64,000 nucleotides of DNA from Chlamydiae bacterium RIFCSPLOWO2_12_FULL_49_12 (GTDB lineage Bacteria; Chlamydiota; Chlamydiia; Chlamydiales; Rhabdochlamydiaceae). The position numbers and the translations under genes were made by a program. How positions within the stretch are numbered: position 1 is the first letter of the stretch; every line of letters starts with the position of its first letter. This document shows positions 1-64,000 of the stretch, piece by piece. The notes below the pieces were generated by a model that saw only the letters and a program-made list of their open reading frames with translations, was not told the origin of the DNA and did no database searches. Location of the stretch: the NCBI GenBank assembly GCA_001796315.1, contig MGME01000004.1:3795-67794 (forward strand). The letters run 5' to 3'.

Positions 1-310
1 GACCCTTACCGTGCGCGCTAACGCGCCCCGCTCCCATTTTGGCAAAGGATGGGAGCAATTTACCGATGCAGTCATTCGGCTTCTCTTTAAAAGAGAAGAT
101 CCCTTGGTCTTTCTTCTTTGGGGAAAGTCCGCTCAAGAAAAATACCACCGGATCATTCAGATGGGCAAGGGGCCTCATCTTGTCTTGATGGCGGCTCATC
201 CTTCGCCCTATTCCGCCTCTAGCGGTTTTTTCGGCTGTCGTCATTTTTCCAAAACAAATGCCTTCTTGCAAAAATGGAAAAAGACGTCGATTAATTGGGC
301 TATATCTTGA
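1..310 (+). CDS. ung: Uracil-DNA glycosylase, C-terminal part (5' end lies outside the window)
   Basis: The ORF is open from the window edge. The tail LTVRANAPRSHFGKGWEQFTDAVI...AAHPSPYSASSGFFGCRHFSKTN matches family-1 UDG motifs (HPSP.SA, GFFG.RHFS). Confidence 0.85.
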   Translation, partial: TLTVRANAPRSHFGKGWEQFTDAVIRLLFKREDPLVFLLWGKSAQEKYHRIIQMGKGPHLVLMAAHPSPYSASSGFFGCRHFSKTNAFLQKWKKTSINWAIS

Positions 311-360
311 AAAAATAGACAAGTATTTGTATGAAGGGGATTAGAAGTAATTATTTACTT

Positions 361-524
361 TATACTGAACGCGCTTGAAAAATTGGAATTTCGGCTGCGC
401 CAATGCTTCGGGGTTCAACGATCGCATCTTGCCCCCTATTGTCATATTGGGCGACGTGCGATCGTCGAGCCTGGGGGAGCTTTCGCGTCGGCCCAAATCT
501 AATTTTTGAAGTGCTTTCGGTATA
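361..524. repeat. Palindromic element, family B, copy B1 (164 bp hairpin)
   Basis: Termini are TATACTGAACGCGCTTGAAAAATTGG ... AATTTTTGAAGTGCTTTCGGTATA, complementary arm to arm. It contains the ACGATCGCA...TGCGATCGT core shared with B2 and B3. Confidence 0.9.
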
Positions 525-530
525 GTTCCT

Positions 531-818
531 ATGAGAAAAAAGAGAAGAAAAAATATACTCTCTTCGCTGGCAGATCTCGATTTTTTAGAAGATCTCGCCC
601 CTTCTTTAGAAGAGAGTCCTTTTAAGAAGGCCTTGAAAAGATATTTTGCAGAGAGTGCTGACTTATATTCTAAGCAGCACCTCCAGCAAGAGATGCTGCT
701 GCTTAGAAAGGCGCTCAAAGAGATGGACGAGGCCAAGATGGCGCACGCCCTGATGCAGGAGACGCGAAAAAAACTGCAGAGCGCCTATCAGGAGCTGCTC
801 GAGAAGTCGAAGGCTTGA
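531..818 (+). CDS. Hypothetical small charged, coiled-coil-like protein (95 aa)
   Basis: ATG-initiated ORF with plausible helical composition. Its stop overlaps the next ORF by 4 nt (TTGA). No family recognised. Confidence 0.4.
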   Translation: MRKKRRKNILSSLADLDFLEDLAPSLEESPFKKALKRYFAESADLYSKQHLQQEMLLLRKALKEMDEAKMAHALMQETRKKLQSAYQELLEKSKA

Positions 819-835
819 ACTCTCTTAAAAAAAAG

Positions 836-1687
836 ATGACAAAACTGAAAGAAAGAAAGCTTTTTGTTGTTCTTTTTCTCTTTGCCGCGCTCATGCCGGA
901 GTTTACAGGATGGAAGAGGGAGCATTTTATGCGCGCGCGGCTCAGCGCTTTTGTCTTGCGATCTAAAGAGGTACAGGAGAGGCCTATCCGCATCAGCTCT
1001 AAGGAGCTTTATGAACGCAAGCAAAAGAGGGAGAAGATTCTTCTTTTGGACGTGAGAGAAAAAAATGAATTTGAAGAAGAGCACATTCCTGGGGCGCTTC
1101 ATTTTCCCAAGAGCCAATTTGATCGAAAAGATCCCGCATTAATGGAGATTTTGGAAAAGACGCCTAAGGATGAAATGGTAGTGACTTACTGTGGAGCGGG
1201 CCATCGGTCGGGATGGGTGGCGATCTCTTTACGCAAGATGGGCTTTAAACATGTTTGGAATCTGGATGGAATCTCCTTTTGGAAGCGGTATCGTTTTCCG
1301 CTTGTCACAGGAGTGATCGTAAAAGGCGAAGAGGAGCCCCTTCGCATAGGGACCGAAGAAGTGTGGTACATGTACAGGAGTTTTACAGACGTGCTCTTCG
1401 TCGACGTGAGAGATGTAAAAGAGTTTGAAGAAGGTCATATCGAAGGAGCAGTGAGCATTCCTCTGACAGAGTTGGAAGGGCGGCTTGCAGAAATTCCGCA
1501 AGACAAAGATAAAGTCTTCTATTGCAGCGGAACTGACGGGGAGGGTCTTTGTTCGTCCAGTCTGAGTGCGGCGCGCATTCTCATCCACAAGGGCTTTCCT
1601 TTTGGAAAAATCAAGGTGTACGAAGGGGGATTTGGAGCGTGGAAGAGCCTTGGGCTTCCAATTACACTTGGGGATCGGGGATCTTAA
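836..1687 (+). CDS. Tandem rhodanese-domain sulfurtransferase-like protein
   Basis: Two rhodanese modules: LLLDVREKNEFEEEHIPGALHFP...YCGAGHRSGW and LFVDVRDVKEFEEGHIEGAVSIP...FYCSG. Hydrophobic N-terminus. The first ATG is at 836; the ORF track starts at TTG 815. Confidence 0.8.
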   Translation: MTKLKERKLFVVLFLFAALMPEFTGWKREHFMRARLSAFVLRSKEVQERPIRISSKELYERKQKREKILLLDVREKNEFEEEHIPGALHFPKSQFDRKDPALMEILEKTPKDEMVVTYCGAGHRSGWVAISLRKMGFKHVWNLDGISFWKRYRFPLVTGVIVKGEEEPLRIGTEEVWYMYRSFTDVLFVDVRDVKEFEEGHIEGAVSIPLTELEGRLAEIPQDKDKVFYCSGTDGEGLCSSSLSAARILIHKGFPFGKIKVYEGGFGAWKSLGLPITLGDRGS

Positions 1688-3098
1688 CCTTTAAGGGGGG
1701 AAGAGAAGCAAGAAGAGGAGCGATTTCTTCGTTCAAAAAGCGCATCACTTGAGAGGGGGCGAGTCCCACAAGGGAGCTTTCGGATGCCGCTCTTTTAATC
1801 TCTTCGTCAGAGAGCGCGATTTGGGGGTCTTGGGCAAGAGCGCCCAAGAGGTCGGGGAGGATGCCGGTCTTTTTGAGTTGCTCTTTAGCTTTAAGCGCGT
1901 GGCTGCGCAAGCATTCATGGATGGTTTGGCGCTCTTTTCCTCTTTTGACAGATTCCATCAAAATGTTTTCCAGAGCAAGAAAGGGAATTTCTTCCTCCAG
2001 GTGTTTTTTGATGAAGCGCTCGGAGACGGTAAGCCCTCTTGTCAGGTGGATGAGTTCGTTGCAAAGCGCGTCTGCACACAGAAAGGACTCAGGGAGAGAG
2101 CAGCGGCGGTTTGCAGAATCGTCTAAGCTGCGCTCGAGCCATTGGGCGGCCGCCGTATAGGCGGGGTTTTCGCTCAGCGAGATGAGATAGCGCGCGAGCG
2201 AGCAGATGCGCTCGGAACGATGAGGATTTTGCTTGTAGGGCATGGCAGAGGAGCCGACCTGGCTTTTTAAAAAGGGCTCTTCCACCTCCTTTAAGTGGGC
2301 GAGCAGGCGGATGTCCGAAGCCATTTTATGAGCGGACGTTGCAAAAGAGGCGAGGGAGCTTACGAGGAGCTGATCCCACTTTCTGGAATAGGTTTGAGAG
2401 GAGAGAGAGACGCTTTTTGCAAATCCCATCGCCTTGGTGACGTAGCGGTCGAGCGCTTCGACTCTCTTTTCATCTCCCTGAAAGAGGGTAAGGAAAGAGG
2501 CCTGGCTTCCCGTCGCGCCCTTGACGCCTAAAAAGGGCAGCTCGTCGCAGCGTCGTTGCAATTCTTGAAAGTCCAGAAGGAAGTCTTGAAGCCACAAAGA
2601 GGCCCTCTTGCCGACAGTTGTGGGCTGCGCGGGCTGCAGATGGGTAAAGCTTAAACAGGGAAGAGAGGCGTGCTTTTTGGCGAAGATAAAGAGCGCGCGA
2701 AGAAGGGCGGGGAACTTTTGTAGAAGGAGCTTGAGTCCCTGTTGCATTTGGATCAGATCGGTATTGTCCGTCACAAAGGAGGAGGTCGCTCCCAGGTGGA
2801 TGATGGCTCGAGCCTTGGGACAGAGCTTGCCGTAGGCGTGGATGTGGGCCATGACGTCGTGGCGGAATTGTTTTTCATATCGGAGGCACTGTTTCAGGTT
2901 GAGCGTCTTCTTTTGGGCTTCGAGCTCTTTGATTTGCGCTTCTGTGATAGGAAGGCCGAGCCGCTTCTCTCCTTTGGCAAGGGCAATCCAAAGAGAGCGC
3001 CAGGTTGTATATTTAAAGACGGGAGAAAAGAGATAGGACATCTCTTGGCTGGCATAGCGCGTAGAAAGGGGAGTTTCATAGCGGGAAGAAAGGCTCAT
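1662..3098 (-). CDS. purB: Adenylosuccinate lyase
   Basis: RYETPLSTRYASQEMSYLFSPVFKYTTWRSLWIALAKGEKRLGLPIT resembles ADSL-type lyases, and the fumarate-lyase signature GSSAMPYKQNP is present. ATG 3098 overlaps the upstream stop as ATGA. Confidence 0.9.
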   Translation of the reverse strand: MSLSSRYETPLSTRYASQEMSYLFSPVFKYTTWRSLWIALAKGEKRLGLPITEAQIKELEAQKKTLNLKQCLRYEKQFRHDVMAHIHAYGKLCPKARAIIHLGATSSFVTDNTDLIQMQQGLKLLLQKFPALLRALFIFAKKHASLPCLSFTHLQPAQPTTVGKRASLWLQDFLLDFQELQRRCDELPFLGVKGATGSQASFLTLFQGDEKRVEALDRYVTKAMGFAKSVSLSSQTYSRKWDQLLVSSLASFATSAHKMASDIRLLAHLKEVEEPFLKSQVGSSAMPYKQNPHRSERICSLARYLISLSENPAYTAAAQWLERSLDDSANRRCSLPESFLCADALCNELIHLTRGLTVSERFIKKHLEEEIPFLALENILMESVKRGKERQTIHECLRSHALKAKEQLKKTGILPDLLGALAQDPQIALSDEEIKRAASESSLVGLAPSQVMRFLNEEIAPLLASLPPLKVKIPDPQV

Positions 3099-3844
3099 GG
3101 ACCTTGCTTTGCGTAAGATTTGAAGGCGTCCAAGAGCTGACAAAGCCGCCTCTTTTGATCCTCCGTGGGTACAAAATGGGGCTCGTGGAAGAGTCTTTGG
3201 AGCCGCTTTAAAGAGGAGATGATGAGTTCAGCGATATCTTGAGCGCGCCTGTCTTCTTGAGCAAGAGGAAAGGTTTGGCGGATCAAGGAGAGCAGCTCTT
3301 GTTTGGGCTCGCCCCGATAATTTTTTATGATCTCCTCTTTTACGTTCAACGAACCCGAGCGGCTGGCGAGCGCATAGATGACTTGCCTTGGCATTTCCTC
3401 GAGCTTGGAATGGAGGATATGGGGGAGGGCGCGATAGAGCTCAAAGTATTGAAGAAAGTTGTAGGGTGTTTGGCGATTGCCATAGGTAGCGATCAGCCAG
3501 GCGGAAAAGGCGCCGTCGCGGTATTTTTTCAAAATTTCCTGCGCCTTTTTGATTCTTTCTCCGTGAAGGATGGCGGCCTGATTGTTGATGGCCTTCACTT
3601 CCGAAGAGATGTTGGCAAGAGTCAGCAGGTCGTCTTGAATATCCTGCTTTTCGCCCTGACTGTATTCGGAGAGGATGCTCTCAATGCGATGGCGTTCAAA
3701 ATCGCTTAAGGGCGTCACGCGAAAGAGTCCGGAAAAACTCGAAAGATTGCCGCTTGAAGAGAGATGGGCCAGGCTTGTCATCTTGGATAATTTTTCTGTG
3801 GCGTTTTTAAGCCTTTTTGCCAGCATGGAATTGACTTTTACCAT
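3095..3844 (-). CDS. pGP6-D-like protein (chromosomal paralog of a chlamydial plasmid protein, CT583-type)
   Basis: It lies just downstream of the ParA-like gene next to thrS, as in Chlamydia CT581-583. The region AILHGERIKKAQEILKK...FSAWL...PYNFLQYFELYRALP recalls pGP6-D as I remember it. ATG 3844 is preceded by GAGGAG. Confidence 0.55.
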   Translation of the reverse strand: MVKVNSMLAKRLKNATEKLSKMTSLAHLSSSGNLSSFSGLFRVTPLSDFERHRIESILSEYSQGEKQDIQDDLLTLANISSEVKAINNQAAILHGERIKKAQEILKKYRDGAFSAWLIATYGNRQTPYNFLQYFELYRALPHILHSKLEEMPRQVIYALASRSGSLNVKEEIIKNYRGEPKQELLSLIRQTFPLAQEDRRAQDIAELIISSLKRLQRLFHEPHFVPTEDQKRRLCQLLDAFKSYAKQGP

Positions 3845-3860
3845 CTTTTGTCTCCTCACT

Positions 3861-4025
3861 TGTACACAAGTTGATCCAAGAATCGGTTTTTGGCCAGCGC
3901 AAAAACTCCCGCGGTTGGCCTATCGTAAGTGGGTCAATATTAAACTAATATGGACCCATTTACGATAGGACAACCCCGGGGCTTGGGCGCGGCCCAAAAC
4001 CGATTCTTGAGTCAACTTGCGTATA
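3861..4025. repeat. Palindromic element, family A, copy A1 (165 bp hairpin)
   Basis: TGTACACAAGTTGATCCAAGAATCGG ... CCGATTCTTGAGTCAACTTGCGTATA with apex GGGTCAATATTAAACTAATATGGACCC. It sits between parA and the pGP6-like gene and overlaps the parA 3' end. Confidence 0.92.
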
Positions 4026-4778
4026 AATACGAGCCAGCACTTCCTTTGTTAAAGAAAGGTAATCGTGCGCCGCTCTGCTTTTTGGGGCTGTTTTAAAGAC
4101 GGGTTTTCCAAAGACCGAGGCTTCGGAGATGCGGATATCTCTTCGAATCTTCGACTGGAAGAGGCGCTCTGGAAAAGTCTCTTCAATGACTTCTAAAAAC
4201 GCTTGGTTGCTCTTTCCCCGCTCATTCCAAAAAGAGAGGGCGACGCCTACAATCGAAAAGGGGTGACGCTCGGCGATGTTTTTCATGAAGTGAGAGAGCC
4301 GCTGCAATCCTTTCACGCTGTAAAACTCCGGCGTTGCGCAGATAAGCGAGTGCTCTGCGGCGATGAGCGCAGATTCCGTGAGCCAGCAGAGCGAGGGGGG
4401 AGTGTCGATGAGGATGATCTCATAGCTTAAAGTTTTGAGCAGCGCTTTAAGGCGTTCATGGGAGTAGCGGTCGGCTGCCAGCACCCCTGTCACCTCGATG
4501 CGCTCCAGCCAGGTGTCTGCGGGAAGAAGATGAAGATTTTTCACTCCGGTCTTGACGATCACATCCTGGATCTTTTTTTTGCCTTGGAGCACAGGCGCAA
4601 GGCTGTCTTGCCTGTCCGGATCGTAACCGAGGCCTGTTGTCAAGTTGGCTTGCGCATCAAAATCAATCAAAAGGACCTTTTTTTTGTGAAAAAGCGCAAG
4701 CGCCGCTCCCACATGCAAGGCTGTAGAGGTCTTGGCCGTCCCCCCTTTAAAACTACTGACTGCAATGATCTTAGACAT
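3960..4778 (-). CDS. parA: ParA/MinD-family partition ATPase
   Basis: N-terminal deviant Walker A (SSFKGGTAKTSTALHVG) and ParA/Soj-like length. The last 21 codons (YTQVDSRIGFGPRPSPGVVLS) are encoded by repeat A1. Confidence 0.85.
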   Translation of the reverse strand: MSKIIAVSSFKGGTAKTSTALHVGAALALFHKKKVLLIDFDAQANLTTGLGYDPDRQDSLAPVLQGKKKIQDVIVKTGVKNLHLLPADTWLERIEVTGVLAADRYSHERLKALLKTLSYEIILIDTPPSLCWLTESALIAAEHSLICATPEFYSVKGLQRLSHFMKNIAERHPFSIVGVALSFWNERGKSNQAFLEVIEETFPERLFQSKIRRDIRISEASVFGKPVFKTAPKSRAAHDYLSLTKEVLARIYTQVDSRIGFGPRPSPGVVLS

Positions 4779-4788
4779 CTAAAAAAAA

Positions 4789-4850
4789 TGTTATTCCTCG
4801 CGAGAATCGATCTGGCTTTGCCGCGCAGCGCATCTTGGCGCTTGTTTAGG
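4789..4850. repeat. Half-copy of palindromic family C (C1, one arm only)
   Basis: TGTTATTCCTCGCGAGAATCGATCTGGCTTTGCCGCGCAGCGCATCTTGGCGCTTGTTTAGG aligns with the right arm of C3 (59279-59342). Confidence 0.8.
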
Positions 4851-6743
4851 TAGTACCCTTTGATTCTTTTCCTCTCTTAAGTTTTCCAGGAAGTGCGGAA
4901 GGGCCACTTCTCCATGAACAACATTATCCCTTGTTCTCAGATTGACGGTTTTATTTTCAAGTTCTTTATCGCCAATTGTCAAAATGTAGTTGATCTGCAA
5001 GAGTTGGGCGTTTCTGACTTTTTTTGAAACCGATTCGTTGCTGTCGTCGACGTCGCAAATCAGCCCGCTCTTTTTGATCTCGCGTTCGACATGGCGCGCC
5101 CTCTCGATGTGGCGGTCTGCAACGGTGAGGATGCGTACCTGATGCGGACTCAGCCAGAGGGGAAACCTGCCGGCAAAATGTTCAATCAGAATGCCAAAGA
5201 AGCGTTCAATCGACCCAAAAATGGCTCGATGGATCATCACAGGCCGTTTGCGCTCTCCGTCGCAATCCGTGTATTCGAGTTCAAATTTTTCGGGAAGGGA
5301 CATGTCAAGCTGAATGGTGCCGCACTGCCAGCGCCGGCCCAGGGCGTCGCGGACGTGCAGATCGATCTTCGGTCCGTAAAAGGCCCCCTCGCCCTCGTTG
5401 ATCTGGTAAGGTTCATCCCACTCGTCTAAAGCGCCTTTCAACCCTTCTGTCGCGATCTTCCACTCTTGGGCGGAGCCGATGCTCTTTTCGGGCCGTGTGG
5501 AGAGTTCCAGGGAATAGCTAAGCCCAAAGGCGCTGTAAATCTTCTCAACCAGAGCAAAGAGGTCTAAGATCTCCTCCCTGATGTCTGATGGTCTCATGAA
5601 CAGGTGGGCGTCGTCCTGATGGAAGCTGCGGACGCGAAAGAGGCCGCTTAACGCTCCGGAGGGTTCGTGCCGGTGGACGTGGCCAAATTCCGCAATCCTT
5701 AAAGGGAATTCCCGGTAGCTATGGCTCTTTGTTTTGAAATAGAGCATGCAGCCGGGGCAGCTCATCGGCTTGATGGCGAAGTTGCGCTCTTCGATGGAAA
5801 AGGCGTACATGTTCTCTCTGTAGTACATCCAATGGCCCGAGCGCTCCCACAGCTCTTGGCTCATCAGCTGCGGAGTTTTGATCTCGATATATCCCGCCTC
5901 TTGATGAAGCTCTCTCCAAAAGGCAAGAAGCGCATTCCAGATGATCATTCCCTTAGGATGGATAAAGGGCATTCCGGGAGCCTCTTCCTGAAGTGAAAAG
6001 AGATCGAGCCTGGGGCCGAGAAGCTTGTGATCCCGTTTTTTTGCCTCCTCGAGCAGGGCGAGATAGTCCTGAAGCTGCTTGCGGTCGGGGTAGGAGATGG
6101 CGTAGATCCTCGTGAGCATCTCGCGCTTGGAATCTCCTCTCCAATAAGCTCCTGCGGTCTTGAGAACCTTAAAAGCTTTGATCTTTCCCAGATTATACAG
6201 GTGAGGGCCGCGGCACAGATCAAAAAACTCCCCTTGGGAATAGGCGGTGATAGGTCCTTCTTCAAACCCTTCGATCAGCTCGGTTTTGTAGGGGTTGTGA
6301 TCAAAGCGCTCGATTGCCTCTTCTTTGTCCTTAAAGTGAAAGCGGAGGGAGAGATAATTCTCCTTGAGAATTTTTTGGATCTCTTGCTCCAGGAGCTCAA
6401 AATCCTTATCCGAGATCTCCAGGTTGGCAAAATCGTAGTAGAATCCATTTTCAATGGGAGGTCCAATCGTTGGAGTAGCCTTGGGCCAGAGGCGCAAAAC
6501 GGCTTGCGCCAAGACGTGTGCGGAGGAATGCCAGAAGACCTCTTTTCCTTCTTTGTTCTCAAAATTGTAAAAGATCACTTCGTCGCCTTCTGCCAACGGG
6601 GTCGAGAAGTCTCGAAAGACGCCGTTAATCGAGACGGCGACCGCTTCGTGCGGAGATGTCAGATTGAGCGCGTCGGCGACCTCCTTTGCGCAGCTTCCGT
6701 CCTTGAATTCTAATTTTCCTCGATCCTTAACTTTAATAAACAT
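4791..6743 (-). CDS. thrS: Threonine--tRNA ligase
   Basis: 650 aa with a TGS-like N-terminus and class II core motifs (RDHKLLG, FRVRSFHQDDAHLF, GAFYGPKID). The last 19 codons fall in half-element C1. Confidence 0.95.
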   Translation of the reverse strand: MFIKVKDRGKLEFKDGSCAKEVADALNLTSPHEAVAVSINGVFRDFSTPLAEGDEVIFYNFENKEGKEVFWHSSAHVLAQAVLRLWPKATPTIGPPIENGFYYDFANLEISDKDFELLEQEIQKILKENYLSLRFHFKDKEEAIERFDHNPYKTELIEGFEEGPITAYSQGEFFDLCRGPHLYNLGKIKAFKVLKTAGAYWRGDSKREMLTRIYAISYPDRKQLQDYLALLEEAKKRDHKLLGPRLDLFSLQEEAPGMPFIHPKGMIIWNALLAFWRELHQEAGYIEIKTPQLMSQELWERSGHWMYYRENMYAFSIEERNFAIKPMSCPGCMLYFKTKSHSYREFPLRIAEFGHVHRHEPSGALSGLFRVRSFHQDDAHLFMRPSDIREEILDLFALVEKIYSAFGLSYSLELSTRPEKSIGSAQEWKIATEGLKGALDEWDEPYQINEGEGAFYGPKIDLHVRDALGRRWQCGTIQLDMSLPEKFELEYTDCDGERKRPVMIHRAIFGSIERFFGILIEHFAGRFPLWLSPHQVRILTVADRHIERARHVEREIKKSGLICDVDDSNESVSKKVRNAQLLQINYILTIGDKELENKTVNLRTRDNVVHGEVALPHFLENLREEKNQRVLPKQAPRCAARQSQIDSREE

Positions 6744-7005
6744 GGTAATATCACCGGTAAAATGGGCAAAGTTAGAATTGTAACGAGATCTCTTTCAAAA
6801 GACAAGGAGCAGTTCATCCCTCCTACGGCGAAAACCCGGCCCGTAAGAGCCATGTCTAAGATGGGGGAAAGCGGCAGCCCGCAGATCTTGCTGCCTGGTT
6901 TAAAGCGTCACTTTAAAATAGACGCTATTTTGACTCTTAAATTCTTGACTGTTTTAAGGTGATGAGTTAAGGTTGCCAAAAAGATCTGAAATTCAGGAGC
7001 TTAGA

Positions 7006-8220
7006 ATGTTTTCGAGAGAGTTGGCCGGAACTTTAAAAAAATATGCCAAATTTCCGGTTGTTGCCTTATTAGGGCCCAGGCAGTCAGGAAAAACAACGCT
7101 AGTTCAAAATGTTTTTCAAAAGCATAAATTTTTGAGTTTAGACAATGAGATGACACAGATATTTGCATTGGAAGATCCTGAAGGCTTTTTATCAACCAAT
7201 GAGAATGAGCATGGGATCATTTTAGATGAGTTTCAGTATGCCCCAAAGCTTACAACGTATATTAAATTGGAAGCGGACAAAAAAAAACGGCCTGGTTACT
7301 TTATTTTAACAGGATCACAAAACTTTTTGGTAAATAAAGCAATTACCGAGTCTTTAGCCGGCAGAGTTGGCATATTAAATCTTTTACCGCTGTCTAATAA
7401 AGAGCTTTTTGAAAACAAATTAACCTCTGGAGCTCTGAACGAAATGATGTTCTATGGTGGGTATCCAAGAATTTATGCCGAAAATATTTTACCTACAGAA
7501 TTTTACCCTTCTTATATTTTATCCTACATTCAGAGGGATGTCGGGCAGTTCATAACACCCAAAAATATAGCTACCTTCCGGCGATTTGTTCAATTATGTG
7601 CTGGTAGAATTGGCCAATTATGCAATGTCCATGCTTTAGCCGCTGAAACGGGCATATCTTCTCCTACTGCCAAAGAATGGCTTTCTATATTAGAAGCAAG
7701 CTATGTTTTATTTTTTTTAGAACCTCATTTTCAAAATTTTAATAAAAGATTAGTTAAAACCCCGAAGCTGTATTTTTTTGATACTGGTCTAGCGTGTTCG
7801 CTCTTAAGAATCGACTCTCCAGAAGCGTTAAGCAATTCACATTTTCAGGGAGCTGTGTTTGAGTCTTTCATCATTTCCGATCTCTATAAGCAACAGTGCA
7901 ATGAGGGGCTTCGTCCTTCATTATATTTTTGGCGTGATAGCGGAGGAGCGCATGAAGTTGATTGTATTTTAGATCAAGGCGATCAATGTTACCCTATAGA
8001 AATAAAAGCAGGGAAAAGTGTTGCAAGCGACTCCTTCCGAGGGCTTGATTATTGGAATAAACTTGCCAATGTCAAGCCACAGAACTCCTATTTGATCTAT
8101 GCAAATGATGAAAAACAATTAAGAAAGCAAGGTAAAGTTATTGGATGGAAGGAGTCAAGCTCTTTATTAAGAAGTATTATTTCAGAAAAAAACGAAAGTA
8201 TTAACCCGAGACTCAAATAG
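7006..8220 (+). CDS. AAA+ ATPase with C-terminal DUF4143-like domain (COG1373-type)
   Basis: Walker A is LLGPRQSGKTTL and Walker B is IILDEFQ. The C-terminal half ends with a restriction-endonuclease-like segment (HEVDCILDQ...YPIEIK). Visibly more AT-rich than its neighbours. The first ATG is at 7006. Confidence 0.8.
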   Translation: MFSRELAGTLKKYAKFPVVALLGPRQSGKTTLVQNVFQKHKFLSLDNEMTQIFALEDPEGFLSTNENEHGIILDEFQYAPKLTTYIKLEADKKKRPGYFILTGSQNFLVNKAITESLAGRVGILNLLPLSNKELFENKLTSGALNEMMFYGGYPRIYAENILPTEFYPSYILSYIQRDVGQFITPKNIATFRRFVQLCAGRIGQLCNVHALAAETGISSPTAKEWLSILEASYVLFFLEPHFQNFNKRLVKTPKLYFFDTGLACSLLRIDSPEALSNSHFQGAVFESFIISDLYKQQCNEGLRPSLYFWRDSGGAHEVDCILDQGDQCYPIEIKAGKSVASDSFRGLDYWNKLANVKPQNSYLIYANDEKQLRKQGKVIGWKESSSLLRSIISEKNESINPRLK

Positions 8221-8360
8221 GTGACAAGATGCGCTGTGAGGCAAAGCCAGATCGATTCTCGCGAGGAATAACATTCTTGAATACGAAGGATTCCGAGCGA
8301 GAATCGATAGGGCAAAGACGCAACAAGCAGATTGTCACCTGTTTGAGGCTCGGGTTAATA
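8199..8360. repeat. Palindromic element, family C, copy C2 (162 bp hairpin)
   Basis: TATTAACCCGAGACTCAAATAGGTGACAAGATGCGC ... GCAGATTGTCACCTGTTTGAGGCTCGGGTTAATA. It overlaps the last codons and the TAG stop of the ATPase gene. Confidence 0.9.
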
Positions 8361-8524
8361 AGATTGGATTTGATTTTGCAGTGCTCGACTTTGTTTTTTT
8401 TTGGAGACGGTGATTCACGGTGAAAGGGATTTTTCGGGACGGTTTTTTTTCGTTCTTCCTTGCAAAACTGCTTTCATCATAAGCCAAGCCGCTCTAAAAT
8501 CTGTTAGATGAACAGGAACATTTC

Positions 8525-9307
8525 ATGACAGGAGTGGTTTTTTTTCTTGCGTTTTTTCTCTCTTGCGCTTTTTCCTCGTTGAAGGCGCTTCCACAAGGCA
8601 ATCCTGCTTTTCCGCAAGCGATGGAGCGCGGGCTCATTCTTCCCTTAGAGAATTTCGTTTCCCTGAAGGGGGAATATCTCGGGGATGTCACCTGGAGGTC
8701 TAGTTTTAAAACGGAAGAGGGCGTTGCGAGCAAGGGAAGGCGCCTTCAAAGCGAGCTCCATGCCGGCCTGCTGATTGTCAATATCTTAAATCAATTTGAG
8801 GTGTATGGATTGGCCGGAGCGATGAGGACGCGCTTATCACATGCTCCCTCGGAGGGCCTTCGGGAGCGGAAGTATGAAACTCCCTTCCATCCCGCCTGGG
8901 GAGGAGGAGGCCGCTTTATCGCCTTTTACTGGAAACGGGCGACGCTGGGGTTCGACGGGAAAATTATCGCGGCGCATCTTCCTGTCAGAAAAATCTCTTT
9001 TGGAAACACCTCCGTCGCCAGCGATGCGAAGTGGAGGATCAGGAGATTGCAAGGAGCCGGGGCGCTTTCGTATCAATGGGTTTTTTTTGCGCCCTATTTG
9101 GGAATACGCTACACCGAAGTTAGAGATCGCATTGAAGGAGTGTCAAAGAAGGCGCTGCCGGAGCGCTCGTTTCTTCTCAAGAATCGACATCCCCTGGGCG
9201 GAACCGTGGGATTTGGCCTCTTTCCAAAAGACTATTTCGCCATCAACTTCGAAGCGCGCTTTTATGATGAAGAGGGGTTTTCTCTTTTTTTCGACGTGAA
9301 GTTTTAG
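8525..9307 (+). CDS. Putative outer-membrane beta-barrel protein with MOMP-like N-terminus
   Basis: A signal-like N-terminus is followed by LPQGNPAFP, compare mature chlamydial MOMP LPVGNPAEP. It shows an amphipathic strand pattern and ends in a C-terminal Phe (FFDVKF). Confidence 0.6.
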   Translation: MTGVVFFLAFFLSCAFSSLKALPQGNPAFPQAMERGLILPLENFVSLKGEYLGDVTWRSSFKTEEGVASKGRRLQSELHAGLLIVNILNQFEVYGLAGAMRTRLSHAPSEGLRERKYETPFHPAWGGGGRFIAFYWKRATLGFDGKIIAAHLPVRKISFGNTSVASDAKWRIRRLQGAGALSYQWVFFAPYLGIRYTEVRDRIEGVSKKALPERSFLLKNRHPLGGTVGFGLFPKDYFAINFEARFYDEEGFSLFFDVKF

Positions 9308-9367
9308 CCTTGCAGGGAAAGAAAAATTTCATTAAGATTTTTACTTTCTTCTTGTTTAGTCGCTGTT

Positions 9368-10600
9368 ATGAATCGGTTTTTTTCCTCGTTCGTGCTCTTT
9401 TCTGCCGCTCTGGTCTTTTCAAAGCTCTCTGCCGATACCGTGGAAACGGCCACGGAACAGCTCGATGATCGCGAAGTCAAGTCGATTCGGGAGTTTATCA
9501 ATACCAAACGCCAAGTAACCTTGAAAGAAATCGGCGGAAATCTTTCAATTAGCGCGGAGGTGAGCACAGAATTTCAGGACTCCAATGAGCGCCTGAATGG
9601 ACTGAGGCAGCGCGCTCCCGGAGGAGCGACGGATGTGGCCGCCCGCGGCTTTGATATTGGCTTTGGACTGATCTTTGACTACCGCACCGACCGCACCTGG
9701 ATGTCCGCCAAGCTCAAATTTAAGAACAAGGCCGGGCTCTTCGGCGGCACTGCTGATAAGATTAAACTCGACAAGGCCTATTGGGGAGTCCGTCTTCTGG
9801 AACAAGAGGCGTTGACGTTAGATTGCGAGGTCGGCCGTCGCAATCTTACGACGCTCTTTGATTCCAGAGCGGAATTCAATGCCAATTTTGACGGAGTGAT
9901 CTTTAAATACGATCAGGGATTTGAGACGCTCGGGAATTTTTATGTCCATCCTGCGGTCTTTATTATCGATCAACGCAAAGACCACTACGGCTACGTAGGC
10001 GAGATCGGCCTGCTTGAGATCTTCAATACCGGGCTTTATGCAAAATATTCTCTTATCGACTGGGACACCAAGCACACTAATTACAGCCACCTCGACCAGT
10101 TAAAATTCGACTTTTTAATTTCACAATTCCTCCTGGGCTTTAGGTGTGTTCCTAAGTGGCTCAACCAAAATCTCGAGCTCTACATGGCCGGTCTTTACAA
10201 TCACGAAGCCAAAGCGCGTTCTATTACCGCCTACCAGCGCGCGGCCTGGGCCGCCTATGCAGGGTTTTTAATTGGAATGACTAGAAAGCAGGGGGATTGG
10301 GCGTTTGAGACCTACTACCAGGCCGTTGCCGCCCAGGCCATCCCGGATTACGATGTCGGAGGAGTGGGAATCGGAAATGCCGCCAATACCTCTTTTTATT
10401 CCAACAACAACATCCCCACAACCCGAAAAACGGCCGCGGGAAATACAAATTTTCAAGGCTATCTCATCAACTTTAACTACATGCTGACGGATAACCTCGT
10501 CGTCAAGCAGTCCTGGAAGCAGTCCATCACGCTGAACTCGCGTATCGGCCCCTTCCGCCGATTCAAGCAGTACGAGGTGGATTTCATCTACGCTTTTTAG
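9368..10600 (+). CDS. Putative porin / outer-membrane beta-barrel protein
   Basis: Signal peptide MNRFFSSFVLFSAALVFSKLSA, many alternating aromatic/polar strands, and a C-terminal ...VDFIYAF. Confidence 0.6.
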   Translation: MNRFFSSFVLFSAALVFSKLSADTVETATEQLDDREVKSIREFINTKRQVTLKEIGGNLSISAEVSTEFQDSNERLNGLRQRAPGGATDVAARGFDIGFGLIFDYRTDRTWMSAKLKFKNKAGLFGGTADKIKLDKAYWGVRLLEQEALTLDCEVGRRNLTTLFDSRAEFNANFDGVIFKYDQGFETLGNFYVHPAVFIIDQRKDHYGYVGEIGLLEIFNTGLYAKYSLIDWDTKHTNYSHLDQLKFDFLISQFLLGFRCVPKWLNQNLELYMAGLYNHEAKARSITAYQRAAWAAYAGFLIGMTRKQGDWAFETYYQAVAAQAIPDYDVGGVGIGNAANTSFYSNNNIPTTRKTAAGNTNFQGYLINFNYMLTDNLVVKQSWKQSITLNSRIGPFRRFKQYEVDFIYAF

Positions 10601-10601
10601 C

Positions 10602-12290
10602 CTATATAGCTACTTTTGAAAAAGTGAGGGTCGCTTGTTTCTTGTCGGCGTCCCAGGCGAAGTCTATTTGAAGAACATCCGCTGCACCCAGGGTGAAAAG
10701 AGTCTTTAGGAGGGTGGGCTGTCTCACTTCGGAAAGAAGATCTTCGCCGACAAGGCAGATGCGCTCATCATTTTTTACCGCTCTTTTTTTAGCTTCGATG
10801 AGTCGCGGAAGCGTAGCATCATGCGAGATGAGGTGCAGGGAGTAGAAGAGGTTTTCAAACCAGGGGAAGAGGCGCCTCTTTCCTTTTAGGAAAAAGAGGC
10901 GAAGATGAGGGACGGCGCCTATAAGGAGAAGGGTCTCTTTTGAGGAGAGCCGGCAGGCGATGAGGGGAGCGGAGGGGTAGGTCGCGAGGAGGGAGAGGTC
11001 CGGTTTTTCTAAAAAGTACCGGGGAATGAGAAGTTTTCTTGAAAGGAAGTGAAAGAGTGTGTCGGAGAGGCGGAAGATCAGAAGCAGAGCAAAGAAAAAG
11101 GTGATCACGCCGAGCAGCAGAAAGCCCCCGGCAGAGGAGAGGTGCAGCACTTCTCCAAAGAGGTAGATTGCAAAAGAGGCGATCAAAACGCCGGTAAAGC
11201 CTAAAAAATTGGACGCAGCGATGACCTGGCCTCTTTTTTCATCGGGGCTGAAGACTTGAACAAAGGAGTCCAAGGGTACGATAAAAGCTCCGCCGCAGGT
11301 TCCGAGAAGAAAGAGGAAAAGGAGCGTCAGGAAGAGAGAGTGGGAAAAGAGGGCAAGAGAGAGCAAAAAAAGAGCGATAAAAAGAGCTGCGAAACAAGAA
11401 AGGGAGAGTTCGATGCCTTTTCGAGAGGACTTGCCTGCCAAAAATGAGCCCAGGGCGATCCCAAAGGCAGTAGAGAGGAAGAGGTATCCGCCTGCGACCT
11501 CCGAGAGGCCCAAAGATTGCATGGCAAAGGGGATGATGTTGAGTTGGGCGAACGCGCCGATGAAGAGAAAAAAAGCAGAGCCGCTGACGGCTAAAAGAAG
11601 ATGCCTTTCGGAACGGACGGAATGCAGGGTTTTAAAGATCTCCCGGATAAAGTAGGGGTTGAAGCGTTTTTTTGAGCCTTGCGGCGGCGTGTAGCGCACG
11701 CCGAAGGAGGCGATAAACCCCATTATTGCCAGGATCAGAGAAAAGGAGACGACCAGAAGGAAGTTGTAATTTGTGATTTCGGTCATGAAGGAGGCAAAGA
11801 AGGTGCCGATGATGATGCCGAGATAGGTAAATGAGGTGATTAGGCCATTTGCCTTGGGGATGGATTCCTTCGAAACGAGTTCCGGAATGATGCCGTACTT
11901 GGATGGCCCGAAGACGGCATGAAGCGCAGCCAGAAGAAAGAGAAGCGAGTAGCCCGCAAGCCCGCTTTTGAAGGCAAAGGCAGGGAGCGCAAGGACGAGG
12001 ATGACAATCTCTACGGCTTTGATGTAACGTAGAATCCGCTGCTTGCTGTAGCGGTCTGCCAAGACTCCCGCTGAGGAAGAGAAGAGCAAAAAGGGGATGA
12101 CGAAGACAGCGCCGGCAAGCGAGAGAATCGTGTTTGCCTCTTTCTCTCCTTGCGCCTGGATGAGCATGAAGACGAGGATAAGTTTAAAAAGATTGTCGTT
12201 TACTACGCCCAAAAACTGGGCGATATTGAGAAATCCCAAGGAGTGCCGCTGAAAGCCTTGAGGAGGAGGTTTTCGAAAAAGACGAATCAT
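10602..12290 (-). CDS. lplT: MFS lysophospholipid transporter (LplT-like) with an extra C-terminal domain
   Basis: About 12 TM segments. AQFLGVVNDNLFK, GVLADRYSKQRIL and GPSKYGIIPELV...KANGL match LplT motifs as remembered. The C-terminal ~160 aa are soluble, with no clear HX4D motif. Confidence 0.6.
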   Translation of the reverse strand: MIRLFRKPPPQGFQRHSLGFLNIAQFLGVVNDNLFKLILVFMLIQAQGEKEANTILSLAGAVFVIPFLLFSSSAGVLADRYSKQRILRYIKAVEIVILVLALPAFAFKSGLAGYSLLFLLAALHAVFGPSKYGIIPELVSKESIPKANGLITSFTYLGIIIGTFFASFMTEITNYNFLLVVSFSLILAIMGFIASFGVRYTPPQGSKKRFNPYFIREIFKTLHSVRSERHLLLAVSGSAFFLFIGAFAQLNIIPFAMQSLGLSEVAGGYLFLSTAFGIALGSFLAGKSSRKGIELSLSCFAALFIALFLLSLALFSHSLFLTLLFLFLLGTCGGAFIVPLDSFVQVFSPDEKRGQVIAASNFLGFTGVLIASFAIYLFGEVLHLSSAGGFLLLGVITFFFALLLIFRLSDTLFHFLSRKLLIPRYFLEKPDLSLLATYPSAPLIACRLSSKETLLLIGAVPHLRLFFLKGKRRLFPWFENLFYSLHLISHDATLPRLIEAKKRAVKNDERICLVGEDLLSEVRQPTLLKTLFTLGAADVLQIDFAWDADKKQATLTFSKVAI

Positions 12291-12367
12291 AAGAACACGG
12301 AAGTAGTCCTATCTGGCTAAAAAGAGTTTATAGCACGAAAAAGAAATGCAAAACAGAAAGAAATGAT

Positions 12368-15300
12368 ATGGGAGCAGCTGGCATGGGTGCGGCGCCGTCT
12401 TGCAAGAAGGCCTTGTGTAAGGTTGTTGTGAGCAATCGTTTTGAAAGGCTCGCCGAGGCCCTGGGAGAACATCTCTTTACAGGAGCTCTTTTTGCTCAAA
12501 GAGTTGTGCTCGTTCCCGGCGCTTCTTTGAAAAACAGACTCCTCGATGCTCTGGCAAAAGATCCCAAATGGGGCATTGCTGCAGGAATGCGCTTTGATTC
12601 CATTGAAGGATTTCTCTCTTTTTCCCTAGAAAAAACGCAAGAGAAAAAGAGGCTTCCTTCCTGGTGGGAGCTCTCTTTGCTTTTGGAAGAAGAGATCGCT
12701 TGCATGGAAGAAAAAGAGAGAGAGCATCCTCTGTTAGGCTATCTTAACGCCATGCCCCAAAAAAAAGAGGGGAGGATCCGCTCTGTTGCCCGCCATCTGA
12801 GCGCTCTTTTTTTATCCTATGGTCTTTACGGGAAGGGATTTTTAGAAGAGTGGCTGCAAAAAGAGGGATGGAAGCAGGAGCTTTGGAAAAAGATCTTTAG
12901 AGACCGATGGACCTTTCCTCTTGAGTCTTTCCAAGACCTCGTCCTTCCTCCTGTGCATCTCTTCGGATTCTTTTCCCTTCCCTCTCTTTATCGCGAGCTT
13001 TTTAAAAAGAGCGCATCCATTTTTTATCTCCTTTCTCCAAGCCCGTTCTTCCTCGGAGACCTCCTATCCGATCGCGAGACGCTTTATGTGGAAAAAAGAG
13101 GAAGGGAGAGGAAGGTCTCTTTTCCTGAGAGAAGAGAGGTAGAACACTATCTAAAACAGCCCAATCGCTTTCTTGCCAACTTTGGAAAAGAGCGCCGGAA
13201 GCTTCTCTCTCTTTTGGAAGACGAGGAGGCTCTTGTGGAAGAGCGGTATGCAGAACCTCCGGAGCCCCAAACGCTTCTGAAAAGGGTGCAGGCGGATTTT
13301 TACCATTTGCGCAATCCCGAACAGGAGCTTCACGGCTCTCTCTTCGATCCCACGATACAGCTTCACAGAGCGCCTTCCAGATATCGGGAAGTGGAGATTT
13401 TAAAAGAAAATCTTCTATCCTTTGCAAAAAAAGGCGTCGCCTTGAAGGAGATGGCTGTTTTGGCGCCGGATCTAAAAAGCTATCTTCCCTATATCGAAGC
13501 TGTTTTGGGCGCCCGGGAGAACCCCCTCCCTTTTGCTCTTTTCGAGTGTAAGAAAAGAGATGCTTTCTCTTTTGCTCAAGGATTTTTACATCTTCTCTCC
13601 TTAAGGGGGAGTCGTTTTGAGAAAGAGGAGGTGCTCAAGCTCTTCTCTTTTCCCTCTTTCCGAAAAGGATGCAACATGGATCCCTCTGACGCAGAATGTT
13701 TTTGCAGCTGGATGCGAAAGAGCGCCCTGTTGTGGGGTTTTGATCGCACCCATCGAGAGCGGATCCTAAAAGGAGAAGAAGGATCTTTTCTAGTGCGCAC
13801 CGGAACATGGGAGTGGAGCTTTGAGCGACTTCTTTTTGGTCTTGCGACACTTGAGAGAACCCCTTTTTATTTTTCCTTAGATCTTGCCCCCTTGCCTTTG
13901 GTGAGCTTGACAGAGGCGGAACTCTTGGGAAAAGGGATTGACGCTATTCAAAGGATTTACAAAGCCACTTTGGAGATGGAAGAGAAAAAGCTGGGGTTTA
14001 GCGAGTGGGTTCGATTCTTTTCCGAGATGGCCGGAAATTTTTTCTTGATTAAAGAGGAAGAAAAGAGATTTTTTTTAGAGCTTGAAAGGATAGGGCGTAA
14101 GCTCTTTTCCTCAAGCAGCTTAGACCGAAAGAAAGTGACTGCTGAAAGAATGGGGTGCATTTTAAAAGAGTTTTTTCAGCAAAAAGAAGAGAGTCCGATT
14201 TCTTCAAATCGAGAAGTTGTCTCTTTCCATCCTTTAAAAGAAGGCAGCGTGCCCTCTGTTTCTGTTCTCTTTCTTTTAGGGATGCAGGAGGGGGCGTTTC
14301 CCCGAACAGAGAGAAAGAATCCTTTTCTTGACCCCGGCTTTGACATTCCCTCAAATCTGGATGAAGAGAGAAACCTCTTTTTGGAGGTGTTGCTGCTTGC
14401 AAAAGAGAGTCTTGTGATCAGCTGTTCCACTTCTTCCGACGAAGAGGGAGGAGAGCTCATGCCCTCTCTTTTTGTGCAGGAGCTCTTTTCTCATGTTGAA
14501 AAAGGAGGAGAGGAGAGGGAGCGCGCGATCGACTCTCTTTTTTTTCAGCATCCTCTCTTTAGTTTTGATGCCTCGTATTTTGACGAGAAGAGCTCTTTTC
14601 GCTCCCTCTCTCTCTCTCATTTTGCCGCAGCTAAAAGCTACTATCTCACTCCTTTAAGAGAAGAGTCCTCTCTTTTTGACCAGAGCGAGGAGGAAAAAAA
14701 AGAGCAGGGCGACAGGAGGGTTTCTGTACAACAGCTCCTAAAGCTAGCGCGCCATCCCATTCAATTTTTCTTCAATGAGACTTTGGGGATCTATTTTGAA
14801 AAAGAGGAGCAAGAGATAAGAGAGTTTACGCTCTCTTCCTACGATAAGGCCCGTCTCTCCCGCCTGGACCCATGCCTTCCTTTTGATGAGCTTGTGATGC
14901 AAGCCGAGGCTAAAGGAGAGCTCCCTCTTTGGCATTTTCGAGAGGTTGCAAAAGCGGCCCTTGAAGAAGAGAGAGAGGTGTACAAACGCGGACTTGAGGC
15001 ATGCGGCGTCGATCTAAAAGGCCTCTTGACGATTCTACTTCGGGAGGATCTTCAAGAACCTTTAGAGCCCCTTGCAGGGACTTTACACCTCCCCGCCCTA
15101 GAGGCTGCCATGCCGGACGGAAGAAGGGTAAAAATTGTCGGGACGCTTCGAGGAATCTCTTTGCAGGGCTTGCTTTTTCATGGAAGAGATAAGATCGAGG
15201 ATCTGGTTAAAGCGTGGCCCGCCTTCCTCGTCTTCCAGTGCCTTTCGCATCCGGCGCTAGAAGAAAAGAAGCTTCTTCTTACCAAAGCGGGGAAAGTCAA

Positions 15301-15589
15301 GAGCTTGTCTATCCAAGATCCTCTCTTAGCGCTTGGGCGCTATCTCAGTTATTTGGAAGAGAGCGAGCGGCGGATGAGCCCTTTCCTGCCGCGCTTTGCC
15401 GAAGCTTTTTTAAGAAAAGACGGGGCCGATCTGCAAAAGAGGCTCGCTTCTTTAGAAAAAGAGATCGCTATTTCGGGATCGGATCCCTATCTGGAATGGC
15501 TCTTTGCGCGGGAAAAAAAGAGAGATGCGGAGGGGATGATCTCCCGCTGGTCTTTGCTGCTTTGCGAGGCGATGGATGTTCTCCTTTGA
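12368..15589 (+). CDS. recC: Exodeoxyribonuclease V gamma subunit
   Basis: About 1070 aa immediately upstream of and overlapping recB. The N-terminus VVVSNRFERLAEAL...VLVPGASLKNRLLDALAKDPKWGIAAG is RecC-like. The true start may be GTG 12428. Confidence 0.8.
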   Translation: MGAAGMGAAPSCKKALCKVVVSNRFERLAEALGEHLFTGALFAQRVVLVPGASLKNRLLDALAKDPKWGIAAGMRFDSIEGFLSFSLEKTQEKKRLPSWWELSLLLEEEIACMEEKEREHPLLGYLNAMPQKKEGRIRSVARHLSALFLSYGLYGKGFLEEWLQKEGWKQELWKKIFRDRWTFPLESFQDLVLPPVHLFGFFSLPSLYRELFKKSASIFYLLSPSPFFLGDLLSDRETLYVEKRGRERKVSFPERREVEHYLKQPNRFLANFGKERRKLLSLLEDEEALVEERYAEPPEPQTLLKRVQADFYHLRNPEQELHGSLFDPTIQLHRAPSRYREVEILKENLLSFAKKGVALKEMAVLAPDLKSYLPYIEAVLGARENPLPFALFECKKRDAFSFAQGFLHLLSLRGSRFEKEEVLKLFSFPSFRKGCNMDPSDAECFCSWMRKSALLWGFDRTHRERILKGEEGSFLVRTGTWEWSFERLLFGLATLERTPFYFSLDLAPLPLVSLTEAELLGKGIDAIQRIYKATLEMEEKKLGFSEWVRFFSEMAGNFFLIKEEEKRFFLELERIGRKLFSSSSLDRKKVTAERMGCILKEFFQQKEESPISSNREVVSFHPLKEGSVPSVSVLFLLGMQEGAFPRTERKNPFLDPGFDIPSNLDEERNLFLEVLLLAKESLVISCSTSSDEEGGELMPSLFVQELFSHVEKGGEERERAIDSLFFQHPLFSFDASYFDEKSSFRSLSLSHFAAAKSYYLTPLREESSLFDQSEEEKKEQGDRRVSVQQLLKLARHPIQFFFNETLGIYFEKEEQEIREFTLSSYDKARLSRLDPCLPFDELVMQAEAKGELPLWHFREVAKAALEEEREVYKRGLEACGVDLKGLLTILLREDLQEPLEPLAGTLHLPALEAAMPDGRRVKIVGTLRGISLQGLLFHGRDKIEDLVKAWPAFLVFQCLSHPALEEKKLLLTKAGKVKSLSIQDPLLALGRYLSYLEESERRMSPFLPRFAEAFLRKDGADLQKRLASLEKEIAISGSDPYLEWLFAREKKRDAEGMISRWSLLLCEAMDVLL

Positions 15590-18500
15590 CGTGTTGGATC
15601 GAAACTTGAAGGTGGAAGGAGGGCTCTTCCTGGAGGCTTCCGCAGGCACAGGGAAGACCTTTGCCATTCAGCACCTTGTTTTGCGCCTACTTCTTGAAAA
15701 AGAGGCCCCCTTAACGTTGGATCAAATTTTGGTTGTGACTTTTACGCGCGCTGCCACACGCGAGCTCAAGCGGCGTATCCGCTCCCATTTAGAAGCAGCG
15801 CATGCGCAGCTGAGCGCTAAAAGCTCCGAGTGGGACTATCTCAACGCTCTTCTCGAATCAGGAGAGGAGAGAGTCTACGAGGCGGCCAAGCGCGTGGAAG
15901 CGGCTCTTCTCTGTTTTGAGGAGGCGCCTATCTTTACGATCCATGGATTTTGTCATCGGCTTCTGAAGGAGACCGCCTTTGAAGCAGGGGTTGGACTGGA
16001 CCTTTACGACAGCGCCTCCGATAGCCTAAACGTACAATGGAAAGAGACGCTTTTTGACGCTTTCCGGACGGAACTCTGCCCGCCGAGCTTTTCAGCCTCT
16101 CAAATCCGCCATCTCTTAAGCCGAGGAGGCGGGGATCTCTACAAGCTCGCGGACGAGCTTTACGCTTTGATTCAAAAAGATAAAGAGATCCCCCTCTTCC
16201 TGGAATTTGGAGAGCTCTTTGTTGCCTTTCGAGAAAGGATAGCGGCGCTCTCCCGGCGTTTTTTGCTCTCTCAAGAGAGGCTTCTTGTCGACTTTCAAAC
16301 CCACGCCTCCTGTTACAAGGAGATGACAGGTCCTGCCTTTAAGGAGCAAATGGAGCTGCTCTCTTCGCTATTAGAAAAAGGAGAGGTTGAAAAGCAAGAG
16401 TTTGACGCCTGCCTTCGGCAGCGGGAGTTTTTTTTAGAAAAAATGGTTCTTTCAAACAAAAAGGCGCGCTCTTTTCCTCCTTCAACAAGCGCTCTTCATT
16501 ATCCCGGTTTAGCCCAGGCTTTGAACGAAGAGATTCTTCCCCTCATTTCTCAAGGAAAGGATCCCAGGCAGTTGTTGCTGCGCCTGGCATCCGGGGCGCA
16601 CAAGCGCATGGAGGCCCTCGCCTCGGAGCAAGAAGAGCTTTCTCCCGACGCTCTTTTGAAAAAGACGGAAGAGGCTCTTTGCGACCCTGAGATTCTTATT
16701 AGAGTGAGAGAGAAGTTTCGGGCCGTCATCATGGATGAATTCCAAGACACCGATCCCATCCAATGGAGGATTGTCAAGCGGCTTTACAGGCCAGAGGCGG
16801 CTCCCTCCCTCTATCTTGTCGGAGATCCGAAGCAGGCCATCTATGGATTTCGAAAAGCGGATGTCTATTCCTATCTTTTGGCCGCTTCGCTCTTTTCAAA
16901 AAAGAGACATTTTTTTCTCACTACTAATTATCGCTCTGAGCCCTCTTTGATCCATGCGCTCAATACCCTCTTCTCCTATACTAAGTCCTGGCTTCCTCTT
17001 CCTGCGCAAAAAAAAGCCCTTTCTTGTCCGGCGCTCTCCCCTGCCCCCGGAAAGAGCGCGTCAGAGATTGAAGATGGAAAGAAGAGCGTCCATTTTTTTC
17101 TCTCCGAAGGGAGATTAGGAAGAGAGGGAAGCTGGCCGACGCTTCAGATCGAATGCGATCTCTTGTTTCCCTTTCTTGCAGAGGAAGCGGTCCGTCTGCA
17201 TAAAGAGAGAGAAATTCCTCTGGAGCAGATGGCTTTTTTGGTGAAAGATCGCTTTCAAGCAGAACGCCTTCAGCTCTTTTTTCACGGTAAAAACATCCCT
17301 GCTGTTTTAAAAAGAAAACAGGAGGCGGCGCGCTCTTTAGCTCTTCTTCCGATGAAAGAACTTCTCGAAGCCGCCTGGTCCCCCGGCGACTTGAGTGCGC
17401 TGAAAAGGGCGTTGGGATCATCTCTTTTCCTATGGGATCTTCAGCGCCTCATAAGCCGCGAAGAGGTTGCGCGCATCCAGCCCTTTTTCTTTGAGCTCAA
17501 AGAGGCGTGGAGAGAGGGCGGCGTGGGCCTTCTCTACGAGAGAGTGCTTCAGAGCGGCGTCCTAGAGAGACTGCTAGCCGCTAAAGAGCTCGCTCTGTAT
17601 GCCGACCTCCAACTCCTGGCAGCGCTTCTCATGGAGAAAGAGGCTCAAGAGTCTCTGCAGCCGCAAGAGGTGATAAAATTTCTTAGACGCCTCAAAAATG
17701 AAGAAGAAAAAGCCCCGCTTCCTGCCTCCCCGGCCCTGGGAGGGGTTCAGATCCTGACGCTCCATATGAGTAAAGGGTTGGAGTTTGAGGTGGTCTTTGC
17801 TTTGGCCCTTGCCTCACGCCACCTGAAGCTTGAAGAGTTTGTCTCTGTGAAAGAGAAGACAAAAGAGTGGCTTGTTCCCCTCTCTTTAGATCCGAGAACA
17901 AAGAGCGTCCTTCTTGAAAAGGATGCCGAAAAGCTCAGGCAGCTCTATGTGGCGCTGACGCGGGCAAAAAGGCGCGTCTATATCCCCGTCGTCTTGGACG
18001 AAGGAGAGAACAACGTGCCGATGGGGACGGCTTCTCCTCTGGAGATCTTTCTTGGCCGGCTTCTCTTAAAAGAAGAAGGGTGCGATTTGGAGCGGGTGTA
18101 TGCCTTGCAGCTTCCTCTTGCACGCGACCGCGTTTTTTCCCTTCTTGATGACCTGAAAGCCTCCGCTCCTTTTTCCCTTGAGGTTCTTGCAAACAAAGAG
18201 AGTCCGCCCTTTAGCCCGGCTTCCCTCCTCCCCTCTTTGATTCCTCCGGATCCCTTCGCGCCCGCCTTTCCTGCAGAACCTGTTCTCTCCTTCTCTTCAT
18301 TGACGCGAAAAGAAGAGAGCGCAAGCGCGCCGTTTAAACTTCCCTCGGCGACAACTCTTCACGCCCTTCCCCCTGGAGCGGAAACAGGAGTGCTGCTCCA
18401 TGCCCTTTTTGATAAGATCTTCCTCTATGAGCTTTATTCTCCCTATGCCAAAGATAAGATCCGCCTTCTTGTCGAAAATGAGATAGCAGCCACCGCTCTT

Positions 18501-18941
18501 CAAGGCTTAGAAGAAGAGGTCTGTACGCTGATACAAGGGGTCTTTCACCTTCCCCTTTTAGACGGGCGGGAGGCTTTTTCTTTGAGCCAGCTTAGGCCGG
18601 GCGAGGTGCTTTCCGAATTTGAGTTTGTCCACCCTTCCCCAAGGGGGCTGATCAAAGGATTCATTGACCTCGCCTTTCTCAAAGAGGGAAAGTACTATCT
18701 TCTCGACTGGAAATCCAACTTTTTGGGAGAAGATGATGAGGCTTACGCGGAAGAGAAATTGAGAGAAACAATGGAGCAAAAGGATTATTTTTTTCAGGCC
18801 TCTCTCTATGCAGGCGCCCTGAAGCGTTATCTGGAACTCTTTGATCCACGTCCATTTAAGGAGATATTCGGAGGAGCTTTGTATCTCTTTGTCCGCGCGA
18901 AGAGAGTGTATCGCTTTTTCCCAAATCTGTTTTCATGGTAA
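15576..18941 (+). CDS. recB: Exodeoxyribonuclease V beta subunit (helicase-nuclease)
   Basis: UvrD-type motifs are present: EASAGTGKTFAI, VVTFTRAATRELK, TIHGFC, IMDEFQDTD, LVGDPKQAIYGFRKAD, TNYRS. The C-terminal nuclease motif is GFIDL...YYLLDWKSN. Confidence 0.92.
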   Translation: MFSFDVLDRNLKVEGGLFLEASAGTGKTFAIQHLVLRLLLEKEAPLTLDQILVVTFTRAATRELKRRIRSHLEAAHAQLSAKSSEWDYLNALLESGEERVYEAAKRVEAALLCFEEAPIFTIHGFCHRLLKETAFEAGVGLDLYDSASDSLNVQWKETLFDAFRTELCPPSFSASQIRHLLSRGGGDLYKLADELYALIQKDKEIPLFLEFGELFVAFRERIAALSRRFLLSQERLLVDFQTHASCYKEMTGPAFKEQMELLSSLLEKGEVEKQEFDACLRQREFFLEKMVLSNKKARSFPPSTSALHYPGLAQALNEEILPLISQGKDPRQLLLRLASGAHKRMEALASEQEELSPDALLKKTEEALCDPEILIRVREKFRAVIMDEFQDTDPIQWRIVKRLYRPEAAPSLYLVGDPKQAIYGFRKADVYSYLLAASLFSKKRHFFLTTNYRSEPSLIHALNTLFSYTKSWLPLPAQKKALSCPALSPAPGKSASEIEDGKKSVHFFLSEGRLGREGSWPTLQIECDLLFPFLAEEAVRLHKEREIPLEQMAFLVKDRFQAERLQLFFHGKNIPAVLKRKQEAARSLALLPMKELLEAAWSPGDLSALKRALGSSLFLWDLQRLISREEVARIQPFFFELKEAWREGGVGLLYERVLQSGVLERLLAAKELALYADLQLLAALLMEKEAQESLQPQEVIKFLRRLKNEEEKAPLPASPALGGVQILTLHMSKGLEFEVVFALALASRHLKLEEFVSVKEKTKEWLVPLSLDPRTKSVLLEKDAEKLRQLYVALTRAKRRVYIPVVLDEGENNVPMGTASPLEIFLGRLLLKEEGCDLERVYALQLPLARDRVFSLLDDLKASAPFSLEVLANKESPPFSPASLLPSLIPPDPFAPAFPAEPVLSFSSLTRKEESASAPFKLPSATTLHALPPGAETGVLLHALFDKIFLYELYSPYAKDKIRLLVENEIAATALQGLEEEVCTLIQGVFHLPLLDGREAFSLSQLRPGEVLSEFEFVHPSPRGLIKGFIDLAFLKEGKYYLLDWKSNFLGEDDEAYAEEKLRETMEQKDYFFQASLYAGALKRYLELFDPRPFKEIFGGALYLFVRAKRVYRFFPNLFSW

Positions 18942-18951
18942 TAGTAGAGAC

Positions 18952-20217
18952 ATGACGGAAATTAGCATGGAAGCAATCCGGCTCTTCCAAAGGAGCCGAT
19001 TTTTCCGGGGGCTTACGGAACGGCAGATGCGCGAACTTATCCCCCTGGTGCGTAAGATCCAATTCGATGCGGGCGATTACATTGTCCACGAGGGAGATCT
19101 TGCCAATGATCTCTTCGTGATTCTGGAAGGAGAGGTCGATGTCATTAAAAAAGAGCCCTCTTCCGAACAAAGGCACCGCCTGACCAAACTCACCCAAGAA
19201 GACATTTTCGGAGAAATGTCCTTGATTGAACAGGGAACCCATTCGGCAACGGTGCGCGCGGTCAAGCCCACGACGCTTCTTGCGCTCTCGATCAATGAAG
19301 CGCGGATGCTCTCTTCTGAAAAGTCAAATTATGAAAGACTGAGGCAGAAGATGCGAGGGATTATCGAGGAGATCGACTTTCTGTCCCGAGAGCAGCCGAC
19401 CTATTTTAAGCTTTCGACAAATCTGGCGACAGAGCTCTCCTTGAGGCTTAGGCAGGCCAATGAAGTGACCGTCGACTCTCTTAAGGGACAGCTCCATGAA
19501 GCGCGCTCGAGAGTTGCGATGGGAAGCTTCATGATCAATGTTCTGACGATGCTGGTCCTATATGTCTTTTCGCTCAAGGCCATCTCGACCTTTGGAGAAG
19601 AGGGACTTTCTACTGCCATTATCTCGGTCCCCCTCATTGTTCTCTTTGCCTGCGGGCTCATCGTGATGATGAAATCGCATGGCTATCCTTTAAGCTTTTA
19701 CGGCCTCACGCGGAAGAATTGGAAGCGGAGCGCTTTCGAAGGGGTTCTGATTTCCATTCCTCTCATCGCTCTCTGTACGCTCATAAAATGGTTTTTGATC
19801 ACCTTTATTGAAGGGTTTGAAGGCGTGCGCCTCTTTAGCTTCACTTTAGGCATCAATTCCGATTACTTAGGCAAGGTTCCCCTCTTCGTCATTGTTATCC
19901 TGCCCCTCATCTATCTGCTCTTCACCCCTCTTCAGGAGTTGATTTCCCGAGGCGCTCTGCAGAGCTCGCTTGAGGAATTTCTGGTCGGAGCGCACAAACA
20001 GTGGTGGGCTATCCTCCTCTCTAACCTTCTTTTTAGCGTCACTCACCTGCACGTCTCTTTTGAAATGGCGCTCGCCGTCTTCATTCCCGGTCTGGCCTGG
20101 GGCTGGCTTTACTCTCGCCAGCGTAGCCTGGTGGGCGTCTCCGTGTCCCATATGGTGGTCGGCAGTTTTGCCTTCTATATCTTAGGAGTCCAGGGAGTTT
20201 TGACCGTAAATCCTTAA
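18952..20217 (+). CDS. Cyclic-nucleotide-binding-domain protein fused to a CPBP (CAAX/Abi-type) intramembrane protease domain
   Basis: The N-terminal cNMP fold is FFRGL...GDYIVHEGD...FVILEGEV...FGEMSLIEQGTHSATVRA. Several TM helices follow, then CPBP motifs QELISRG (EExxxR-like), FSVTH (FxxxH) and SHMVVG. ATG 18952 follows the recB stop. Confidence 0.75.
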   Translation: MTEISMEAIRLFQRSRFFRGLTERQMRELIPLVRKIQFDAGDYIVHEGDLANDLFVILEGEVDVIKKEPSSEQRHRLTKLTQEDIFGEMSLIEQGTHSATVRAVKPTTLLALSINEARMLSSEKSNYERLRQKMRGIIEEIDFLSREQPTYFKLSTNLATELSLRLRQANEVTVDSLKGQLHEARSRVAMGSFMINVLTMLVLYVFSLKAISTFGEEGLSTAIISVPLIVLFACGLIVMMKSHGYPLSFYGLTRKNWKRSAFEGVLISIPLIALCTLIKWFLITFIEGFEGVRLFSFTLGINSDYLGKVPLFVIVILPLIYLLFTPLQELISRGALQSSLEEFLVGAHKQWWAILLSNLLFSVTHLHVSFEMALAVFIPGLAWGWLYSRQRSLVGVSVSHMVVGSFAFYILGVQGVLTVNP

Positions 20218-20218
20218 G

Positions 20219-20285
20219 CTCGACTTTGCACCATTTGCGATGGCGCCTCCTTGAAATTCGGCTGTCGCAAATTGACAACGTCGAG
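20219..20285. repeat. Short hairpin element (F1), related to the arms of family G/E
   Basis: CTCGACTTTGCACCATTTGCGA...TCGCAAATTGACAACGTCGAG. The internal GGCGCCTCCTTGAAATTCGGCTGTCGCAAATTG resembles the G1 right arm and F2. Confidence 0.7.
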
Positions 20286-20291
20286 ATAAAC

Positions 20292-20456
20292 TATACACAA
20301 GTTAACTCAAGAATCGGTTTTCGGCCAGCGCGAAAACTCCCGCGGTTGGCCTATCGTAAAGAGGTCAATATTAAGTTAATATGAACCTCTTTACGATAGG
20401 TCAACCCCGGGGTTTTGGCGCGGCCCAAAGCCGATTCTTGAGCTAACTTGTGTATA
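20292..20456. repeat. Palindromic element, family A, copy A2 (165 bp)
   Basis: TATACACAAGTTAACTCAAGAATCGG ... CCGATTCTTGAGCTAACTTGTGTATA with apex GAGGTCAATATTAAGTTAATATGAACCTC. Confidence 0.92.
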
Positions 20457-20507
20457 TTCTATAATGGACGAGTGATACGCAACCTGCTTAAAAAATCAGG
20501 AGCTTAA

Positions 20508-20541
20508 GCCCAAACCCGATTCTTGAGTCAACTTGTGTATA
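20508..20541. repeat. Solo terminal arm of family A (about 34 bp)
   Basis: GCCCAAACCCGATTCTTGAGTCAACTTGTGTATA equals the right terminus of family A. It contains the first in-frame start candidates of recD. Confidence 0.8.
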
Positions 20542-22151
20542 TAGCAGATGTTGATCTTCTCTTTGCAAAGAGCGTTCTCAAATATGCGCCTTTAGCCAAG
20601 AAGGGCGCAGTTGAGGCGATTTCCCGCGCCTTGGCGGGGGCCCGCCAGGGGCATCTGTGCGTGCGGGTCGAGGATGTCACTCTTTTTCCCGAAGAGGTGG
20701 TCGAGAGAGTGGATCGGACAAGCGGTCCTTTTGCAAAGCCGCTCTGTCTCTTTGGAGACCTTCTCTATTTGCAGAAGAACTGGATTTTTGAGAACCGTCT
20801 TCTCAAGGAGCTAAAGAGATTGTCGGAGCCGCTTCCTCTCTTGCGACTCTCTGATGAGGCCGAAGATCTGACGGAAGAGCAGCGGAACGCAATGCAAAGG
20901 GCGGCCGGTTCTTCTCTTTCCCTGATCACCGGAGGGCCCGGAACGGGGAAGACCTACATGGCGGCGCGCATCATCCGGGCCTTCTTGAAAGAAAATGCGA
21001 GTTTTCGCTTGGCGCTGGCTGCCCCGACGGGAAAGGCGGCCGCTGCCCTGGAAGACGCTCTTTCCGGGATGGGGGGCTCTTTTCCTTCGGCTCGTGTGGC
21101 GACGGTGCATGCCCTGCTCTTCTTAAAGCCCCATAGTGAGGAGGTTGAAAAAAAACTCCCTTACGATCTTATCCTTGTTGACGAAGCTTCCATGCTCGAC
21201 GCGCGTCTTTTCGCCGCCCTCTTGGCGTCTGTACAAGTGGGAACGCGCCTGATCTTGATGGGAGATAGCGACCAGCTCCCGCCCGTGGAGGCGGGATCTC
21301 TTTTTGCAGATCTTTTGGATCTTGGCCTCTTTCCTTGTACGCGTCTGACGAAATGGCTGCGTACAGAGAGCCGTCCTCTTTTAGAATTGGCCCGCGCCAT
21401 ACGGGATGGAGATAAAGCTGTGGCGCTTCAACTGATGCGAAAAGAGAGTCTGCAGGGTGATTTCGGATTCTCTTTTCTCTCCGTCAACCAAATCCACGAA
21501 AGAATCTGGAGCTTTGTGAAAGAGCGCATCCCTGCGCATTTTAGCCAGAGGCCGACAAAAGAGGAAATCCGCCAGGTGTTGGAGGGATTTCGCATTCTCT
21601 CCTGCCTGAGAACGGGGCCTTTGGGCGTCGATGCCCTCAATCAAAAGCTTGTCAATCAGTTTTACAGAACAGCTCCTGTGGGGAGTTATGTGGCCATCCC
21701 CGTTCTCCTCACTCGCAGTGATTCCTCACGAGATCTTTACAACGGACAAACGGGAGTTTTCATCAAACAAAAAGAGGAAAGAGACGGCGTTCTTTTGACG
21801 GAAAAAGACGAGATCGTCTTTGCTGAGCGCACCCTGCCCGCTCTTGCTGTGGCGCACTTCGAGTATGCCTGCTGTCTCTCGGTCCACAAGAGCCAGGGGA
21901 GCGAGTATGCGGAAGTGCTGCTTCTTGTGCCTAAGGGATCGGACAATTTTGGAAGAGAGGTCCTCTATACGGCAGCAACCCGCGCAAAAAACCAATTATG
22001 GGTTGTCGGGGATGAAGCAACAATAGAAAAAGCGCTAGAGCGCTCCTCTCGCCGACAATCGGGACTTATACCGAACGCACTTCAAAAATTGGAATTTCGG
22101 CTGCGCCAAAGCCTCGGGGTTCGACAATCGCATCTCGCCCCATATTTCTAA
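20523..22151 (+). CDS. recD: Exodeoxyribonuclease V alpha subunit
   Basis: Motifs: ITGGPGTGKTY, LILVDEASMLD, LILMGDSDQLPPV, SVHKSQGSEY, YTAATRAK. The start is uncertain (TTG 20523 or GTG 20535 inside the repeat arm, or later). The last 27 codons and the TAA stop are inside repeat B2. Confidence 0.88.
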   Translation: MSQLVYIADVDLLFAKSVLKYAPLAKKGAVEAISRALAGARQGHLCVRVEDVTLFPEEVVERVDRTSGPFAKPLCLFGDLLYLQKNWIFENRLLKELKRLSEPLPLLRLSDEAEDLTEEQRNAMQRAAGSSLSLITGGPGTGKTYMAARIIRAFLKENASFRLALAAPTGKAAAALEDALSGMGGSFPSARVATVHALLFLKPHSEEVEKKLPYDLILVDEASMLDARLFAALLASVQVGTRLILMGDSDQLPPVEAGSLFADLLDLGLFPCTRLTKWLRTESRPLLELARAIRDGDKAVALQLMRKESLQGDFGFSFLSVNQIHERIWSFVKERIPAHFSQRPTKEEIRQVLEGFRILSCLRTGPLGVDALNQKLVNQFYRTAPVGSYVAIPVLLTRSDSSRDLYNGQTGVFIKQKEERDGVLLTEKDEIVFAERTLPALAVAHFEYACCLSVHKSQGSEYAEVLLLVPKGSDNFGREVLYTAATRAKNQLWVVGDEATIEKALERSSRRQSGLIPNALQKLEFRLRQSLGVRQSHLAPYF

Positions 22152-22230
22152 TATTGGGCGAGATGCGATCGTCGAACCGCGAGAGCTTTCGCGTCGGCCC
22201 AAATCCAATTTTTCAAGTGCGTTCGGTATA
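22067..22230. repeat. Palindromic element, family B, copy B2 (164 bp)
   Basis: TATACCGAACGCACTTCAAAAATTGG ... CCAATTTTTCAAGTGCGTTCGGTATA. It lies between convergent recD and rpsT and overlaps both ORF ends. Confidence 0.92.
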
Positions 22231-22539
22231 TTTAGAGGGGGCCTGGGCTTTTTGCGTAGCGGCGCTTAATTTTCGGCTGAGCTTGGACTTAATCCTGGAG
22301 GCTTTATTGGGCTTGATGATTCCCTTTTTCATGCCTTTGTCAACCAGACGATAGAGGCTGCTTAGTTTTTCGGAAGGAGCTGCAGGGCTGTTTTGCGTGC
22401 AAGCATCTTGAACGGCGCGGATAGCGTTTTTTACTTGTGATTTGAAACTCTTGTTTTTCAACAGGCATTTCTTGCTTTGCAGAATGCGCTTTTTTGCAGT
22501 GGGACGCTTTGTTTTTGTCTTTGGAGTCTCTTCAGCCAT
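22213..22539 (-). CDS. rpsT: 30S ribosomal protein S20
   Basis: Basic 108-aa protein. KKRILQSKK...NKSFKSQVKNAIR...LVDKGMKKGIIKPNKASRIKSKLS matches the S20 pattern. The last 5 codons and the stop lie in B2. Confidence 0.88.
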   Translation of the reverse strand: MAEETPKTKTKRPTAKKRILQSKKCLLKNKSFKSQVKNAIRAVQDACTQNSPAAPSEKLSSLYRLVDKGMKKGIIKPNKASRIKSKLSRKLSAATQKAQAPSKYTERT

Positions 22540-22606
22540 AGTTTCCTTTCCTTCGTTATTTCAATTTAGAGTATGGTACTATAGGAGTAAAATATAAGTC
22601 AAAACG

Positions 22607-23047
22607 ATGAGACTCTTTTACAGGGTTCTTTTTCTCATTTCCGTGTTGGTTGCTCTCTGGTTTGCTCTCAAGAGTGTCGTTGGAGCCTGGGGTTATCTCC
22701 GGCTGCAGGGACAAGCTCCTGCTGTCATCGAGGGATGGGAGATAGAAGAGATCTCTCCCTCGCAATTTGGCTACAGGGTAAAGTACTGTTTTGAAGCGCA
22801 GGGAAAGCGCGTCAAGGGAGAAGAGGTATTAAAATCGCCCCTCTATCCCAACCGCTATGCGGCAGAGGGCAGCTTAAAGTCATGGAAGGAGAGGCAATGG
22901 ACGGTCTACTATGTTCTTCTTAATCCCCTCACGAATACGCTGGAGAGATCCTTCCCCTGGAAAAGTCTTCTTTATGCCCTCATATCTATAGGCGTCTTGT
23001 TCTACTTTATTTTCCTCTATCAGAGAGCGGAACAAATGAAAAAATGA
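22607..23047 (+). CDS. DUF3592-like membrane protein (TM, beta-rich domain, TM)
   Basis: N-terminal TM (VLFLISVLVALWFAL), a central soluble region and a C-terminal TM (LLYALISIGVLFYFIFLY). The architecture is typical of DUF3592. Confidence 0.55.
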   Translation: MRLFYRVLFLISVLVALWFALKSVVGAWGYLRLQGQAPAVIEGWEIEEISPSQFGYRVKYCFEAQGKRVKGEEVLKSPLYPNRYAAEGSLKSWKERQWTVYYVLLNPLTNTLERSFPWKSLLYALISIGVLFYFIFLYQRAEQMKK

Positions 23048-23073
23048 CCGAATGCGGTCTATGCAACGCTCTC

Positions 23074-23853
23074 TCATTTTTTTGCAAGGGCCTCCAACAA
23101 GAGCTGTAAAAAGGCGTTGCAGAGCGTGCGGATGCTCTTCCACAGAGAAGAAGGCCTTCTTTTTTTGATCAGATGCTGCTTTCTTTTGTTAAAATATTCC
23201 TTGAGCCCGGGATCTAAACAGAAGCGATGGGCCAGCGAGCCATAAAAGGTCCGGTTGCCGGCCGCCTGAAGAGGGCGCGAGAGGAGAACGGGAAGAGGCT
23301 CGGAAGAAAAGAGGCGCCTGCTCTGCCGGCAGACCTCAAACTGGTCGTAGATGAGCCAGCCTCCTCTTTGATTAAAGCGAGCAAAGAACGAGAGGCCGCC
23401 TCGCAAATACTCTTCTGCAGCCGAGAGAAAATTTTTATTAAAGCGCCTCTGGTAAAGGATCCAAACGGGGAGGAGATGGAGGCTTTGATAGGCTTCGCAG
23501 CGCGCCCGGGCTTCTTCCAAAGAGATTGACGAGCACTGGATCTCAAAGACGATTTTTTCCCTTTCCCAAGAGACGTCCGCGATGCGCCCGATGGCGGGAT
23601 AAGCCTTTTCGATAGCTCCTTCGCCCGGAGGAAGAAGCTTGAGAATGAAGAGTTGCAGCTGCAAATGGGCCCAGCTCTTTTCGTGCTGGCGGCAGGAGAG
23701 GGGGGGAGAGAGGTGGAAAAAGTGGGGTTGGCGGTGAGGCCCATGGCGCAGGCGTACCGTAGCGCCACATTCCAGACAGGCGTAGTCGCTCCGTTTTTTA
23801 GCCTCCGAAGCTAAAACATTAAAACCTTTTTTGCATCGAGCAAGAAGCTGCAT
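23074..23853 (-). CDS. CoiA-like competence/nuclease family protein
   Basis: CLECGATVRLRHGPHRQPHFFH...HEKSWAHLQLQ...GRIADVSWEREKIVFEIQCSSISLEEARARCEAYQSLHLLPVWIL follows the CoiA pattern (C..C, HFxH, R.aDV, EiQcS.is, Y..., WIl). Confidence 0.65.
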   Translation of the reverse strand: MQLLARCKKGFNVLASEAKKRSDYACLECGATVRLRHGPHRQPHFFHLSPPLSCRQHEKSWAHLQLQLFILKLLPPGEGAIEKAYPAIGRIADVSWEREKIVFEIQCSSISLEEARARCEAYQSLHLLPVWILYQRRFNKNFLSAAEEYLRGGLSFFARFNQRGGWLIYDQFEVCRQSRRLFSSEPLPVLLSRPLQAAGNRTFYGSLAHRFCLDPGLKEYFNKRKQHLIKKRRPSSLWKSIRTLCNAFLQLLLEALAKK

Positions 23854-23868
23854 AAGTTCTTGTGATCC

Positions 23869-23898
23869 TTGACAGTTAGGAAAATATTAAGGTATAAT
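23869..23898 (+). promoter_or_regulatory. Consensus sigma-70/sigma-66-type promoter upstream of rpoD
   Basis: TTGACA (23869-23874), an 18-nt AT-rich spacer, then TATAAT (23893-23898), about 28 nt before the rpoD ATG. Confidence 0.55.
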
Positions 23899-23926
23899 AT
23901 AAAAATTACCGATAATTTTTTTTATC

Positions 23927-25594
23927 ATGGCCAAAACTTCATCTTTTAACGCTCCTTTTAGTCAGCAGCACCAACAAAAAATCGAAGAACTCGTCGCCCT
24001 CGCTAAAGAGCAGGGGTACATCACTTATGAGGAGATTAATGAAATTCTCCCGATGAACTTCGACTCTGCAGAGCAGATCGATCAGGTGCTCATCTTTCTC
24101 TCGGGGATGGATATACAAATCTTGAACCAGATGGAAGTGGAGCGGCAAAAGGAGCGAAAGAAAGAGGCCAAAGAGCTCGAGGGCCTTCCCAAGCGTCCTG
24201 AAGGCATTTCCGAAGATCCCGTGAGGATGTATTTGAAGGAGATGGGATCGGTTCCCCTCCTGAGCCGCGAGGAGGAGGTGGAGATCTCCAAGCGGATTGA
24301 AAAAGCGCAGATTCAGATCGAGAAGATCATCATGCGTTTTCGCTTTTCCAATCGCGAAGCGATCTCCATTGCAAACTACCTGATCTCCTCCAAAGACCGC
24401 TTTGATAAGCTCATTGCGGAAAAAGAGGTTGCGGATAAACAGCTTTTCTTAAAGCTCCTCCCCCGGTTGAGCGATTTGCTCAAACAAGAAGATGGGATCT
24501 TGCAGAATCTCTTGCTCCAAATGTGCGACCCTCACATCAAGAAAGTGAATCAAATCAAGTTTCAGGAAGAGATTGAAAAATGCCGCATCCGCACGCAGGC
24601 CTATTTAAGGCAGATGCACTTTCGCCATAACATCATCGAAGATTTTGGAGAGGTGATTCAATCTGCATATGATCGCTTTTTGGTTCTGGAAAAAGAGACG
24701 GCGGAGCTCGCTCCCCGAGCCGAAAAAAATAAATTTGCAGCTTCGAAGCTGCTTGCGGTCGACAGAAAGCTTCGCAAGCGTGAACTGGCAGCGGGAAGGA
24801 CGCTGGAAGAGTTTAAAAAAGATGTACGCATGCTGCAGCGCTGGATGGACAAAAGTCAGGAAGCCAAGCGGGAGATGGTGGAGTCGAACTTGCGTCTTGT
24901 CATCTCCATTGCAAAAAAGTACACCAACCGCGGCCTCTCCTTTCTGGATCTCATCCAGGAAGGCAACATGGGCCTGATGAAGGCCGTCGAAAAGTTCGAA
25001 TACCGCCGCGGCTACAAATTTTCAACTTATGCCACATGGTGGATCCGACAGGCTGTGACCCGCGCCATTGCCGATCAGGCCCGTACTATCCGCATCCCTG
25101 TGCACATGATCGAAACGATTAACAAAGTGCTGCGCGGGGCCAAGAAACTGATGATGGAGACGGGACGGGAGCCTACTCCGGAAGAGCTGGCCTTGGAGCT
25201 TGGCCTCACTCCCGAGCGCGTGCGCGAAATCTACAAGATTGCACAGCATCCCATCTCGCTCCAGGCAGAAGTTGGAGAAGGGGGCGAAAGTCAATTCGGC
25301 GACTTTTTGGAAGATACTGCTATCGAATCTCCTGCTGAAGCAACCGGATACGCCATCCTCAAAGATAAGATCAATGAAGTGCTTGCCACCCTTACAGACC
25401 GAGAACGCACCGTTCTCATTGAGAGATTTGGCCTGCTTGACGGCAAGCCTAAGACTCTGGAAGAGGTAGGCGTGCGCTTCAAGGTCACCCGCGAACGGGT
25501 GCGCCAAATTGAAGCCAAGGCCCTTCGGAAGATGCGCCATCCTACCCGCTCCAGGCAATTACAGGCCTTTTTGGATTTGATTGAAGGAGAATAG
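23927..25594 (+). CDS. rpoD: RNA polymerase primary sigma factor
   Basis: Regions 1.2-4.2 are recognisable: [74 protein letters not shown]. Confidence 0.97.
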
Positions 25595-25595
25595 A

Positions 25596-25668
25596 TGGAG
25601 CGTAGCGGAATCGAACCGCTGACCTCAACAATGCGAGTGTTGCGCTCTACCAACTGAGCTAACGCCCC
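25596..25668 (-). tRNA. tRNA-Ala (anticodon CGC)
   Basis: The reverse complement GGGGCGTTAGCTCAGTTGGTAGAGCGCAACACTCGCATTGTTGAGGTCAGCGGTTCGATTCCGCTACGCTCCA folds as a cloverleaf. It has a G3:U70 pair and anticodon loop CTCGCAT. No CCA is encoded. Confidence 0.92.
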
Positions 25669-25682
25669 AGAAAAAACAACTC

Positions 25683-25790
25683 TTAAACTCGACTTTGCAA
25701 CTTTTTGGACCCGCCTGCCTCGTCTATTTGCTCCCCCGAGAGCAAATATCTCGAGGCCTTCGGGCCCAAAAAGTTGCAAAGTCGAGTTAA
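25683..25790. repeat. Palindromic element E1 (108 bp), a short relative of family G
   Basis: TTAAACTCGACTTTGCAACTTTTTGG...CCAAAAAGTTGCAAAGTCGAGTTAA with an internal hairpin TATTTGCTC...GAGCAAATA. It lies between the two tRNA-Ala genes. Confidence 0.85.
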
Positions 25791-25804
25791 AAACGGAGTA
25801 GAAA

Positions 25805-25877
25805 TGGAGCGTAGCGGGGTCGAACCGCTGACCTCAACAATGCCATTGTTGCGCTCTACCAACTGAGCTAACGCCCC
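25805..25877 (-). tRNA. tRNA-Ala (anticodon GGC)
   Basis: The reverse complement GGGGCGTTAGCTCAGTTGGTAGAGCGCAACAATGGCATTGTTGAGGTCAGCGGTTCGACCCCGCTACGCTCCA has G3:U70 and anticodon loop ATGGCAT. It is near-identical to the neighbouring tRNA-Ala. Confidence 0.92.
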
Positions 25878-25885
25878 AGCAAAAA

Positions 25886-26045
25886 GGCAACTTCTCATAA
25901 AGTTGAGGTAAACATTTCGTGGCGAGACCAAGGAGTCGAAAAGTTTGTGAGAAGTCCATAGCCAAAGCGCTATGGACGACGAACAAAATTTTCGAATCCG
26001 ACGGTCGCAGCCCGAAATGTTACCTCAACTTTATGAGATGTTGCC
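25886..26045. repeat. Palindromic element H1 (160 bp hairpin)
   Basis: GGCAACTTCTCATAAAGTTGAGGTAAACATTTCG ... CGAAATGTTACCTCAACTTTATGAGATGTTGCC, flanked by AAAAA on both sides, with apex CCATAGCCAAAGCGCTATGG. Confidence 0.88.
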
Positions 26046-26101
26046 AAAAAGTCAGTATTTTAGATTGAATCCTTTTTTCCAACAATATAATCTCCACTCT
26101 G

Positions 26102-27301
26102 ATGTCTCTCTTTGCACAGGTCTTGCTTGCTCCTTCTGATCCCATCTATGGACTCATGGAGGATTTTAAAAACGATCCAAGAGAAAAAAAGGTCAATTTG
26201 GGGATTGGGATCTACAAGGATGACTGCCTCAATACCCCCAAGATGCGTTCTGTCGCAAAAGCCGAAGAGATTCTCTTAAAAAAGGAAAAAGAGAAGCTCT
26301 ATCTGCCGATAGAGGGCAATCCGCTCTACTTGCAACGAGTGGGCAGTTTGCTCTTTGGGGACGCTTTTTGGCAGGAGCATCACATGAGAGCCGCCGCAAT
26401 TCAGACTGTGGGCGGAACGGGAGCGCTGAGACTTGGGGGTGATTTTTTGAAAAAAGAGGGATTAAATCGGCTCTATATCAGTCATCCCACGTGGCCGAAT
26501 CACAAAAAAATTTTTACGCAGGCAGGGCTTACCCCCCTCCCCTATCCCTATTTTCATGAAGGGGAAAAGAGGGTCTTTTTTGAAGAAATGAAGCTCTTTT
26601 TAATGAAGCAAGAGAAGAGAGGCGCTCTTCTTTTACATGCCTGTTGCCACAATCCTTCCGGAATGGACATGAGCAGGGAAGAGTGGAGGGAGGTCGCAAC
26701 GATCTGTAGAGAAAGAGAGCTGCTTCCCCTTTTTGATCTTGCGTATCTCGGCTTTGGCTGCGGTTTGGAAGACGACGCCTTTCCCGTGCGCTATTTTGCG
26801 GAGCAAGGGCTTGAATTCTTTGTTGCCCTCTCTTTTTCAAAAAACTTTAACCTCTACGGGGAACGTGTCGGAGCCCTCTATTTTTTTGGGGAGCATCCCG
26901 AGACGGCCTGCAGGATCAAGAGCGTGCTCAAGAGCCTTGTGCGCACAGCCTATTCGAGTCCTCCGCTGCATGGAGCGGCCATTGTTTCAGAGATTTTGGG
27001 ATCTAAAGTCCTTAAGAGAGAATGGGAGGAGGAGCTCCATGCCATGAAAGAGCGTATTGAGCGTATGAAGCGCAGTTTAAAAGAGGCGCTCTCTAATGGA
27101 TCTCGAAAAGAGGCATTTCGGTTTTTCGATTCGACCAAAGGGATGTTTCTTCTTTCGGGATTAACCGAAAGCCAGGTCGAGAGGATGATAAGAGAGCGTG
27201 GAATTTACATGACAAAAGACGGCAGGGTCAATCTGGCAGCTTTGACTCCGGATAATCTCGATGGCGTGGCGAATGCGATGCTTGAGGCAGGACTAGAATG
27301 A
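26102..27301 (+). CDS. aspC: Aspartate/aromatic amino acid aminotransferase (class I)
   Basis: The PLP-lysine motif SFSKNFNLYGERVGAL is present, along with HACCHNPSG and the N-terminal DPIYGL...KVNLGIGIY pattern. Confidence 0.92.
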   Translation: MSLFAQVLLAPSDPIYGLMEDFKNDPREKKVNLGIGIYKDDCLNTPKMRSVAKAEEILLKKEKEKLYLPIEGNPLYLQRVGSLLFGDAFWQEHHMRAAAIQTVGGTGALRLGGDFLKKEGLNRLYISHPTWPNHKKIFTQAGLTPLPYPYFHEGEKRVFFEEMKLFLMKQEKRGALLLHACCHNPSGMDMSREEWREVATICRERELLPLFDLAYLGFGCGLEDDAFPVRYFAEQGLEFFVALSFSKNFNLYGERVGALYFFGEHPETACRIKSVLKSLVRTAYSSPPLHGAAIVSEILGSKVLKREWEEELHAMKERIERMKRSLKEALSNGSRKEAFRFFDSTKGMFLLSGLTESQVERMIRERGIYMTKDGRVNLAALTPDNLDGVANAMLEAGLE

Positions 27302-28434
27302 GGCGAACCCTAAAGCCCTTTTTTTTGCTCGTTTTCTTCTCTCTTTCCCTTCTGAGTTTGCCGGAAAAGGTCACGGGGGGCCTGCGCAGTTTGACGGCAT
27401 CGGCGGTCGCGCCCTTTTGGAAGGGGGTAGAGAGAAAAAAGGGAAGAGGCGCTCTCTTACAAGAAGAGCGGCTTCAAGTCGAAAACCAGCGTCTTAAGGC
27501 AGAGATGGAGACGCTAAAAGAATGGATTGTCTCTGAAGGGAGGCGTGAAGAGGAGCTCAGCCGCCTTTTATGGTTGAAGGGGCAGGAAAAAGAAGAAGAG
27601 GGAGAGCGGGAATTTTACAAAAGGAGAATCAAGGAGATCGAAAAACTGATAGATCTTCAGATGCAAGCCTTGCCCGCGCGAGTCATCTATCGAGACCCCC
27701 TCTCCTGGAGCAGCTCTTTGTGGTTAGATGTCGGGAAGAAAACCAATGAAAGGCTAGGAAAAGAGATCGTTGCGAAAGAGAGCCCGGTTGTGATGGGCTC
27801 GTCTCTTGTGGGAGTTGTAGAACAGGTGGAGCGTGAGAAGTGCCGTGTCCGTCTTATTACCGATTCAGGACTTGTCCCTTCCGTCCGTGCCGTGCGCGGA
27901 GAAGAGACATCCCGGCTCTTGACCGAACAGCTCAAAGGGTTGAGGCTGACGTTGAAGCTTGAGGAAGAGCTGAAAGGAAGCAGCGAAGAGAAGCGAGAAC
28001 TCCTTGAGAGGATCGAAAGAGTTCTTCTTACAAAAGGAGAAGAAAAAAGAAGCGCCTATCTTGCAAAAGGAGAGCTTTTCGGCAGCAGCGCTCCTCTCTG
28101 GCGCTCCCGCGGCAACCTGCTCCAAGGGGTGGGTTTTAATTACGATTTTGGCGACGAGGAGGGGCCCGCTCGCCATTTGCGTAACGGACAAGCCTTGGAT
28201 GGAAGCGCGGAAAAAACGCCTCTTCTTCAAGTGGGAGATCTCCTCGTGACTACGGGCTTTGACGGCATCTTCCCTCCCGGGCTTCACGTCGCACGCGTCG
28301 TTGAGATCGGCCGCCTTCGGGAAGGCGCTTCCTCCTATGAACTGAGAGCAAAACCCACAGCGGGAAGCCTCGATTACCTGGAGACGCTCTTTGTCCTGCC
28401 GCCGTTTCAGCGAGCTTCTTCAGCTCAAGAATAA
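27298..28434 (+). CDS. mreC: Rod shape-determining protein MreC-like
   Basis: N-terminal TM, coiled coil (LQVENQRLKAEMETLKEW), then MreC-type beta domain VVMGSSLVGVVEQVEREKCRVRLITDSGLVPSVRAV. It follows the aminotransferase as in Chlamydia. Confidence 0.7.
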   Translation: MRRTLKPFFLLVFFSLSLLSLPEKVTGGLRSLTASAVAPFWKGVERKKGRGALLQEERLQVENQRLKAEMETLKEWIVSEGRREEELSRLLWLKGQEKEEEGEREFYKRRIKEIEKLIDLQMQALPARVIYRDPLSWSSSLWLDVGKKTNERLGKEIVAKESPVVMGSSLVGVVEQVEREKCRVRLITDSGLVPSVRAVRGEETSRLLTEQLKGLRLTLKLEEELKGSSEEKRELLERIERVLLTKGEEKRSAYLAKGELFGSSAPLWRSRGNLLQGVGFNYDFGDEEGPARHLRNGQALDGSAEKTPLLQVGDLLVTTGFDGIFPPGLHVARVVEIGRLREGASSYELRAKPTAGSLDYLETLFVLPPFQRASSAQE

Positions 28435-28498
28435 AAGCTCTCTATGCTACAAGTTGAGTCCAAATCCCAAAAACCCTATCATGATTAGCATTTATGAC

Positions 28499-28582
28499 GC
28501 GGCCATGGCGGAACTGGTAGACGCGCGAGATTCAGGTTCTCGTCGAGGCAACTCGGTGGATGTTCGACTCATCTTGGCCGCA
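28499..28582 (+). tRNA. tRNA-Leu (anticodon CAG), long variable arm
   Basis: GCGGCCATGGCGGAACTGGTAGACGCGCGAGATTCAGGTTCTCGTCGAGGCAACTCGGTGGATGTTCGACTCATCTTGGCCGCA. Acceptor stem is GCGGCCA/TGGCCGC, anticodon loop is TTCAGGT, and it is the 84-nt class II type. Confidence 0.9.
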
Positions 28583-28681
28583 TGTTTTTTAAGGAGGCGC
28601 TGTGAAGCCCACGCCTATCGCGCTCCTTGCAGGTGGACTGCTTGAGGATGAGGCAAGGCTCTTGCCTCGCATCTGCTTTTT

Positions 28682-29395
28682 CTAAGAAAGAGAAGTCCAA
28701 GTCTCCTGATCGGGCGGGATGAGTCTGTCGCTCTCGGAGGGCTGAATTTGTTTTCTTAGGCCGGAAAGCTTCTCCCAGCCTTTTTTTAGTGGCTCTTTTG
28801 CAGAGAGAAGAGAGCCAAAGAAGGAGGTAGTGGCCAGAAGGCCTCCGCTGACAAGAAAACACATGCCAACCGGTTCGCTCACTTTTAGGGCGCAAGATCC
28901 TGAAATCACAAGGCTGAGAGAAGAAAAAAAAGAGAAAGCAAATAAGGAGACTTTTGTTTTTAGCGCATCGCGGTCTCTCACTTGATAGGCGAGGAAAAGA
29001 GACGCGACGCCAAAAATAACTAGAAAAGCTCCATAACTAAAGAGCAGTCCCTTCTGCGTTGCCTGGAGTTCGGAATATTGGTAGGGTCCCGGATCGACAG
29101 GCTCACAATCGTTTAAAGTGCTGATTAGAGGATACGCCAATATTCCGTAACAAAAGAGACAGACCAGGTTCAGCACGCATACGGATTGATCCTGATCCTC
29201 TTCCTGCCACTCTCCAACATGAGGGAAATTTCCTATTGGTACGTGATGGATGCGGTTTACAAACGAATTGTATGTGCGCCGGGACATATCCATTTGTTGT
29301 TGTGATTCCTTCATGCGGATCTGAGAATTTGTCCACATCGTCTGGGCGTGCTGATAATGCTGATTTAAATGATGCTGGTAATGGATGGAACTCAT
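28682..29395 (-). CDS. Multi-pass membrane protein, paralog 1 (Inc-like?)
   Basis: His/Gln-rich N-terminus and about 4 hydrophobic helices. The C-terminal tail SLLSAKEPLKKGWEKLSGLRKQIQPSESDRLIPPDQ is shared almost exactly with the 29617..30219 ORF. Confidence 0.65.
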   Translation of the reverse strand: MSSIHYQHHLNQHYQHAQTMWTNSQIRMKESQQQMDMSRRTYNSFVNRIHHVPIGNFPHVGEWQEEDQDQSVCVLNLVCLFCYGILAYPLISTLNDCEPVDPGPYQYSELQATQKGLLFSYGAFLVIFGVASLFLAYQVRDRDALKTKVSLFAFSFFSSLSLVISGSCALKVSEPVGMCFLVSGGLLATTSFFGSLLSAKEPLKKGWEKLSGLRKQIQPSESDRLIPPDQETWTSLS

Positions 29396-29424
29396 ATGGG
29401 CCTCTTTTCAACAGTTTTCATGAG

Positions 29425-29522
29425 CTCGGGCCTTAAGGCCCGAGAATTTTTGCGGTTTTGGGCCGAGTTTCGAACTCGGCCCAACCTGTCTTTTGAAAAT
29501 ACCCGGCCCTTAAGGGCCGGGT
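29425..29522. repeat. Cluster of three short GC-rich perfect palindromes
   Basis: CTCGGGCCTTAAGGCCCGAG (29425-29444), GGGCCGAGTTTCGAACTCGGCCC (29460-29482) and ACCCGGCCCTTAAGGGCCGGGT (29501-29522), between the two paralogous membrane genes. Confidence 0.8.
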
Positions 29523-29616
29523 TTCCCAACGGGGGAGGGATGAAATGCAAGCAAGAGTAGCGATTTCTTGAAAATGAAGCAAGGTAGTCGGATGCGTTCT
29601 TCAACGATGAGATTGC

Positions 29617-30219
29617 TCAAACCGGTTGATCGGGCGGGATGAGTCTGTCGCTCTCGGAGGGCTGAACTTGTTTTCTTAGGCCGGAAAGCTTCTCCCAGCC
29701 TTTTTTTAGCGGCTCTTTTGCAGAGAGAAGAGAGCGAACGGAGGTAATGGCCAGAAGGCTTCCGACAACGAGGATGCACGCGCCAATGGGTTTGCTTTCT
29801 TTTAGAGCAAGCGCTCCTGCCGTCAACATGCCAAAAGAGGCGAAAAAAGAGGTGGCAACAGCGAGGATTTTTCCTGTCGTCCACTTTTTAGAATTAGCCT
29901 GACCAAAGGCGAGGCTCCCGGCGGCACCAAACAGACCGGCTCCGAAGAGAGATAACATTGGGTCAAAGGAGGTATCTTCAAGAGTATTTTTGCTCATATA
30001 CAATGCATAACTCCCGCAACCGAGTAACGTCCATGCTATTCCGGTCAATAAAATTGGGCGTAATAAGTCAACGCCTTTGCATTTGCGACATTCAAATTCA
30101 AATATGGTTAGCAAACTGAGGTTGGGTGGACTAAATACGTACTGCCACTGATGGTTAATATATTCATTGTGCCATCTTGATTCGTATATCAAAGGGAGGG
30201 GAGGAATTGGGGTCGTCAT
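29617..30219 (-). CDS. Multi-pass membrane protein, paralog 2 (Inc-like?)
   Basis: About 4 hydrophobic helices. The C-terminal tail SLLSAKEPLKKGWEKLSGLRKQVQPSESDRLIPPDQ is encoded by a 109-bp stretch nearly identical to 28707-28815. Confidence 0.65.
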   Translation of the reverse strand: MTTPIPPLPLIYESRWHNEYINHQWQYVFSPPNLSLLTIFEFECRKCKGVDLLRPILLTGIAWTLLGCGSYALYMSKNTLEDTSFDPMLSLFGAGLFGAAGSLAFGQANSKKWTTGKILAVATSFFASFGMLTAGALALKESKPIGACILVVGSLLAITSVRSLLSAKEPLKKGWEKLSGLRKQVQPSESDRLIPPDQPV

Positions 30220-30240
30220 CTTTACCTATTTCTTTACTCT

Positions 30241-30909
30241 CTAAGGAGGGGATCCTTGAGCGCCTGCTTCGAACCACTCCTTTAAAGCTAAGATTCTCTC
30301 TTTGAGCCGCTGAGTGAGGGCCGCTTCCGCCGCTTTTTTTTCTAAAGAAGCGAACTCTTGGTAGCGCAGAGGGCTGCCGAAGATGCAAGAGATCTTGCCG
30401 AAGAGCTTGGGAAATTTTCTCTTGCGGTTCCAGACGTCATAAGTGCCGTGGATGTAGGCGGGGATGATGGCTTTATGAGTGCGGAGGATTAAAAAGGACG
30501 CCCCCTGTTTCAAGGGGCCGAGCCGGTTGTTGAGAGCGCGGCTTCCTTCGGGAAAGAGGATGATCTTTTTTTCTTCTTCGAGAAGAGAGCAGAGGAGTTT
30601 GAAGACTGCGATATCTTTAGCGGTGCCGCGGACGGGGCGCGCATTCAACGCGTAGATGAATCTTCCGAAGAGGGGGATGTTAAAGAGAGTCTCTCGGGCA
30701 AGGAAATAGACCTCCTCCGGCCAGGCAACGGCAAGAAGCGGTGGGTCGAAAAAAGAGGCGTGGTTCGAGGCAATCAGGGCGCCGCCTGTAAAATGATGCT
30801 CAAGTCCGTAGATTTTTAGGCGGTAGCAGAGTTTAAAAAAGAACCGGAAGAGGGCAATGGTTGTCCGGTAAAGGAAATGACCTTTATTTTTTTTTGACAT
30901 TCCCCGCAA
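30241..30909 (-). CDS. plsC: 1-acyl-sn-glycerol-3-phosphate acyltransferase
   Basis: HX4D motif (ASNHASFFDP), FPEGSR motif and a 222-aa length. It sits downstream of cmk as in Chlamydia. Confidence 0.85.
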   Translation of the reverse strand: MRGMSKKNKGHFLYRTTIALFRFFFKLCYRLKIYGLEHHFTGGALIASNHASFFDPPLLAVAWPEEVYFLARETLFNIPLFGRFIYALNARPVRGTAKDIAVFKLLCSLLEEEKKIILFPEGSRALNNRLGPLKQGASFLILRTHKAIIPAYIHGTYDVWNRKRKFPKLFGKISCIFGSPLRYQEFASLEKKAAEAALTQRLKERILALKEWFEAGAQGSPP

Positions 30910-31558
30910 CCATATTGAGAATCATTTCGACGACCTCATCGACAGTGCAGTCCGAGGTGTCAATCAGATGTGCATCGCGGGCTTGTTTGAGGGGGGCAAG
31001 CTTGCGTGTCGAGTCAAGCCGGTCGCGTTGCATAAGCTCTTCGAGCATGTGGCGGTGCTGCTCTTCACTGACGCTTTTGCCTCCTTCAAATTCATTGAGC
31101 CTTCTTTGAGCGCGCACTTCAGGGCGTGCCGTTAAAAAGATCTTGAGGTCGGCATCCGGGAAGACGACCGTCCCCATATCGCGGCCTTCAAATACGGCAT
31201 CTTGACCTTTGGCCGCATCCCTTTGTCTTTTCCAGACGACTTCGCGCACGGGCCTTAAAGCTGAGACCTGTGAGACAAAACGGGTTACAAGAGGAGTGCG
31301 GATGGCGGTGGTGACATCTTCGGGCCCGACGAAGTAGCGTCTCTCTTGCCCGACAGCTTTAAAAGAGAATTCAAAGCCTTCAAGCGCTTTTTTAATCTGC
31401 TTCTCTTCCTCCAGGGGCGTTTTTCTCTGTAAAAAAAACCAGGTGATGGCACGATAGGTGGCCCCCGTGTCGAAGTAGGCGAAGTTCAGCCTTTGGGCAA
31501 CCTTGCGCGCTACGGTGGTTTTTCCTGTCCCGGAGGGGCCGTCAATGGCAATGATCAT
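30884..31558 (-). CDS. cmk: Cytidylate kinase
   Basis: MIIAIDGPSGTGKTTVARKVAQRLNFAYFDTGATYRA is a typical Cmk N-terminus. ATGA overlap with cdsA. Confidence 0.93.
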   Translation of the reverse strand: MIIAIDGPSGTGKTTVARKVAQRLNFAYFDTGATYRAITWFFLQRKTPLEEEKQIKKALEGFEFSFKAVGQERRYFVGPEDVTTAIRTPLVTRFVSQVSALRPVREVVWKRQRDAAKGQDAVFEGRDMGTVVFPDADLKIFLTARPEVRAQRRLNEFEGGKSVSEEQHRHMLEELMQRDRLDSTRKLAPLKQARDAHLIDTSDCTVDEVVEMILNMVAGNVKKK

Positions 31559-32424
31559 AAAAAGGTCCGAATGTAAAAGTAGACAAGAGGAGTTGTTAAT
31601 AAAAGAGAGTCGATCAAGTCTAAAATGCCGCCAATGCCCGGAAGCGCATTGCTGTCTTTGACAAGAGCGTCGCGTTTAAGAAGAGACTCCGCTAAATCTC
31701 CAACCTGCCCAAGGATGCCAAGAAGCGCTCCAAACCAGATGGCATGAGAAAGGGGCAGGAGAAATCCTCCCTGAGAGTAGGCAGCGCCAAGATAGGAGAA
31801 AGCCACGCTAAGCAAGACGGAGCAGAAAAGTCCTGCAAGGGATCCTTCAAGAGTCTTTTGAGGACTGATCACAGGGGCAAGACGGCGTCTTCCCCACAAC
31901 CTTCCCACAAAGTATCCCCCGATATCCGTGATTTTGGTCACAAAGATGAGATAGAAAAACCACCATCGGCCGTCGAAAGAGGGAAGATCAGGCGAGAAAA
32001 AGAAGAGAATTCCAAGCATCAGGCCCAAAGGGATGGCAATGTAGCAGATGGCAAAAAATTGCAGGGCAATATGGAGAATAGCTTGGGAAGGATTTTTAAA
32101 ATGGATGATAAAAAAAGCGACAAGGCCGCTAAAAGGAACAAAAAGAGGGAGTTGAGAGAGCGCGGGAATCCTAATTGCCGCGAAGAGGGAAAAGACTTCA
32201 ACGACGGCAAAAGCAATCATCCAGAAAGTGGCGGGCTTAAAATCTTTCGCGCGTGCGAGCTTAGCATACTCCCAGACAGCGATGCCTGCAAGGAGCGCCA
32301 GCGTGCAGGTGAGCAGCCAGCCCATAAAGGGAAGAGGGGAAAAGAGGGTGAGGAGCACAACCGCTGCTGTGGAAAGCGTTGAGAAGAGAAGGCGAGTGTT
32401 GAGATCTTTTATCTTAGCAGCCAA
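31555..32424 (-). CDS. cdsA: Phosphatidate cytidylyltransferase
   Basis: Polytopic membrane protein with a CdsA-like C-terminal signature: SLLKRDALVKDSNALPGIGGILDLIDS. Confidence 0.85.
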   Translation of the reverse strand: MAAKIKDLNTRLLFSTLSTAAVVLLTLFSPLPFMGWLLTCTLALLAGIAVWEYAKLARAKDFKPATFWMIAFAVVEVFSLFAAIRIPALSQLPLFVPFSGLVAFFIIHFKNPSQAILHIALQFFAICYIAIPLGLMLGILFFFSPDLPSFDGRWWFFYLIFVTKITDIGGYFVGRLWGRRRLAPVISPQKTLEGSLAGLFCSVLLSVAFSYLGAAYSQGGFLLPLSHAIWFGALLGILGQVGDLAESLLKRDALVKDSNALPGIGGILDLIDSLLLTTPLVYFYIRTFL

Positions 32425-33187
32425 TCCGACGCACTCTCCTTTGATGCTCTTTTAATGCTTGGAAAAGATCCTTTTCTTGAAAATCGGGCCAGAGAACCTC
32501 GGAAATGTAGACCTCTGCATAGGAGGCTTGCCAGAGAAGGAAATTGCTCAAGCGTTTTTCTCCGCTTGTGCGGATAATCAGCTGCGGATCTTCCCATTTT
32601 GCCGTATCGAGATAGGAAGTGATGGTCTCCTCTGTGAGCGTTTCTGAAGAGAGCTTTCCTTCTAAACAATCTTTGACCACAGCTTGGATTGTCCGTTTGA
32701 TTTCATCTCTACCCCCGTAATTAAGCGCGAGGACAAGGTCAATCTTGGAGCCGTTCGCAGTGACCTTTTTTGTCTTTTCGAGCTCCTCTTGCACCTCCTT
32801 GGGAAAAGGAGATAAATCTCCAATGCTATCTAGTCTTACCCCTTCTTTTAACATACTTTCCCGTTGCTTGATGAGATAAATTTTAATCAAGTTCATAAGG
32901 GCATCGATCTCTTCGGGAGGACGCTTCCAGTTTTCCGTCGAGAAAACAAAGACGGTAAGTGTTTTGATCCCCAGGTCGGAGGAGGCGCGGACGATGCGGG
33001 TGAGAGTTGCAGCTCCTCGCCAATGACCTGCAGTGGGAGGAAGGCCGCGGTGCTTTGCCCATCTTCGATTCCCGTCCATGATGATGGCCACATGGCGGGG
33101 TAAAAGATCGGGATCGAAGCAAGAGATCTCTTTTTCAATCAGACGAGACGAAGATGGGAAAGAAGAGTTAAGAAGCTGAGAGGGCAT
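32414..33187 (-). CDS. uppS: Undecaprenyl (di-trans,poly-cis) diphosphate synthase
   Basis: HVAIIMDGNRRWA, LTVFVFSTENWKRP and NYGGRDEI...IRTSGEKRLSNFLLWQ. Start taken at ATG 33187, because the longer ORF would overlap purA. Confidence 0.9.
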   Translation of the reverse strand: MPSQLLNSSFPSSSRLIEKEISCFDPDLLPRHVAIIMDGNRRWAKHRGLPPTAGHWRGAATLTRIVRASSDLGIKTLTVFVFSTENWKRPPEEIDALMNLIKIYLIKQRESMLKEGVRLDSIGDLSPFPKEVQEELEKTKKVTANGSKIDLVLALNYGGRDEIKRTIQAVVKDCLEGKLSSETLTEETITSYLDTAKWEDPQLIIRTSGEKRLSNFLLWQASYAEVYISEVLWPDFQEKDLFQALKEHQRRVRRIGC

Positions 33188-34484
33188 GTGGGCAAAAGGG
33201 GTTGTGTAAGACAAGGGTTTGTTCTCTATCGGGACCAAGTGAAACAAAACTAAAAGGGATTTTTAAGAGCTCTTCGATGCGATCGAGATAGGCACGGGCC
33301 TCTTTGGGAAGATCTTTTAATTTTTTTATAGAAGAGGTGGCCTTTTTCCAGCCCGGAAGCTCTTCGTAGACCGGTTCAATCTCCTCCCACTCCTCTTCTG
33401 TCTGGGGAGGAAGGGAAATTTTCTCTTTGTTGAGACGATAGGCGGTGCAGATCTTTACGCTGTCAAGCGAGTCTAGGATGTCGAGCTTCATCAAGGCGAT
33501 CGAATCGACTCCGCTTAACCCAAGGGCGTGGCGTGCAAGCACGGCATCGAACCAGCCGAGGCGCCTCTCTCTTCCTGTTGTCGTTCCCACTTCGCGCGCT
33601 CTTTCAGGAGGCAAGAAGAGGGCATGCTCTTTTGAGGTAAGAGTTGTCGGCAAGGGGCCTCGGCCGACCCGGGTAGTGTAGGCTTTGAGCACTCCTAGGG
33701 TATGATCGATCCGGGTGGGGCCTACTCCAGCCCCGCAGGCAACGCCCGCTGCAAGAGTATGAGAAGAGGTGACAAAGGGGTAAGAGCCGAACGTGATGTC
33801 CAGATAGGTCCCGTGCGCTCCTTCGAAAAGAACCGGGCGGGATTGTTTTATAGCATCGTAAATCATTTCTTCAGCAGGCGCGACAAAAGAGGATAGTTTG
33901 GTTCCATAGCCGGAATATTCTGCAACAATCTCCTCTAATGAAAAGGGGGCTTTGTTAAAAGAGGCTAGGGTTGCATTGACATGAGGCAGGGTGGTTTGAA
34001 GTTTGCGGCGTAGAGCGGAGGGGCGGATGAGTTCTGCGATGCGAATTCCTTGCCGCGAAGAGGCGTCTGTATAACAGGGGCCGATGCCTCTTTGCGTTGT
34101 CCCGATGGCCTCTTTTCCCCTTAGCGACTCCAAGAGAGCGTCCAAGAGGACGTGGTAGGGAAAAATCACATGAGCCGAAGGGGAGATAAAGAGGCGATCT
34201 TTGACAGAGACGCCGCGCTTTTGAAGCTCGTTAATTTCTTCTAAGAGAGCTTTGGGTTGGATGACGGTCCCTCCTGCAATCACGCAGCGGGTATGCGCAT
34301 GTAGAATGCCGGAGGGAATCAAATGAAATTTAAACTCTTGCCCTTGAGTGAGGAGAGTGTGCCCGGCATTATGTCCTCCCTGAGAGCGTACGATGAACTC
34401 AGCCTGCTGGGAGAGAATGTCGATCATTTTCCCTTTTCCTTCATCTCCCCACTGGAGGCCAACGACAATAATGGCAGGCATCAT
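33168..34484 (-). CDS. purA: Adenylosuccinate synthetase
   Basis: VVGLQWGDEGKGKMIDIL...GGHNAGHTL and GTTQRGIGPCY, with full-length conservation. Confidence 0.95.
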   Translation of the reverse strand: MMPAIIVVGLQWGDEGKGKMIDILSQQAEFIVRSQGGHNAGHTLLTQGQEFKFHLIPSGILHAHTRCVIAGGTVIQPKALLEEINELQKRGVSVKDRLFISPSAHVIFPYHVLLDALLESLRGKEAIGTTQRGIGPCYTDASSRQGIRIAELIRPSALRRKLQTTLPHVNATLASFNKAPFSLEEIVAEYSGYGTKLSSFVAPAEEMIYDAIKQSRPVLFEGAHGTYLDITFGSYPFVTSSHTLAAGVACGAGVGPTRIDHTLGVLKAYTTRVGRGPLPTTLTSKEHALFLPPERAREVGTTTGRERRLGWFDAVLARHALGLSGVDSIALMKLDILDSLDSVKICTAYRLNKEKISLPPQTEEEWEEIEPVYEELPGWKKATSSIKKLKDLPKEARAYLDRIEELLKIPFSFVSLGPDREQTLVLHNPFCPHALSAS

Positions 34485-34611
34485 TCCCCTTTTATATCAA
34501 AGCAAACTCAATTTCTCGCGATTTGAGCCGGCATCTTTGGAAAGAATATGCAAAGACAAATTGAATTCAAGGCTCAAAAATCAAGCAAATCGTCATTAAA
34601 GATAGCGGATG

Positions 34612-35364
34612 TTAGGATTTCAGAGCAATGACCGTCCCATTTCTTCCGGTCAGAGGATTGCGCCGATAAGAAAAAAAATCTTTGGGGTGGCAAAAGGAAC
34701 ATAAAGAGGCGATCTGGAGGTTTTTTTCTAAAACGCCAGCCTCGAGAAGCTCTTTTTTAGCCACTGCCCAAAGGTCGAAGCGCCCCTCGGCGACTTGAAA
34801 GGGCCAAAAGCTTTTTGGAAGCATCTTCCGATACTCCTTAAATTCGGCATGATCCGGCCCAAGGCTGGGAGAAATGGCAACAAGAAGATCTTCGGGGCGG
34901 GACCCCATGGCGGCAAAACTGCTGACCATTTTTGTGTAAATCTGTTTGACGTTCCCCCTCCAGCCGGCATGAGCGGCGCCGATTATTTCTTTTTTTGGGT
35001 CGAAAAAGAGCGCAGCCTGGCAGTCGGCATGCTTGATCAGAAGTCCAAGCCCCCTCTTTTCCGTAATCAGGCCGTCGCACTCATCGACTAAGGAAGGGCT
35101 GTTTTTTTCAACCTGGACGATCTGCGTGCCATGGACTTGATTGCCTTGCACAAGCCTCTCTATCCCTAGAAGAGCGCGAATGATCTCAAGATTTTCCTTA
35201 ACATGCTCTTCGTTGTCGCCTATCCCGGCGCCGACATTGAGAGAGGCAAAAGCGCCTTTGCTTACTCCCTTGTGCCGCAGAAAAACTCCCTGTACAAGAT
35301 GAGGATAGGAAGAAAAAAGAGGGAACTCCAACCATGAGACCCCTCTCTTTACTTGTCTTTTCAT
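34612..35364 (-). CDS. pgeF: YfiH/PgeF-family (laccase-domain, DUF152) protein
   Basis: QVHG..I, LLIKHADCQAALFFD and GAAHAGWRGNV motifs. ATG 35364 overlaps the upstream stop (ATGA). Confidence 0.82.
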   Translation of the reverse strand: MKRQVKRGVSWLEFPLFSSYPHLVQGVFLRHKGVSKGAFASLNVGAGIGDNEEHVKENLEIIRALLGIERLVQGNQVHGTQIVQVEKNSPSLVDECDGLITEKRGLGLLIKHADCQAALFFDPKKEIIGAAHAGWRGNVKQIYTKMVSSFAAMGSRPEDLLVAISPSLGPDHAEFKEYRKMLPKSFWPFQVAEGRFDLWAVAKKELLEAGVLEKNLQIASLCSFCHPKDFFSYRRNPLTGRNGTVIALKS

Positions 35365-35789
35365 TTCATGGGACAGCCCTGCATGGGGCATTTTTCTCCA
35401 CCCATGGGACAGCTTTTTCCGGGCATCATTTGCTGAACCTGGATTCCCGCTTGCTTGGCGATGAGGTCCACGGATGAAACGGGTGTCAGAACAACGCCTT
35501 GAGCATCTCGTTTTCCGGCCATGCCCATGGCTTGTTGACGCTGTTCAGGAGTAAACTGTTTGCAAAACAGTTGTTGATGCATCATGTCAAAATCTTTTGC
35601 AAAGGCTTGCTCGCCGGCAGAGAGCGCGGCGCAAGGATTGGGTTGTGCCGGAAGGGCAGGCTGCATGGGTTGTGCTTCCGGGAGTTGCAGCATCTCGTCG
35701 GATTGTTGAAGCGCGTCATCCGAAGCAGGCTGATCGACTGCAAAAGCGCTAAAAGAGAACAAAAGCGAACAAAAAAGAAAACGCAACAT
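35361..35789 (-). CDS. Small secreted protein with Cys/Met-rich C-terminus
   Basis: Signal peptide MLRFLFCSLLFSFSAFA, a Gln/Pro/Met-rich body and a C-terminal SCPMGGEKCPMQGCPMK (three CPM repeats). The ORF-track N-terminal extension runs into repeat B3 and was dropped. Confidence 0.6.
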   Translation of the reverse strand: MLRFLFCSLLFSFSAFAVDQPASDDALQQSDEMLQLPEAQPMQPALPAQPNPCAALSAGEQAFAKDFDMMHQQLFCKQFTPEQRQQAMGMAGKRDAQGVVLTPVSSVDLIAKQAGIQVQQMMPGKSCPMGGEKCPMQGCPMK

Positions 35790-35866
35790 AAAACACCTCC
35801 TAAAAGTAGACATCCCTTGTTTATAGGTCCTTGAGCCTATTTTTGTCACCTGTTTGAGGATCGATT

Positions 35867-36031
35867 GATACCGAACGCACTTGAAAAATTGGATTTGGGC
35901 CGACGCGAAAGCTCTCCTCGGTTCGACGATCGCATCTCGCCCAATATTAGAAATATGGGGCGAGATGCGATCGTCGAACCCCGAGGTTTTGGCGCAGCCG
36001 AAATTCCAAGTTTTGAAGTGCGTTCGGTATA
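35867..36031. repeat. Palindromic element, family B, copy B3 (inverted relative to B1/B2)
   Basis: GATACCGAACGCACTTGAAAAATTGG ... CCAAGTTTTGAAGTGCGTTCGGTATA. The arm order is swapped relative to B2. It sits in a divergent intergenic region. Confidence 0.9.
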
Positions 36032-36219
36032 TACCGTATCCTGGCAAATCTTCTCGTTAAATGGCGGTCGGCTCGTCCCGTCCTCCGTTCTTGAAAAGGT
36101 TGACTAAAATCATTTCTCTTTCCTATCTTAAGGGGTATTATGTCTCTTTAACCAAGCCCAGCGCTCATAAAGAGGCTGAAAGAAAAACTAAATGTTATGA
36201 AAAATATAGGGAGTATTCA

Positions 36220-36432
36220 ATGAATAAGAAAAGGTGGTTACACCTGTTAGTTGCGCTGTTTGCTCTTAATCTCACCTCAGTTGTTGCGGCAGATTACAAA
36301 GATGCGGAGACAGAAGAGGTAGAAGAGTCCGCTACCGAAACGCCTGCCGATGACTCGGCGGATGTTCAAGAAGACGAGGGAGCTGCTTCCACTCAAGAAG
36401 ATCAAGATGCTGACGACGACAGTTCTCAGTAA
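36220..36432 (+). CDS. Small secreted, highly acidic protein (70 aa)
   Basis: AGGGAG lies 7 nt upstream of ATG 36220. Signal peptide MNKKRWLHLLVALFALNLTSVVA is followed by an Asp/Glu-rich tail. Confidence 0.5.
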   Translation: MNKKRWLHLLVALFALNLTSVVAADYKDAETEEVEESATETPADDSADVQEDEGAASTQEDQDADDDSSQ

Positions 36433-36511
36433 GTAGTGAAGGGGTTTTAAAACTCCTCTTCTTTTTCTTTTAAGAGGGGGAGTTTTCCTTTTAGACAGTG
36501 TTTACTTTGTC

Positions 36512-36676
36512 TATACACAAGTTGATTCAAGAAGGGGTTTTGGGCCAGCGCGAAAGCTCCCGCGGTTGGCCTATCGTAAGTGGGTCAATATTAAACTAAT
36601 ATGGACCCATTTACTATAGGCCAACCCCGGGGCTTTGGCGCGGCCCAAAACCGATTCTTGAGTCAACTTGTGTATA
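36512..36676. repeat. Palindromic element, family A, copy A3 (165 bp)
   Basis: TATACACAAGTTGATTCAAGAAGGGG ... CCGATTCTTGAGTCAACTTGTGTATA. The apex is identical to A1. It overlaps the stop of the TagF-like gene. Confidence 0.92.
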
Positions 36677-37718
36677 AAAGTTCTTGTTTGATGTCTGATA
36701 TGTCTCTATCTTTTCCAAACGTATAGCTGTACATCTTCTCTCTAGCAGAAGAATAAGTTTGCTGGTTTTCTTCAATGTGCTTTTCGATAAAGGGAAAGAT
36801 CCCCTTTCCAAAAGGGATAGTCATGCCGCACTGGCGGATGGTGGGAGCGGATCGCATCAGTCCCTTGTTGTGAGATTCCACAAAAAAGAGAGGACGATTG
36901 AAAGCTAAAAAATCGTATCCGACCGAAGAGTAGTCCCCCAGATAACAGGCGCACCGCGCCAACAGAGGATAGATTGGAGGAAAGTTCTCTACAAAGAGAA
37001 CTCCCTCATGTTGGGAGTATTTTCCGATCATGCGATAGGTCTGTGCAGGAAATTCCTCAAAGAGATCAGGATGGAGTTTCACAATGAGATTGTAGTTCTT
37101 GGGGAGCTCTTCGATGAGAATTCCACAGGAATCAAAGAAGGAAGTGGGCCCTTCGTGCGAATCGCGCGTGGGAGCATAGAGAATGGTCTTTTTTTTGTTT
37201 TTGAAACGAGAAAAGATAAGGCGTTCTGTAAGCTGATCGTAAAATGCGCGCCTTTTTTTGTAGTAATTCAATCGGTAATTGCCGGTCCGAATCATGGAGC
37301 GGATCTTTATTAAAGAGCCCCTCTCCTCTAAAAGATCGCGCATATGCTGGCCATAATAGAGATGGATATCGCTCGGGGGGAAGCGATCGTATTTGCTTAT
37401 AGAGTGTCCTTTATCCGAATTCCCATGGGGGCAGTAGACGATGCGAGTGCTCTTATTGTAAATCTCTTTGGCGCAGACGTATGTTTCATATGCCCAGATG
37501 TTGCAGGTAAAGAAGAGAAAATCGAAAGCGTCCAGCTTCTCGAAAGAGCTAACCTCTGCCATCGTTCTTTTTTCAATGCTCAAGTGAGGATAAAAGAGAT
37601 GCGCGGCTTCAACTAGGCTCTCTTCTGTAAGGATTAAGGGAATGCCTAAAAGTTCGCATAGAATTCCTATGTGGTCGAGATGGGTGGGCTTGTAGAGAGC
37701 GAAACCGGCCGCTTTCAT
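36663..37718 (-). CDS. CDP-glycerol glycerophosphotransferase (TagB/TagF)-like protein, paralog 2
   Basis: ILYAPTRDS...LIVKLHPDL...YLGDYSSVGYDFLAFNRPLFFV matches the Glyphos_transf pattern (YAPT, K.HP, DYSSv.fDf, P.iff). 4-nt overlap with paralog 1. Confidence 0.7.
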   Translation of the reverse strand: MKAAGFALYKPTHLDHIGILCELLGIPLILTEESLVEAAHLFYPHLSIEKRTMAEVSSFEKLDAFDFLFFTCNIWAYETYVCAKEIYNKSTRIVYCPHGNSDKGHSISKYDRFPPSDIHLYYGQHMRDLLEERGSLIKIRSMIRTGNYRLNYYKKRRAFYDQLTERLIFSRFKNKKKTILYAPTRDSHEGPTSFFDSCGILIEELPKNYNLIVKLHPDLFEEFPAQTYRMIGKYSQHEGVLFVENFPPIYPLLARCACYLGDYSSVGYDFLAFNRPLFFVESHNKGLMRSAPTIRQCGMTIPFGKGIFPFIEKHIEENQQTYSSAREKMYSYTFGKDRDISDIKQELLYTS

Positions 37719-38800
37719 AAGGAATTAATAAGCTTTAGGATGGCTTCTTTCAGCACTGCTTCCTCGCTGCTTTTTGTAAAAGTATAGTCATATACCTCTT
37801 TCCTCACTGCTGAAAACTGCGCTTTGTCAAAGGGGAGATGGGAGCGGATGAGAGAATAGAAAGAAGGGTTTTCTGAGGATGAGAGAGAGAGTCCGCACCG
37901 ATGAAGGTAGAGGGCCGGGCCGGATGCTTCCTCTTTTCCATGAGGATTGAAAAAGAACATCGGCTTGTTTAGCGTCAGGAAATCGTAGCCGACAGAGGAC
38001 ATGTCGCCGATGTAGAGATCGACAAAATCAAGCAAGGGATAGATAGGAGTAAAGTCTTTTACAATCAGGAGGTTTGGTTTCTTTTCCCACTTTTCGAGGA
38101 ACACATCGAGGTCCACTTCATGCTGGATTAAGATATTGGGGTGGATTTTGATGATGAGATTGGCGTCCTTTGGCAGCTGCTGGATCAGATGGGGCGCTGC
38201 GTCAAAAAAGGAGCTGTTCTTTTCTTCATCCTCCCAAGTGGGAGCATACAGCAGAGTTTGAGGAAGAACAGGGAGTTTTTTGACCACCTCTTCTTGAAGA
38301 AGAGCAGTATAGTGTTCTTTATGCTTGAGGTAGTGAGCGTGTCGGAAGTTTCCGATGGGAAGAGCGGCTTGAAGTTGGGAATAGACTCCTTTTTGAATGA
38401 GGAAGTCGATGATCTTTTGTCCATAGACCAGTGCGGCCCTCTCTTCGTTTAGCCCTTCCATAAAATAAGTGCGCTGTCCTTTGTCGGAATTTCCATGAGG
38501 GCACCAGACGGTTGCCACTCTCTTTTGATGCACATGCTGCGCAAAGGAAAAGATGGAATCGACAAAGGAGCGCGTGAGAGAACAAAAAAGGAGATCGAAA
38601 CGAGAAAGCACCTGATCTCCAAGCTCCGGGTAGCCCCAATAAACCGTTTCAATAAAAGGATAATATTTCTTGGCGCTCTCAAGAAGGTCTATCTCTGTGA
38701 CTATGAGAGGGATGGAGAGAAGTTCGCATAGAGGCGCAATGTGGTCGAGATGATGTGCCATCCGGCCATACACAAGAGCGGCCATCTTTTTTTCTGACAT
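37715..38800 (-). CDS. CDP-glycerol glycerophosphotransferase (TagB/TagF)-like protein, paralog 1
   Basis: LLYAPTWEDE...LIIKIHPNI...YIGDMSSVGYDFLTLNKPMFFF. Collinear similarity to the downstream paralog, including HLDHI.PLCELL.IPLI.TE at the N-terminus. Confidence 0.7.
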   Translation of the reverse strand: MSEKKMAALVYGRMAHHLDHIAPLCELLSIPLIVTEIDLLESAKKYYPFIETVYWGYPELGDQVLSRFDLLFCSLTRSFVDSIFSFAQHVHQKRVATVWCPHGNSDKGQRTYFMEGLNEERAALVYGQKIIDFLIQKGVYSQLQAALPIGNFRHAHYLKHKEHYTALLQEEVVKKLPVLPQTLLYAPTWEDEEKNSSFFDAAPHLIQQLPKDANLIIKIHPNILIQHEVDLDVFLEKWEKKPNLLIVKDFTPIYPLLDFVDLYIGDMSSVGYDFLTLNKPMFFFNPHGKEEASGPALYLHRCGLSLSSSENPSFYSLIRSHLPFDKAQFSAVRKEVYDYTFTKSSEEAVLKEAILKLINSL

Positions 38801-38809
38801 GACGGCATA

Positions 38810-39271
38810 TTAAGGCTCATTAGGATATGTCGCAACGGCACTCTTTTTTTTCCTTTGGGCGCTTTGGGTTTTTGGGAGGATTTTGCCTTCTCGAGAGAGA
38901 TAGGAGTTGCGCATTTTCTGGTCGTGCAGTTTATATAAAAGAGTGCGTTTCTGCTCTCTTAAGGAGAGGATTTCCGAACTGTTTTCATCCTCATCTGGAA
39001 GAAGGAAGCACAGCTCGAGCTTTTTTCCTTTGCTCTGTACCTTTAAGCTCTTTTTGAGTCCCGTGGTGACAAGGAGCCGCTCTTTGCGTGTCGTTTCCAA
39101 TGCTTTGCGCAACTCTGAGCGGTCTTGGAGGATTTGGCGGATCCCTTGTGCGGCCCCTTGATTCAAAAAGAACTCTTCCTGAAACAAATTGGAGAGAAGC
39201 TCGCGTAAAATTGCAAGTTCCTTTTGCATGGCTACACGCAGCTCGTCATGTGCTAAACTCCATTTCATCAC
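38810..39271 (-). CDS. Hypothetical coiled-coil protein (153 aa), first gene of the TagF-like operon
   Basis: ATG ORF ending 10 nt upstream of the TagF-like gene start. Helical and charged composition with a basic tail. No family recognised. Confidence 0.45.
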   Translation of the reverse strand: MMKWSLAHDELRVAMQKELAILRELLSNLFQEEFFLNQGAAQGIRQILQDRSELRKALETTRKERLLVTTGLKKSLKVQSKGKKLELCFLLPDEDENSSEILSLREQKRTLLYKLHDQKMRNSYLSREGKILPKTQSAQRKKKSAVATYPNEP

Positions 39272-39366
39272 TTCTCCCTAGCGGCAGTTGATGGGACACA
39301 AGAGGAAGCAAAGGGCATGCCAGTCGTGGTTGATAAAAACGAAGAGATGGGATTCAATGCCTCTTT

Positions 39367-40440
39367 ATGATCGATATCGAAGCCCTAAATTACTGGTTTG
39401 AAAAGGAAAAGAGAGATCTTCCTTGGCGGAAAGAACGCTCGTTTTATCGGGTATGGGTCTCTGAGGTGATGCTGCAGCAGACGCAAGCAGCTGTCGTTGT
39501 TCCCTATTTTGAGCGGTGGATGAAAAAATTTCCCAGTATCGAGGCATTAGCTTCCGCTGCAGAAGAGGAAGTGATCAAGGCTTGGGAAGGTCTTGGATAC
39601 TATGCCCGCGCCCGCCATCTCCATGCAGGGGCGAAATTCCTTCTAGGAAAGAGAGCGGACAGAGAGGTGCTTCTCAAAATTAAAGGGGTGGGCCCTTATA
39701 CTCTAAATAGCATTCGTGCGTTTGCCTTTCAGGAAAGGGCTGCGGCTGTCGATGGGAATGTCGCGCGGGTTCTCTCCCGGCTCTTTTTGATCGATGACCC
39801 CGTCGACCGCATCCGCACAAAAAAAAGACTCGAGGAACTGCTTCTTCAGCTTTTACCGCTTTCTATGCCCTCGCTAACTCTTGAGGCGTTCATCGAGCTG
39901 GGGGCTTTGGTTTGCCAAAGAATCCCTCTTTGCTTTTGCTGTCCTCTGAAACAGGGATGCAGGGGATATGCTAGCGGGCTTGCCGCCTCCCTTCCTAAAA
40001 AAAAACAGAAGACAAACTATCTTTTTAAAGAGCGCCGGGTGACGGTCATTTTTTGCGGAAAGAGAGTTCTCTTGCGGCGAAACTGGCCGAAACAGGTGAT
40101 GGCGGGTCTCTATGAATTTCCCTATTTTGAGGAAGGGGATCTCAAGGGCCATTTTGACAAGTTGGGGGTTCAAGCGGTCTTGACTCACACGCTCTCTCCC
40201 GTCAAGCAGACCTTTACGCGTTATCGCGTTCTTCTCTTTCCTTCTCTATTCCTTGCACGGCAGCCAAAAGAGAGCAAAGAGCACGAATGGAAGGAGTATG
40301 CGGCGCTTCCCTTCCTCCCTTTTTCATCGGGCCATCGCAAAATTCTACAAGCCCTTGACGCCATCAAGCCTTTCTGCTCTTTAGTCGGCTTTGTACATTT
40401 TTTGAGGCCGCCTTTCGGGAGAGCAGCTCCCTGGTTGTAA
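39367..40440 (+). CDS. mutY: A/G-specific adenine DNA glycosylase
   Basis: LPWRKERSFYRVWVSEVMLQQTQAAVVVPYFERWMKKFP, the HhH-GPD segment KGVGPYT, the Fe-S Cys cluster C..C..CPLKQGC and a NUDIX-like C-terminal domain. The last 18 codons lie in repeat G1. Confidence 0.9.
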   Translation: MIDIEALNYWFEKEKRDLPWRKERSFYRVWVSEVMLQQTQAAVVVPYFERWMKKFPSIEALASAAEEEVIKAWEGLGYYARARHLHAGAKFLLGKRADREVLLKIKGVGPYTLNSIRAFAFQERAAAVDGNVARVLSRLFLIDDPVDRIRTKKRLEELLLQLLPLSMPSLTLEAFIELGALVCQRIPLCFCCPLKQGCRGYASGLAASLPKKKQKTNYLFKERRVTVIFCGKRVLLRRNWPKQVMAGLYEFPYFEEGDLKGHFDKLGVQAVLTHTLSPVKQTFTRYRVLLFPSLFLARQPKESKEHEWKEYAALPFLPFSSGHRKILQALDAIKPFCSLVGFVHFLRPPFGRAAPWL

Positions 40441-40543
40441 TGAATTTCTCAGGAAGGGTTGATTTAACCCTTCCTTCAAAATTCATTACAACCAGGGAGC
40501 CGCCTCCTCGAAATCCGGCTATCAAAAAATGTACAAAGCCGAC
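40384..40543. repeat. Palindromic element, family G, copy G1 (160 bp hairpin)
   Basis: GTCGGCTTTGTACATTTTTTGAGGCCGCC...CCCTGGTTGTAATGAATTT / AAATTCATTACAACCAGGG...TCAAAAAATGTACAAAGCCGAC with apex GGAAGGGTTGATTTAACCCTTCC. Confidence 0.9.
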
Positions 40544-40592
40544 CTTTAGAATCTGCTATTCAAAAAGAGGCAAAGTCGAGATCATAGAGCGC

Positions 40593-41699
40593 ATGCGTAT
40601 TTTGCATACGGAAAGCTCTTCAGGCTGGGGTGGTCAGGAGATCCGCATTTTGACGGAGGCGGAAGGGATGCGCATGCGCGGCCATGAGATAGTCTTTGCT
40701 GTCTCACAAGGAGGAGGTCTTGCTCTTCAGGCAAGGAAAAAGGGCTTTATTGTCTATGAAGTGAGTTTTAAAAAAAGAGCCTTATTCAAGACGCTTCTTT
40801 TGCTGCTTCAACTGATGCGCCGTCATGAGATCCAGCTTGTCAATACCCATTCTTCGTGCGACGCCTGGATGGGAGGATGCGCCGCGCTTTTGATGCGAAA
40901 GAAGATCATTCGGACGCGGCATCTTTCGACGAGCATTCGAAAAGGACTCAACAGCCTTCTCTTGTATCGGCTTCTTGCGGATTATGTAGTGACCACCTCC
41001 TCATGCGTTATTCCCATGATCTGTAAGCAGGCGAAAAGAAAGCCGGAGCATTGCGTCTGTATTCCCACGGGAATTGACCCTTTGCTCGTGAAAGCCAACG
41101 AAGAAGAGGTCTTGCGTTTTCGCGCCTCCTTGGGAGTAATGGATGAGGATTTTCTTGTAGGAACGGCCTGTTTTGTGCGCTCCTGGAAAGGGATTTTTGA
41201 TTTTTTGAAAGCAGCCCACTCGCTGAGAGAGGAAAAGCATCTCAAGTGGATCATTGTGGGAGGTGGTTATCTCCGAGAATATCAAAGAGTTGCAGAGGAA
41301 ATGGGTCTAGGTTCCGCTGTTATTTTTACCGGCCATCTCGACGCTCCCTACGCAGCCCTTGCGGCTATGGATCTCTTTGCATTGCTGAGTACCGCCAATG
41401 AAGGGATCTCCCAAGCCGCTCTGCAAGCCGCCTACTTGAAGCGGCCCCTTATTACCACTCCCATCGGCGGATTGCCGGAAGTATGCAAAGATCAACAGAC
41501 GGGAATGATCATTCCTCCCCGGGCGCCAAAAGAGTTTGCCAAGGCCGTTCTTTTGCTCAAAAATAATTCTCTTCTTCGCGAAGAAATGGGACGAAAAGGG
41601 CGAAAGCTGGTTGAAGAGAGGTTCATGCGCAAGCAGATGCTGGATAATCTGGAGGAAGTCTATGCAAAACTATACCATGTCGAGTTAAAGGGGAAATGA
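40593..41699 (+). CDS. GT4-family glycosyltransferase
   Basis: MRILHTESSSGWGGQEIRIL is a GT-B N-terminus and the C-terminal half contains EGISQAALQAAYLKRPLITTPIGGLPE (EX7E-like region). The ORF-track start at 40440 lies inside repeat G1 and was dropped. Confidence 0.75.
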   Translation: MRILHTESSSGWGGQEIRILTEAEGMRMRGHEIVFAVSQGGGLALQARKKGFIVYEVSFKKRALFKTLLLLLQLMRRHEIQLVNTHSSCDAWMGGCAALLMRKKIIRTRHLSTSIRKGLNSLLLYRLLADYVVTTSSCVIPMICKQAKRKPEHCVCIPTGIDPLLVKANEEEVLRFRASLGVMDEDFLVGTACFVRSWKGIFDFLKAAHSLREEKHLKWIIVGGGYLREYQRVAEEMGLGSAVIFTGHLDAPYAALAAMDLFALLSTANEGISQAALQAAYLKRPLITTPIGGLPEVCKDQQTGMIIPPRAPKEFAKAVLLLKNNSLLREEMGRKGRKLVEERFMRKQMLDNLEEVYAKLYHVELKGK

Positions 41700-42346
41700 G
41701 CATGTTTAAGGAGATCAAACGCTCTTTCAAGAGAGCTTTTTCTGTTCTATGCGTGGCGCTTGCAACGGTTGTCCTAAGCTATCAGTTGATGCAAAAGAAA
41801 AAATCGTGCGTTGAAAAGAAGTATCATAGGGCCCATCTCCTCTTGGAAAAATGGAAGAAAGGAGATGAAAAGGGGTTTGATAAACTTACAGCTATGTTGA
41901 AAAAGCAGCCCTCTTTCCATGAGACTTTTGATGCGCTCATTGTGGAGCATTTCATGGATCTAAAGAGAGCGCAGGATGCCAGGAAATTCCTGCATTCCTC
42001 TCTGGAAAAGAGAGAGCTTCCCCTGCATCGGCAATTTTCCAGCACGTCTCTTCTCATTTCTGAAGGAGAGCTCCTCCTGGCTTTGGCAGAGGCAAAGGCT
42101 CTTCAGGCCGAGTTGCTACAGACTGCGAACCCTAAACAGGAAGTGCTCAGTGCTTTTAACCTTTGGAGAATTGCCCTGTTGGAAAAGCAGGCAGGAACCC
42201 CAAAGGGCGAACAGGAAGCCTTGAATGCTTTAGAAGCGCTTGGTGAAAAAGAACGCCTGCTGCTCCAAGAGCTCTTTCAGATAAACCGCCTCTCTCTGTT
42301 TGATTACGTCAAACATCGCAAGGCAGCCCTTGCTTCGGTTTTGTGA
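41696..42346 (+). CDS. Hypothetical membrane-anchored helical protein
   Basis: 4-nt overlap with the GT4 gene. It has an N-terminal TM (AFSVLCVALATVVLSYQL) and a helical remainder. No family recognised. Confidence 0.5.
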   Translation: MSMFKEIKRSFKRAFSVLCVALATVVLSYQLMQKKKSCVEKKYHRAHLLLEKWKKGDEKGFDKLTAMLKKQPSFHETFDALIVEHFMDLKRAQDARKFLHSSLEKRELPLHRQFSSTSLLISEGELLLALAEAKALQAELLQTANPKQEVLSAFNLWRIALLEKQAGTPKGEQEALNALEALGEKERLLLQELFQINRLSLFDYVKHRKAALASVL

Positions 42347-42355
42347 CTTTTTGGA

Positions 42356-42520
42356 TATACACAAGTTGATTCAAGAATCGGTTTTGGGCCGCGCCAAAGC
42401 CCCGGGGTTGGTCTATCGTAACTGGGTCCATATTAGTTTAATATTGACCCAGTTACGATAGGCCAACCGCGGGAGCTTTCGCGCTGGCCCAAAACCGATT
42501 CTTGAATCAACTTGTGTATA
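42356..42520. repeat. Palindromic element, family A, copy A4 (inverted orientation)
   Basis: TATACACAAGTTGATTCAAGAATCGG ... CCGATTCTTGAATCAACTTGTGTATA. The asymmetric internal arms are in the opposite order to A1-A3. Confidence 0.92.
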
Positions 42521-42538
42521 GCGCCTTCTTCGAGCGAT

Positions 42539-42910
42539 TTAGGATAAAGCGCCGCTTTCTTTAAGCTTCATTCCGCCGAAGAGTCCCAGGATCAAAAAAA
42601 TCAAAAATGGTAAAAAGACGGCTAATATCCAAAAAACGATCCCTAGGATGAGTTGTATCCCGATCTCCTGCTTGCGGAGGAAAGTAAAGCTTTTATTGAA
42701 CACGGCTTCCACATAGGGACGCAATAATAGTCCGACAATACCGCCAATTGCGGTCAGGATCACTCCCCAGCCTGTGCCAAAAAAGACGAAACTAAAAAAA
42801 GTAGCTAAAACGAAAGCGATTAAAAACATCACTTCCAAACGGTGTTTTTTTGCATAAGCTTCGATCTCTTTCACGGAAACCCCTTCTGTTTTCTTTTTCT
42901 CTTCTTCCAT
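42539..42910 (-). CDS. Small integral membrane protein (about 123 aa)
   Basis: Charged N-terminus MEEEKKKTEG followed by 3-4 TM helices. ATG at 42910. Confidence 0.55.
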   Translation of the reverse strand: MEEEKKKTEGVSVKEIEAYAKKHRLEVMFLIAFVLATFFSFVFFGTGWGVILTAIGGIVGLLLRPYVEAVFNKSFTFLRKQEIGIQLILGIVFWILAVFLPFLIFLILGLFGGMKLKESGALS

Positions 42911-43000
42911 ACGATCTCCTCTAACCCCCATCTGTTGCTATATCATTATTAAAAACTTGATTTGCCTTTTTATGCAAGAAGAAGGAAAGAGCTCGATCAG

Positions 43001-43045
43001 CTTTGTACCATTCGCGAGGAGGCGGCTGTCGCAAATTGTACAAAG
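43001..43045. repeat. Short hairpin element F2 (related to F1 and the G arm)
   Basis: CTTTGTACCATTCGCGAGGAGGCGGCTGTCGCAAATTGTACAAAG shares GGCTGTCGCAAATTG.ACAA with F1. Confidence 0.6.
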
Positions 43046-43165
43046 TCGGGGTTGCAATTTTTATCGGGGGTGATACAATGGGGTGCTTTCCCGGGATTCA
43101 GAGGGTGACCTTTGCTTGTAGAAACTTTTTCCTTTTTTAGGAGCGAGCGTTTTTGGCGTTTCGCG

Positions 43166-44374
43166 ATGAATATTCTTTTTTTTCTGGGGTTTATGGGAGG
43201 CGTCTTTTTGGGAGCTCTTCTCATCTTCCCCTCTTCTTCCGGGACGCAGGGCTTTCTTGAAAGTCCCTCAGCATTAGGAGGCCAGGACCAAAAGGGAGTC
43301 TCTTATGACGCAGCCCTCACTGGGGCCTTTTCTCTAAAAGGGGGATCTTCATTATTCATTCCCTTAATTCTTAGTGAATTAGAGCTTCTTGGCGTCAATA
43401 CGCGCCCGGCAAGCGAGGAGAAGAGCAAGCTGCTTGTCAGGCTCAAGAGCACCGGCGAAGAATTTCGGAGTTCTTTAGGAAGTCCTTTTTTTTTGAAGGT
43501 GGAGGAACGCGGCGATGGCCGGTATGCCTTGGAAGGTTTTTCTAATGAACGGACGGCGCTCGCGGTAACGCCCCTCTCATATTCCGAAAATGAGGCGCGC
43601 TTAGAGGTCAACCTCTTTTTGGCAAAAGAGGAGAAAAAGCCCTTAGAAGAGACAAAAGAGATTGTGATCGGACGGCTCGAGAGTTCCTTGCAGAGCTCCC
43701 CCTGCTTTAGCGCCCTAAAAGAGTCGAAGTGGTGGGGTGAGGATGTCTTGCTGCGCCAGTATGGAGGAGAGGCATACGGCGATCAGAAGACGCGCCAAAA
43801 GCTAGAAATAGGGAGCCATCCCGACTCAACCATCTGTTTTGTGACAGTAGGAGATTGCCTCCTCTTTGAGGAGAAGGGGTGGAAAGAGGCGGGCCCTGAT
43901 GCGGTTGTAGAAAAGAAACCCCTTGCCCAAGTCACTGCCCTTTCTCCGAAAGGGCTCGAACTGACTCTCTGGGATGATGTGGGATTTTATTCTGAAACAA
44001 TAAAGCTCGTCCTTCAGCCGCCTCCCAGGCAGCCTTTAAATCTCGAGGCTCTTCCGACAGCCATACGAATGAGAAGCGAAACGGAGGTCTCCTGTCTTTT
44101 CGGCAAAAGAAGGCTCATCCTAAAAGAGGGCGACTGGGTGCTTCGCACGGCCCATCTCTTCCGTCCTCTAAGGCGAAAGAGCGAACTGGAGGACTATCTT
44201 GCCCATCGCCTTCGAGGAGAGCTTTTCATCTTTGACAAACTGGAAAAGGAGCAAGGAAAGAGCATTCTCCAAGGGCATTATTTTGATGAGATGCGCACCC
44301 AGATGCAAAAAGTTAGCATTCCCGTCGCCGAGCGGCGCGTGCCCAAAAGCAAGAGAAACCATCACGTCAGGTAA
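43166..44374 (+). CDS. Hypothetical N-terminally anchored protein (about 402 aa)
   Basis: ATG 43166 is followed by a TM/signal segment, MNILFFLGFMGGVFLGALLIF. The soluble remainder matches no recognisable motif. Confidence 0.5.
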   Translation: MNILFFLGFMGGVFLGALLIFPSSSGTQGFLESPSALGGQDQKGVSYDAALTGAFSLKGGSSLFIPLILSELELLGVNTRPASEEKSKLLVRLKSTGEEFRSSLGSPFFLKVEERGDGRYALEGFSNERTALAVTPLSYSENEARLEVNLFLAKEEKKPLEETKEIVIGRLESSLQSSPCFSALKESKWWGEDVLLRQYGGEAYGDQKTRQKLEIGSHPDSTICFVTVGDCLLFEEKGWKEAGPDAVVEKKPLAQVTALSPKGLELTLWDDVGFYSETIKLVLQPPPRQPLNLEALPTAIRMRSETEVSCLFGKRRLILKEGDWVLRTAHLFRPLRRKSELEDYLAHRLRGELFIFDKLEKEQGKSILQGHYFDEMRTQMQKVSIPVAERRVPKSKRNHHVR

Positions 44375-45252
44375 GGTCTTTTCCAGCAAAGAGCCTTCAG
44401 AGAATTTTTAATTCCCCACCGGGGAATTCTTAAAACAAAACCCAAGGCAAACATTGGAGAGAGCCAGAGGAGATGAAGGGGGGAATACCATTTGCTCACA
44501 TAGATTTTTATCCCTTTGAGCATCCTCAGATAGCTCCATGGGGGAGAGTACTGGCGCATACTCCAACTGCAATAGTCAATGCAGGTTACGTGCGGATGGT
44601 ACAGAATTTTGTACCCGAGTCTTTGCACCTCTTTGCAGAGATCGACATCTTCGTACAAGAGAAAATAGCGAGGGTCAAAAGCAAAACCTAGGGTTTCCAT
44701 GACTTCTCTTCGCATGCACATGAAAGATCCTCGAATCGCCTCAACCTCCTGCTCGGAAGTGTCCGAAAAGCAGAAGTACCACTTGCTTGGATGCATGGGA
44801 TAAAAGGGCCTAAGCCTTAAAGAGACAACAAGATAAGAGAAAAGTGAAGGAAGTTTTACGGGAAAGAGCCACGGCTGCGGCGCAAGCCATGGTGTAACCA
44901 GCTTGCATCCGAGCAGTCCAACATCCGGTCTTTGATCCATCACTTCGATCAGGTTATCGAGATAGCCTTTTTGAATGTTCATGTCGGGATTTAAAAAAAG
45001 AAGGTAGCGCCCCTTGGCCTCTTTGACAGCCTGGTTATTCGCTGCGGAAAAGCCCAGGTTTTGGGAATTTTTGATCAAACGAATGGAGTTAAGGTAAGCT
45101 TTTTCAAGAAACTCAGGAGTGCCGTCTGTCGATCCGTTGTCGATAATGATGTGCTCATAGGTGCAGTTCAAAGTGCTTGCAATCACTGAGGTGATGCACA
45201 GATCGATTGTTCGGATAGACTGATGGGTGACGGTGATGATGCTTAAATCCAT
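44362..45252 (-). CDS. GT2-family glycosyltransferase, paralog 2
   Basis: MDLSIITVTHQS...EHIIIDNGSTDGT...GFSAANNQAVKEAKGRYLLFLNPD is GT-A/GT2. The C-terminal hydrophobic segment resembles its neighbour. Confidence 0.8.
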   Translation of the reverse strand: MDLSIITVTHQSIRTIDLCITSVIASTLNCTYEHIIIDNGSTDGTPEFLEKAYLNSIRLIKNSQNLGFSAANNQAVKEAKGRYLLFLNPDMNIQKGYLDNLIEVMDQRPDVGLLGCKLVTPWLAPQPWLFPVKLPSLFSYLVVSLRLRPFYPMHPSKWYFCFSDTSEQEVEAIRGSFMCMRREVMETLGFAFDPRYFLLYEDVDLCKEVQRLGYKILYHPHVTCIDYCSWSMRQYSPPWSYLRMLKGIKIYVSKWYSPLHLLWLSPMFALGFVLRIPRWGIKNSLKALCWKRPYLT

Positions 45253-46136
45253 TTTTTCAGCTCTCTTAGGGATGTCTGTATTCTCCATTTGGGCATTCTT
45301 ACGATAAAGCCAAAAGGAATCACGAAAGTTATCCAGAGCAGATGAAAAGAAGAGTGCCACTTGCGCACATAGGTTTTAAAGCTCTTGGCCATCTTTAGGT
45401 ATTTCCACGGTTTGGATTGGTGCAGAAAACTGCGACACCAGAAATCGATGCAGACCACCTCCGGAGAATAGACAATTTTGTAGCCCAGTCTTTTCACTTC
45501 CCGGCAGAGATCGACATCTTCAAACAGAATGAAATAGTTGGGATCAAATGCAAAACCGAGCTTGTCCATCATCTCTTTTCTTGTCAGCATGAAGCTGCCG
45601 CGTACAACAGCCACTTCCTGTTCGAGGTCGTCCCGAAAAGCATCATAGCGAAATTTGGGATGGTTGGTGCAAAAAAAGGGTCTTAGACCCAAAAAGACAA
45701 GCAGATAGGGAAAAAGATGCGGGAAACGGTGGGGCCTTAAGGCAGGATCTGGAACACCATGGAAGCTAATGAGCTTGCAGCTCATCAGGCCGATCTCCGG
45801 ACGACTATCCATCCGGTCTATTAATTGATCCAGATACCCCTCTTGCAGCTGCGTGTCGGGATTTAAAAAGAGGAGAAACCGCCCCTTTGCCTCTTTTAAG
45901 GCCCTGTTGTTTGCAGCAGCAAAGCCTCTATTCTCAAAGTTTTTGATCAGTTTCACGAAATGCAGATAGCCCTTTTCAATGAGTTCGCAAGTTCCATCCG
46001 TAGAGCCGTTATCCACAATGATGTGCTCATAAGAGCACTTTAAAGTGTTCGTAATGACGGATGAAATGCACAGATCGATGTATGCGATCGATTGATAGGT
46101 CACTGTAATAATGGTAAGATCCATCCTGTATTTCAC
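45243..46136 (-). CDS. GT2-family glycosyltransferase, paralog 1
   Basis: MDLTIITVTYQS...EHIIVDNGSTDGT...GFAAANNRALKEAKGRFLLFLNPD. Collinear with the downstream paralog. Confidence 0.8.
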   Translation of the reverse strand: MKYRMDLTIITVTYQSIAYIDLCISSVITNTLKCSYEHIIVDNGSTDGTCELIEKGYLHFVKLIKNFENRGFAAANNRALKEAKGRFLLFLNPDTQLQEGYLDQLIDRMDSRPEIGLMSCKLISFHGVPDPALRPHRFPHLFPYLLVFLGLRPFFCTNHPKFRYDAFRDDLEQEVAVVRGSFMLTRKEMMDKLGFAFDPNYFILFEDVDLCREVKRLGYKIVYSPEVVCIDFWCRSFLHQSKPWKYLKMAKSFKTYVRKWHSSFHLLWITFVIPFGFIVRMPKWRIQTSLRELKKWI

Positions 46137-46216
46137 AATAAGAATGTTTCTTGTTCATTTCTAGTTAATTTTTTACGTGTAAAAAACTTGAGAATTGCAT
46201 AAGGTATAGCCACAGC

Positions 46217-48562
46217 GTGGTTCAAAAATTGGGAATTTTACAACTGGCTCGCAAACATTCGGTTTTTCTCTTTTCGGGTTCTGTTGTCTTCTTATTTTGC
46301 GGTTCTCTTTGTGCGCAGACGATTGCGGAGAAAAAAGAGAGCATCGCCCAAAAAGAAGCCGCTCGGGGAGAGGAGCTTTTAAGAGAGGTCAACGGAGGGT
46401 TGAAAGCGCTTCGCGATGAGCTTGCCCGTCTCTACGAAAAGTCTCATCAGCTTCAAAGAGAGGGAGCTCAGGAAGAGGCGTATCAGCAGCTTCTTGCGGA
46501 GATTCAAAAAAAGCGAAAAGAGAGGGAGGAGCTGGAAGACGAGTGGCGCCGCAGCGTGGTTGAAGAGGCGAAAAGCGGAGAAGAGGGATATGCCCTCTGG
46601 GATCAGGAGGAGACGACGCTCTCTCAACTCGTGATGGAGTACGGGGCAATGGATTTTGTCTATGTCGTTCCTCCCGAGATGGCGTCGTTCAAGCTGAATC
46701 TTCACTCGAACATTCCGGTGCCGCGCGAATCCTGGGGCGAGGTTTTAGAGATCATCCTTGCCCATAACGGCATCGGCGTTAAAAAGCTCAATAGTTACGC
46801 GCGCCAGCTCTACATCCTGAAACAGGATCCTTCTGTTGTCACGCACATTGCCGCCAAGGAGGAAGACCTCGCCGTTATTCCCGCTCGCTCCCGTCTTTTT
46901 TATCTCCTCTCGCCTCCAGTCGAACAGGTCAAGACCCTCTTTCAGTTTTTTGAGCGTTTTTCGGATACAAAACAGACCTTTGTCTATCAAATCGGTTCCA
47001 AGATTGCCCTTGTCACCTTAAAAGAAGAGGTGGAAAAGCTGCTTGCGATCTATAACGCCGTCTGGGGAGGGAAGAGAGGCAGAATAGCGCGCATCATTCC
47101 CGTCACCAAAATGAATGTCAAAGAGATGGAGAAAATTTTAACGACTTTCTTTGGCGAAGCGCTTGAAAAGGGGCGCTCCCCCTTTGTGAAGGTGGAAAAT
47201 GAAGGCCTCTCTCTCTTTGCGCTCAATCAGGGAGGGGGGCTTGTTCTCATCGGCTCAGAGGAAGCTGTAGACCGTGCTGAAGAGATCGTCCGCGAAACGG
47301 AGGAGCAGCTCCAGGATCCTTCCGAGATGACTCTCTTTTTGTACACCTGCCGTCATAGCGATCCTGTAGAACTTTCCGCAGTGTTGGAAAAGGTGTACGA
47401 ATCGCTCTTTATGGCAGTCCCGCCAGACAAACGGGACAACGTCGACATCTCCTATGCCTACAAAGGCGGGCAGCCCAGGCCGCCCGACGGCTACCAGACA
47501 ACTCCTCCTCTTGTGGTCTCTCCCCCTCCCTTCAATCCGCCGACCCTCTCTCAGGTAGAGATGGACCGCAACGTCTCCGACCACTTCATCCCCGATCCCA
47601 AATCGGGAACCATTCTGATGGTGGTGCGCCGCGACGTTTTGGAAAAGATCAAAGAGCTCTTGAGGCGGCTTGACATCCCCAAACGGATGGTGCAGATCGA
47701 AGTGCTCCTCTTTGAAAAGCAGCTCAACTCGCAAAGCAGCATGGGGATGAATTTATTAAAGCTGGGAACATCGCGCAACGGCGTGAACTTTGAGGGAGAG
47801 AATGTCTCATCCGGGAGAGGGGTCTTTCAGTACCTCTTTTATCATGCGCGCACTCCCCACTTTCCCAAAGTGGACCTGGCGTTTAACTTTTTGATGTCGC
47901 AAGAAGATATTCAACTTAATGCGGCGCCCTCGGTTGTCACCGTGAATCAAACCCCCGCTACGATTGCCATCCAAGATGAGATCTCGATCAACAACGGGGC
48001 TGCTCCCATTGATACCAACAAGGGGATCGCCTTTGAAAAATCCTTCACACGGGCTCAATACGGGATCATCATTGTCGTCACTCCGACAGTTCATCTCTCG
48101 GATACCATGAAGGACTTCGAAGAAGGAAAAGGCAGCATCACCTTACAGACAAACATTACATTTGATACTCCCAAAGCCAATCCCAATGACCGTCCTGAGG
48201 TCAACCGCCGCCATATTGAAAACGAGGTGCGCGTCTCCGATGGAGAGACGGTGATTATCGGCGGCCTGCGCAAGAAAAATTTGCAGGATAGCGAAGACCG
48301 CATCCCCTTGATTGGAGAGATCCCCTTCTTCGGAAAATTTTTTGGGTCGACCAAGCTGATCGACAGAAATACGGAGATGTTTTTCTTTATCACGCCCAGG
48401 ATCATCTTAGACCCCAAAGAACAGCTCGAGCGGATCAAAAAAGAGGAGCTTAAGAAACGGCCCGGAGAGATTCCCGAGATGCTTGCACGTCTTGTTGACG
48501 CGCGGGAAAGAGAGAAAAAAAAGTTTTTTCGAAAGAGCTATCAAATGATTTTTGGCCTTTAG
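46217..48562 (+). CDS. gspD: Type II secretion system secretin
   Basis: Signal-like N-terminus and secretin C-domain: VRVSDGETVIIGGLRKKNLQDSEDRIPLIGEIPFFGKFFG...EMFFFITPRII. Followed by gspE and gspF. Confidence 0.9.
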   Translation: MVQKLGILQLARKHSVFLFSGSVVFLFCGSLCAQTIAEKKESIAQKEAARGEELLREVNGGLKALRDELARLYEKSHQLQREGAQEEAYQQLLAEIQKKRKEREELEDEWRRSVVEEAKSGEEGYALWDQEETTLSQLVMEYGAMDFVYVVPPEMASFKLNLHSNIPVPRESWGEVLEIILAHNGIGVKKLNSYARQLYILKQDPSVVTHIAAKEEDLAVIPARSRLFYLLSPPVEQVKTLFQFFERFSDTKQTFVYQIGSKIALVTLKEEVEKLLAIYNAVWGGKRGRIARIIPVTKMNVKEMEKILTTFFGEALEKGRSPFVKVENEGLSLFALNQGGGLVLIGSEEAVDRAEEIVRETEEQLQDPSEMTLFLYTCRHSDPVELSAVLEKVYESLFMAVPPDKRDNVDISYAYKGGQPRPPDGYQTTPPLVVSPPPFNPPTLSQVEMDRNVSDHFIPDPKSGTILMVVRRDVLEKIKELLRRLDIPKRMVQIEVLLFEKQLNSQSSMGMNLLKLGTSRNGVNFEGENVSSGRGVFQYLFYHARTPHFPKVDLAFNFLMSQEDIQLNAAPSVVTVNQTPATIAIQDEISINNGAAPIDTNKGIAFEKSFTRAQYGIIIVVTPTVHLSDTMKDFEEGKGSITLQTNITFDTPKANPNDRPEVNRRHIENEVRVSDGETVIIGGLRKKNLQDSEDRIPLIGEIPFFGKFFGSTKLIDRNTEMFFFITPRIILDPKEQLERIKKEELKKRPGEIPEMLARLVDAREREKKKFFRKSYQMIFGL

Positions 48563-48568
48563 ACTAGA

Positions 48569-50080
48569 ATGGCACATGCAGCGCAAGACCTTTCCCTCTA
48601 CCCCTTTGTGGAGAGTCAAACGCAAAGGCTTCCCTATGCCTTTGTGAAAAAAAGAGGGGTGCTCCCTCTTGGCGAAGAGGGGGGGCGGCTGCTCCTGGCT
48701 CTTTCAGATCCCTATGATCTGGAAACACTGGAAGAGGTGCGGTGCCTGCTCCGGACGCCCCTTGTCGAAGTTCTTGCTTCAGCGGAAGCGATTGAGGCCG
48801 CCATCGAGCGCTGTTATCACCAAAAAGAGGATGCTGCTTCCCAGCTCATCGCTTCTTTGTCTCTTGAGACTCCACAACAACAAGAGGAAGGGGAAGGGTA
48901 TGATCTTTTGGACAGAAGCGAAGGCTCTCCTGTCATTCAAATTCTCAACGCCATCTTGAAGGAGGCAATCGGCCAGGGAGCTTCCGACATTCACTTTGAA
49001 CCCCAGGAAGAGGGGGGCCTTACCGTGCGCTACCGTATTGACGGCGTTTTGAAGATGCGACACGCTCCTCCCAGAGAATATCAGGCTCAGCTCCTGACCC
49101 GCATCAAGGTGCTGGCGCAGCTCGATATTGCCGAACAGAGGCTTCCGCAGGACGGGCGGATCAAATTACAGCTGGGAGGAAGGGAGATAGATTTTCGAGT
49201 CAGTACGGTTCCCACGTCCCATGGAGAGAGGATTGTCTTGCGGATTTTGGATCGAAGCAACCTCCTTTTGGGGCTTGAAAAGATCGGAATGGAAGCCGCT
49301 CTTTTAGAGAAATTTAGACGGCTTATCTCCTTTTCCGAGGGAATCATCTTAGTCACGGGCCCAACCGGAAGCGGAAAGACGACAACCCTTTACAGCGCTC
49401 TTGTGGAGATGCAATCCGAAGAAGTGAACATCATGACCATTGAAGAGCCCATTGAGTATAAATTGCGAGGGATTGCGCAAATGGGAGTGAATCCAAAAAT
49501 CGATCTCACGTTTGCCAAAGGGCTCCGCCATATCTTAAGACAGGATCCCGATGTGATCATGATCGGAGAGATTCGGGACAAAGAGACCGCAGGCATTGCC
49601 ATCCAAAGCGCTTTGACGGGACATCTTGTTCTCAGCACCCTTCATACGAATGACGCACCTTCTGCTCTGACGCGTCTGGTGGACATGGGGATCGAGCCCT
49701 ATCTCCTTGCTTCGACGGTGATCGGCGTTTTGGCGCAAAGACTGGTACGCAAAATCTGCCCGCACTGCAAGACCTTAAGCTTTCGAGACGAGACAGAGGG
49801 CGCCCCTCAAAGCGCGCGCTTTTATGGAAAGGGATGCTCTCTCTGTTTTGAAACAGGATATAAAGGCAGGCTGGGGATTTATGAGCTCATGCCCATGTCG
49901 CATGAAGTGCAGCGGGCCCTTCTTGCAAGCCCCGACTCGATGCATCTCAAAGAGATCGCAAAGCAAAAGGGGCTGGTGCCTTTGCGCATCGCCGGAGAAG
50001 ATTTAGCGGCTCAAGGGACGACAACTCTAGCAGAGGTGCTTCGCGTGACGCGAGGAGGAGACGCGGATGCCGCTGTTTGA
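48569..50080 (+). CDS. gspE: Type II secretion ATPase
   Basis: Walker A VTGPTGSGKTTTLYS, the Asp box and Walker B (PDVIMIGEIRD), the His box (TGHLVLSTLHTN) and a tetracysteine motif CPHC...C..C. Confidence 0.95.
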   Translation: MAHAAQDLSLYPFVESQTQRLPYAFVKKRGVLPLGEEGGRLLLALSDPYDLETLEEVRCLLRTPLVEVLASAEAIEAAIERCYHQKEDAASQLIASLSLETPQQQEEGEGYDLLDRSEGSPVIQILNAILKEAIGQGASDIHFEPQEEGGLTVRYRIDGVLKMRHAPPREYQAQLLTRIKVLAQLDIAEQRLPQDGRIKLQLGGREIDFRVSTVPTSHGERIVLRILDRSNLLLGLEKIGMEAALLEKFRRLISFSEGIILVTGPTGSGKTTTLYSALVEMQSEEVNIMTIEEPIEYKLRGIAQMGVNPKIDLTFAKGLRHILRQDPDVIMIGEIRDKETAGIAIQSALTGHLVLSTLHTNDAPSALTRLVDMGIEPYLLASTVIGVLAQRLVRKICPHCKTLSFRDETEGAPQSARFYGKGCSLCFETGYKGRLGIYELMPMSHEVQRALLASPDSMHLKEIAKQKGLVPLRIAGEDLAAQGTTTLAEVLRVTRGGDADAAV

Positions 50081-51248
50081 ATACCGAGTCCTTACTCCTG
50101 AAGGAAAGAAGAGGAAGGGGGTGATCGATGCCGACGCGCTCTCTTTTGCCAAAGAAAAACTTCAAAGAGAGGGGCTTTTGCTCGTTGCGCTCCATTTGCA
50201 AAAAGAGAAGCGTCGAGAGATCGTCCTGCCCTCCGCGCTTCGGCTCTCTTTTACGCGCGAGCTCTATCAACTTCTTCGGGCAGGCCTTCCCCTCTACGAA
50301 AGTCTGCTTACCATTGAAGAAAAGTACCGTAAAAATCGCTCTCACTCCTTTTTTCTCGATGCCTGCGACTCTTTGAGATCGGGAAAGAGCCTCTCGGAGA
50401 TCTTGTCGCGCTATCGAAAGAGCTTTGATGGCATCTATTGTTCCATGGTGACAGCGGCAGAGCGTACAGGCGCGCTTGCCGCCGTCTTCGGACAGCTCAT
50501 GGAACTTCTCTCAAATCAGCAAAAAATCAAAAAACAGCTCATCGGCGCTTTGACATATCCCCTGCTTTTGGCCGTCTTTTGCCTCTTTTTAGTTTTAAGT
50601 CTTTTACTCTTTGTCATCCCCTCTCTCTCAGAGCTTTTTGAGGGAAGACGTCTCCATCCCTTCACAGAGAGCGTCCTTGCCCTCAGCCGCTTGACAAGGG
50701 CGTACGGCTTCCTCTTTTTGCTGACCCTTCTTACGTCAAGCGGGACTCTCTTGTTCTTTATAAAAAAAAGAGACCTCTCCCTCTCTTCCCTTTTCTTTCG
50801 GCTTCCTTTACTGCGCACCCTGGGAATTCAATTTACCCTTGTTCGCTTTTCACGCGCGGCGTCGCTTCTTTTAGAAGGCGGCGTTCCCCTCTTGCAGATG
50901 CTTAAGCTTTCCAAAGGCGTGGCGTCCTGGCCCCCTTTTCAAACTCTGATCGATGAAGCTTCTGCAAAAGTTCAAGAGGGGGAGGTTCTGAGCGTTCAGC
51001 TGGCAAAAGCGTCCTGGATTCCCTCTCTCGTTCCTCGAATGGTCGCCCTTGCAGAAGAGACGGGGCGTCTGAAAGAGATGCTAAAAAGCGTGGCTTTGAT
51101 TTATGAGGAGGAGCTTGATAAGAGCTTGTCTCAATTAACGGCCCTGCTTCAGCCCGCGCTGCTTCTCTTTCTGGGCGTGGTCGTAGGAGTGGTCCTTCTC
51201 TCCATCCTGCTGCCCCTGACAGATGTCAGTTCATTTTTATCTACCTAA
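50067..51248 (+). CDS. gspF: Type II secretion inner-membrane platform protein
   Basis: 393 aa with duplicated GspF domains and three TM regions. It overlaps gspE by 14 nt. Confidence 0.88.
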   Translation: MPLFEYRVLTPEGKKRKGVIDADALSFAKEKLQREGLLLVALHLQKEKRREIVLPSALRLSFTRELYQLLRAGLPLYESLLTIEEKYRKNRSHSFFLDACDSLRSGKSLSEILSRYRKSFDGIYCSMVTAAERTGALAAVFGQLMELLSNQQKIKKQLIGALTYPLLLAVFCLFLVLSLLLFVIPSLSELFEGRRLHPFTESVLALSRLTRAYGFLFLLTLLTSSGTLLFFIKKRDLSLSSLFFRLPLLRTLGIQFTLVRFSRAASLLLEGGVPLLQMLKLSKGVASWPPFQTLIDEASAKVQEGEVLSVQLAKASWIPSLVPRMVALAEETGRLKEMLKSVALIYEEELDKSLSQLTALLQPALLLFLGVVVGVVLLSILLPLTDVSSFLST

Positions 51249-51298
51249 AATAACAAGACGGGAACATAATGAAACTCACTTGCAAAATAAGGAGTCGG

Positions 51299-51730
51299 AT
51301 GACAAACAAAAGAAAGAGTACGATTACTCTTTTAGAGGTCATGATTGTCGTCTTGCTCATTGGGATCATCGGTTCTGTCCTGGGCTTCAACATGAAGGGC
51401 AGTTTAGATGAGGGGAAGGTCTTTAAATCGCGAGAAGGATCCAAGCAGCTCCGCGATATCCTGCTCATGCAGGAGACGGAGTATGATAAATTGAAGGCTG
51501 CCACCGCATCTCCAGAAACCATCAAAAAGGCGTTGATCGATTCCAAGATGGTTTCAAACGTTGAGCAGCTGATGAAAGACGGGTGGGGAAACCCATACGA
51601 CTATGAGATCACCGGCACGACAGAGGATTTTGATTTGAAGGTGACATCGAAAAGTTTGACAGCATTCGTAGATAAGAAAAAAAGCGACAAGCCGGCCGGC
51701 TCGGCCGCTCAAGGAACTGTACAAAACTAG
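51299..51730 (+). CDS. gspG: Type II secretion major pseudopilin-like protein
   Basis: Prepilin-type N-terminus KRKSTITLLEVMIVVLLIGIIGSV, plus a GspG-like body (DGWGNPYDY). The start could be ATG 51299 or 51269. Confidence 0.75.
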   Translation: MTNKRKSTITLLEVMIVVLLIGIIGSVLGFNMKGSLDEGKVFKSREGSKQLRDILLMQETEYDKLKAATASPETIKKALIDSKMVSNVEQLMKDGWGNPYDYEITGTTEDFDLKVTSKSLTAFVDKKKSDKPAGSAAQGTVQN

Positions 51731-52216
51731 ATGAAAGGAAGAAAACGGTCTTTTTCTCTCTTAGAGCTCTGTTGCTCTCTTTCTGTTCTCGGGGTGTTGT
51801 CAACCTGTTTAAGTTGGCAGATCCGTGATTTTTACCTGGTGCACCGTTTTCAAGAGGAAGTAAAGACTCTTCTTATTGACTTGAGGCTGGCGCAATCTCT
51901 GGCGCTCAGCTATCACACCGATTTTGAGGTCGCTTTTAATCGTGATCCTGCGGAAGGGAAGTGGTCCTATACAACCTCTACCGATGAGGGAATCGCACAG
52001 TTTACAAAAAAACAAAAAAAAACCTTTGAAAGTGTCGAGAAGATCTCTTTTACGGGGCCGGAGAAAACACCTCTCTCTTTTACCCTTACATTTTCGGAAT
52101 GCTCCGCTCCTCAGGGAGCGCTCTCTTTAGAAGGGAGAAAAAAACTGATTGAGGTTGATCTCAGAAGTTCCGCTCTGAGTGCAGCGAAAGATCCAAAAAA
52201 AAAGGGAAAGCTATGA
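51731..52216 (+). CDS. Minor pseudopilin-like protein (GspH-like?)
   Basis: The N-terminus KGRKRSFSLLELCCSLSVLGVLS has a prepilin-like leader and hydrophobic helix. It lies immediately after gspG. Confidence 0.6.
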   Translation: MKGRKRSFSLLELCCSLSVLGVLSTCLSWQIRDFYLVHRFQEEVKTLLIDLRLAQSLALSYHTDFEVAFNRDPAEGKWSYTTSTDEGIAQFTKKQKKTFESVEKISFTGPEKTPLSFTLTFSECSAPQGALSLEGRKKLIEVDLRSSALSAAKDPKKKGKL

Positions 52217-52674
52217 GACTTGTCAGTTCGGCTTTTAAGCATGAAGGCAAGATTCCCTTCAACTATACCTGCGATGGGAAGGGGATAAGCCCTCCTCTTG
52301 AGATCCGGCAGATCCCTTCCGGATCCAAAAGCCTCGTTTTGATCATGGATGATCCGGACGTTCCCCGGTCGATTCGCGCGGATGGAATGTGGGACCATTG
52401 GATTGTTTTTAATATTTCCCCGTCTACCGCTTCCATTGCCGAAGGAGAGCAACCGCGGGGAGTGGCAGGGAAAGGAACCGGAGGCGATCTTTTCTACAGC
52501 GGCCCCTGCCCGCCCGATCGGGAGCACCGCTATTTCTTTAAGGTCTATGCCCTGGACGTTCTTCTTGATTTGAAAGAAGGAGCCAAGAAGGCAGAGGTGG
52601 AACAGGCCATGCAAGGACACATCTTGTCAGAGGCAGCCTTGATGGGTAAGTATGAGCGCAGGCAGCGCCGTTAA
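52213..52674 (+). CDS. YbhB/YbcL-family phosphatidylethanolamine-binding protein (PEBP)
   Basis: FKHEGKIPFNYTCDGKGISPPLE...LIMDDPDVP...HWIVFNI...GPCPPDREHRYFFKVYALD are canonical bacterial PEBP motifs. Confidence 0.88.
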   Translation: MRLVSSAFKHEGKIPFNYTCDGKGISPPLEIRQIPSGSKSLVLIMDDPDVPRSIRADGMWDHWIVFNISPSTASIAEGEQPRGVAGKGTGGDLFYSGPCPPDREHRYFFKVYALDVLLDLKEGAKKAEVEQAMQGHILSEAALMGKYERRQRR

Positions 52675-52779
52675 TCCTTGACAATCTATTTCTTTAATCC
52701 TTAATGTGGGGTTTGTAGAATTTTAAATGATGAACCCCTTTTTTTCGGGGGTTCACGATCACCCAATTGGAGGTAAGAT

Positions 52780-53157
52780 ATGGATAAGGCAATCTGGTTG
52801 GCCGGAATTTTCGGCCCCTTTTTGACCATCTGGGGACTGTGGATGCTTCTCTACAGTGAGAACCTGGTTAAAGTCATGACCTCGGTCAAAAATACACCTG
52901 GAGCTTTTTATCTGATGGGCATGCTGAATCTGCTCCTTGGTTTGATCATTGTCAACATGTACAACGTCTGGATGTGGCATCCCGCCGTTCTCGTCACACT
53001 CCTTGGCTGGGTGTTATTGATCCGGGGAGTGCTCTCTCTCTTCGTTCCCCAGTTGATCATCAAATATACGATGACAGATCATGCCGTGATGCGCGCCATT
53101 GGTTTAATTCCCCTCGTTTGGGGCCTGGCCCTGTGGTGGTTTGCATTTTTTAGATAA
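52780..53157 (+). CDS. Small integral membrane protein (125 aa, 4 TM)
   Basis: GGAGG lies 8 nt upstream of the ATG. There are four hydrophobic helices. No family recognised. Confidence 0.6.
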   Translation: MDKAIWLAGIFGPFLTIWGLWMLLYSENLVKVMTSVKNTPGAFYLMGMLNLLLGLIIVNMYNVWMWHPAVLVTLLGWVLLIRGVLSLFVPQLIIKYTMTDHAVMRAIGLIPLVWGLALWWFAFFR

Positions 53158-53220
53158 ACCCCTCCGTTTAAGGAAGGGTAGGGTTTGGGGGAGGTTTGCG
53201 ATGCGCCTCCCCTTTGTTTT

Positions 53221-55599
53221 TTAAGAGAGAGCGGAAAATCTTTTAAAAGCCTCTTCTGAAGAATGACGTTCTTTTGGATCGGGGTGCAGCATCTCTTGAA
53301 TGACTGCGGCTTCTTGGGAGAAAGGAGAGGATTTTTGGACTTCTCCCATCCAGAGCGGTGTTGAGAAGGAGGGGGCGGATTTTTTATAGTCTTGAAACGA
53401 GACATCTTGAAAGAGACGCTCGCCGGTGCTCTCAAACAGATGCCAAAGAGTGATTCCGGCAGACCAGACGTCATTGGCAAAAGAGATTCTCTCTTGCTTC
53501 TCTTCTGTTAACAGGGAGGGCTGAGAGGGAATCGAAGCGATTTCCGGCGCCATGTACAGCTCGGTTCCCGCATAGAAGGAATAGGAAAGGCCGGGATGTT
53601 TGCAGATGGCCATGCCAAAGTCTCCGATCTTCACGACTCCCTTATGGACAAAAGTGTTCTCCGGTTTTAAATCGCGATGAATCCATCCCTTTTCGTGAAA
53701 CTCTTTCACGCCTTGTAAAAATTGACAAGCCAGCTCCTTCAAGTCCGCATGTGCCGGATTCTGTTTTTTCAGATAGGACTTGAGAGTTTGTTCATAAAGA
53801 GGCATGACCCAAGCGTCCTTATTCCAAACATCTCCTTGGGCATTAACAATCTTACTCTTCCAGGAGTTGATGTATCCAAAAGAGTCTGCGGCATGCTCTC
53901 CCTTGAGTTGCTGCATGATCTGTTGATCGGCTCTGGCGCTTTTTTTCCCGATATTGAGGATCGTTCCGAGGGCGACTTTTTCTTTCTTGACAAGATCGTA
54001 GCCTTCTTTGACGCGAGTGGTCGCTCCCTTTCCAACAAGCCTATCTCCCTTTTCCTGATGCTGATTAAAATGGATGATGATCCGTTCCCCCCCCTTTTGA
54101 TAGCTTAAGGATCTGACCAGCTCGGAAGTGGTTCTGGAAATGTGAAAAAAAGACTCCGGGGGATCATTTTCCAGCTCCCGTTCCCACTCTCCTCTGTGCA
54201 TCTTGATGTAGAGAAGGATCTCCACCCGCTCTTTTAACGAGAGCTGGTTCTCGACTGGCTGAAAGCCATCTCGAGCTTCCTGCACGAGAGAGAGAAATTT
54301 TCCTGTTGCCTTGTGGCCATATTTGAGGATAAAGAGAGTTCCGAGTTGCTCGAGCTCGCTTCCTGCTCCCAGAATATGTTGGGCTTTTGCCTGGGCCATT
54401 TGACAAGCGTCTTTGATAATCTGATCGACATCAGCTTTTATTTTTGAGAGCTCGTTAGAGCTCTCCATGGCTTTTTTTACCGCTTTTATGATCACGCCAA
54501 GCGGCAATTTTGAATGGGAGTAGAAAGAGTCGGCTACGAGCAGGAGATGATCGAAAAAGGTCTGCTTGCCGTTGAGCAGTGCTTTTGCTTGAGAATAGGC
54601 CCAAGTGACGGTCGAAAGTTCACGGATGTTCAAAAAGTGTGCAAGCCGGATTCCCTCTTCGACGGAGCAAGAGGGCTCGAGGTTGACTGCGCATTGAACG
54701 ATGTGCTGAGGAAGCCGCGACTTTAAAAGCGCCTGCGCCCATTTCATCGTTTCCTCTAAGCTTTTGCCGCTCAAGGAGCCGGAGACAATCAAAAGCGCAT
54801 TTTTGATGGCTTTGGATTCTTTTAGGTTCATCCCGCTTTCTACGATTGCCTTAGCCCAGGCGACCTTTTCGTCTAAGGATCTGACGTTGCTTAGATAGGA
54901 GACAATCCCTAGGGCTGTCGTCACGCCGGAATTGAGGGGCATTTTGGCATTGAGAAGCAGCCGAGCCAATGCGACTTTTTCTTCCACGGGATTTCTTCTC
55001 AGAAAGTTCATTGCGATGCTGAGCGCTGCTGCAGCTAAAGAGCGGTCAGAGAGATCAAGTGGCGATTTCCAAAGAGCTTCTGCAAGAGGGAGGGCAAGAG
55101 AGTTCCATGCGCTACAGGCCTCTTTTGTGAATTTTAGAAGCTCTTGAGCTTTTGCGCCCTCTTTGTCATGCCGCATCAGAAATTGGGCATAGGGGATCTC
55201 GGGCTCTTTGTCTGCGATGATTCTGGCCTGGCTTAAGATAGCCTCCTTTCTTTCAGGAGGAAGGTCTTCTCTAAAGTTCCATAGAGCGGAGGTAAGTTGC
55301 ACGCTTCGGAGAATCTCCTTTTCATTAAAAAAGCGGTCTCTCCAAGCGGCGGAGCTCTCTGCCGCATCCGAAAATGTACCCTTTGTACCGGCATCGATAA
55401 GAACCCACCTGGGAGTTCCCTCAACGACAATTTGAAGCGGCTTGAAAAAAGGGCGGATTGCAAAATCGAGATCCGGTTTGGCATCTGCCTGCTTAATCCA
55501 GATGACCTCTAGAGTTTTGTCCACGCCGAAGAGCTTGATCAGACGAGTTTCCGGAGTCGGAGCGCCGATGATTTTTGAACAAAAGAGAGTTGGATTCAT
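53221..55599 (-). CDS. Ser/Thr protein kinase with a long N-terminal helical-repeat region
   Basis: C-terminal Hanks-type kinase: G-loop VGKGATTRV, HRDLKPEN, DFG, LYMAPE and DVWSAGITLW. The N-terminal ~500 aa include about 38-aa repeats (LARLLLNAKMPLNSG.../VAWAKAIVESGMNLKES.../MKWAQALLKSRL...). Confidence 0.85.
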   Translation of the reverse strand: MNPTLFCSKIIGAPTPETRLIKLFGVDKTLEVIWIKQADAKPDLDFAIRPFFKPLQIVVEGTPRWVLIDAGTKGTFSDAAESSAAWRDRFFNEKEILRSVQLTSALWNFREDLPPERKEAILSQARIIADKEPEIPYAQFLMRHDKEGAKAQELLKFTKEACSAWNSLALPLAEALWKSPLDLSDRSLAAAALSIAMNFLRRNPVEEKVALARLLLNAKMPLNSGVTTALGIVSYLSNVRSLDEKVAWAKAIVESGMNLKESKAIKNALLIVSGSLSGKSLEETMKWAQALLKSRLPQHIVQCAVNLEPSCSVEEGIRLAHFLNIRELSTVTWAYSQAKALLNGKQTFFDHLLLVADSFYSHSKLPLGVIIKAVKKAMESSNELSKIKADVDQIIKDACQMAQAKAQHILGAGSELEQLGTLFILKYGHKATGKFLSLVQEARDGFQPVENQLSLKERVEILLYIKMHRGEWERELENDPPESFFHISRTTSELVRSLSYQKGGERIIIHFNQHQEKGDRLVGKGATTRVKEGYDLVKKEKVALGTILNIGKKSARADQQIMQQLKGEHAADSFGYINSWKSKIVNAQGDVWNKDAWVMPLYEQTLKSYLKKQNPAHADLKELACQFLQGVKEFHEKGWIHRDLKPENTFVHKGVVKIGDFGMAICKHPGLSYSFYAGTELYMAPEIASIPSQPSLLTEEKQERISFANDVWSAGITLWHLFESTGERLFQDVSFQDYKKSAPSFSTPLWMGEVQKSSPFSQEAAVIQEMLHPDPKERHSSEEAFKRFSALS

Positions 55600-55793
55600 A
55601 AACTTTTAAATGGTTTATTAATAATTGTAAATTATTATATCAAAATTATATTTATTAGTAAAGATTAACTAAATCTCTAATAGATTGATTGTTAGTGGCT
55701 TGTTGTAGCAAGTCCGGTTTTTATTTCTGAGTGGTTGTGAGAAAGGGGAAGTAAAGCGTATTCTTGATCCGGCTCACAATATTAAGGAATTCT

Positions 55794-58391
55794 ATGGGTT
55801 GTTATCTAACCTCTTTAGCTGCAGTTCTTTTTTTAACTTTTTCACTCTTTTCAGGAGAGAGAGGCCCTTTGCTGCGCGCTAAAGAGCCCCACTGGCGGCC
55901 CACCATTGTGGAGACCTATCCCGAAGGCCAGCCCATGCGTGTTGTTTATGTTGAAGAGTTGGAAGGGGGCGAGCTAAAAGAATGGAAACAGGTCACATTC
56001 TACGCGACGGGACAGATCCAGGAGGAAGTTGATCTAGTCCGCATTTCCAAAGAGGCGCCGGCTTTTTCCCTGTGGAATAAAGAGCATGTTCCTCACGGGG
56101 CCTCTCTTGTCTACTATCCCAACGGGGCTCTGGAAAAAATTGCTTATTTTACTCAAGGATTATTGGATGGTCAATGCACCCTCTATTTTCCCGATGGCAA
56201 AGAGCGCTTGAAGTGCACTTATAAAGAAGGAAAGTTCGACGGGCCGATTGTCGCCTATTTTGAAGATGGGACAAAATCCAAAGAGGGATGTTACAAAGAA
56301 GGCAAACTGCACGGCGATCTCATCCAGTACTTCTCCAAGGGAGGCCGCTCTTCGCTTGTCACCTATCTCGAGGGGGTTCCACACGGCTCTTCGAGCGAGT
56401 GGTATGAGAATGGTGTTTTGAAAGCTTCCCGCCATTACCATAAAGGGCTTTTACATTCTGACGGGAAAAATCCTGCAGTCATTCTCTACAACGAAGAGAG
56501 AGGGATTCAGGAGGCTCAGGATTTCAAACAGGGAAAGCCCGTGGGTATCCACATCCAATACCACTCCAACGGGAAGGAGAGTTACAAGGTTTCCTACGTA
56601 GACGGACAAAAGGAGGGGAAGGAAATCCATTTTTCCACTACCGGAAAAGTGAAAGGAGAGGGTGAATATGAGCGGGGCGCGCCAAAGGGGCGGCATTGGA
56701 GAGATCATGAAAATGGAGCGCCGGCCTTAAGGGCGCTCTATGATGAAAATGGAAATTTTGCAGAGCCGCTTGTGACCTTTGGAGAAAATGGCAAAAAGCT
56801 CTCGCAATATAGACTTTCAAAAGAGGGCTCCTTTGAAGGGGAGTATCTAAGCTGGTATGAAGAAGGTCAGCCCAAGGAGGAGTTCCGCTACGAAAAGGGA
56901 GTTAAAAGCGGCGAGCAGCGAGAGTTCTATCCTTCAGGGCAGATGAAGGAGAGAGCTTTTTACGATGCAGGGATGAAAGAGGGTATTTTTGAGAGCTGGC
57001 ATGAAAATGGCAAGCTTGCAAAACAAGCGACCTATCAAAAAGGGAGCAGGGAAGGCAAGGCGGAAGAGTGGTTTTCGGACGGTCGCCTAAAATGTCAGGA
57101 ATGCTACCGGCAAGGAGAACTCGAAGAAGAGAAAAAAGAATGGTTTGAGAGCGGGGTGTTGCATTTGTCCGGATGTTTTAGCAAAGGAAAAAAGAGCAAG
57201 GAGCATTGCGAATGGAATGAGAAGGGGGAACTCGTCTTTCAGGGCAGTTATGTTGACGGTCTTCCCGACGGGTTGGTGACTCTTTGGTGGAAAGATGACA
57301 AAATCCGCGAGCGGATTCATTTTAACAAGGGAAAGAGAGAGGGGATAGACGAAGAGTTCTATCTGGACGGAAGCCCCAAGGCCCGTGCCCATTACAGAGA
57401 TGATCAGGTCGATGGTCTCTTTGAAACCTGGCATGAGGGCGGTGGTATCCATCAGATCAAGACGTTTAAACTGGGAAAGCCCGTTGGAGAACAGAAAGAG
57501 TATTTCTCGAAACAAGAGATCGGTGAACAGGGAGCGGAGGTTCTCTCCTACCATTACCACTATAATGAAGAGGGAAAGCTTCATGGGGAGCAAAGGACCT
57601 ATTATCCCAATGGGAGGATTCAAACGGTCATTACGTATGACGGAGGTTCTCTTGAGGGAAGAAAGGCTCTATGGGATGAAGAGGGGGCTCTTTTAGAAGA
57701 GGCCTTTTACGAAAAAGGACAGCTTCATGGGCGCCACTTTGAAAGAGGACAAAGGAAAGAAGAGATCATCACCCACTACAAAAACAACAAAAAAGAGGGC
57801 GTCCATGAGATCTATTATCCCGCCAATGACTACTTTGGGAGAGTACGAGCTCTTGAAGCGCGTTTCGTTTCCGACAAGCTCGAGGGAGATGTCGTGGAGA
57901 ATAATGAGGCTGGAACAATAATTGCAAAGACCCCTTACAGGAATGGAAAGAAGGAAGGGATTGCCGAGCTTTACTTTCCCAAAGGGGCGATGATGATGAA
58001 GATATCTTACAAAGAGGGGAAGAAAGAGGGGCCGGCTATCCGATTCTTTGAAAACGGGAACACCCAAAGAGAGGTCTCTTTTGTCGCCGATTTTAAGGAG
58101 GGGGATGAAAAGAGCTATTTTGAAAATGGTCAGCTTGCCTCTTTCATCCAATTTAAACAGGACAAGATCGACGGCAACTATCAGGAATGGAATGAACAGG
58201 GAATACTTCTCTTTGATTCCGAATACAAAGAAAATAAACGCCACGGAAAATTTAATAAATACGACGAGGAGGGAAAACCCTATCTTTTGCAAACCTTTGT
58301 CGATGACGAACTCGACGGCATCAAAAGGCGTTATGAAAAGGATGGATCCATCACAGAGACCCGGTACAGCAAAGGAAAAAAACTTGACTAG
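55794..58391 (+). CDS. Large MORN-variant / YwqK-like repeat protein
   Basis: Signal-like N-terminus, then more than 25 iterations of a ~23-aa unit (Y.NG.....Y..GK.(D/H)G....(Y/W)). AAGGAA lies upstream of ATG 55794. The TAG stop lies in the first bases of repeat D1. Confidence 0.8.
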   Translation: MGCYLTSLAAVLFLTFSLFSGERGPLLRAKEPHWRPTIVETYPEGQPMRVVYVEELEGGELKEWKQVTFYATGQIQEEVDLVRISKEAPAFSLWNKEHVPHGASLVYYPNGALEKIAYFTQGLLDGQCTLYFPDGKERLKCTYKEGKFDGPIVAYFEDGTKSKEGCYKEGKLHGDLIQYFSKGGRSSLVTYLEGVPHGSSSEWYENGVLKASRHYHKGLLHSDGKNPAVILYNEERGIQEAQDFKQGKPVGIHIQYHSNGKESYKVSYVDGQKEGKEIHFSTTGKVKGEGEYERGAPKGRHWRDHENGAPALRALYDENGNFAEPLVTFGENGKKLSQYRLSKEGSFEGEYLSWYEEGQPKEEFRYEKGVKSGEQREFYPSGQMKERAFYDAGMKEGIFESWHENGKLAKQATYQKGSREGKAEEWFSDGRLKCQECYRQGELEEEKKEWFESGVLHLSGCFSKGKKSKEHCEWNEKGELVFQGSYVDGLPDGLVTLWWKDDKIRERIHFNKGKREGIDEEFYLDGSPKARAHYRDDQVDGLFETWHEGGGIHQIKTFKLGKPVGEQKEYFSKQEIGEQGAEVLSYHYHYNEEGKLHGEQRTYYPNGRIQTVITYDGGSLEGRKALWDEEGALLEEAFYEKGQLHGRHFERGQRKEEIITHYKNNKKEGVHEIYYPANDYFGRVRALEARFVSDKLEGDVVENNEAGTIIAKTPYRNGKKEGIAELYFPKGAMMMKISYKEGKKEGPAIRFFENGNTQREVSFVADFKEGDEKSYFENGQLASFIQFKQDKIDGNYQEWNEQGILLFDSEYKENKRHGKFNKYDEEGKPYLLQTFVDDELDGIKRRYEKDGSITETRYSKGKKLD

Positions 58392-58553
58392 TGCTCTGTC
58401 AACATTCAAATTGCGGATGCGCTAGCGCGAAAGCTGCCGAATTTCAACGATCGCAAGTGCCTTAGTATTAGAAATACAAATGGCACGTGCGATCGTTGAA
58501 ATTCGGCGCTTTGGCGCCGCGCATCCGTAATTTCAATGTTGACAGAGCACTAG
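58388..58553. repeat. Palindromic element, family D, copy D1 (166 bp hairpin)
   Basis: CTAGTGCTCTGTCAACATTCAAATTGCGGATGCGC ... GCGCATCCGTAATTTCAATGTTGACAGAGCACTAG. It shares the ACGATCGCA...TGCGATCGT core and the GCGAAAGC/GCTTTGGC core with family B. Confidence 0.9.
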
Positions 58554-58601
58554 TTTATCTCGACTGTGCGCCGATCAAAGCTGCCTGCAAAAAATCTCTT
58601 T

Positions 58602-59183
58602 TCAACGAGTTGCGCCAACTTTTCTAAAAATATGAAGGAGCGTCATTCCATAGCGGCGGGATTCGTTGAAATGTAACTGTTTGAGTCCCAATGAATGGAA
58701 GTGTAGTTTCTGAGGAGCTCTCTCTTCTACGAAAAGCAGAGCGTCGCTTGCAAGGAGGGAGGAGCTGTCAAGGAACTTAAGAATTTCAGGAAGAAGAAGA
58801 GGGGCAAGATCGTAGGGAGGATCGACGTAGATCAAGTCAAACTTCCGCTCTTTTTTTGCCAGTCGCTTCAGTTGAACGAGAGCCTCTCCTTTCAGCACAT
58901 GGACGGCCTCTTGATCAATCTTTAAGGAGAAGAGATTTTCTTCAAGAGCGCGCAGAGCATGGAAGTCCTTGTCAATGAAGAACGCCGTGCGCGCTCCGCG
59001 GCTGAGAGCTTCAATACCCATGGCTCCGCTGCCTGCAAAAAGATCTAAGAACGAGGCATGCTCAATAAAAGGTTGGGAGAGGTCGAAAACCGCTTTGCGC
59101 ACAAGAGAGGTTGTAGGGCGGATCTCCTTGCTTTTGGGAGCCTTGAGCAGGCGTCCTTTGAATGTGCCTGCGAGAATACGCAT
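58602..59183 (-). CDS. rsmD: 16S rRNA (guanine966-N2)-methyltransferase
   Basis: MRILAGTFKGRLLKAPKSKEIRPTTSLVRKAVFD, FLDLFAGSGAMGIEALSRGA and IYVDPPY are typical of RsmD. Confidence 0.85.
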   Translation of the reverse strand: MRILAGTFKGRLLKAPKSKEIRPTTSLVRKAVFDLSQPFIEHASFLDLFAGSGAMGIEALSRGARTAFFIDKDFHALRALEENLFSLKIDQEAVHVLKGEALVQLKRLAKKERKFDLIYVDPPYDLAPLLLPEILKFLDSSSLLASDALLFVEERAPQKLHFHSLGLKQLHFNESRRYGMTLLHIFRKVGATR

Positions 59184-59199
59184 CCTTACGGTCCTTGAA

Positions 59200-59354
59200 G
59201 AGTCTGAAAACAGGCGACAATCTGCTTGTTGCGGCTTTTCCCTAGCGATTCTCGCTTCGAATCCTTCGTCTTCAAGAAGGTTATTTCTCGCGAGAATTGA
59301 TCCGGCTTTGCCGCGCAGCGCATCTTTGTCGCCTGTTTGAGGCTCGGGTTAATA
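59200..59354. repeat. Palindromic element, family C, copy C3 (left terminus truncated, inverted relative to C2)
   Basis: GAGTCTGAAAACAGGCGACAATCTGC ... GCGCATCTTTGTCGCCTGTTTGAGGCTCGGGTTAATA. The internal arms are in reverse order relative to C2. It overlaps the TAA stop of the vWA gene. Confidence 0.85.
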
Positions 59355-61178
59355 AGGCCTCCGTTTCGGCGTGGACACCGTAGCATCGCGGAGGAGAGCT
59401 TGGGCTTTTTTTAGCTCTTCCTTTTTTTTGCTGTGAAGGTAGACGCTAAACTGGGTCCAGACTTGAGCTTCCTTCCATGCTTTTTCAAGCTGAGGATTTT
59501 TCTTTTGAGGATGATCAAAGTAGACCTCTTTTTGGATGACGATGGGCTCATTTTTATGGATTCCTTGAAGGACGACTGTAAAAGAGGTCGGTTGGCTTAC
59601 CGTGCCAAAAAGGGAAAAGGGGCGGTTGTTAAAAAGCGCGGAAAGATGGGATGAAGGTAAAAGGAGGCGAACTTCTTGCTCCAGATTTGAGGAGTGCACG
59701 GAAGCGAGAAGATTTTTTGCGAGGGGAGAAGAGAGGTTGCGGACAAACTGTGCAAATTTCCGGGCAAAGGCCGCGTGAGTGGGGGAATAGAGTAATTCTC
59801 CTCCTGCCTGATGGGTTAATGCTTTGAGGAGAGCCAGATTGTTGTCTCGTCCACAGGTCGCGGCATAGAGCGCAACTTTTTGATTGTTCTTTTTTAAAAA
59901 ATTCTTTAGAGCTTCTTTCTGTTTTTGCGTTGTGAGAGAGGTCGTTCCGTCTGAGATTAAAATGGCAAGGTGCATCTGGAGATCTTCGGGAGTTTCAGGC
60001 AGGAGCTTGGAAAGAGAAGCGCACAGCTCTCCAGCTGTACAACAGCTTTTCGATTCTTGAGAAGATAAGAACTCCTTGGCGAGCTGGCAATTCTTTTTGT
60101 TGGCGGGGAGATTCGTTTTGGAGAGAAGGATTGTTTTACGATCGAAGATGCAGATATTGAAGTTCTGATTGCTGTCAAGCAAGGAGAGAGCGCGCAGGAC
60201 GGCTCTTTTGTAGCCGGTGAAACGATGCTTTTCGATGGAATTGGAGCGGTCGATCAGAAAGTAGAAGTTTTGCTTCATTTGAATCTGAGAGAGATCGTCT
60301 TTTGGCGTGAAAGTCAAGACAAAGGGATACCCTCCTTTTTCGTTTTGCAACAGCAAAGAGACGTCGAGCTTAAAATAATCAGACCAGTCCGAAAAAAAGA
60401 GAGCTGGGCCATCCGGAAGGTAAAATTCGACAGGTGAGATATTGTTGTTAAAGACTGATTGGGCAAGGAGAGGATTGTCAGAATGAAGCGCTTCAGAAGA
60501 AAGAGGCAAAAGAGAGAGGTCAAGAGAAGGTTCTTGGGCCTCTCTCTTTTGCAGGCTAAGAGCGGCAAGACGGTCATCCTTGTTTGCATTTAAAGAGAGG
60601 ATTGCCGGATCTAGGGCTCGTTTGCTCACTTCAAACTTTTCAAGAGAAGGAGTTGTGGAGTAAGAACGCAACGTCAGAGGCGCAGATGCTCTTTTTAGAG
60701 CATCAAGCGGAACAACTGATATCCAAGACTCTAAAAAGGGGAGAATGTGAAGAGATTCCGGAAAATCAACAGAGGGCTGGGAGGTGAGGAGCCTTTGATC
60801 ATTGTTAGGGAAAGAGGGGAAGAAGAAAGAAGAGAACTTATCTTTGGTAGAGAGGGTATTTGGAACTGTTTCAAATGAGAAAGAGAGAGGGCCGACCCTT
60901 TCTTCTTGGGGCAGCAGTTGATCTTGTAGACGTTCGGTCTCCGTTTGATTAAGAGGGGTGATTTTGCTCAGCGCTTCTTGCAAAAAGAGACTCTTTTTTT
61001 GCGTCGAGAAGAGGCCGTCTTTGTCCTCGCTCTCCAGTCCTTTGATCCAGACCCGGGAAAAAGAGGATTGAAGAAAGAGAGGATTGCGAAAAGCATAAGT
61101 GAAAAGGGCGAGGTGGACCCCTACAGTGATCAAGAGGCAAAGCCCTAAAAGAGAGCCTGACGAGTTTTTAACCGGCAT
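59349..61178 (-). CDS. Membrane-anchored von Willebrand factor type A (vWA) domain protein
   Basis: N-terminal TM (LLGLCLLITVGVHLALF). A MIDAS-like DxSxS motif is present (FYFLIDRSNSI), with following vWA strands (NFNICIFD, LAILISDGTTS). Confidence 0.65.
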   Translation of the reverse strand: MPVKNSSGSLLGLCLLITVGVHLALFTYAFRNPLFLQSSFSRVWIKGLESEDKDGLFSTQKKSLFLQEALSKITPLNQTETERLQDQLLPQEERVGPLSFSFETVPNTLSTKDKFSSFFFPSFPNNDQRLLTSQPSVDFPESLHILPFLESWISVVPLDALKRASAPLTLRSYSTTPSLEKFEVSKRALDPAILSLNANKDDRLAALSLQKREAQEPSLDLSLLPLSSEALHSDNPLLAQSVFNNNISPVEFYLPDGPALFFSDWSDYFKLDVSLLLQNEKGGYPFVLTFTPKDDLSQIQMKQNFYFLIDRSNSIEKHRFTGYKRAVLRALSLLDSNQNFNICIFDRKTILLSKTNLPANKKNCQLAKEFLSSQESKSCCTAGELCASLSKLLPETPEDLQMHLAILISDGTTSLTTQKQKEALKNFLKKNNQKVALYAATCGRDNNLALLKALTHQAGGELLYSPTHAAFARKFAQFVRNLSSPLAKNLLASVHSSNLEQEVRLLLPSSHLSALFNNRPFSLFGTVSQPTSFTVVLQGIHKNEPIVIQKEVYFDHPQKKNPQLEKAWKEAQVWTQFSVYLHSKKKEELKKAQALLRDATVSTPKRRPY

Positions 61179-61183
61179 TGTGG

Positions 61184-63946
61184 TTAGTGTAAAGCTGCTT
61201 TACTCTGTTCAATTCCTTCTCGAAGAAAAGGAGTGAGAGAAGAAGAGTCATTTAAAAGAGCCTCCAATTGTGTTTCAGCTTGTGAAAGCAGTTGAGATGC
61301 GCGCTCTTCTTCCCCGCCTCTTCTTGCCTCTTCTGCTTGCAAACGTGCAATCTCGGCATCGACAAAAGTCATGTAGATTTGATAGAGCTTTTCTTGTTCA
61401 GGAAATTTCTCTCGGTCAGTGGCGTATTCCTGGCCGATAGAGTCGTCCGCAGAAGCAAAATCTTCTTTAAAGCGTTTTAAGTAGAAGAGATGTTTGTCGA
61501 GCCTGCTTTCTTCAGGGGTGAGCGCTACCCTCACTTTTACATATTCCAGTGCAGCCTCGAGATGGATCGGTTCACAGGCGAGCTGTTTTTTGATCTGGAG
61601 GTCCTTCAGCTGGTTTAAAATCTCCTCCACTTCTGAAGAGTTTTCTTGGAGGCTTTCCGAGGGGAGCAGGGCGAACTGGAGGCGCGTCTTTTGGAGCAGG
61701 GCGGCGCTTGAGAGATAGGAGGGAGAATGGTTGGTCAAAAGGAGTTCGTAAAGCTCCAGCGCTTTCTTTGTGTCTTCTTGAATTTCATAGGCTTTTGCGA
61801 GCTCAAAGAGAGAGGTCTCTTGATATTTCCACTTAAGATCGGGATTTTCCTTCCTGAGTTCTGAGAGCCTTTCGAGAAGGGAAATTTTGATGGGAAGATC
61901 TTTTTTTAAAGAGAGAAGATCTGAATATTTCAAGGCTTCTCCTTCAATCACGAGGAGGTCTCTCTCTTTGGGAAAGGCGACGATGCCATTTTCCAAGCCT
62001 AAGATTTTTTCATAGGTGGCAAGGGAGCGTTTGAGAGGAAGAAAGTGTTCATCGAAAGCGTTCTTTACGCTCTCGCGTTCTTTTTTGACTTTGGAATAAT
62101 AGTAATTTGCCAGCCAAATCTGGTTGTCAAACTTTACAGATTCTTTAGCCCTCATGAAGGCAGAAAAGAGATGCTCTGCAGCCTGCTCCAGGAAGGAATC
62201 TTGCTTTTCTTCGTTTTGGGAAGAGAGGGTAAGATAAGAATTATAGAGTTGGAGATGAATGAGGGTAGCATCTTCTTGATTGGGGTTGCAAAGAAGAGCC
62301 TGCTCGAGATGAAAAGAGACTTTCACGAGATCCTGAGATGAGGCCTGGATGCAAAGAGCTCCCATCAGGTGAGCTTCTGCTGCGCGCAGAGAGCCGGAAA
62401 AGCGCAGCAAAAACGCCTCAAACTCTTGAAGCGCTTCTCCTGGACGGTTGAGGTCATAAAGAGTTTTAGCTAAATAAAAGCGCAACTCCTGCTCTTCTTC
62501 TTCTGTCAAAAGGCTCTCTTCTTGAAAGAACTTTTTAAGATCGGCAACCAAGCATTCTTTGTGGACAAGGCTCTCGGGAGAGCTTTTAAGAGCTTCCATG
62601 CTTGTGGTGATCAGATGACGGTAGGCAAAGACGCGCTTTTCACTCTGGGGATACTCTTCTAAAAAGATAAGGAGAATGTCGCGTGCGGCTTCCCATTTGT
62701 GATCGTCAACAAGCAGCAGGGCTACATCATAGACAAGCTTTTCCCGCTCCTCAAATTGATCAAAAAAGGAAAGGAGCTTCTTAAATTCCTCAACATTTAA
62801 GGTGAAAGATCCCTGTTCTTTTTGAGTTTGGGCATTTATGACAAAAGATTGGAGATAAGCCGGGTCTTTGGCAAAATGAGAGGCTAGCAAAGAAAGGGCT
62901 CGTTCCGAGAGGGATTGATCCGCAGTTTCCCTAGCGCAGAGGATGAGCGACAAGAGCGCAGTTTTGAGCTGGGAAGAGGGCTCCTTTTCATTTTGAACAA
63001 AGAGTTCAAGCGCAGCAATAGCCTGTTCGTAATTTTTTAAAAAACAGTTGCTGCTTCCCAAATAAAACCGGATGAGATGGAGTTCCTTGTCCGGAATCTT
63101 TGTCATCAAAGAGGGCGCTTCATTGGCAAGGGTTTGATACTCTTTGGCATCATAGAGGAGAGCGAGATAATTAAAAGCGGCAAGTCCTTCCTTTTCACCT
63201 TTTAGCCGCGTTACTTCTAAAAAGGTCTTTGCAGCCTCCTCCTTGTCATATTCTGCGAGCAGTGTGCCGATCTGGAAGAGGATCTCTTCTCTTTTGTCAT
63301 CGCGCTTTTTCAAAAGGTCCCGGTAATAAGAGACGGCTTGTGGATACTGCTTTTGCTCCCGAAGTCCTTCCGCTAGCGGAAGGAGGCAATAGTCTCGATA
63401 GGTTGTCTGAAGCAGGCGTTCAAAATGGGGAAAGGCTTCCTGAATTTTCCCTTGTCGAAAGAGGGCGTCGGCGTAGAGCAGAGCAATCTGAAGGGCGTCT
63501 TCCGACTCTTTATCCTTTTCGTTTAAAAGCCGTGGATGCGCCATCTTTTCCACCGCGGCGAATTGTTCGAGCTCAAAAAGGGCCTTGAGGTGTTTCAGAA
63601 AGGTCTTTTCTTTAAATTCTTCCCTTTCAATTTGTGAATAGGTCTTAATGGATTCATTGTAATTTTCTTCATTAAAGTAGAGATCGCCGAGCATGGCCAT
63701 TAAGTGATCTTTAAAGGCGCTGTTGGCATACTGGTTGAGAAAATCTATAATTTGCCTTTTTGCCAGGCGATAATCCTGATCCTTCCAGTATTCCACGATT
63801 CTCTTTAACAAGAGCGCTTCATGAGGAGAGCTGATCGTCTCCTCAGCAAGCCCTGTCGATGGCAAAAGTTGGAGTGAAAGACAGCACAGAGAAAGTGAAA
63901 GGGCTTTTCTTGTGTAAAACAGAAGTGGATCCATTGTTACCTCCAA
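61184..63946 (-). CDS. Large TPR-repeat protein with signal-like N-terminus
   Basis: N-terminus LSLSLCCLSLQLLPSTGLA, then many TPR-like helical pairs (e.g. MLGDLYFNEENYNESIKTYSQI, YPQAVSYYRDLLKK). Its stop lies 5 nt upstream of the vWA gene start. Confidence 0.7.
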   Translation of the reverse strand: MEVTMDPLLFYTRKALSLSLCCLSLQLLPSTGLAEETISSPHEALLLKRIVEYWKDQDYRLAKRQIIDFLNQYANSAFKDHLMAMLGDLYFNEENYNESIKTYSQIEREEFKEKTFLKHLKALFELEQFAAVEKMAHPRLLNEKDKESEDALQIALLYADALFRQGKIQEAFPHFERLLQTTYRDYCLLPLAEGLREQKQYPQAVSYYRDLLKKRDDKREEILFQIGTLLAEYDKEEAAKTFLEVTRLKGEKEGLAAFNYLALLYDAKEYQTLANEAPSLMTKIPDKELHLIRFYLGSSNCFLKNYEQAIAALELFVQNEKEPSSQLKTALLSLILCARETADQSLSERALSLLASHFAKDPAYLQSFVINAQTQKEQGSFTLNVEEFKKLLSFFDQFEEREKLVYDVALLLVDDHKWEAARDILLIFLEEYPQSEKRVFAYRHLITTSMEALKSSPESLVHKECLVADLKKFFQEESLLTEEEEQELRFYLAKTLYDLNRPGEALQEFEAFLLRFSGSLRAAEAHLMGALCIQASSQDLVKVSFHLEQALLCNPNQEDATLIHLQLYNSYLTLSSQNEEKQDSFLEQAAEHLFSAFMRAKESVKFDNQIWLANYYYSKVKKERESVKNAFDEHFLPLKRSLATYEKILGLENGIVAFPKERDLLVIEGEALKYSDLLSLKKDLPIKISLLERLSELRKENPDLKWKYQETSLFELAKAYEIQEDTKKALELYELLLTNHSPSYLSSAALLQKTRLQFALLPSESLQENSSEVEEILNQLKDLQIKKQLACEPIHLEAALEYVKVRVALTPEESRLDKHLFYLKRFKEDFASADDSIGQEYATDREKFPEQEKLYQIYMTFVDAEIARLQAEEARRGGEEERASQLLSQAETQLEALLNDSSSLTPFLREGIEQSKAALH

Positions 63947-64000
63947 AGTTGTCGAATGGGCATCTTAACATTAATACACCTTTGGGTTAAGGTTGTCAAA

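Follow-up and report, generated by a model that had tools for sequence, protein, structure and literature searches.

Mobile palindromes able to sit in frame within genes have been thought of as close to a Rickettsia speciality. Correia elements (CREE) of Neisseria duplicate a TA target and have termini starting with TATA, and we know of no ERIC element that supplies stop codons to two convergent genes. Rickettsia palindromic elements (RPE) are described as palindromic and lying in frame within genes (Ogata et al. 2000, 2002, as summarised in PMC10969869). Correia elements are co-transcribed with neighbouring genes and their hairpins are cleaved by RNase III, and 3'-end ERIC elements in Yersinia alter mRNA stability (PMC10969869). 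For the intracellular bacterium Coxiella burnetii, the published summary of QMITE1/2 describes MITEs whose insertion at the ends of genes changes protein termini (PMC5896051). In the literature that we searched, with incomplete coverage, we found no account of such elements from Chlamydiae.

Here we analyse B2, a palindromic repeat between convergent recD and rpsT in a 64,000-nt window (the whole stretch of chlamydial DNA under study; Table 1). Like RPE, B2 and its relatives are palindromes ~100-165 bp long with obligate intracellular hosts, fall into several related families and have no known transposase. They also share with RPE open frames through the element, which give in-frame copies in conserved genes such as an HI0933-like oxidoreductase, and the rewriting of C-termini (recD, rpsT and others). 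Unlike RPE, they belong to a different phylum, Chlamydiota, and the likeness drawn here is one of behaviour; the chlamydial copies are mostly intergenic or at gene ends rather than intragenic, and they probably duplicate a TA target. With Correia elements they have in common small size, non-autonomy, high copy number and the lack of an identified cognate transposase, as well as the TATA start and TA target, but the host lineage is unrelated and we do not claim membership. Correia elements pair chiefly through 26-bp terminal repeats, whereas the chlamydial element is palindromic throughout, with 68 conserved pairs; an internal IHF site and an outward promoter are further Correia characteristics. 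ERIC/IRU and REP sequences of Enterobacteria are likewise imperfect palindromes, transcribed within 3' UTRs. REP sequences are 20-40 bp long, carry GTAG/CGTC tags and are linked to RAYT, whereas the chlamydial element lacks these tags and its genome has no PF01797 match. The Coxiella QMITE1/2 elements, as far as their published summary goes, are unrelated in sequence and differ in architecture. B2 resembles bidirectional intrinsic (Rho-independent) terminators in that one hairpin is common to two convergent units, and relatives have a compact version at the junction. It departs from them in having no flanking A-tract or T-tract, in a stem of ~80 bp rather than 5-15 bp, and in that both reading frames run into the stem.

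Inverted-repeat detection found B2 to be a near-perfect palindrome of 164 nt. Its outer arms (22067-22112 and 22185-22230) are 83% complementary and its inner arms (22113-22146 and 22150-22183) 91% complementary, with 3 nt in between. The termini, TATACCGAACG... and ...CGTTCGGTATA, are complementary to each other, as is the entire element; terminal inverted repeats are thus present. As RNA, B2 folds to a predicted -120 kcal/mol on the plus strand and -123.9 kcal/mol on the minus strand, compared with about -60 +/- 4.5 for dinucleotide shuffles (z = -14), none of 200 of which folded as well. Rfam returned no match at gathering score; the best were generic microRNA-precursor hairpin models at 38-40 bits against a 70-bit cut-off, sub-threshold hits that we rejected as artefacts. 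Among 18 aligned genomic copies, similarity begins and stops exactly at the end bases of B2 and the flanks are unrelated. At 164 bp, with no transposase ORF, many dispersed copies and unrelated flanks, B2 has the dimensions of a MITE. These data establish its identity, boundaries and copy number.

Table 1. Coordinates of the recD/rpsT junction, of B2 and of related repeats in the window.
Feature	Position	Strand	Basis
recD (exodeoxyribonuclease V alpha subunit)	20523..22151	+	TIGR01447 4.6e-95; Pfam AAA_30, AAA_19, UvrD_C_2
Element-derived RecD tail (IPNALQKLEFRLRQSLGVRQSHLAPYF) and TAA stop	22068..22151	+	translation; tblastn
rpsT (ribosomal protein S20), 108 aa	22213..22539	-	TIGR00029 1.2e-17; public gene calls agree
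Element-derived S20 tail (YTERT) and TGA stop	22213..22230	-	translation
B2, full-length ~164-bp palindromic MITE-like repeat (TATACC...GGTATA)	22067..22230	.	inverted-repeat detection, RNA folds, alignment of 18 genomic copies
B2 apical loop	22147..22149	.	inverted-repeat detection and fold
Left TA, putative copy 1 of 2-bp target-site duplication	22067..22068	.	excision reconstruction
Right TA, putative copy 2; probably the original TA of the rpsT TAA stop	22229..22230	.	excision reconstruction
B1, sister copy, 87% identical to B2	361..524	.	
B3, sister copy, inverted orientation, 97% identical	35868..36031	.	
A1, related family of the superfamily, between parA and a pGP6-D-like ORF	3863..4025	.	
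A2, related family, upstream of recD	20292..20456	.	
Solo superfamily arm overlapping candidate recD start codons	20499..20541	.	nhmmer profile, E = 1.5e-4
A3, between convergent ORFs	36512..36676	.	
A4, between convergent ORFs	42356..42520	.	
D1, more distant family, between convergent ORFs	about 58387..58554	.	

We found that B2 ends both neighbouring ORFs, as the original prediction had stated from the DNA alone. The recD frame continues for 27 codons (22068-22148) through the left arm to a TAA at the apex (22149-22151), shared between the loop and the first paired bases of the right arm. From the other side, the last five codons of rpsT (YTERT, 22216-22230) and its stop (22213-22215) lie inside the right end; coordinates and translation agree for both genes. 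The two stops are 61 nt apart with element sequence throughout, leaving no repeat-free intergenic DNA, again as predicted. Both stop codons therefore come from B2, which also gives the recD and rpsT messages a very stable hairpin at their 3' ends. The recD start is uncertain, public gene calls giving 538 aa, consistent with a GTG at 20535. RecD orthologues (29 of 31 relatives) align only as far as residues 504-527, and the element-derived tail has no counterpart among the orthologues compared; by tblastn, the same peptide is matched at 17 other element copies of the genome. Another gene, HI0933-like, also ends in ...YTERT*, at a partial copy of the element elsewhere in the genome. In annotation, the final 27 residues of RecD and the final five of S20 should thus be read as repeat-derived, not native, and about 18 other genes in this genome owe their stop codon or C-terminus to repeats of this class.

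B2 belongs to a large and widespread group of repeats. In the genome, 18 copies that are complete or nearly so are related to B2, of which ~17 are full-length members of the B family, 87-97% identical. Searching this 1.42-Mb chlamydial MAG with an A/B superfamily profile detected 77 loci, 37 of them at least 140 bp long, and long palindromes number 102 in total. Within the same taxonomic family, 34 of 101 genomes and 21 of 40 genera contain the superfamily, with the same termini. Exact-pattern matches occur in many environmental chlamydial MAGs; a scan of other species' genomes for the exact B terminus gave none, and a degenerate pattern was needed there. Double changes at 35 of the 68 pairs, with 95.3% of cells paired against 82.6% in shuffles and a collapse of pairing in slid controls, indicate that the hairpin is conserved by compensatory change over its full length. 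Elements occupy tandem, divergent and convergent gaps, and 18 of the 62 that reach at least 140 bp overlap the 3' end of a flanking ORF. On rough gene calls, A3, A4 and D1 also lie between convergent genes, in keeping with the original prediction.

One copy lies within a coding sequence. An HI0933-like oxidoreductase gene (C21:43626-45068) is apparently intact and holds a whole element in frame at residues 235-290, adding 54 residues to a protein that Pfam PF03486 covers from residue 19 to 466. With the element excised, the PF22780 barrel domain becomes continuous over 1-165 and its score rises from 83.9 to 92.9 bits. We observed a second in-frame intragenic example in the relative L072.

We reconstructed the empty recD/rpsT site by excising B2. 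With one TA kept, recD ends ...SGLI-TAG (...tcg gga ctt att TAG, two extra codons) and rpsT ends ...APSK-TAA (...ccc tct aaa TAA, none), the two genes overlapping convergently by 8 nt. Keeping no TA leaves 41 extra codons for recD and 33 for rpsT, and keeping TATA leaves 14 and 11. The reconstructed junction, ...CAATCGGGACT-TA-TTTAGAGGGGG... (GGGACT-TA-TTTAGAGG), closes both reading frames. Convergent recD and rpsT are kept in relatives, where, across seven genomes, the gap from stop to stop is between -26 and +108 nt, with RecD extending 0-14 residues beyond the point at which the element-derived tail begins here. The closest relative, at 56% identity, has no element there and 10 nt between the stops; elsewhere the junction is a short spacer, several with a compact GC hairpin, or a direct overlap of recD and rpsT. 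The reconstruction and its match to these gaps thus point to insertion at the TA of the rpsT stop, with that TA duplicated. Excision with one TA kept likewise brings two other genes (C18:8925 and C19:39715) straight to a stop, and it keeps the HI0933-like ORF open. Duplication of a TA target is therefore suggested by four or five reconstructions (recD, rpsT, the stops of the two further genes, and the frame and domain of the HI0933-like gene). The terminal TA is invariant in nearly all copies and may be part of the element's own terminal repeat; the reconstructions argue for TA duplication without proving it.

Searches for an unoccupied site were negative within their reach. B2 is present in each of the five public copies of the locus, the sampled populations being 99.8% identical, and the 24-nt reconstructed junction was matched nowhere in an exact search of metagenome contigs. 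A search with S20 homologues for the empty site recovered the same protein, one frameshifted copy also running into the element, and otherwise distant homologues only. Comparing filled with empty genomes within one genus (G105 and G099 against G043; nine joined flank pairs) yielded no match spanning a junction, as the flanks are too diverged. The dispersal of copies into unrelated flanks suggests that the element has been mobile in the past.

Together, these observations lead us to favour, at a probability of roughly 70%, the reading that B2 is a non-autonomous, MITE-like mobile palindrome that landed in the overlapping stops of recD and rpsT and supplies both new ones. The element would have entered at, and duplicated, a TA dinucleotide, namely that of the rpsT TAA stop, where the convergent 3' ends overlapped by ~8 nt. 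Both original stops would have been destroyed, and each gene would then run on to an element-borne stop, RecD gaining a 27-residue tail in place of a single residue and S20 gaining five residues. The recD and rpsT mRNAs would carry or run into an ~80-bp hairpin. A convergent 3' junction presumably tolerates insertions well, and enrichment of the family in gaps of this kind is mild. Effects on transcription or on the fate of the mRNA, if any, would be by-products, arising without a U-tract. They could come about through pausing or blocking of RNA polymerase, protection against 3' exonucleases, or cleavage by RNase III; the genome encodes RNase III. All such RNA-level consequences are predictions from the DNA. 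RPE-like behaviour in environmental Chlamydiae, which are also obligate intracellular, suggests convergent tolerance in reduced genomes and offers a second system for asking how such palindromes move without a recognisable transposase.

The original prediction had called B2 an obvious candidate bidirectional terminator or stabilising 3' hairpin. The stable hairpin at both 3' ends stands; the obviousness does not, given that B2 is a dispersed mobile repeat with no U-run. On neither strand does a U-run follow the hairpin, the next bases being TTTAGAGG (plus) and AGTCCCGA (minus), and a scan for hairpin-plus-T terminators found no site at the B2 edges. Sites of that kind are enriched elsewhere in the window (46 against 27.5 +/- 4.8 in shuffles). 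B2 is not a purpose-built terminator, and insertion with tolerance accounts for its position; a selected function is not required. A terminator role appears possible but unsupported, and terminator or stabiliser activity would be non-canonical at best.

The alternative that survives best, though we consider it unlikely, is that the mobile repeat was exapted, its hairpin becoming the 3'-end signal of both transcripts in place of a small ancestral terminator, where it would block convergent read-through or shield 3' ends from exonucleases. The extreme stability of the hairpin on both strands and the compact GC hairpins that several relatives have at the same position are in its favour, as are precedents for MITE- and REP-like elements at transcript ends, including RNase III processing of Correia elements, 3'-end effects of ERIC and the terminator-like SPRITE elements (PMC10969869). 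Convergent gaps hold 16 of 55 elements compared with a 16.4% background (p = 0.013, ~1.8-fold enrichment), and compensatory changes maintain the full length of the hairpin; there is some signal here that would also fit a selected 3'-end function. However, divergent, promoter-side gaps are not depleted (9 of 55, equal to background), many copies fill short tandem gaps, and B2 is paired no better than its sister copies. U-runs are missing although canonical sites are enriched elsewhere in the window, and recD ribosomes would cover the left arm to the apex, which should hinder co-transcriptional folding. Moreover, the whole copy in the HI0933-like gene sits in frame within an apparently intact gene and therefore must be transcribed through. 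An argument against a terminator from operons was dropped, as the GroEL/glycosyltransferase-like, TyrS/HU-like and mutY/GT4 tandem pairs are not clear operons. Separately, the junction of parA, A1 and the pGP6-D-like ORF is the sole operon-type case that is still suggestive. If the terminator role were true, it would mark a route by which selfish repeats become gene-boundary signals; no present finding requires it.

A broader version is, in our estimate, improbable. It would hold that an undescribed RPE-like superfamily of 'protein-compatible', TA-targeting mobile palindromes of ~165 bp extends across at least 21 genera of environmental Chlamydiae, and that copies at convergent junctions, recD/rpsT for example, now serve, through co-option, as bidirectional 3'-end signals that need no U-tract and replace small ancestral terminators.

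A REPIN/RAYT-type origin, in which a REP-associated tyrosine (Y1) transposase moves an inverted REP pair and leaves the target unduplicated, is disfavoured and seems to us very unlikely. B2 is a long hairpin-forming repeat, multi-copy and mostly intergenic, and compensatory conservation of its hairpin would fit recognition of hairpin DNA by a transposase. Against this, the termini are TATACC...GGTATA and not the GTAG/CGTC tags that define REP superfamilies (PMC3733652), Y1_Tnp is absent from this genome and from five of nine element-rich relatives, and excision with no TA kept disrupts the HI0933-like frame and lets recD and rpsT read on for many codons. Our transposase searches covered DDE_3 (IS630) and Y1_Tnp; they found neither an IS630/DDE_3 nor a Y1/RAYT (PF01797) transposase gene in this genome, an absence that is weak evidence in a draft 94% complete. 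Nor does this genome contain pairs of element termini 260-4000 bp apart. Candidate partners in relatives were rejected: terminus pairs of 1.8-1.9 kb in L115 and L072 enclose ordinary genes rather than forming an autonomous element, and an IS630-like element in the relative G057 has unrelated 106-bp terminal repeats.

Scarcely credible is a hairpin that arose locally in place, or a chimeric assembly at a repeat: such repeats do interrupt or wrongly connect contigs in assemblies of this population, as in a public contig that departs from the window exactly at the A2 boundary (20292), but the junction is identical in five independent public contigs, the contig sequence runs unbroken through both flanking genes, and sister copies elsewhere in the genome at 92-97% identity rule out a local origin. 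Four independent public assemblies, 99.7-99.8% identical, show the same recD-B2-rpsT arrangement, and so does one metagenome contig, which encodes a RecD matching at all 542 residues.

B2 separates the convergent recD and rpsT genes as a hairpin whose RNA has a folding energy of -120 kcal/mol when read from the + strand and -123.9 kcal/mol from the - strand. Shuffles that preserve dinucleotides came to about -60 ± 4.5 kcal/mol (z = -14); of 200, none folded as well. Reading both frames through the element bore out the anatomy in the original prediction: recD extends 27 codons into the left arm (IPNALQKLEFRLRQSLGVRQSHLAPYF) before its TAA, rpsT takes its final five codons (YTERT) and its stop from the right end, and all 61 nt separating the stops belong to the element, leaving no repeat-free intergenic DNA. 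This junction is not an assembly error, because it recurs at 99.7-99.8% identity in four further public assemblies from this population and also in one metagenome contig, whose RecD is identical over all 542 residues.

Coordinates of the main features (on the window unless contig C21 of the source genome is named)
Feature	Position	Strand	Description
B2	22067-22230		near-perfect palindrome, 164 nt
B2 outer arms	22067-22112 / 22185-22230		83% complementary
B2 inner arms	22113-22146 / 22150-22183		91% complementary; 3 nt between
recD	20523-22151	+	RecD, TIGR01447, 4.6e-95
recD codons in B2	22068-22148	+	left arm
recD stop (TAA)	22149-22151	+	at B2 apex
rpsT	22213-22539	-	ribosomal protein S20, TIGR00029, 1.2e-17
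rpsT stop	22213-22215	-	in right end of B2
Solo superfamily arm	20499-20541		overlaps earliest recD start codons (20523/20535)
A1	3863-4025		A-family copy
parA	3960-4778	-	
254-aa ORF	3095-3859	-	downstream of parA; pGP6-D-like per the original prediction
tRNA gene pair	25596-25877		tandem; 69.5 and 62.9 bits
tRNA-flanked hairpin	25683-25791		108 bp
HI0933-like gene	C21:43626-45068		FAD oxidoreductase
In-frame B element	C21:44330-44493		54 codons, residues 235-290

The rpsT gene is identical in the groundwater MAG assemblies GCA_001796065 and GCA_001796275. A 113-aa database variant of S20 (P0002) agrees with it through residue 73 and then diverges as if frameshifted; its C-terminus, IYRTHLKNWI, is the element terminus in another frame, and an error of sequencing or assembly in another sample is the probable cause. 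At the other end of recD, the start is uncertain because the solo arm overlaps the earliest start codons and the 538-aa protein of public gene calls fits the GTG at 20535. Repeat-derived DNA may contain the true start.

BLAST of B2 against the source genome (1.42 Mb, 46 contigs, 49% GC) recovered 18 full or near-full copies, most 92-97% identical, and many more that are partial or internally deleted. When copies were aligned with their flanks, similarity ran exactly from TATACC to GGTATA, and the flanks were unrelated. A self-complement search found 102 long palindromes in several related families, of which 62 measure 140 bp or more, and a profile of the related A and B families matched 77 loci (37 of 140 bp or more), which make up 0.65% of the genome. 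Their superfamily, with the same termini and length at 70-82% identity, turns up in 34 of the 101 same-family genomes examined (21 of 40 genera), and also in many environmental chlamydial MAGs under records labelled Chlamydiae, Chlamydiia or Rhabdochlamydiaceae.

Small, dispersed in many copies, bounded by terminal inverted repeats and free of a transposase ORF, B2 fits the description of a MITE. Like Rickettsia palindromic elements (RPEs), it is palindromic from end to end and is tolerated in frame within genes, and it resembles Correia elements in its inferred TA target and lack of a known transposase. B2 is not a REP/REPIN, because it lacks the GTAG/CGTC tag and the genome lacks a RAYT gene. 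It matched no Rfam family at threshold, and no autonomous partner was found in the 46-contig assembly or the relatives searched. We class the B2 family of environmental Chlamydiae as palindromic MITEs that are RPE/Correia-like, and we found no description of such elements in this group in the searchable literature. Its main interest lies in the clean replacement of two stop codons and in RPE-like behaviour in a second intracellular phylum. In one relative genome, an IS630-like (DDE_3) transposase gene (L162:739-2153) sits between 106-bp perfect inverted repeats unrelated to the TATACC termini.

The recD and rpsT genes are convergent neighbours in relatives as well, with stop-to-stop gaps from -26 (overlap) to +108 nt across seven genomes. 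Alignment of RecD orthologues reaches its limit at residues 504-527 of the 542-residue protein, and the orthologues end 0-14 residues beyond. In the closest relative found (56% identity), which also conserves the next downstream gene, 10 nt, free of any element, separate the recD TAG from the rpsT TAA. Its last recD codons include a small, perfect hairpin, GCGGGCTAGCCCGC, with ATTTTT after it (L170:1826-1848), a terminator-like site within the coding 3' end and 10 nt ahead of the rpsT stop.

Excising B2 while retaining one terminal TA gives ...caa tcg gga ctt att TAG agg..., so that recD ends ...SGLI*, while rpsT, on the opposite strand, closes with ccc tct aaa TAA and ends ...APSK*. The resulting 8-nt overlap is well inside the range of relatives. 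This excision adds 2 codons to recD and none to rpsT, against 41 and 33 when nothing is kept and 14 and 11 when TATA is kept. For two further genes whose frames run into elements (C18:8925 and C19:39715) it also produces an immediate stop, and for a third (C39:54397) a stop after three codons. From these reconstructions we infer that TA is the target of the family and is duplicated on insertion. B2 would have entered the TA of the rpsT stop codon, within the recD overlap; both genes would have lost their original stops and now use stops borne by the element. By rough gene calls, 18 of the 62 elements that measure 140 bp or more extend over the 3' end of a neighbouring ORF, so an element-derived stop is routine in this genome. 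No presence/absence polymorphism was found among other assemblies of the population, metagenome contigs or within-genus comparisons.

Element sequence also lies inside genes. The HI0933-like gene carries a complete B element in frame, and a partial element end supplies its C-terminal ...YTERT*, the same tail as in rpsT. Removing the internal element makes the Pfam barrel domain continuous (profile positions 1-165) and raises its score from 83.9 to 92.9 bits; the frame stays open when one TA is kept and is broken under the other two models. A 243-aa protein of Centralia_MAG_243 (JAJPIB010000056.1, L072:121-852, - strand) has an in-frame element-encoded segment, NLDLRPSQSVGIGRLNLAPISNSGDDSIVPIAGAFASVLNQIFSHVGY, and is a second case of RPE-like behaviour.

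The claim that B2 terminates both genes stands for the reading frames, both of which end in it; the proposed role in transcription termination gains no support from the anatomy. A real 3'-end signal, whether terminator or stabiliser, would fit a hairpin so stable on both strands, yet neither strand has a U-run after the stem, which rules out a canonical intrinsic terminator. Elsewhere the window is enriched in hairpin-plus-T sites (46 versus 27.5 ± 4.8 in shuffles), so canonical signals seem to be in use in this organism. Convergent gaps hold 16 of the 55 intergenic copies and make up 16.4% of gaps, an enrichment of about 1.8-fold (binomial p = 0.013), but divergent gaps are not depleted (9/55, equal to background) and many copies fill short tandem gaps. 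Although B2 occupies the position of compact GC hairpins in several relatives, its left arm is wholly translated by recD ribosomes, which should disturb folding behind the polymerase, and the copy within the apparently intact HI0933-like gene must be transcribed through. We therefore regard a 3'-end signal, necessarily a non-canonical one, as unlikely, and read the location of B2 as insertion into a tolerant site. Correia elements are RNase III substrates (PMC10969869). The ~80-bp duplex of B2 would be expected to be one too, and with RNase III encoded in this genome, processing would be at least as likely as stabilisation.

Across 19 element copies from seven genomes, 35 of 68 hairpin pairs show double-sided changes. 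Paired cells reach 95.3%, against 82.6% in shuffles, and the covariation score is 0.385 against 0.149, values that no shuffle matches; the score falls to ~0.05 once the partner is shifted by 1-3 columns. Such compensatory change across the whole hairpin argues that the palindromic form itself is kept up across long evolutionary time, whether for element propagation or for a host function. Arm-to-arm repair could contribute.

Other repeats in and around the window were also recorded. A1 fills the junction between parA and the 254-aa ORF; if the two are co-transcribed, A1 is tolerated inside an operon. Rightwards from 20292, the start of the A-family copy A2, a public contig (L016; ENA ERZ27254754 k141_1552149) matches the window at 99.8% identity; left of A2 it carries different genes (a PNP_UDP_1 gene and a TRCF gene), the result either of chimeric assembly or of a rearrangement at this repeat. 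The hairpin between the tandem tRNA genes has a sub-threshold match to an Rfam microRNA-precursor model. A separate class of 58-bp palindromes, ~88% self-complementary, is dispersed in ~20 copies through the genome (for example, C10:23746-23803, C2:11092-11149 and C39:31594-31651).
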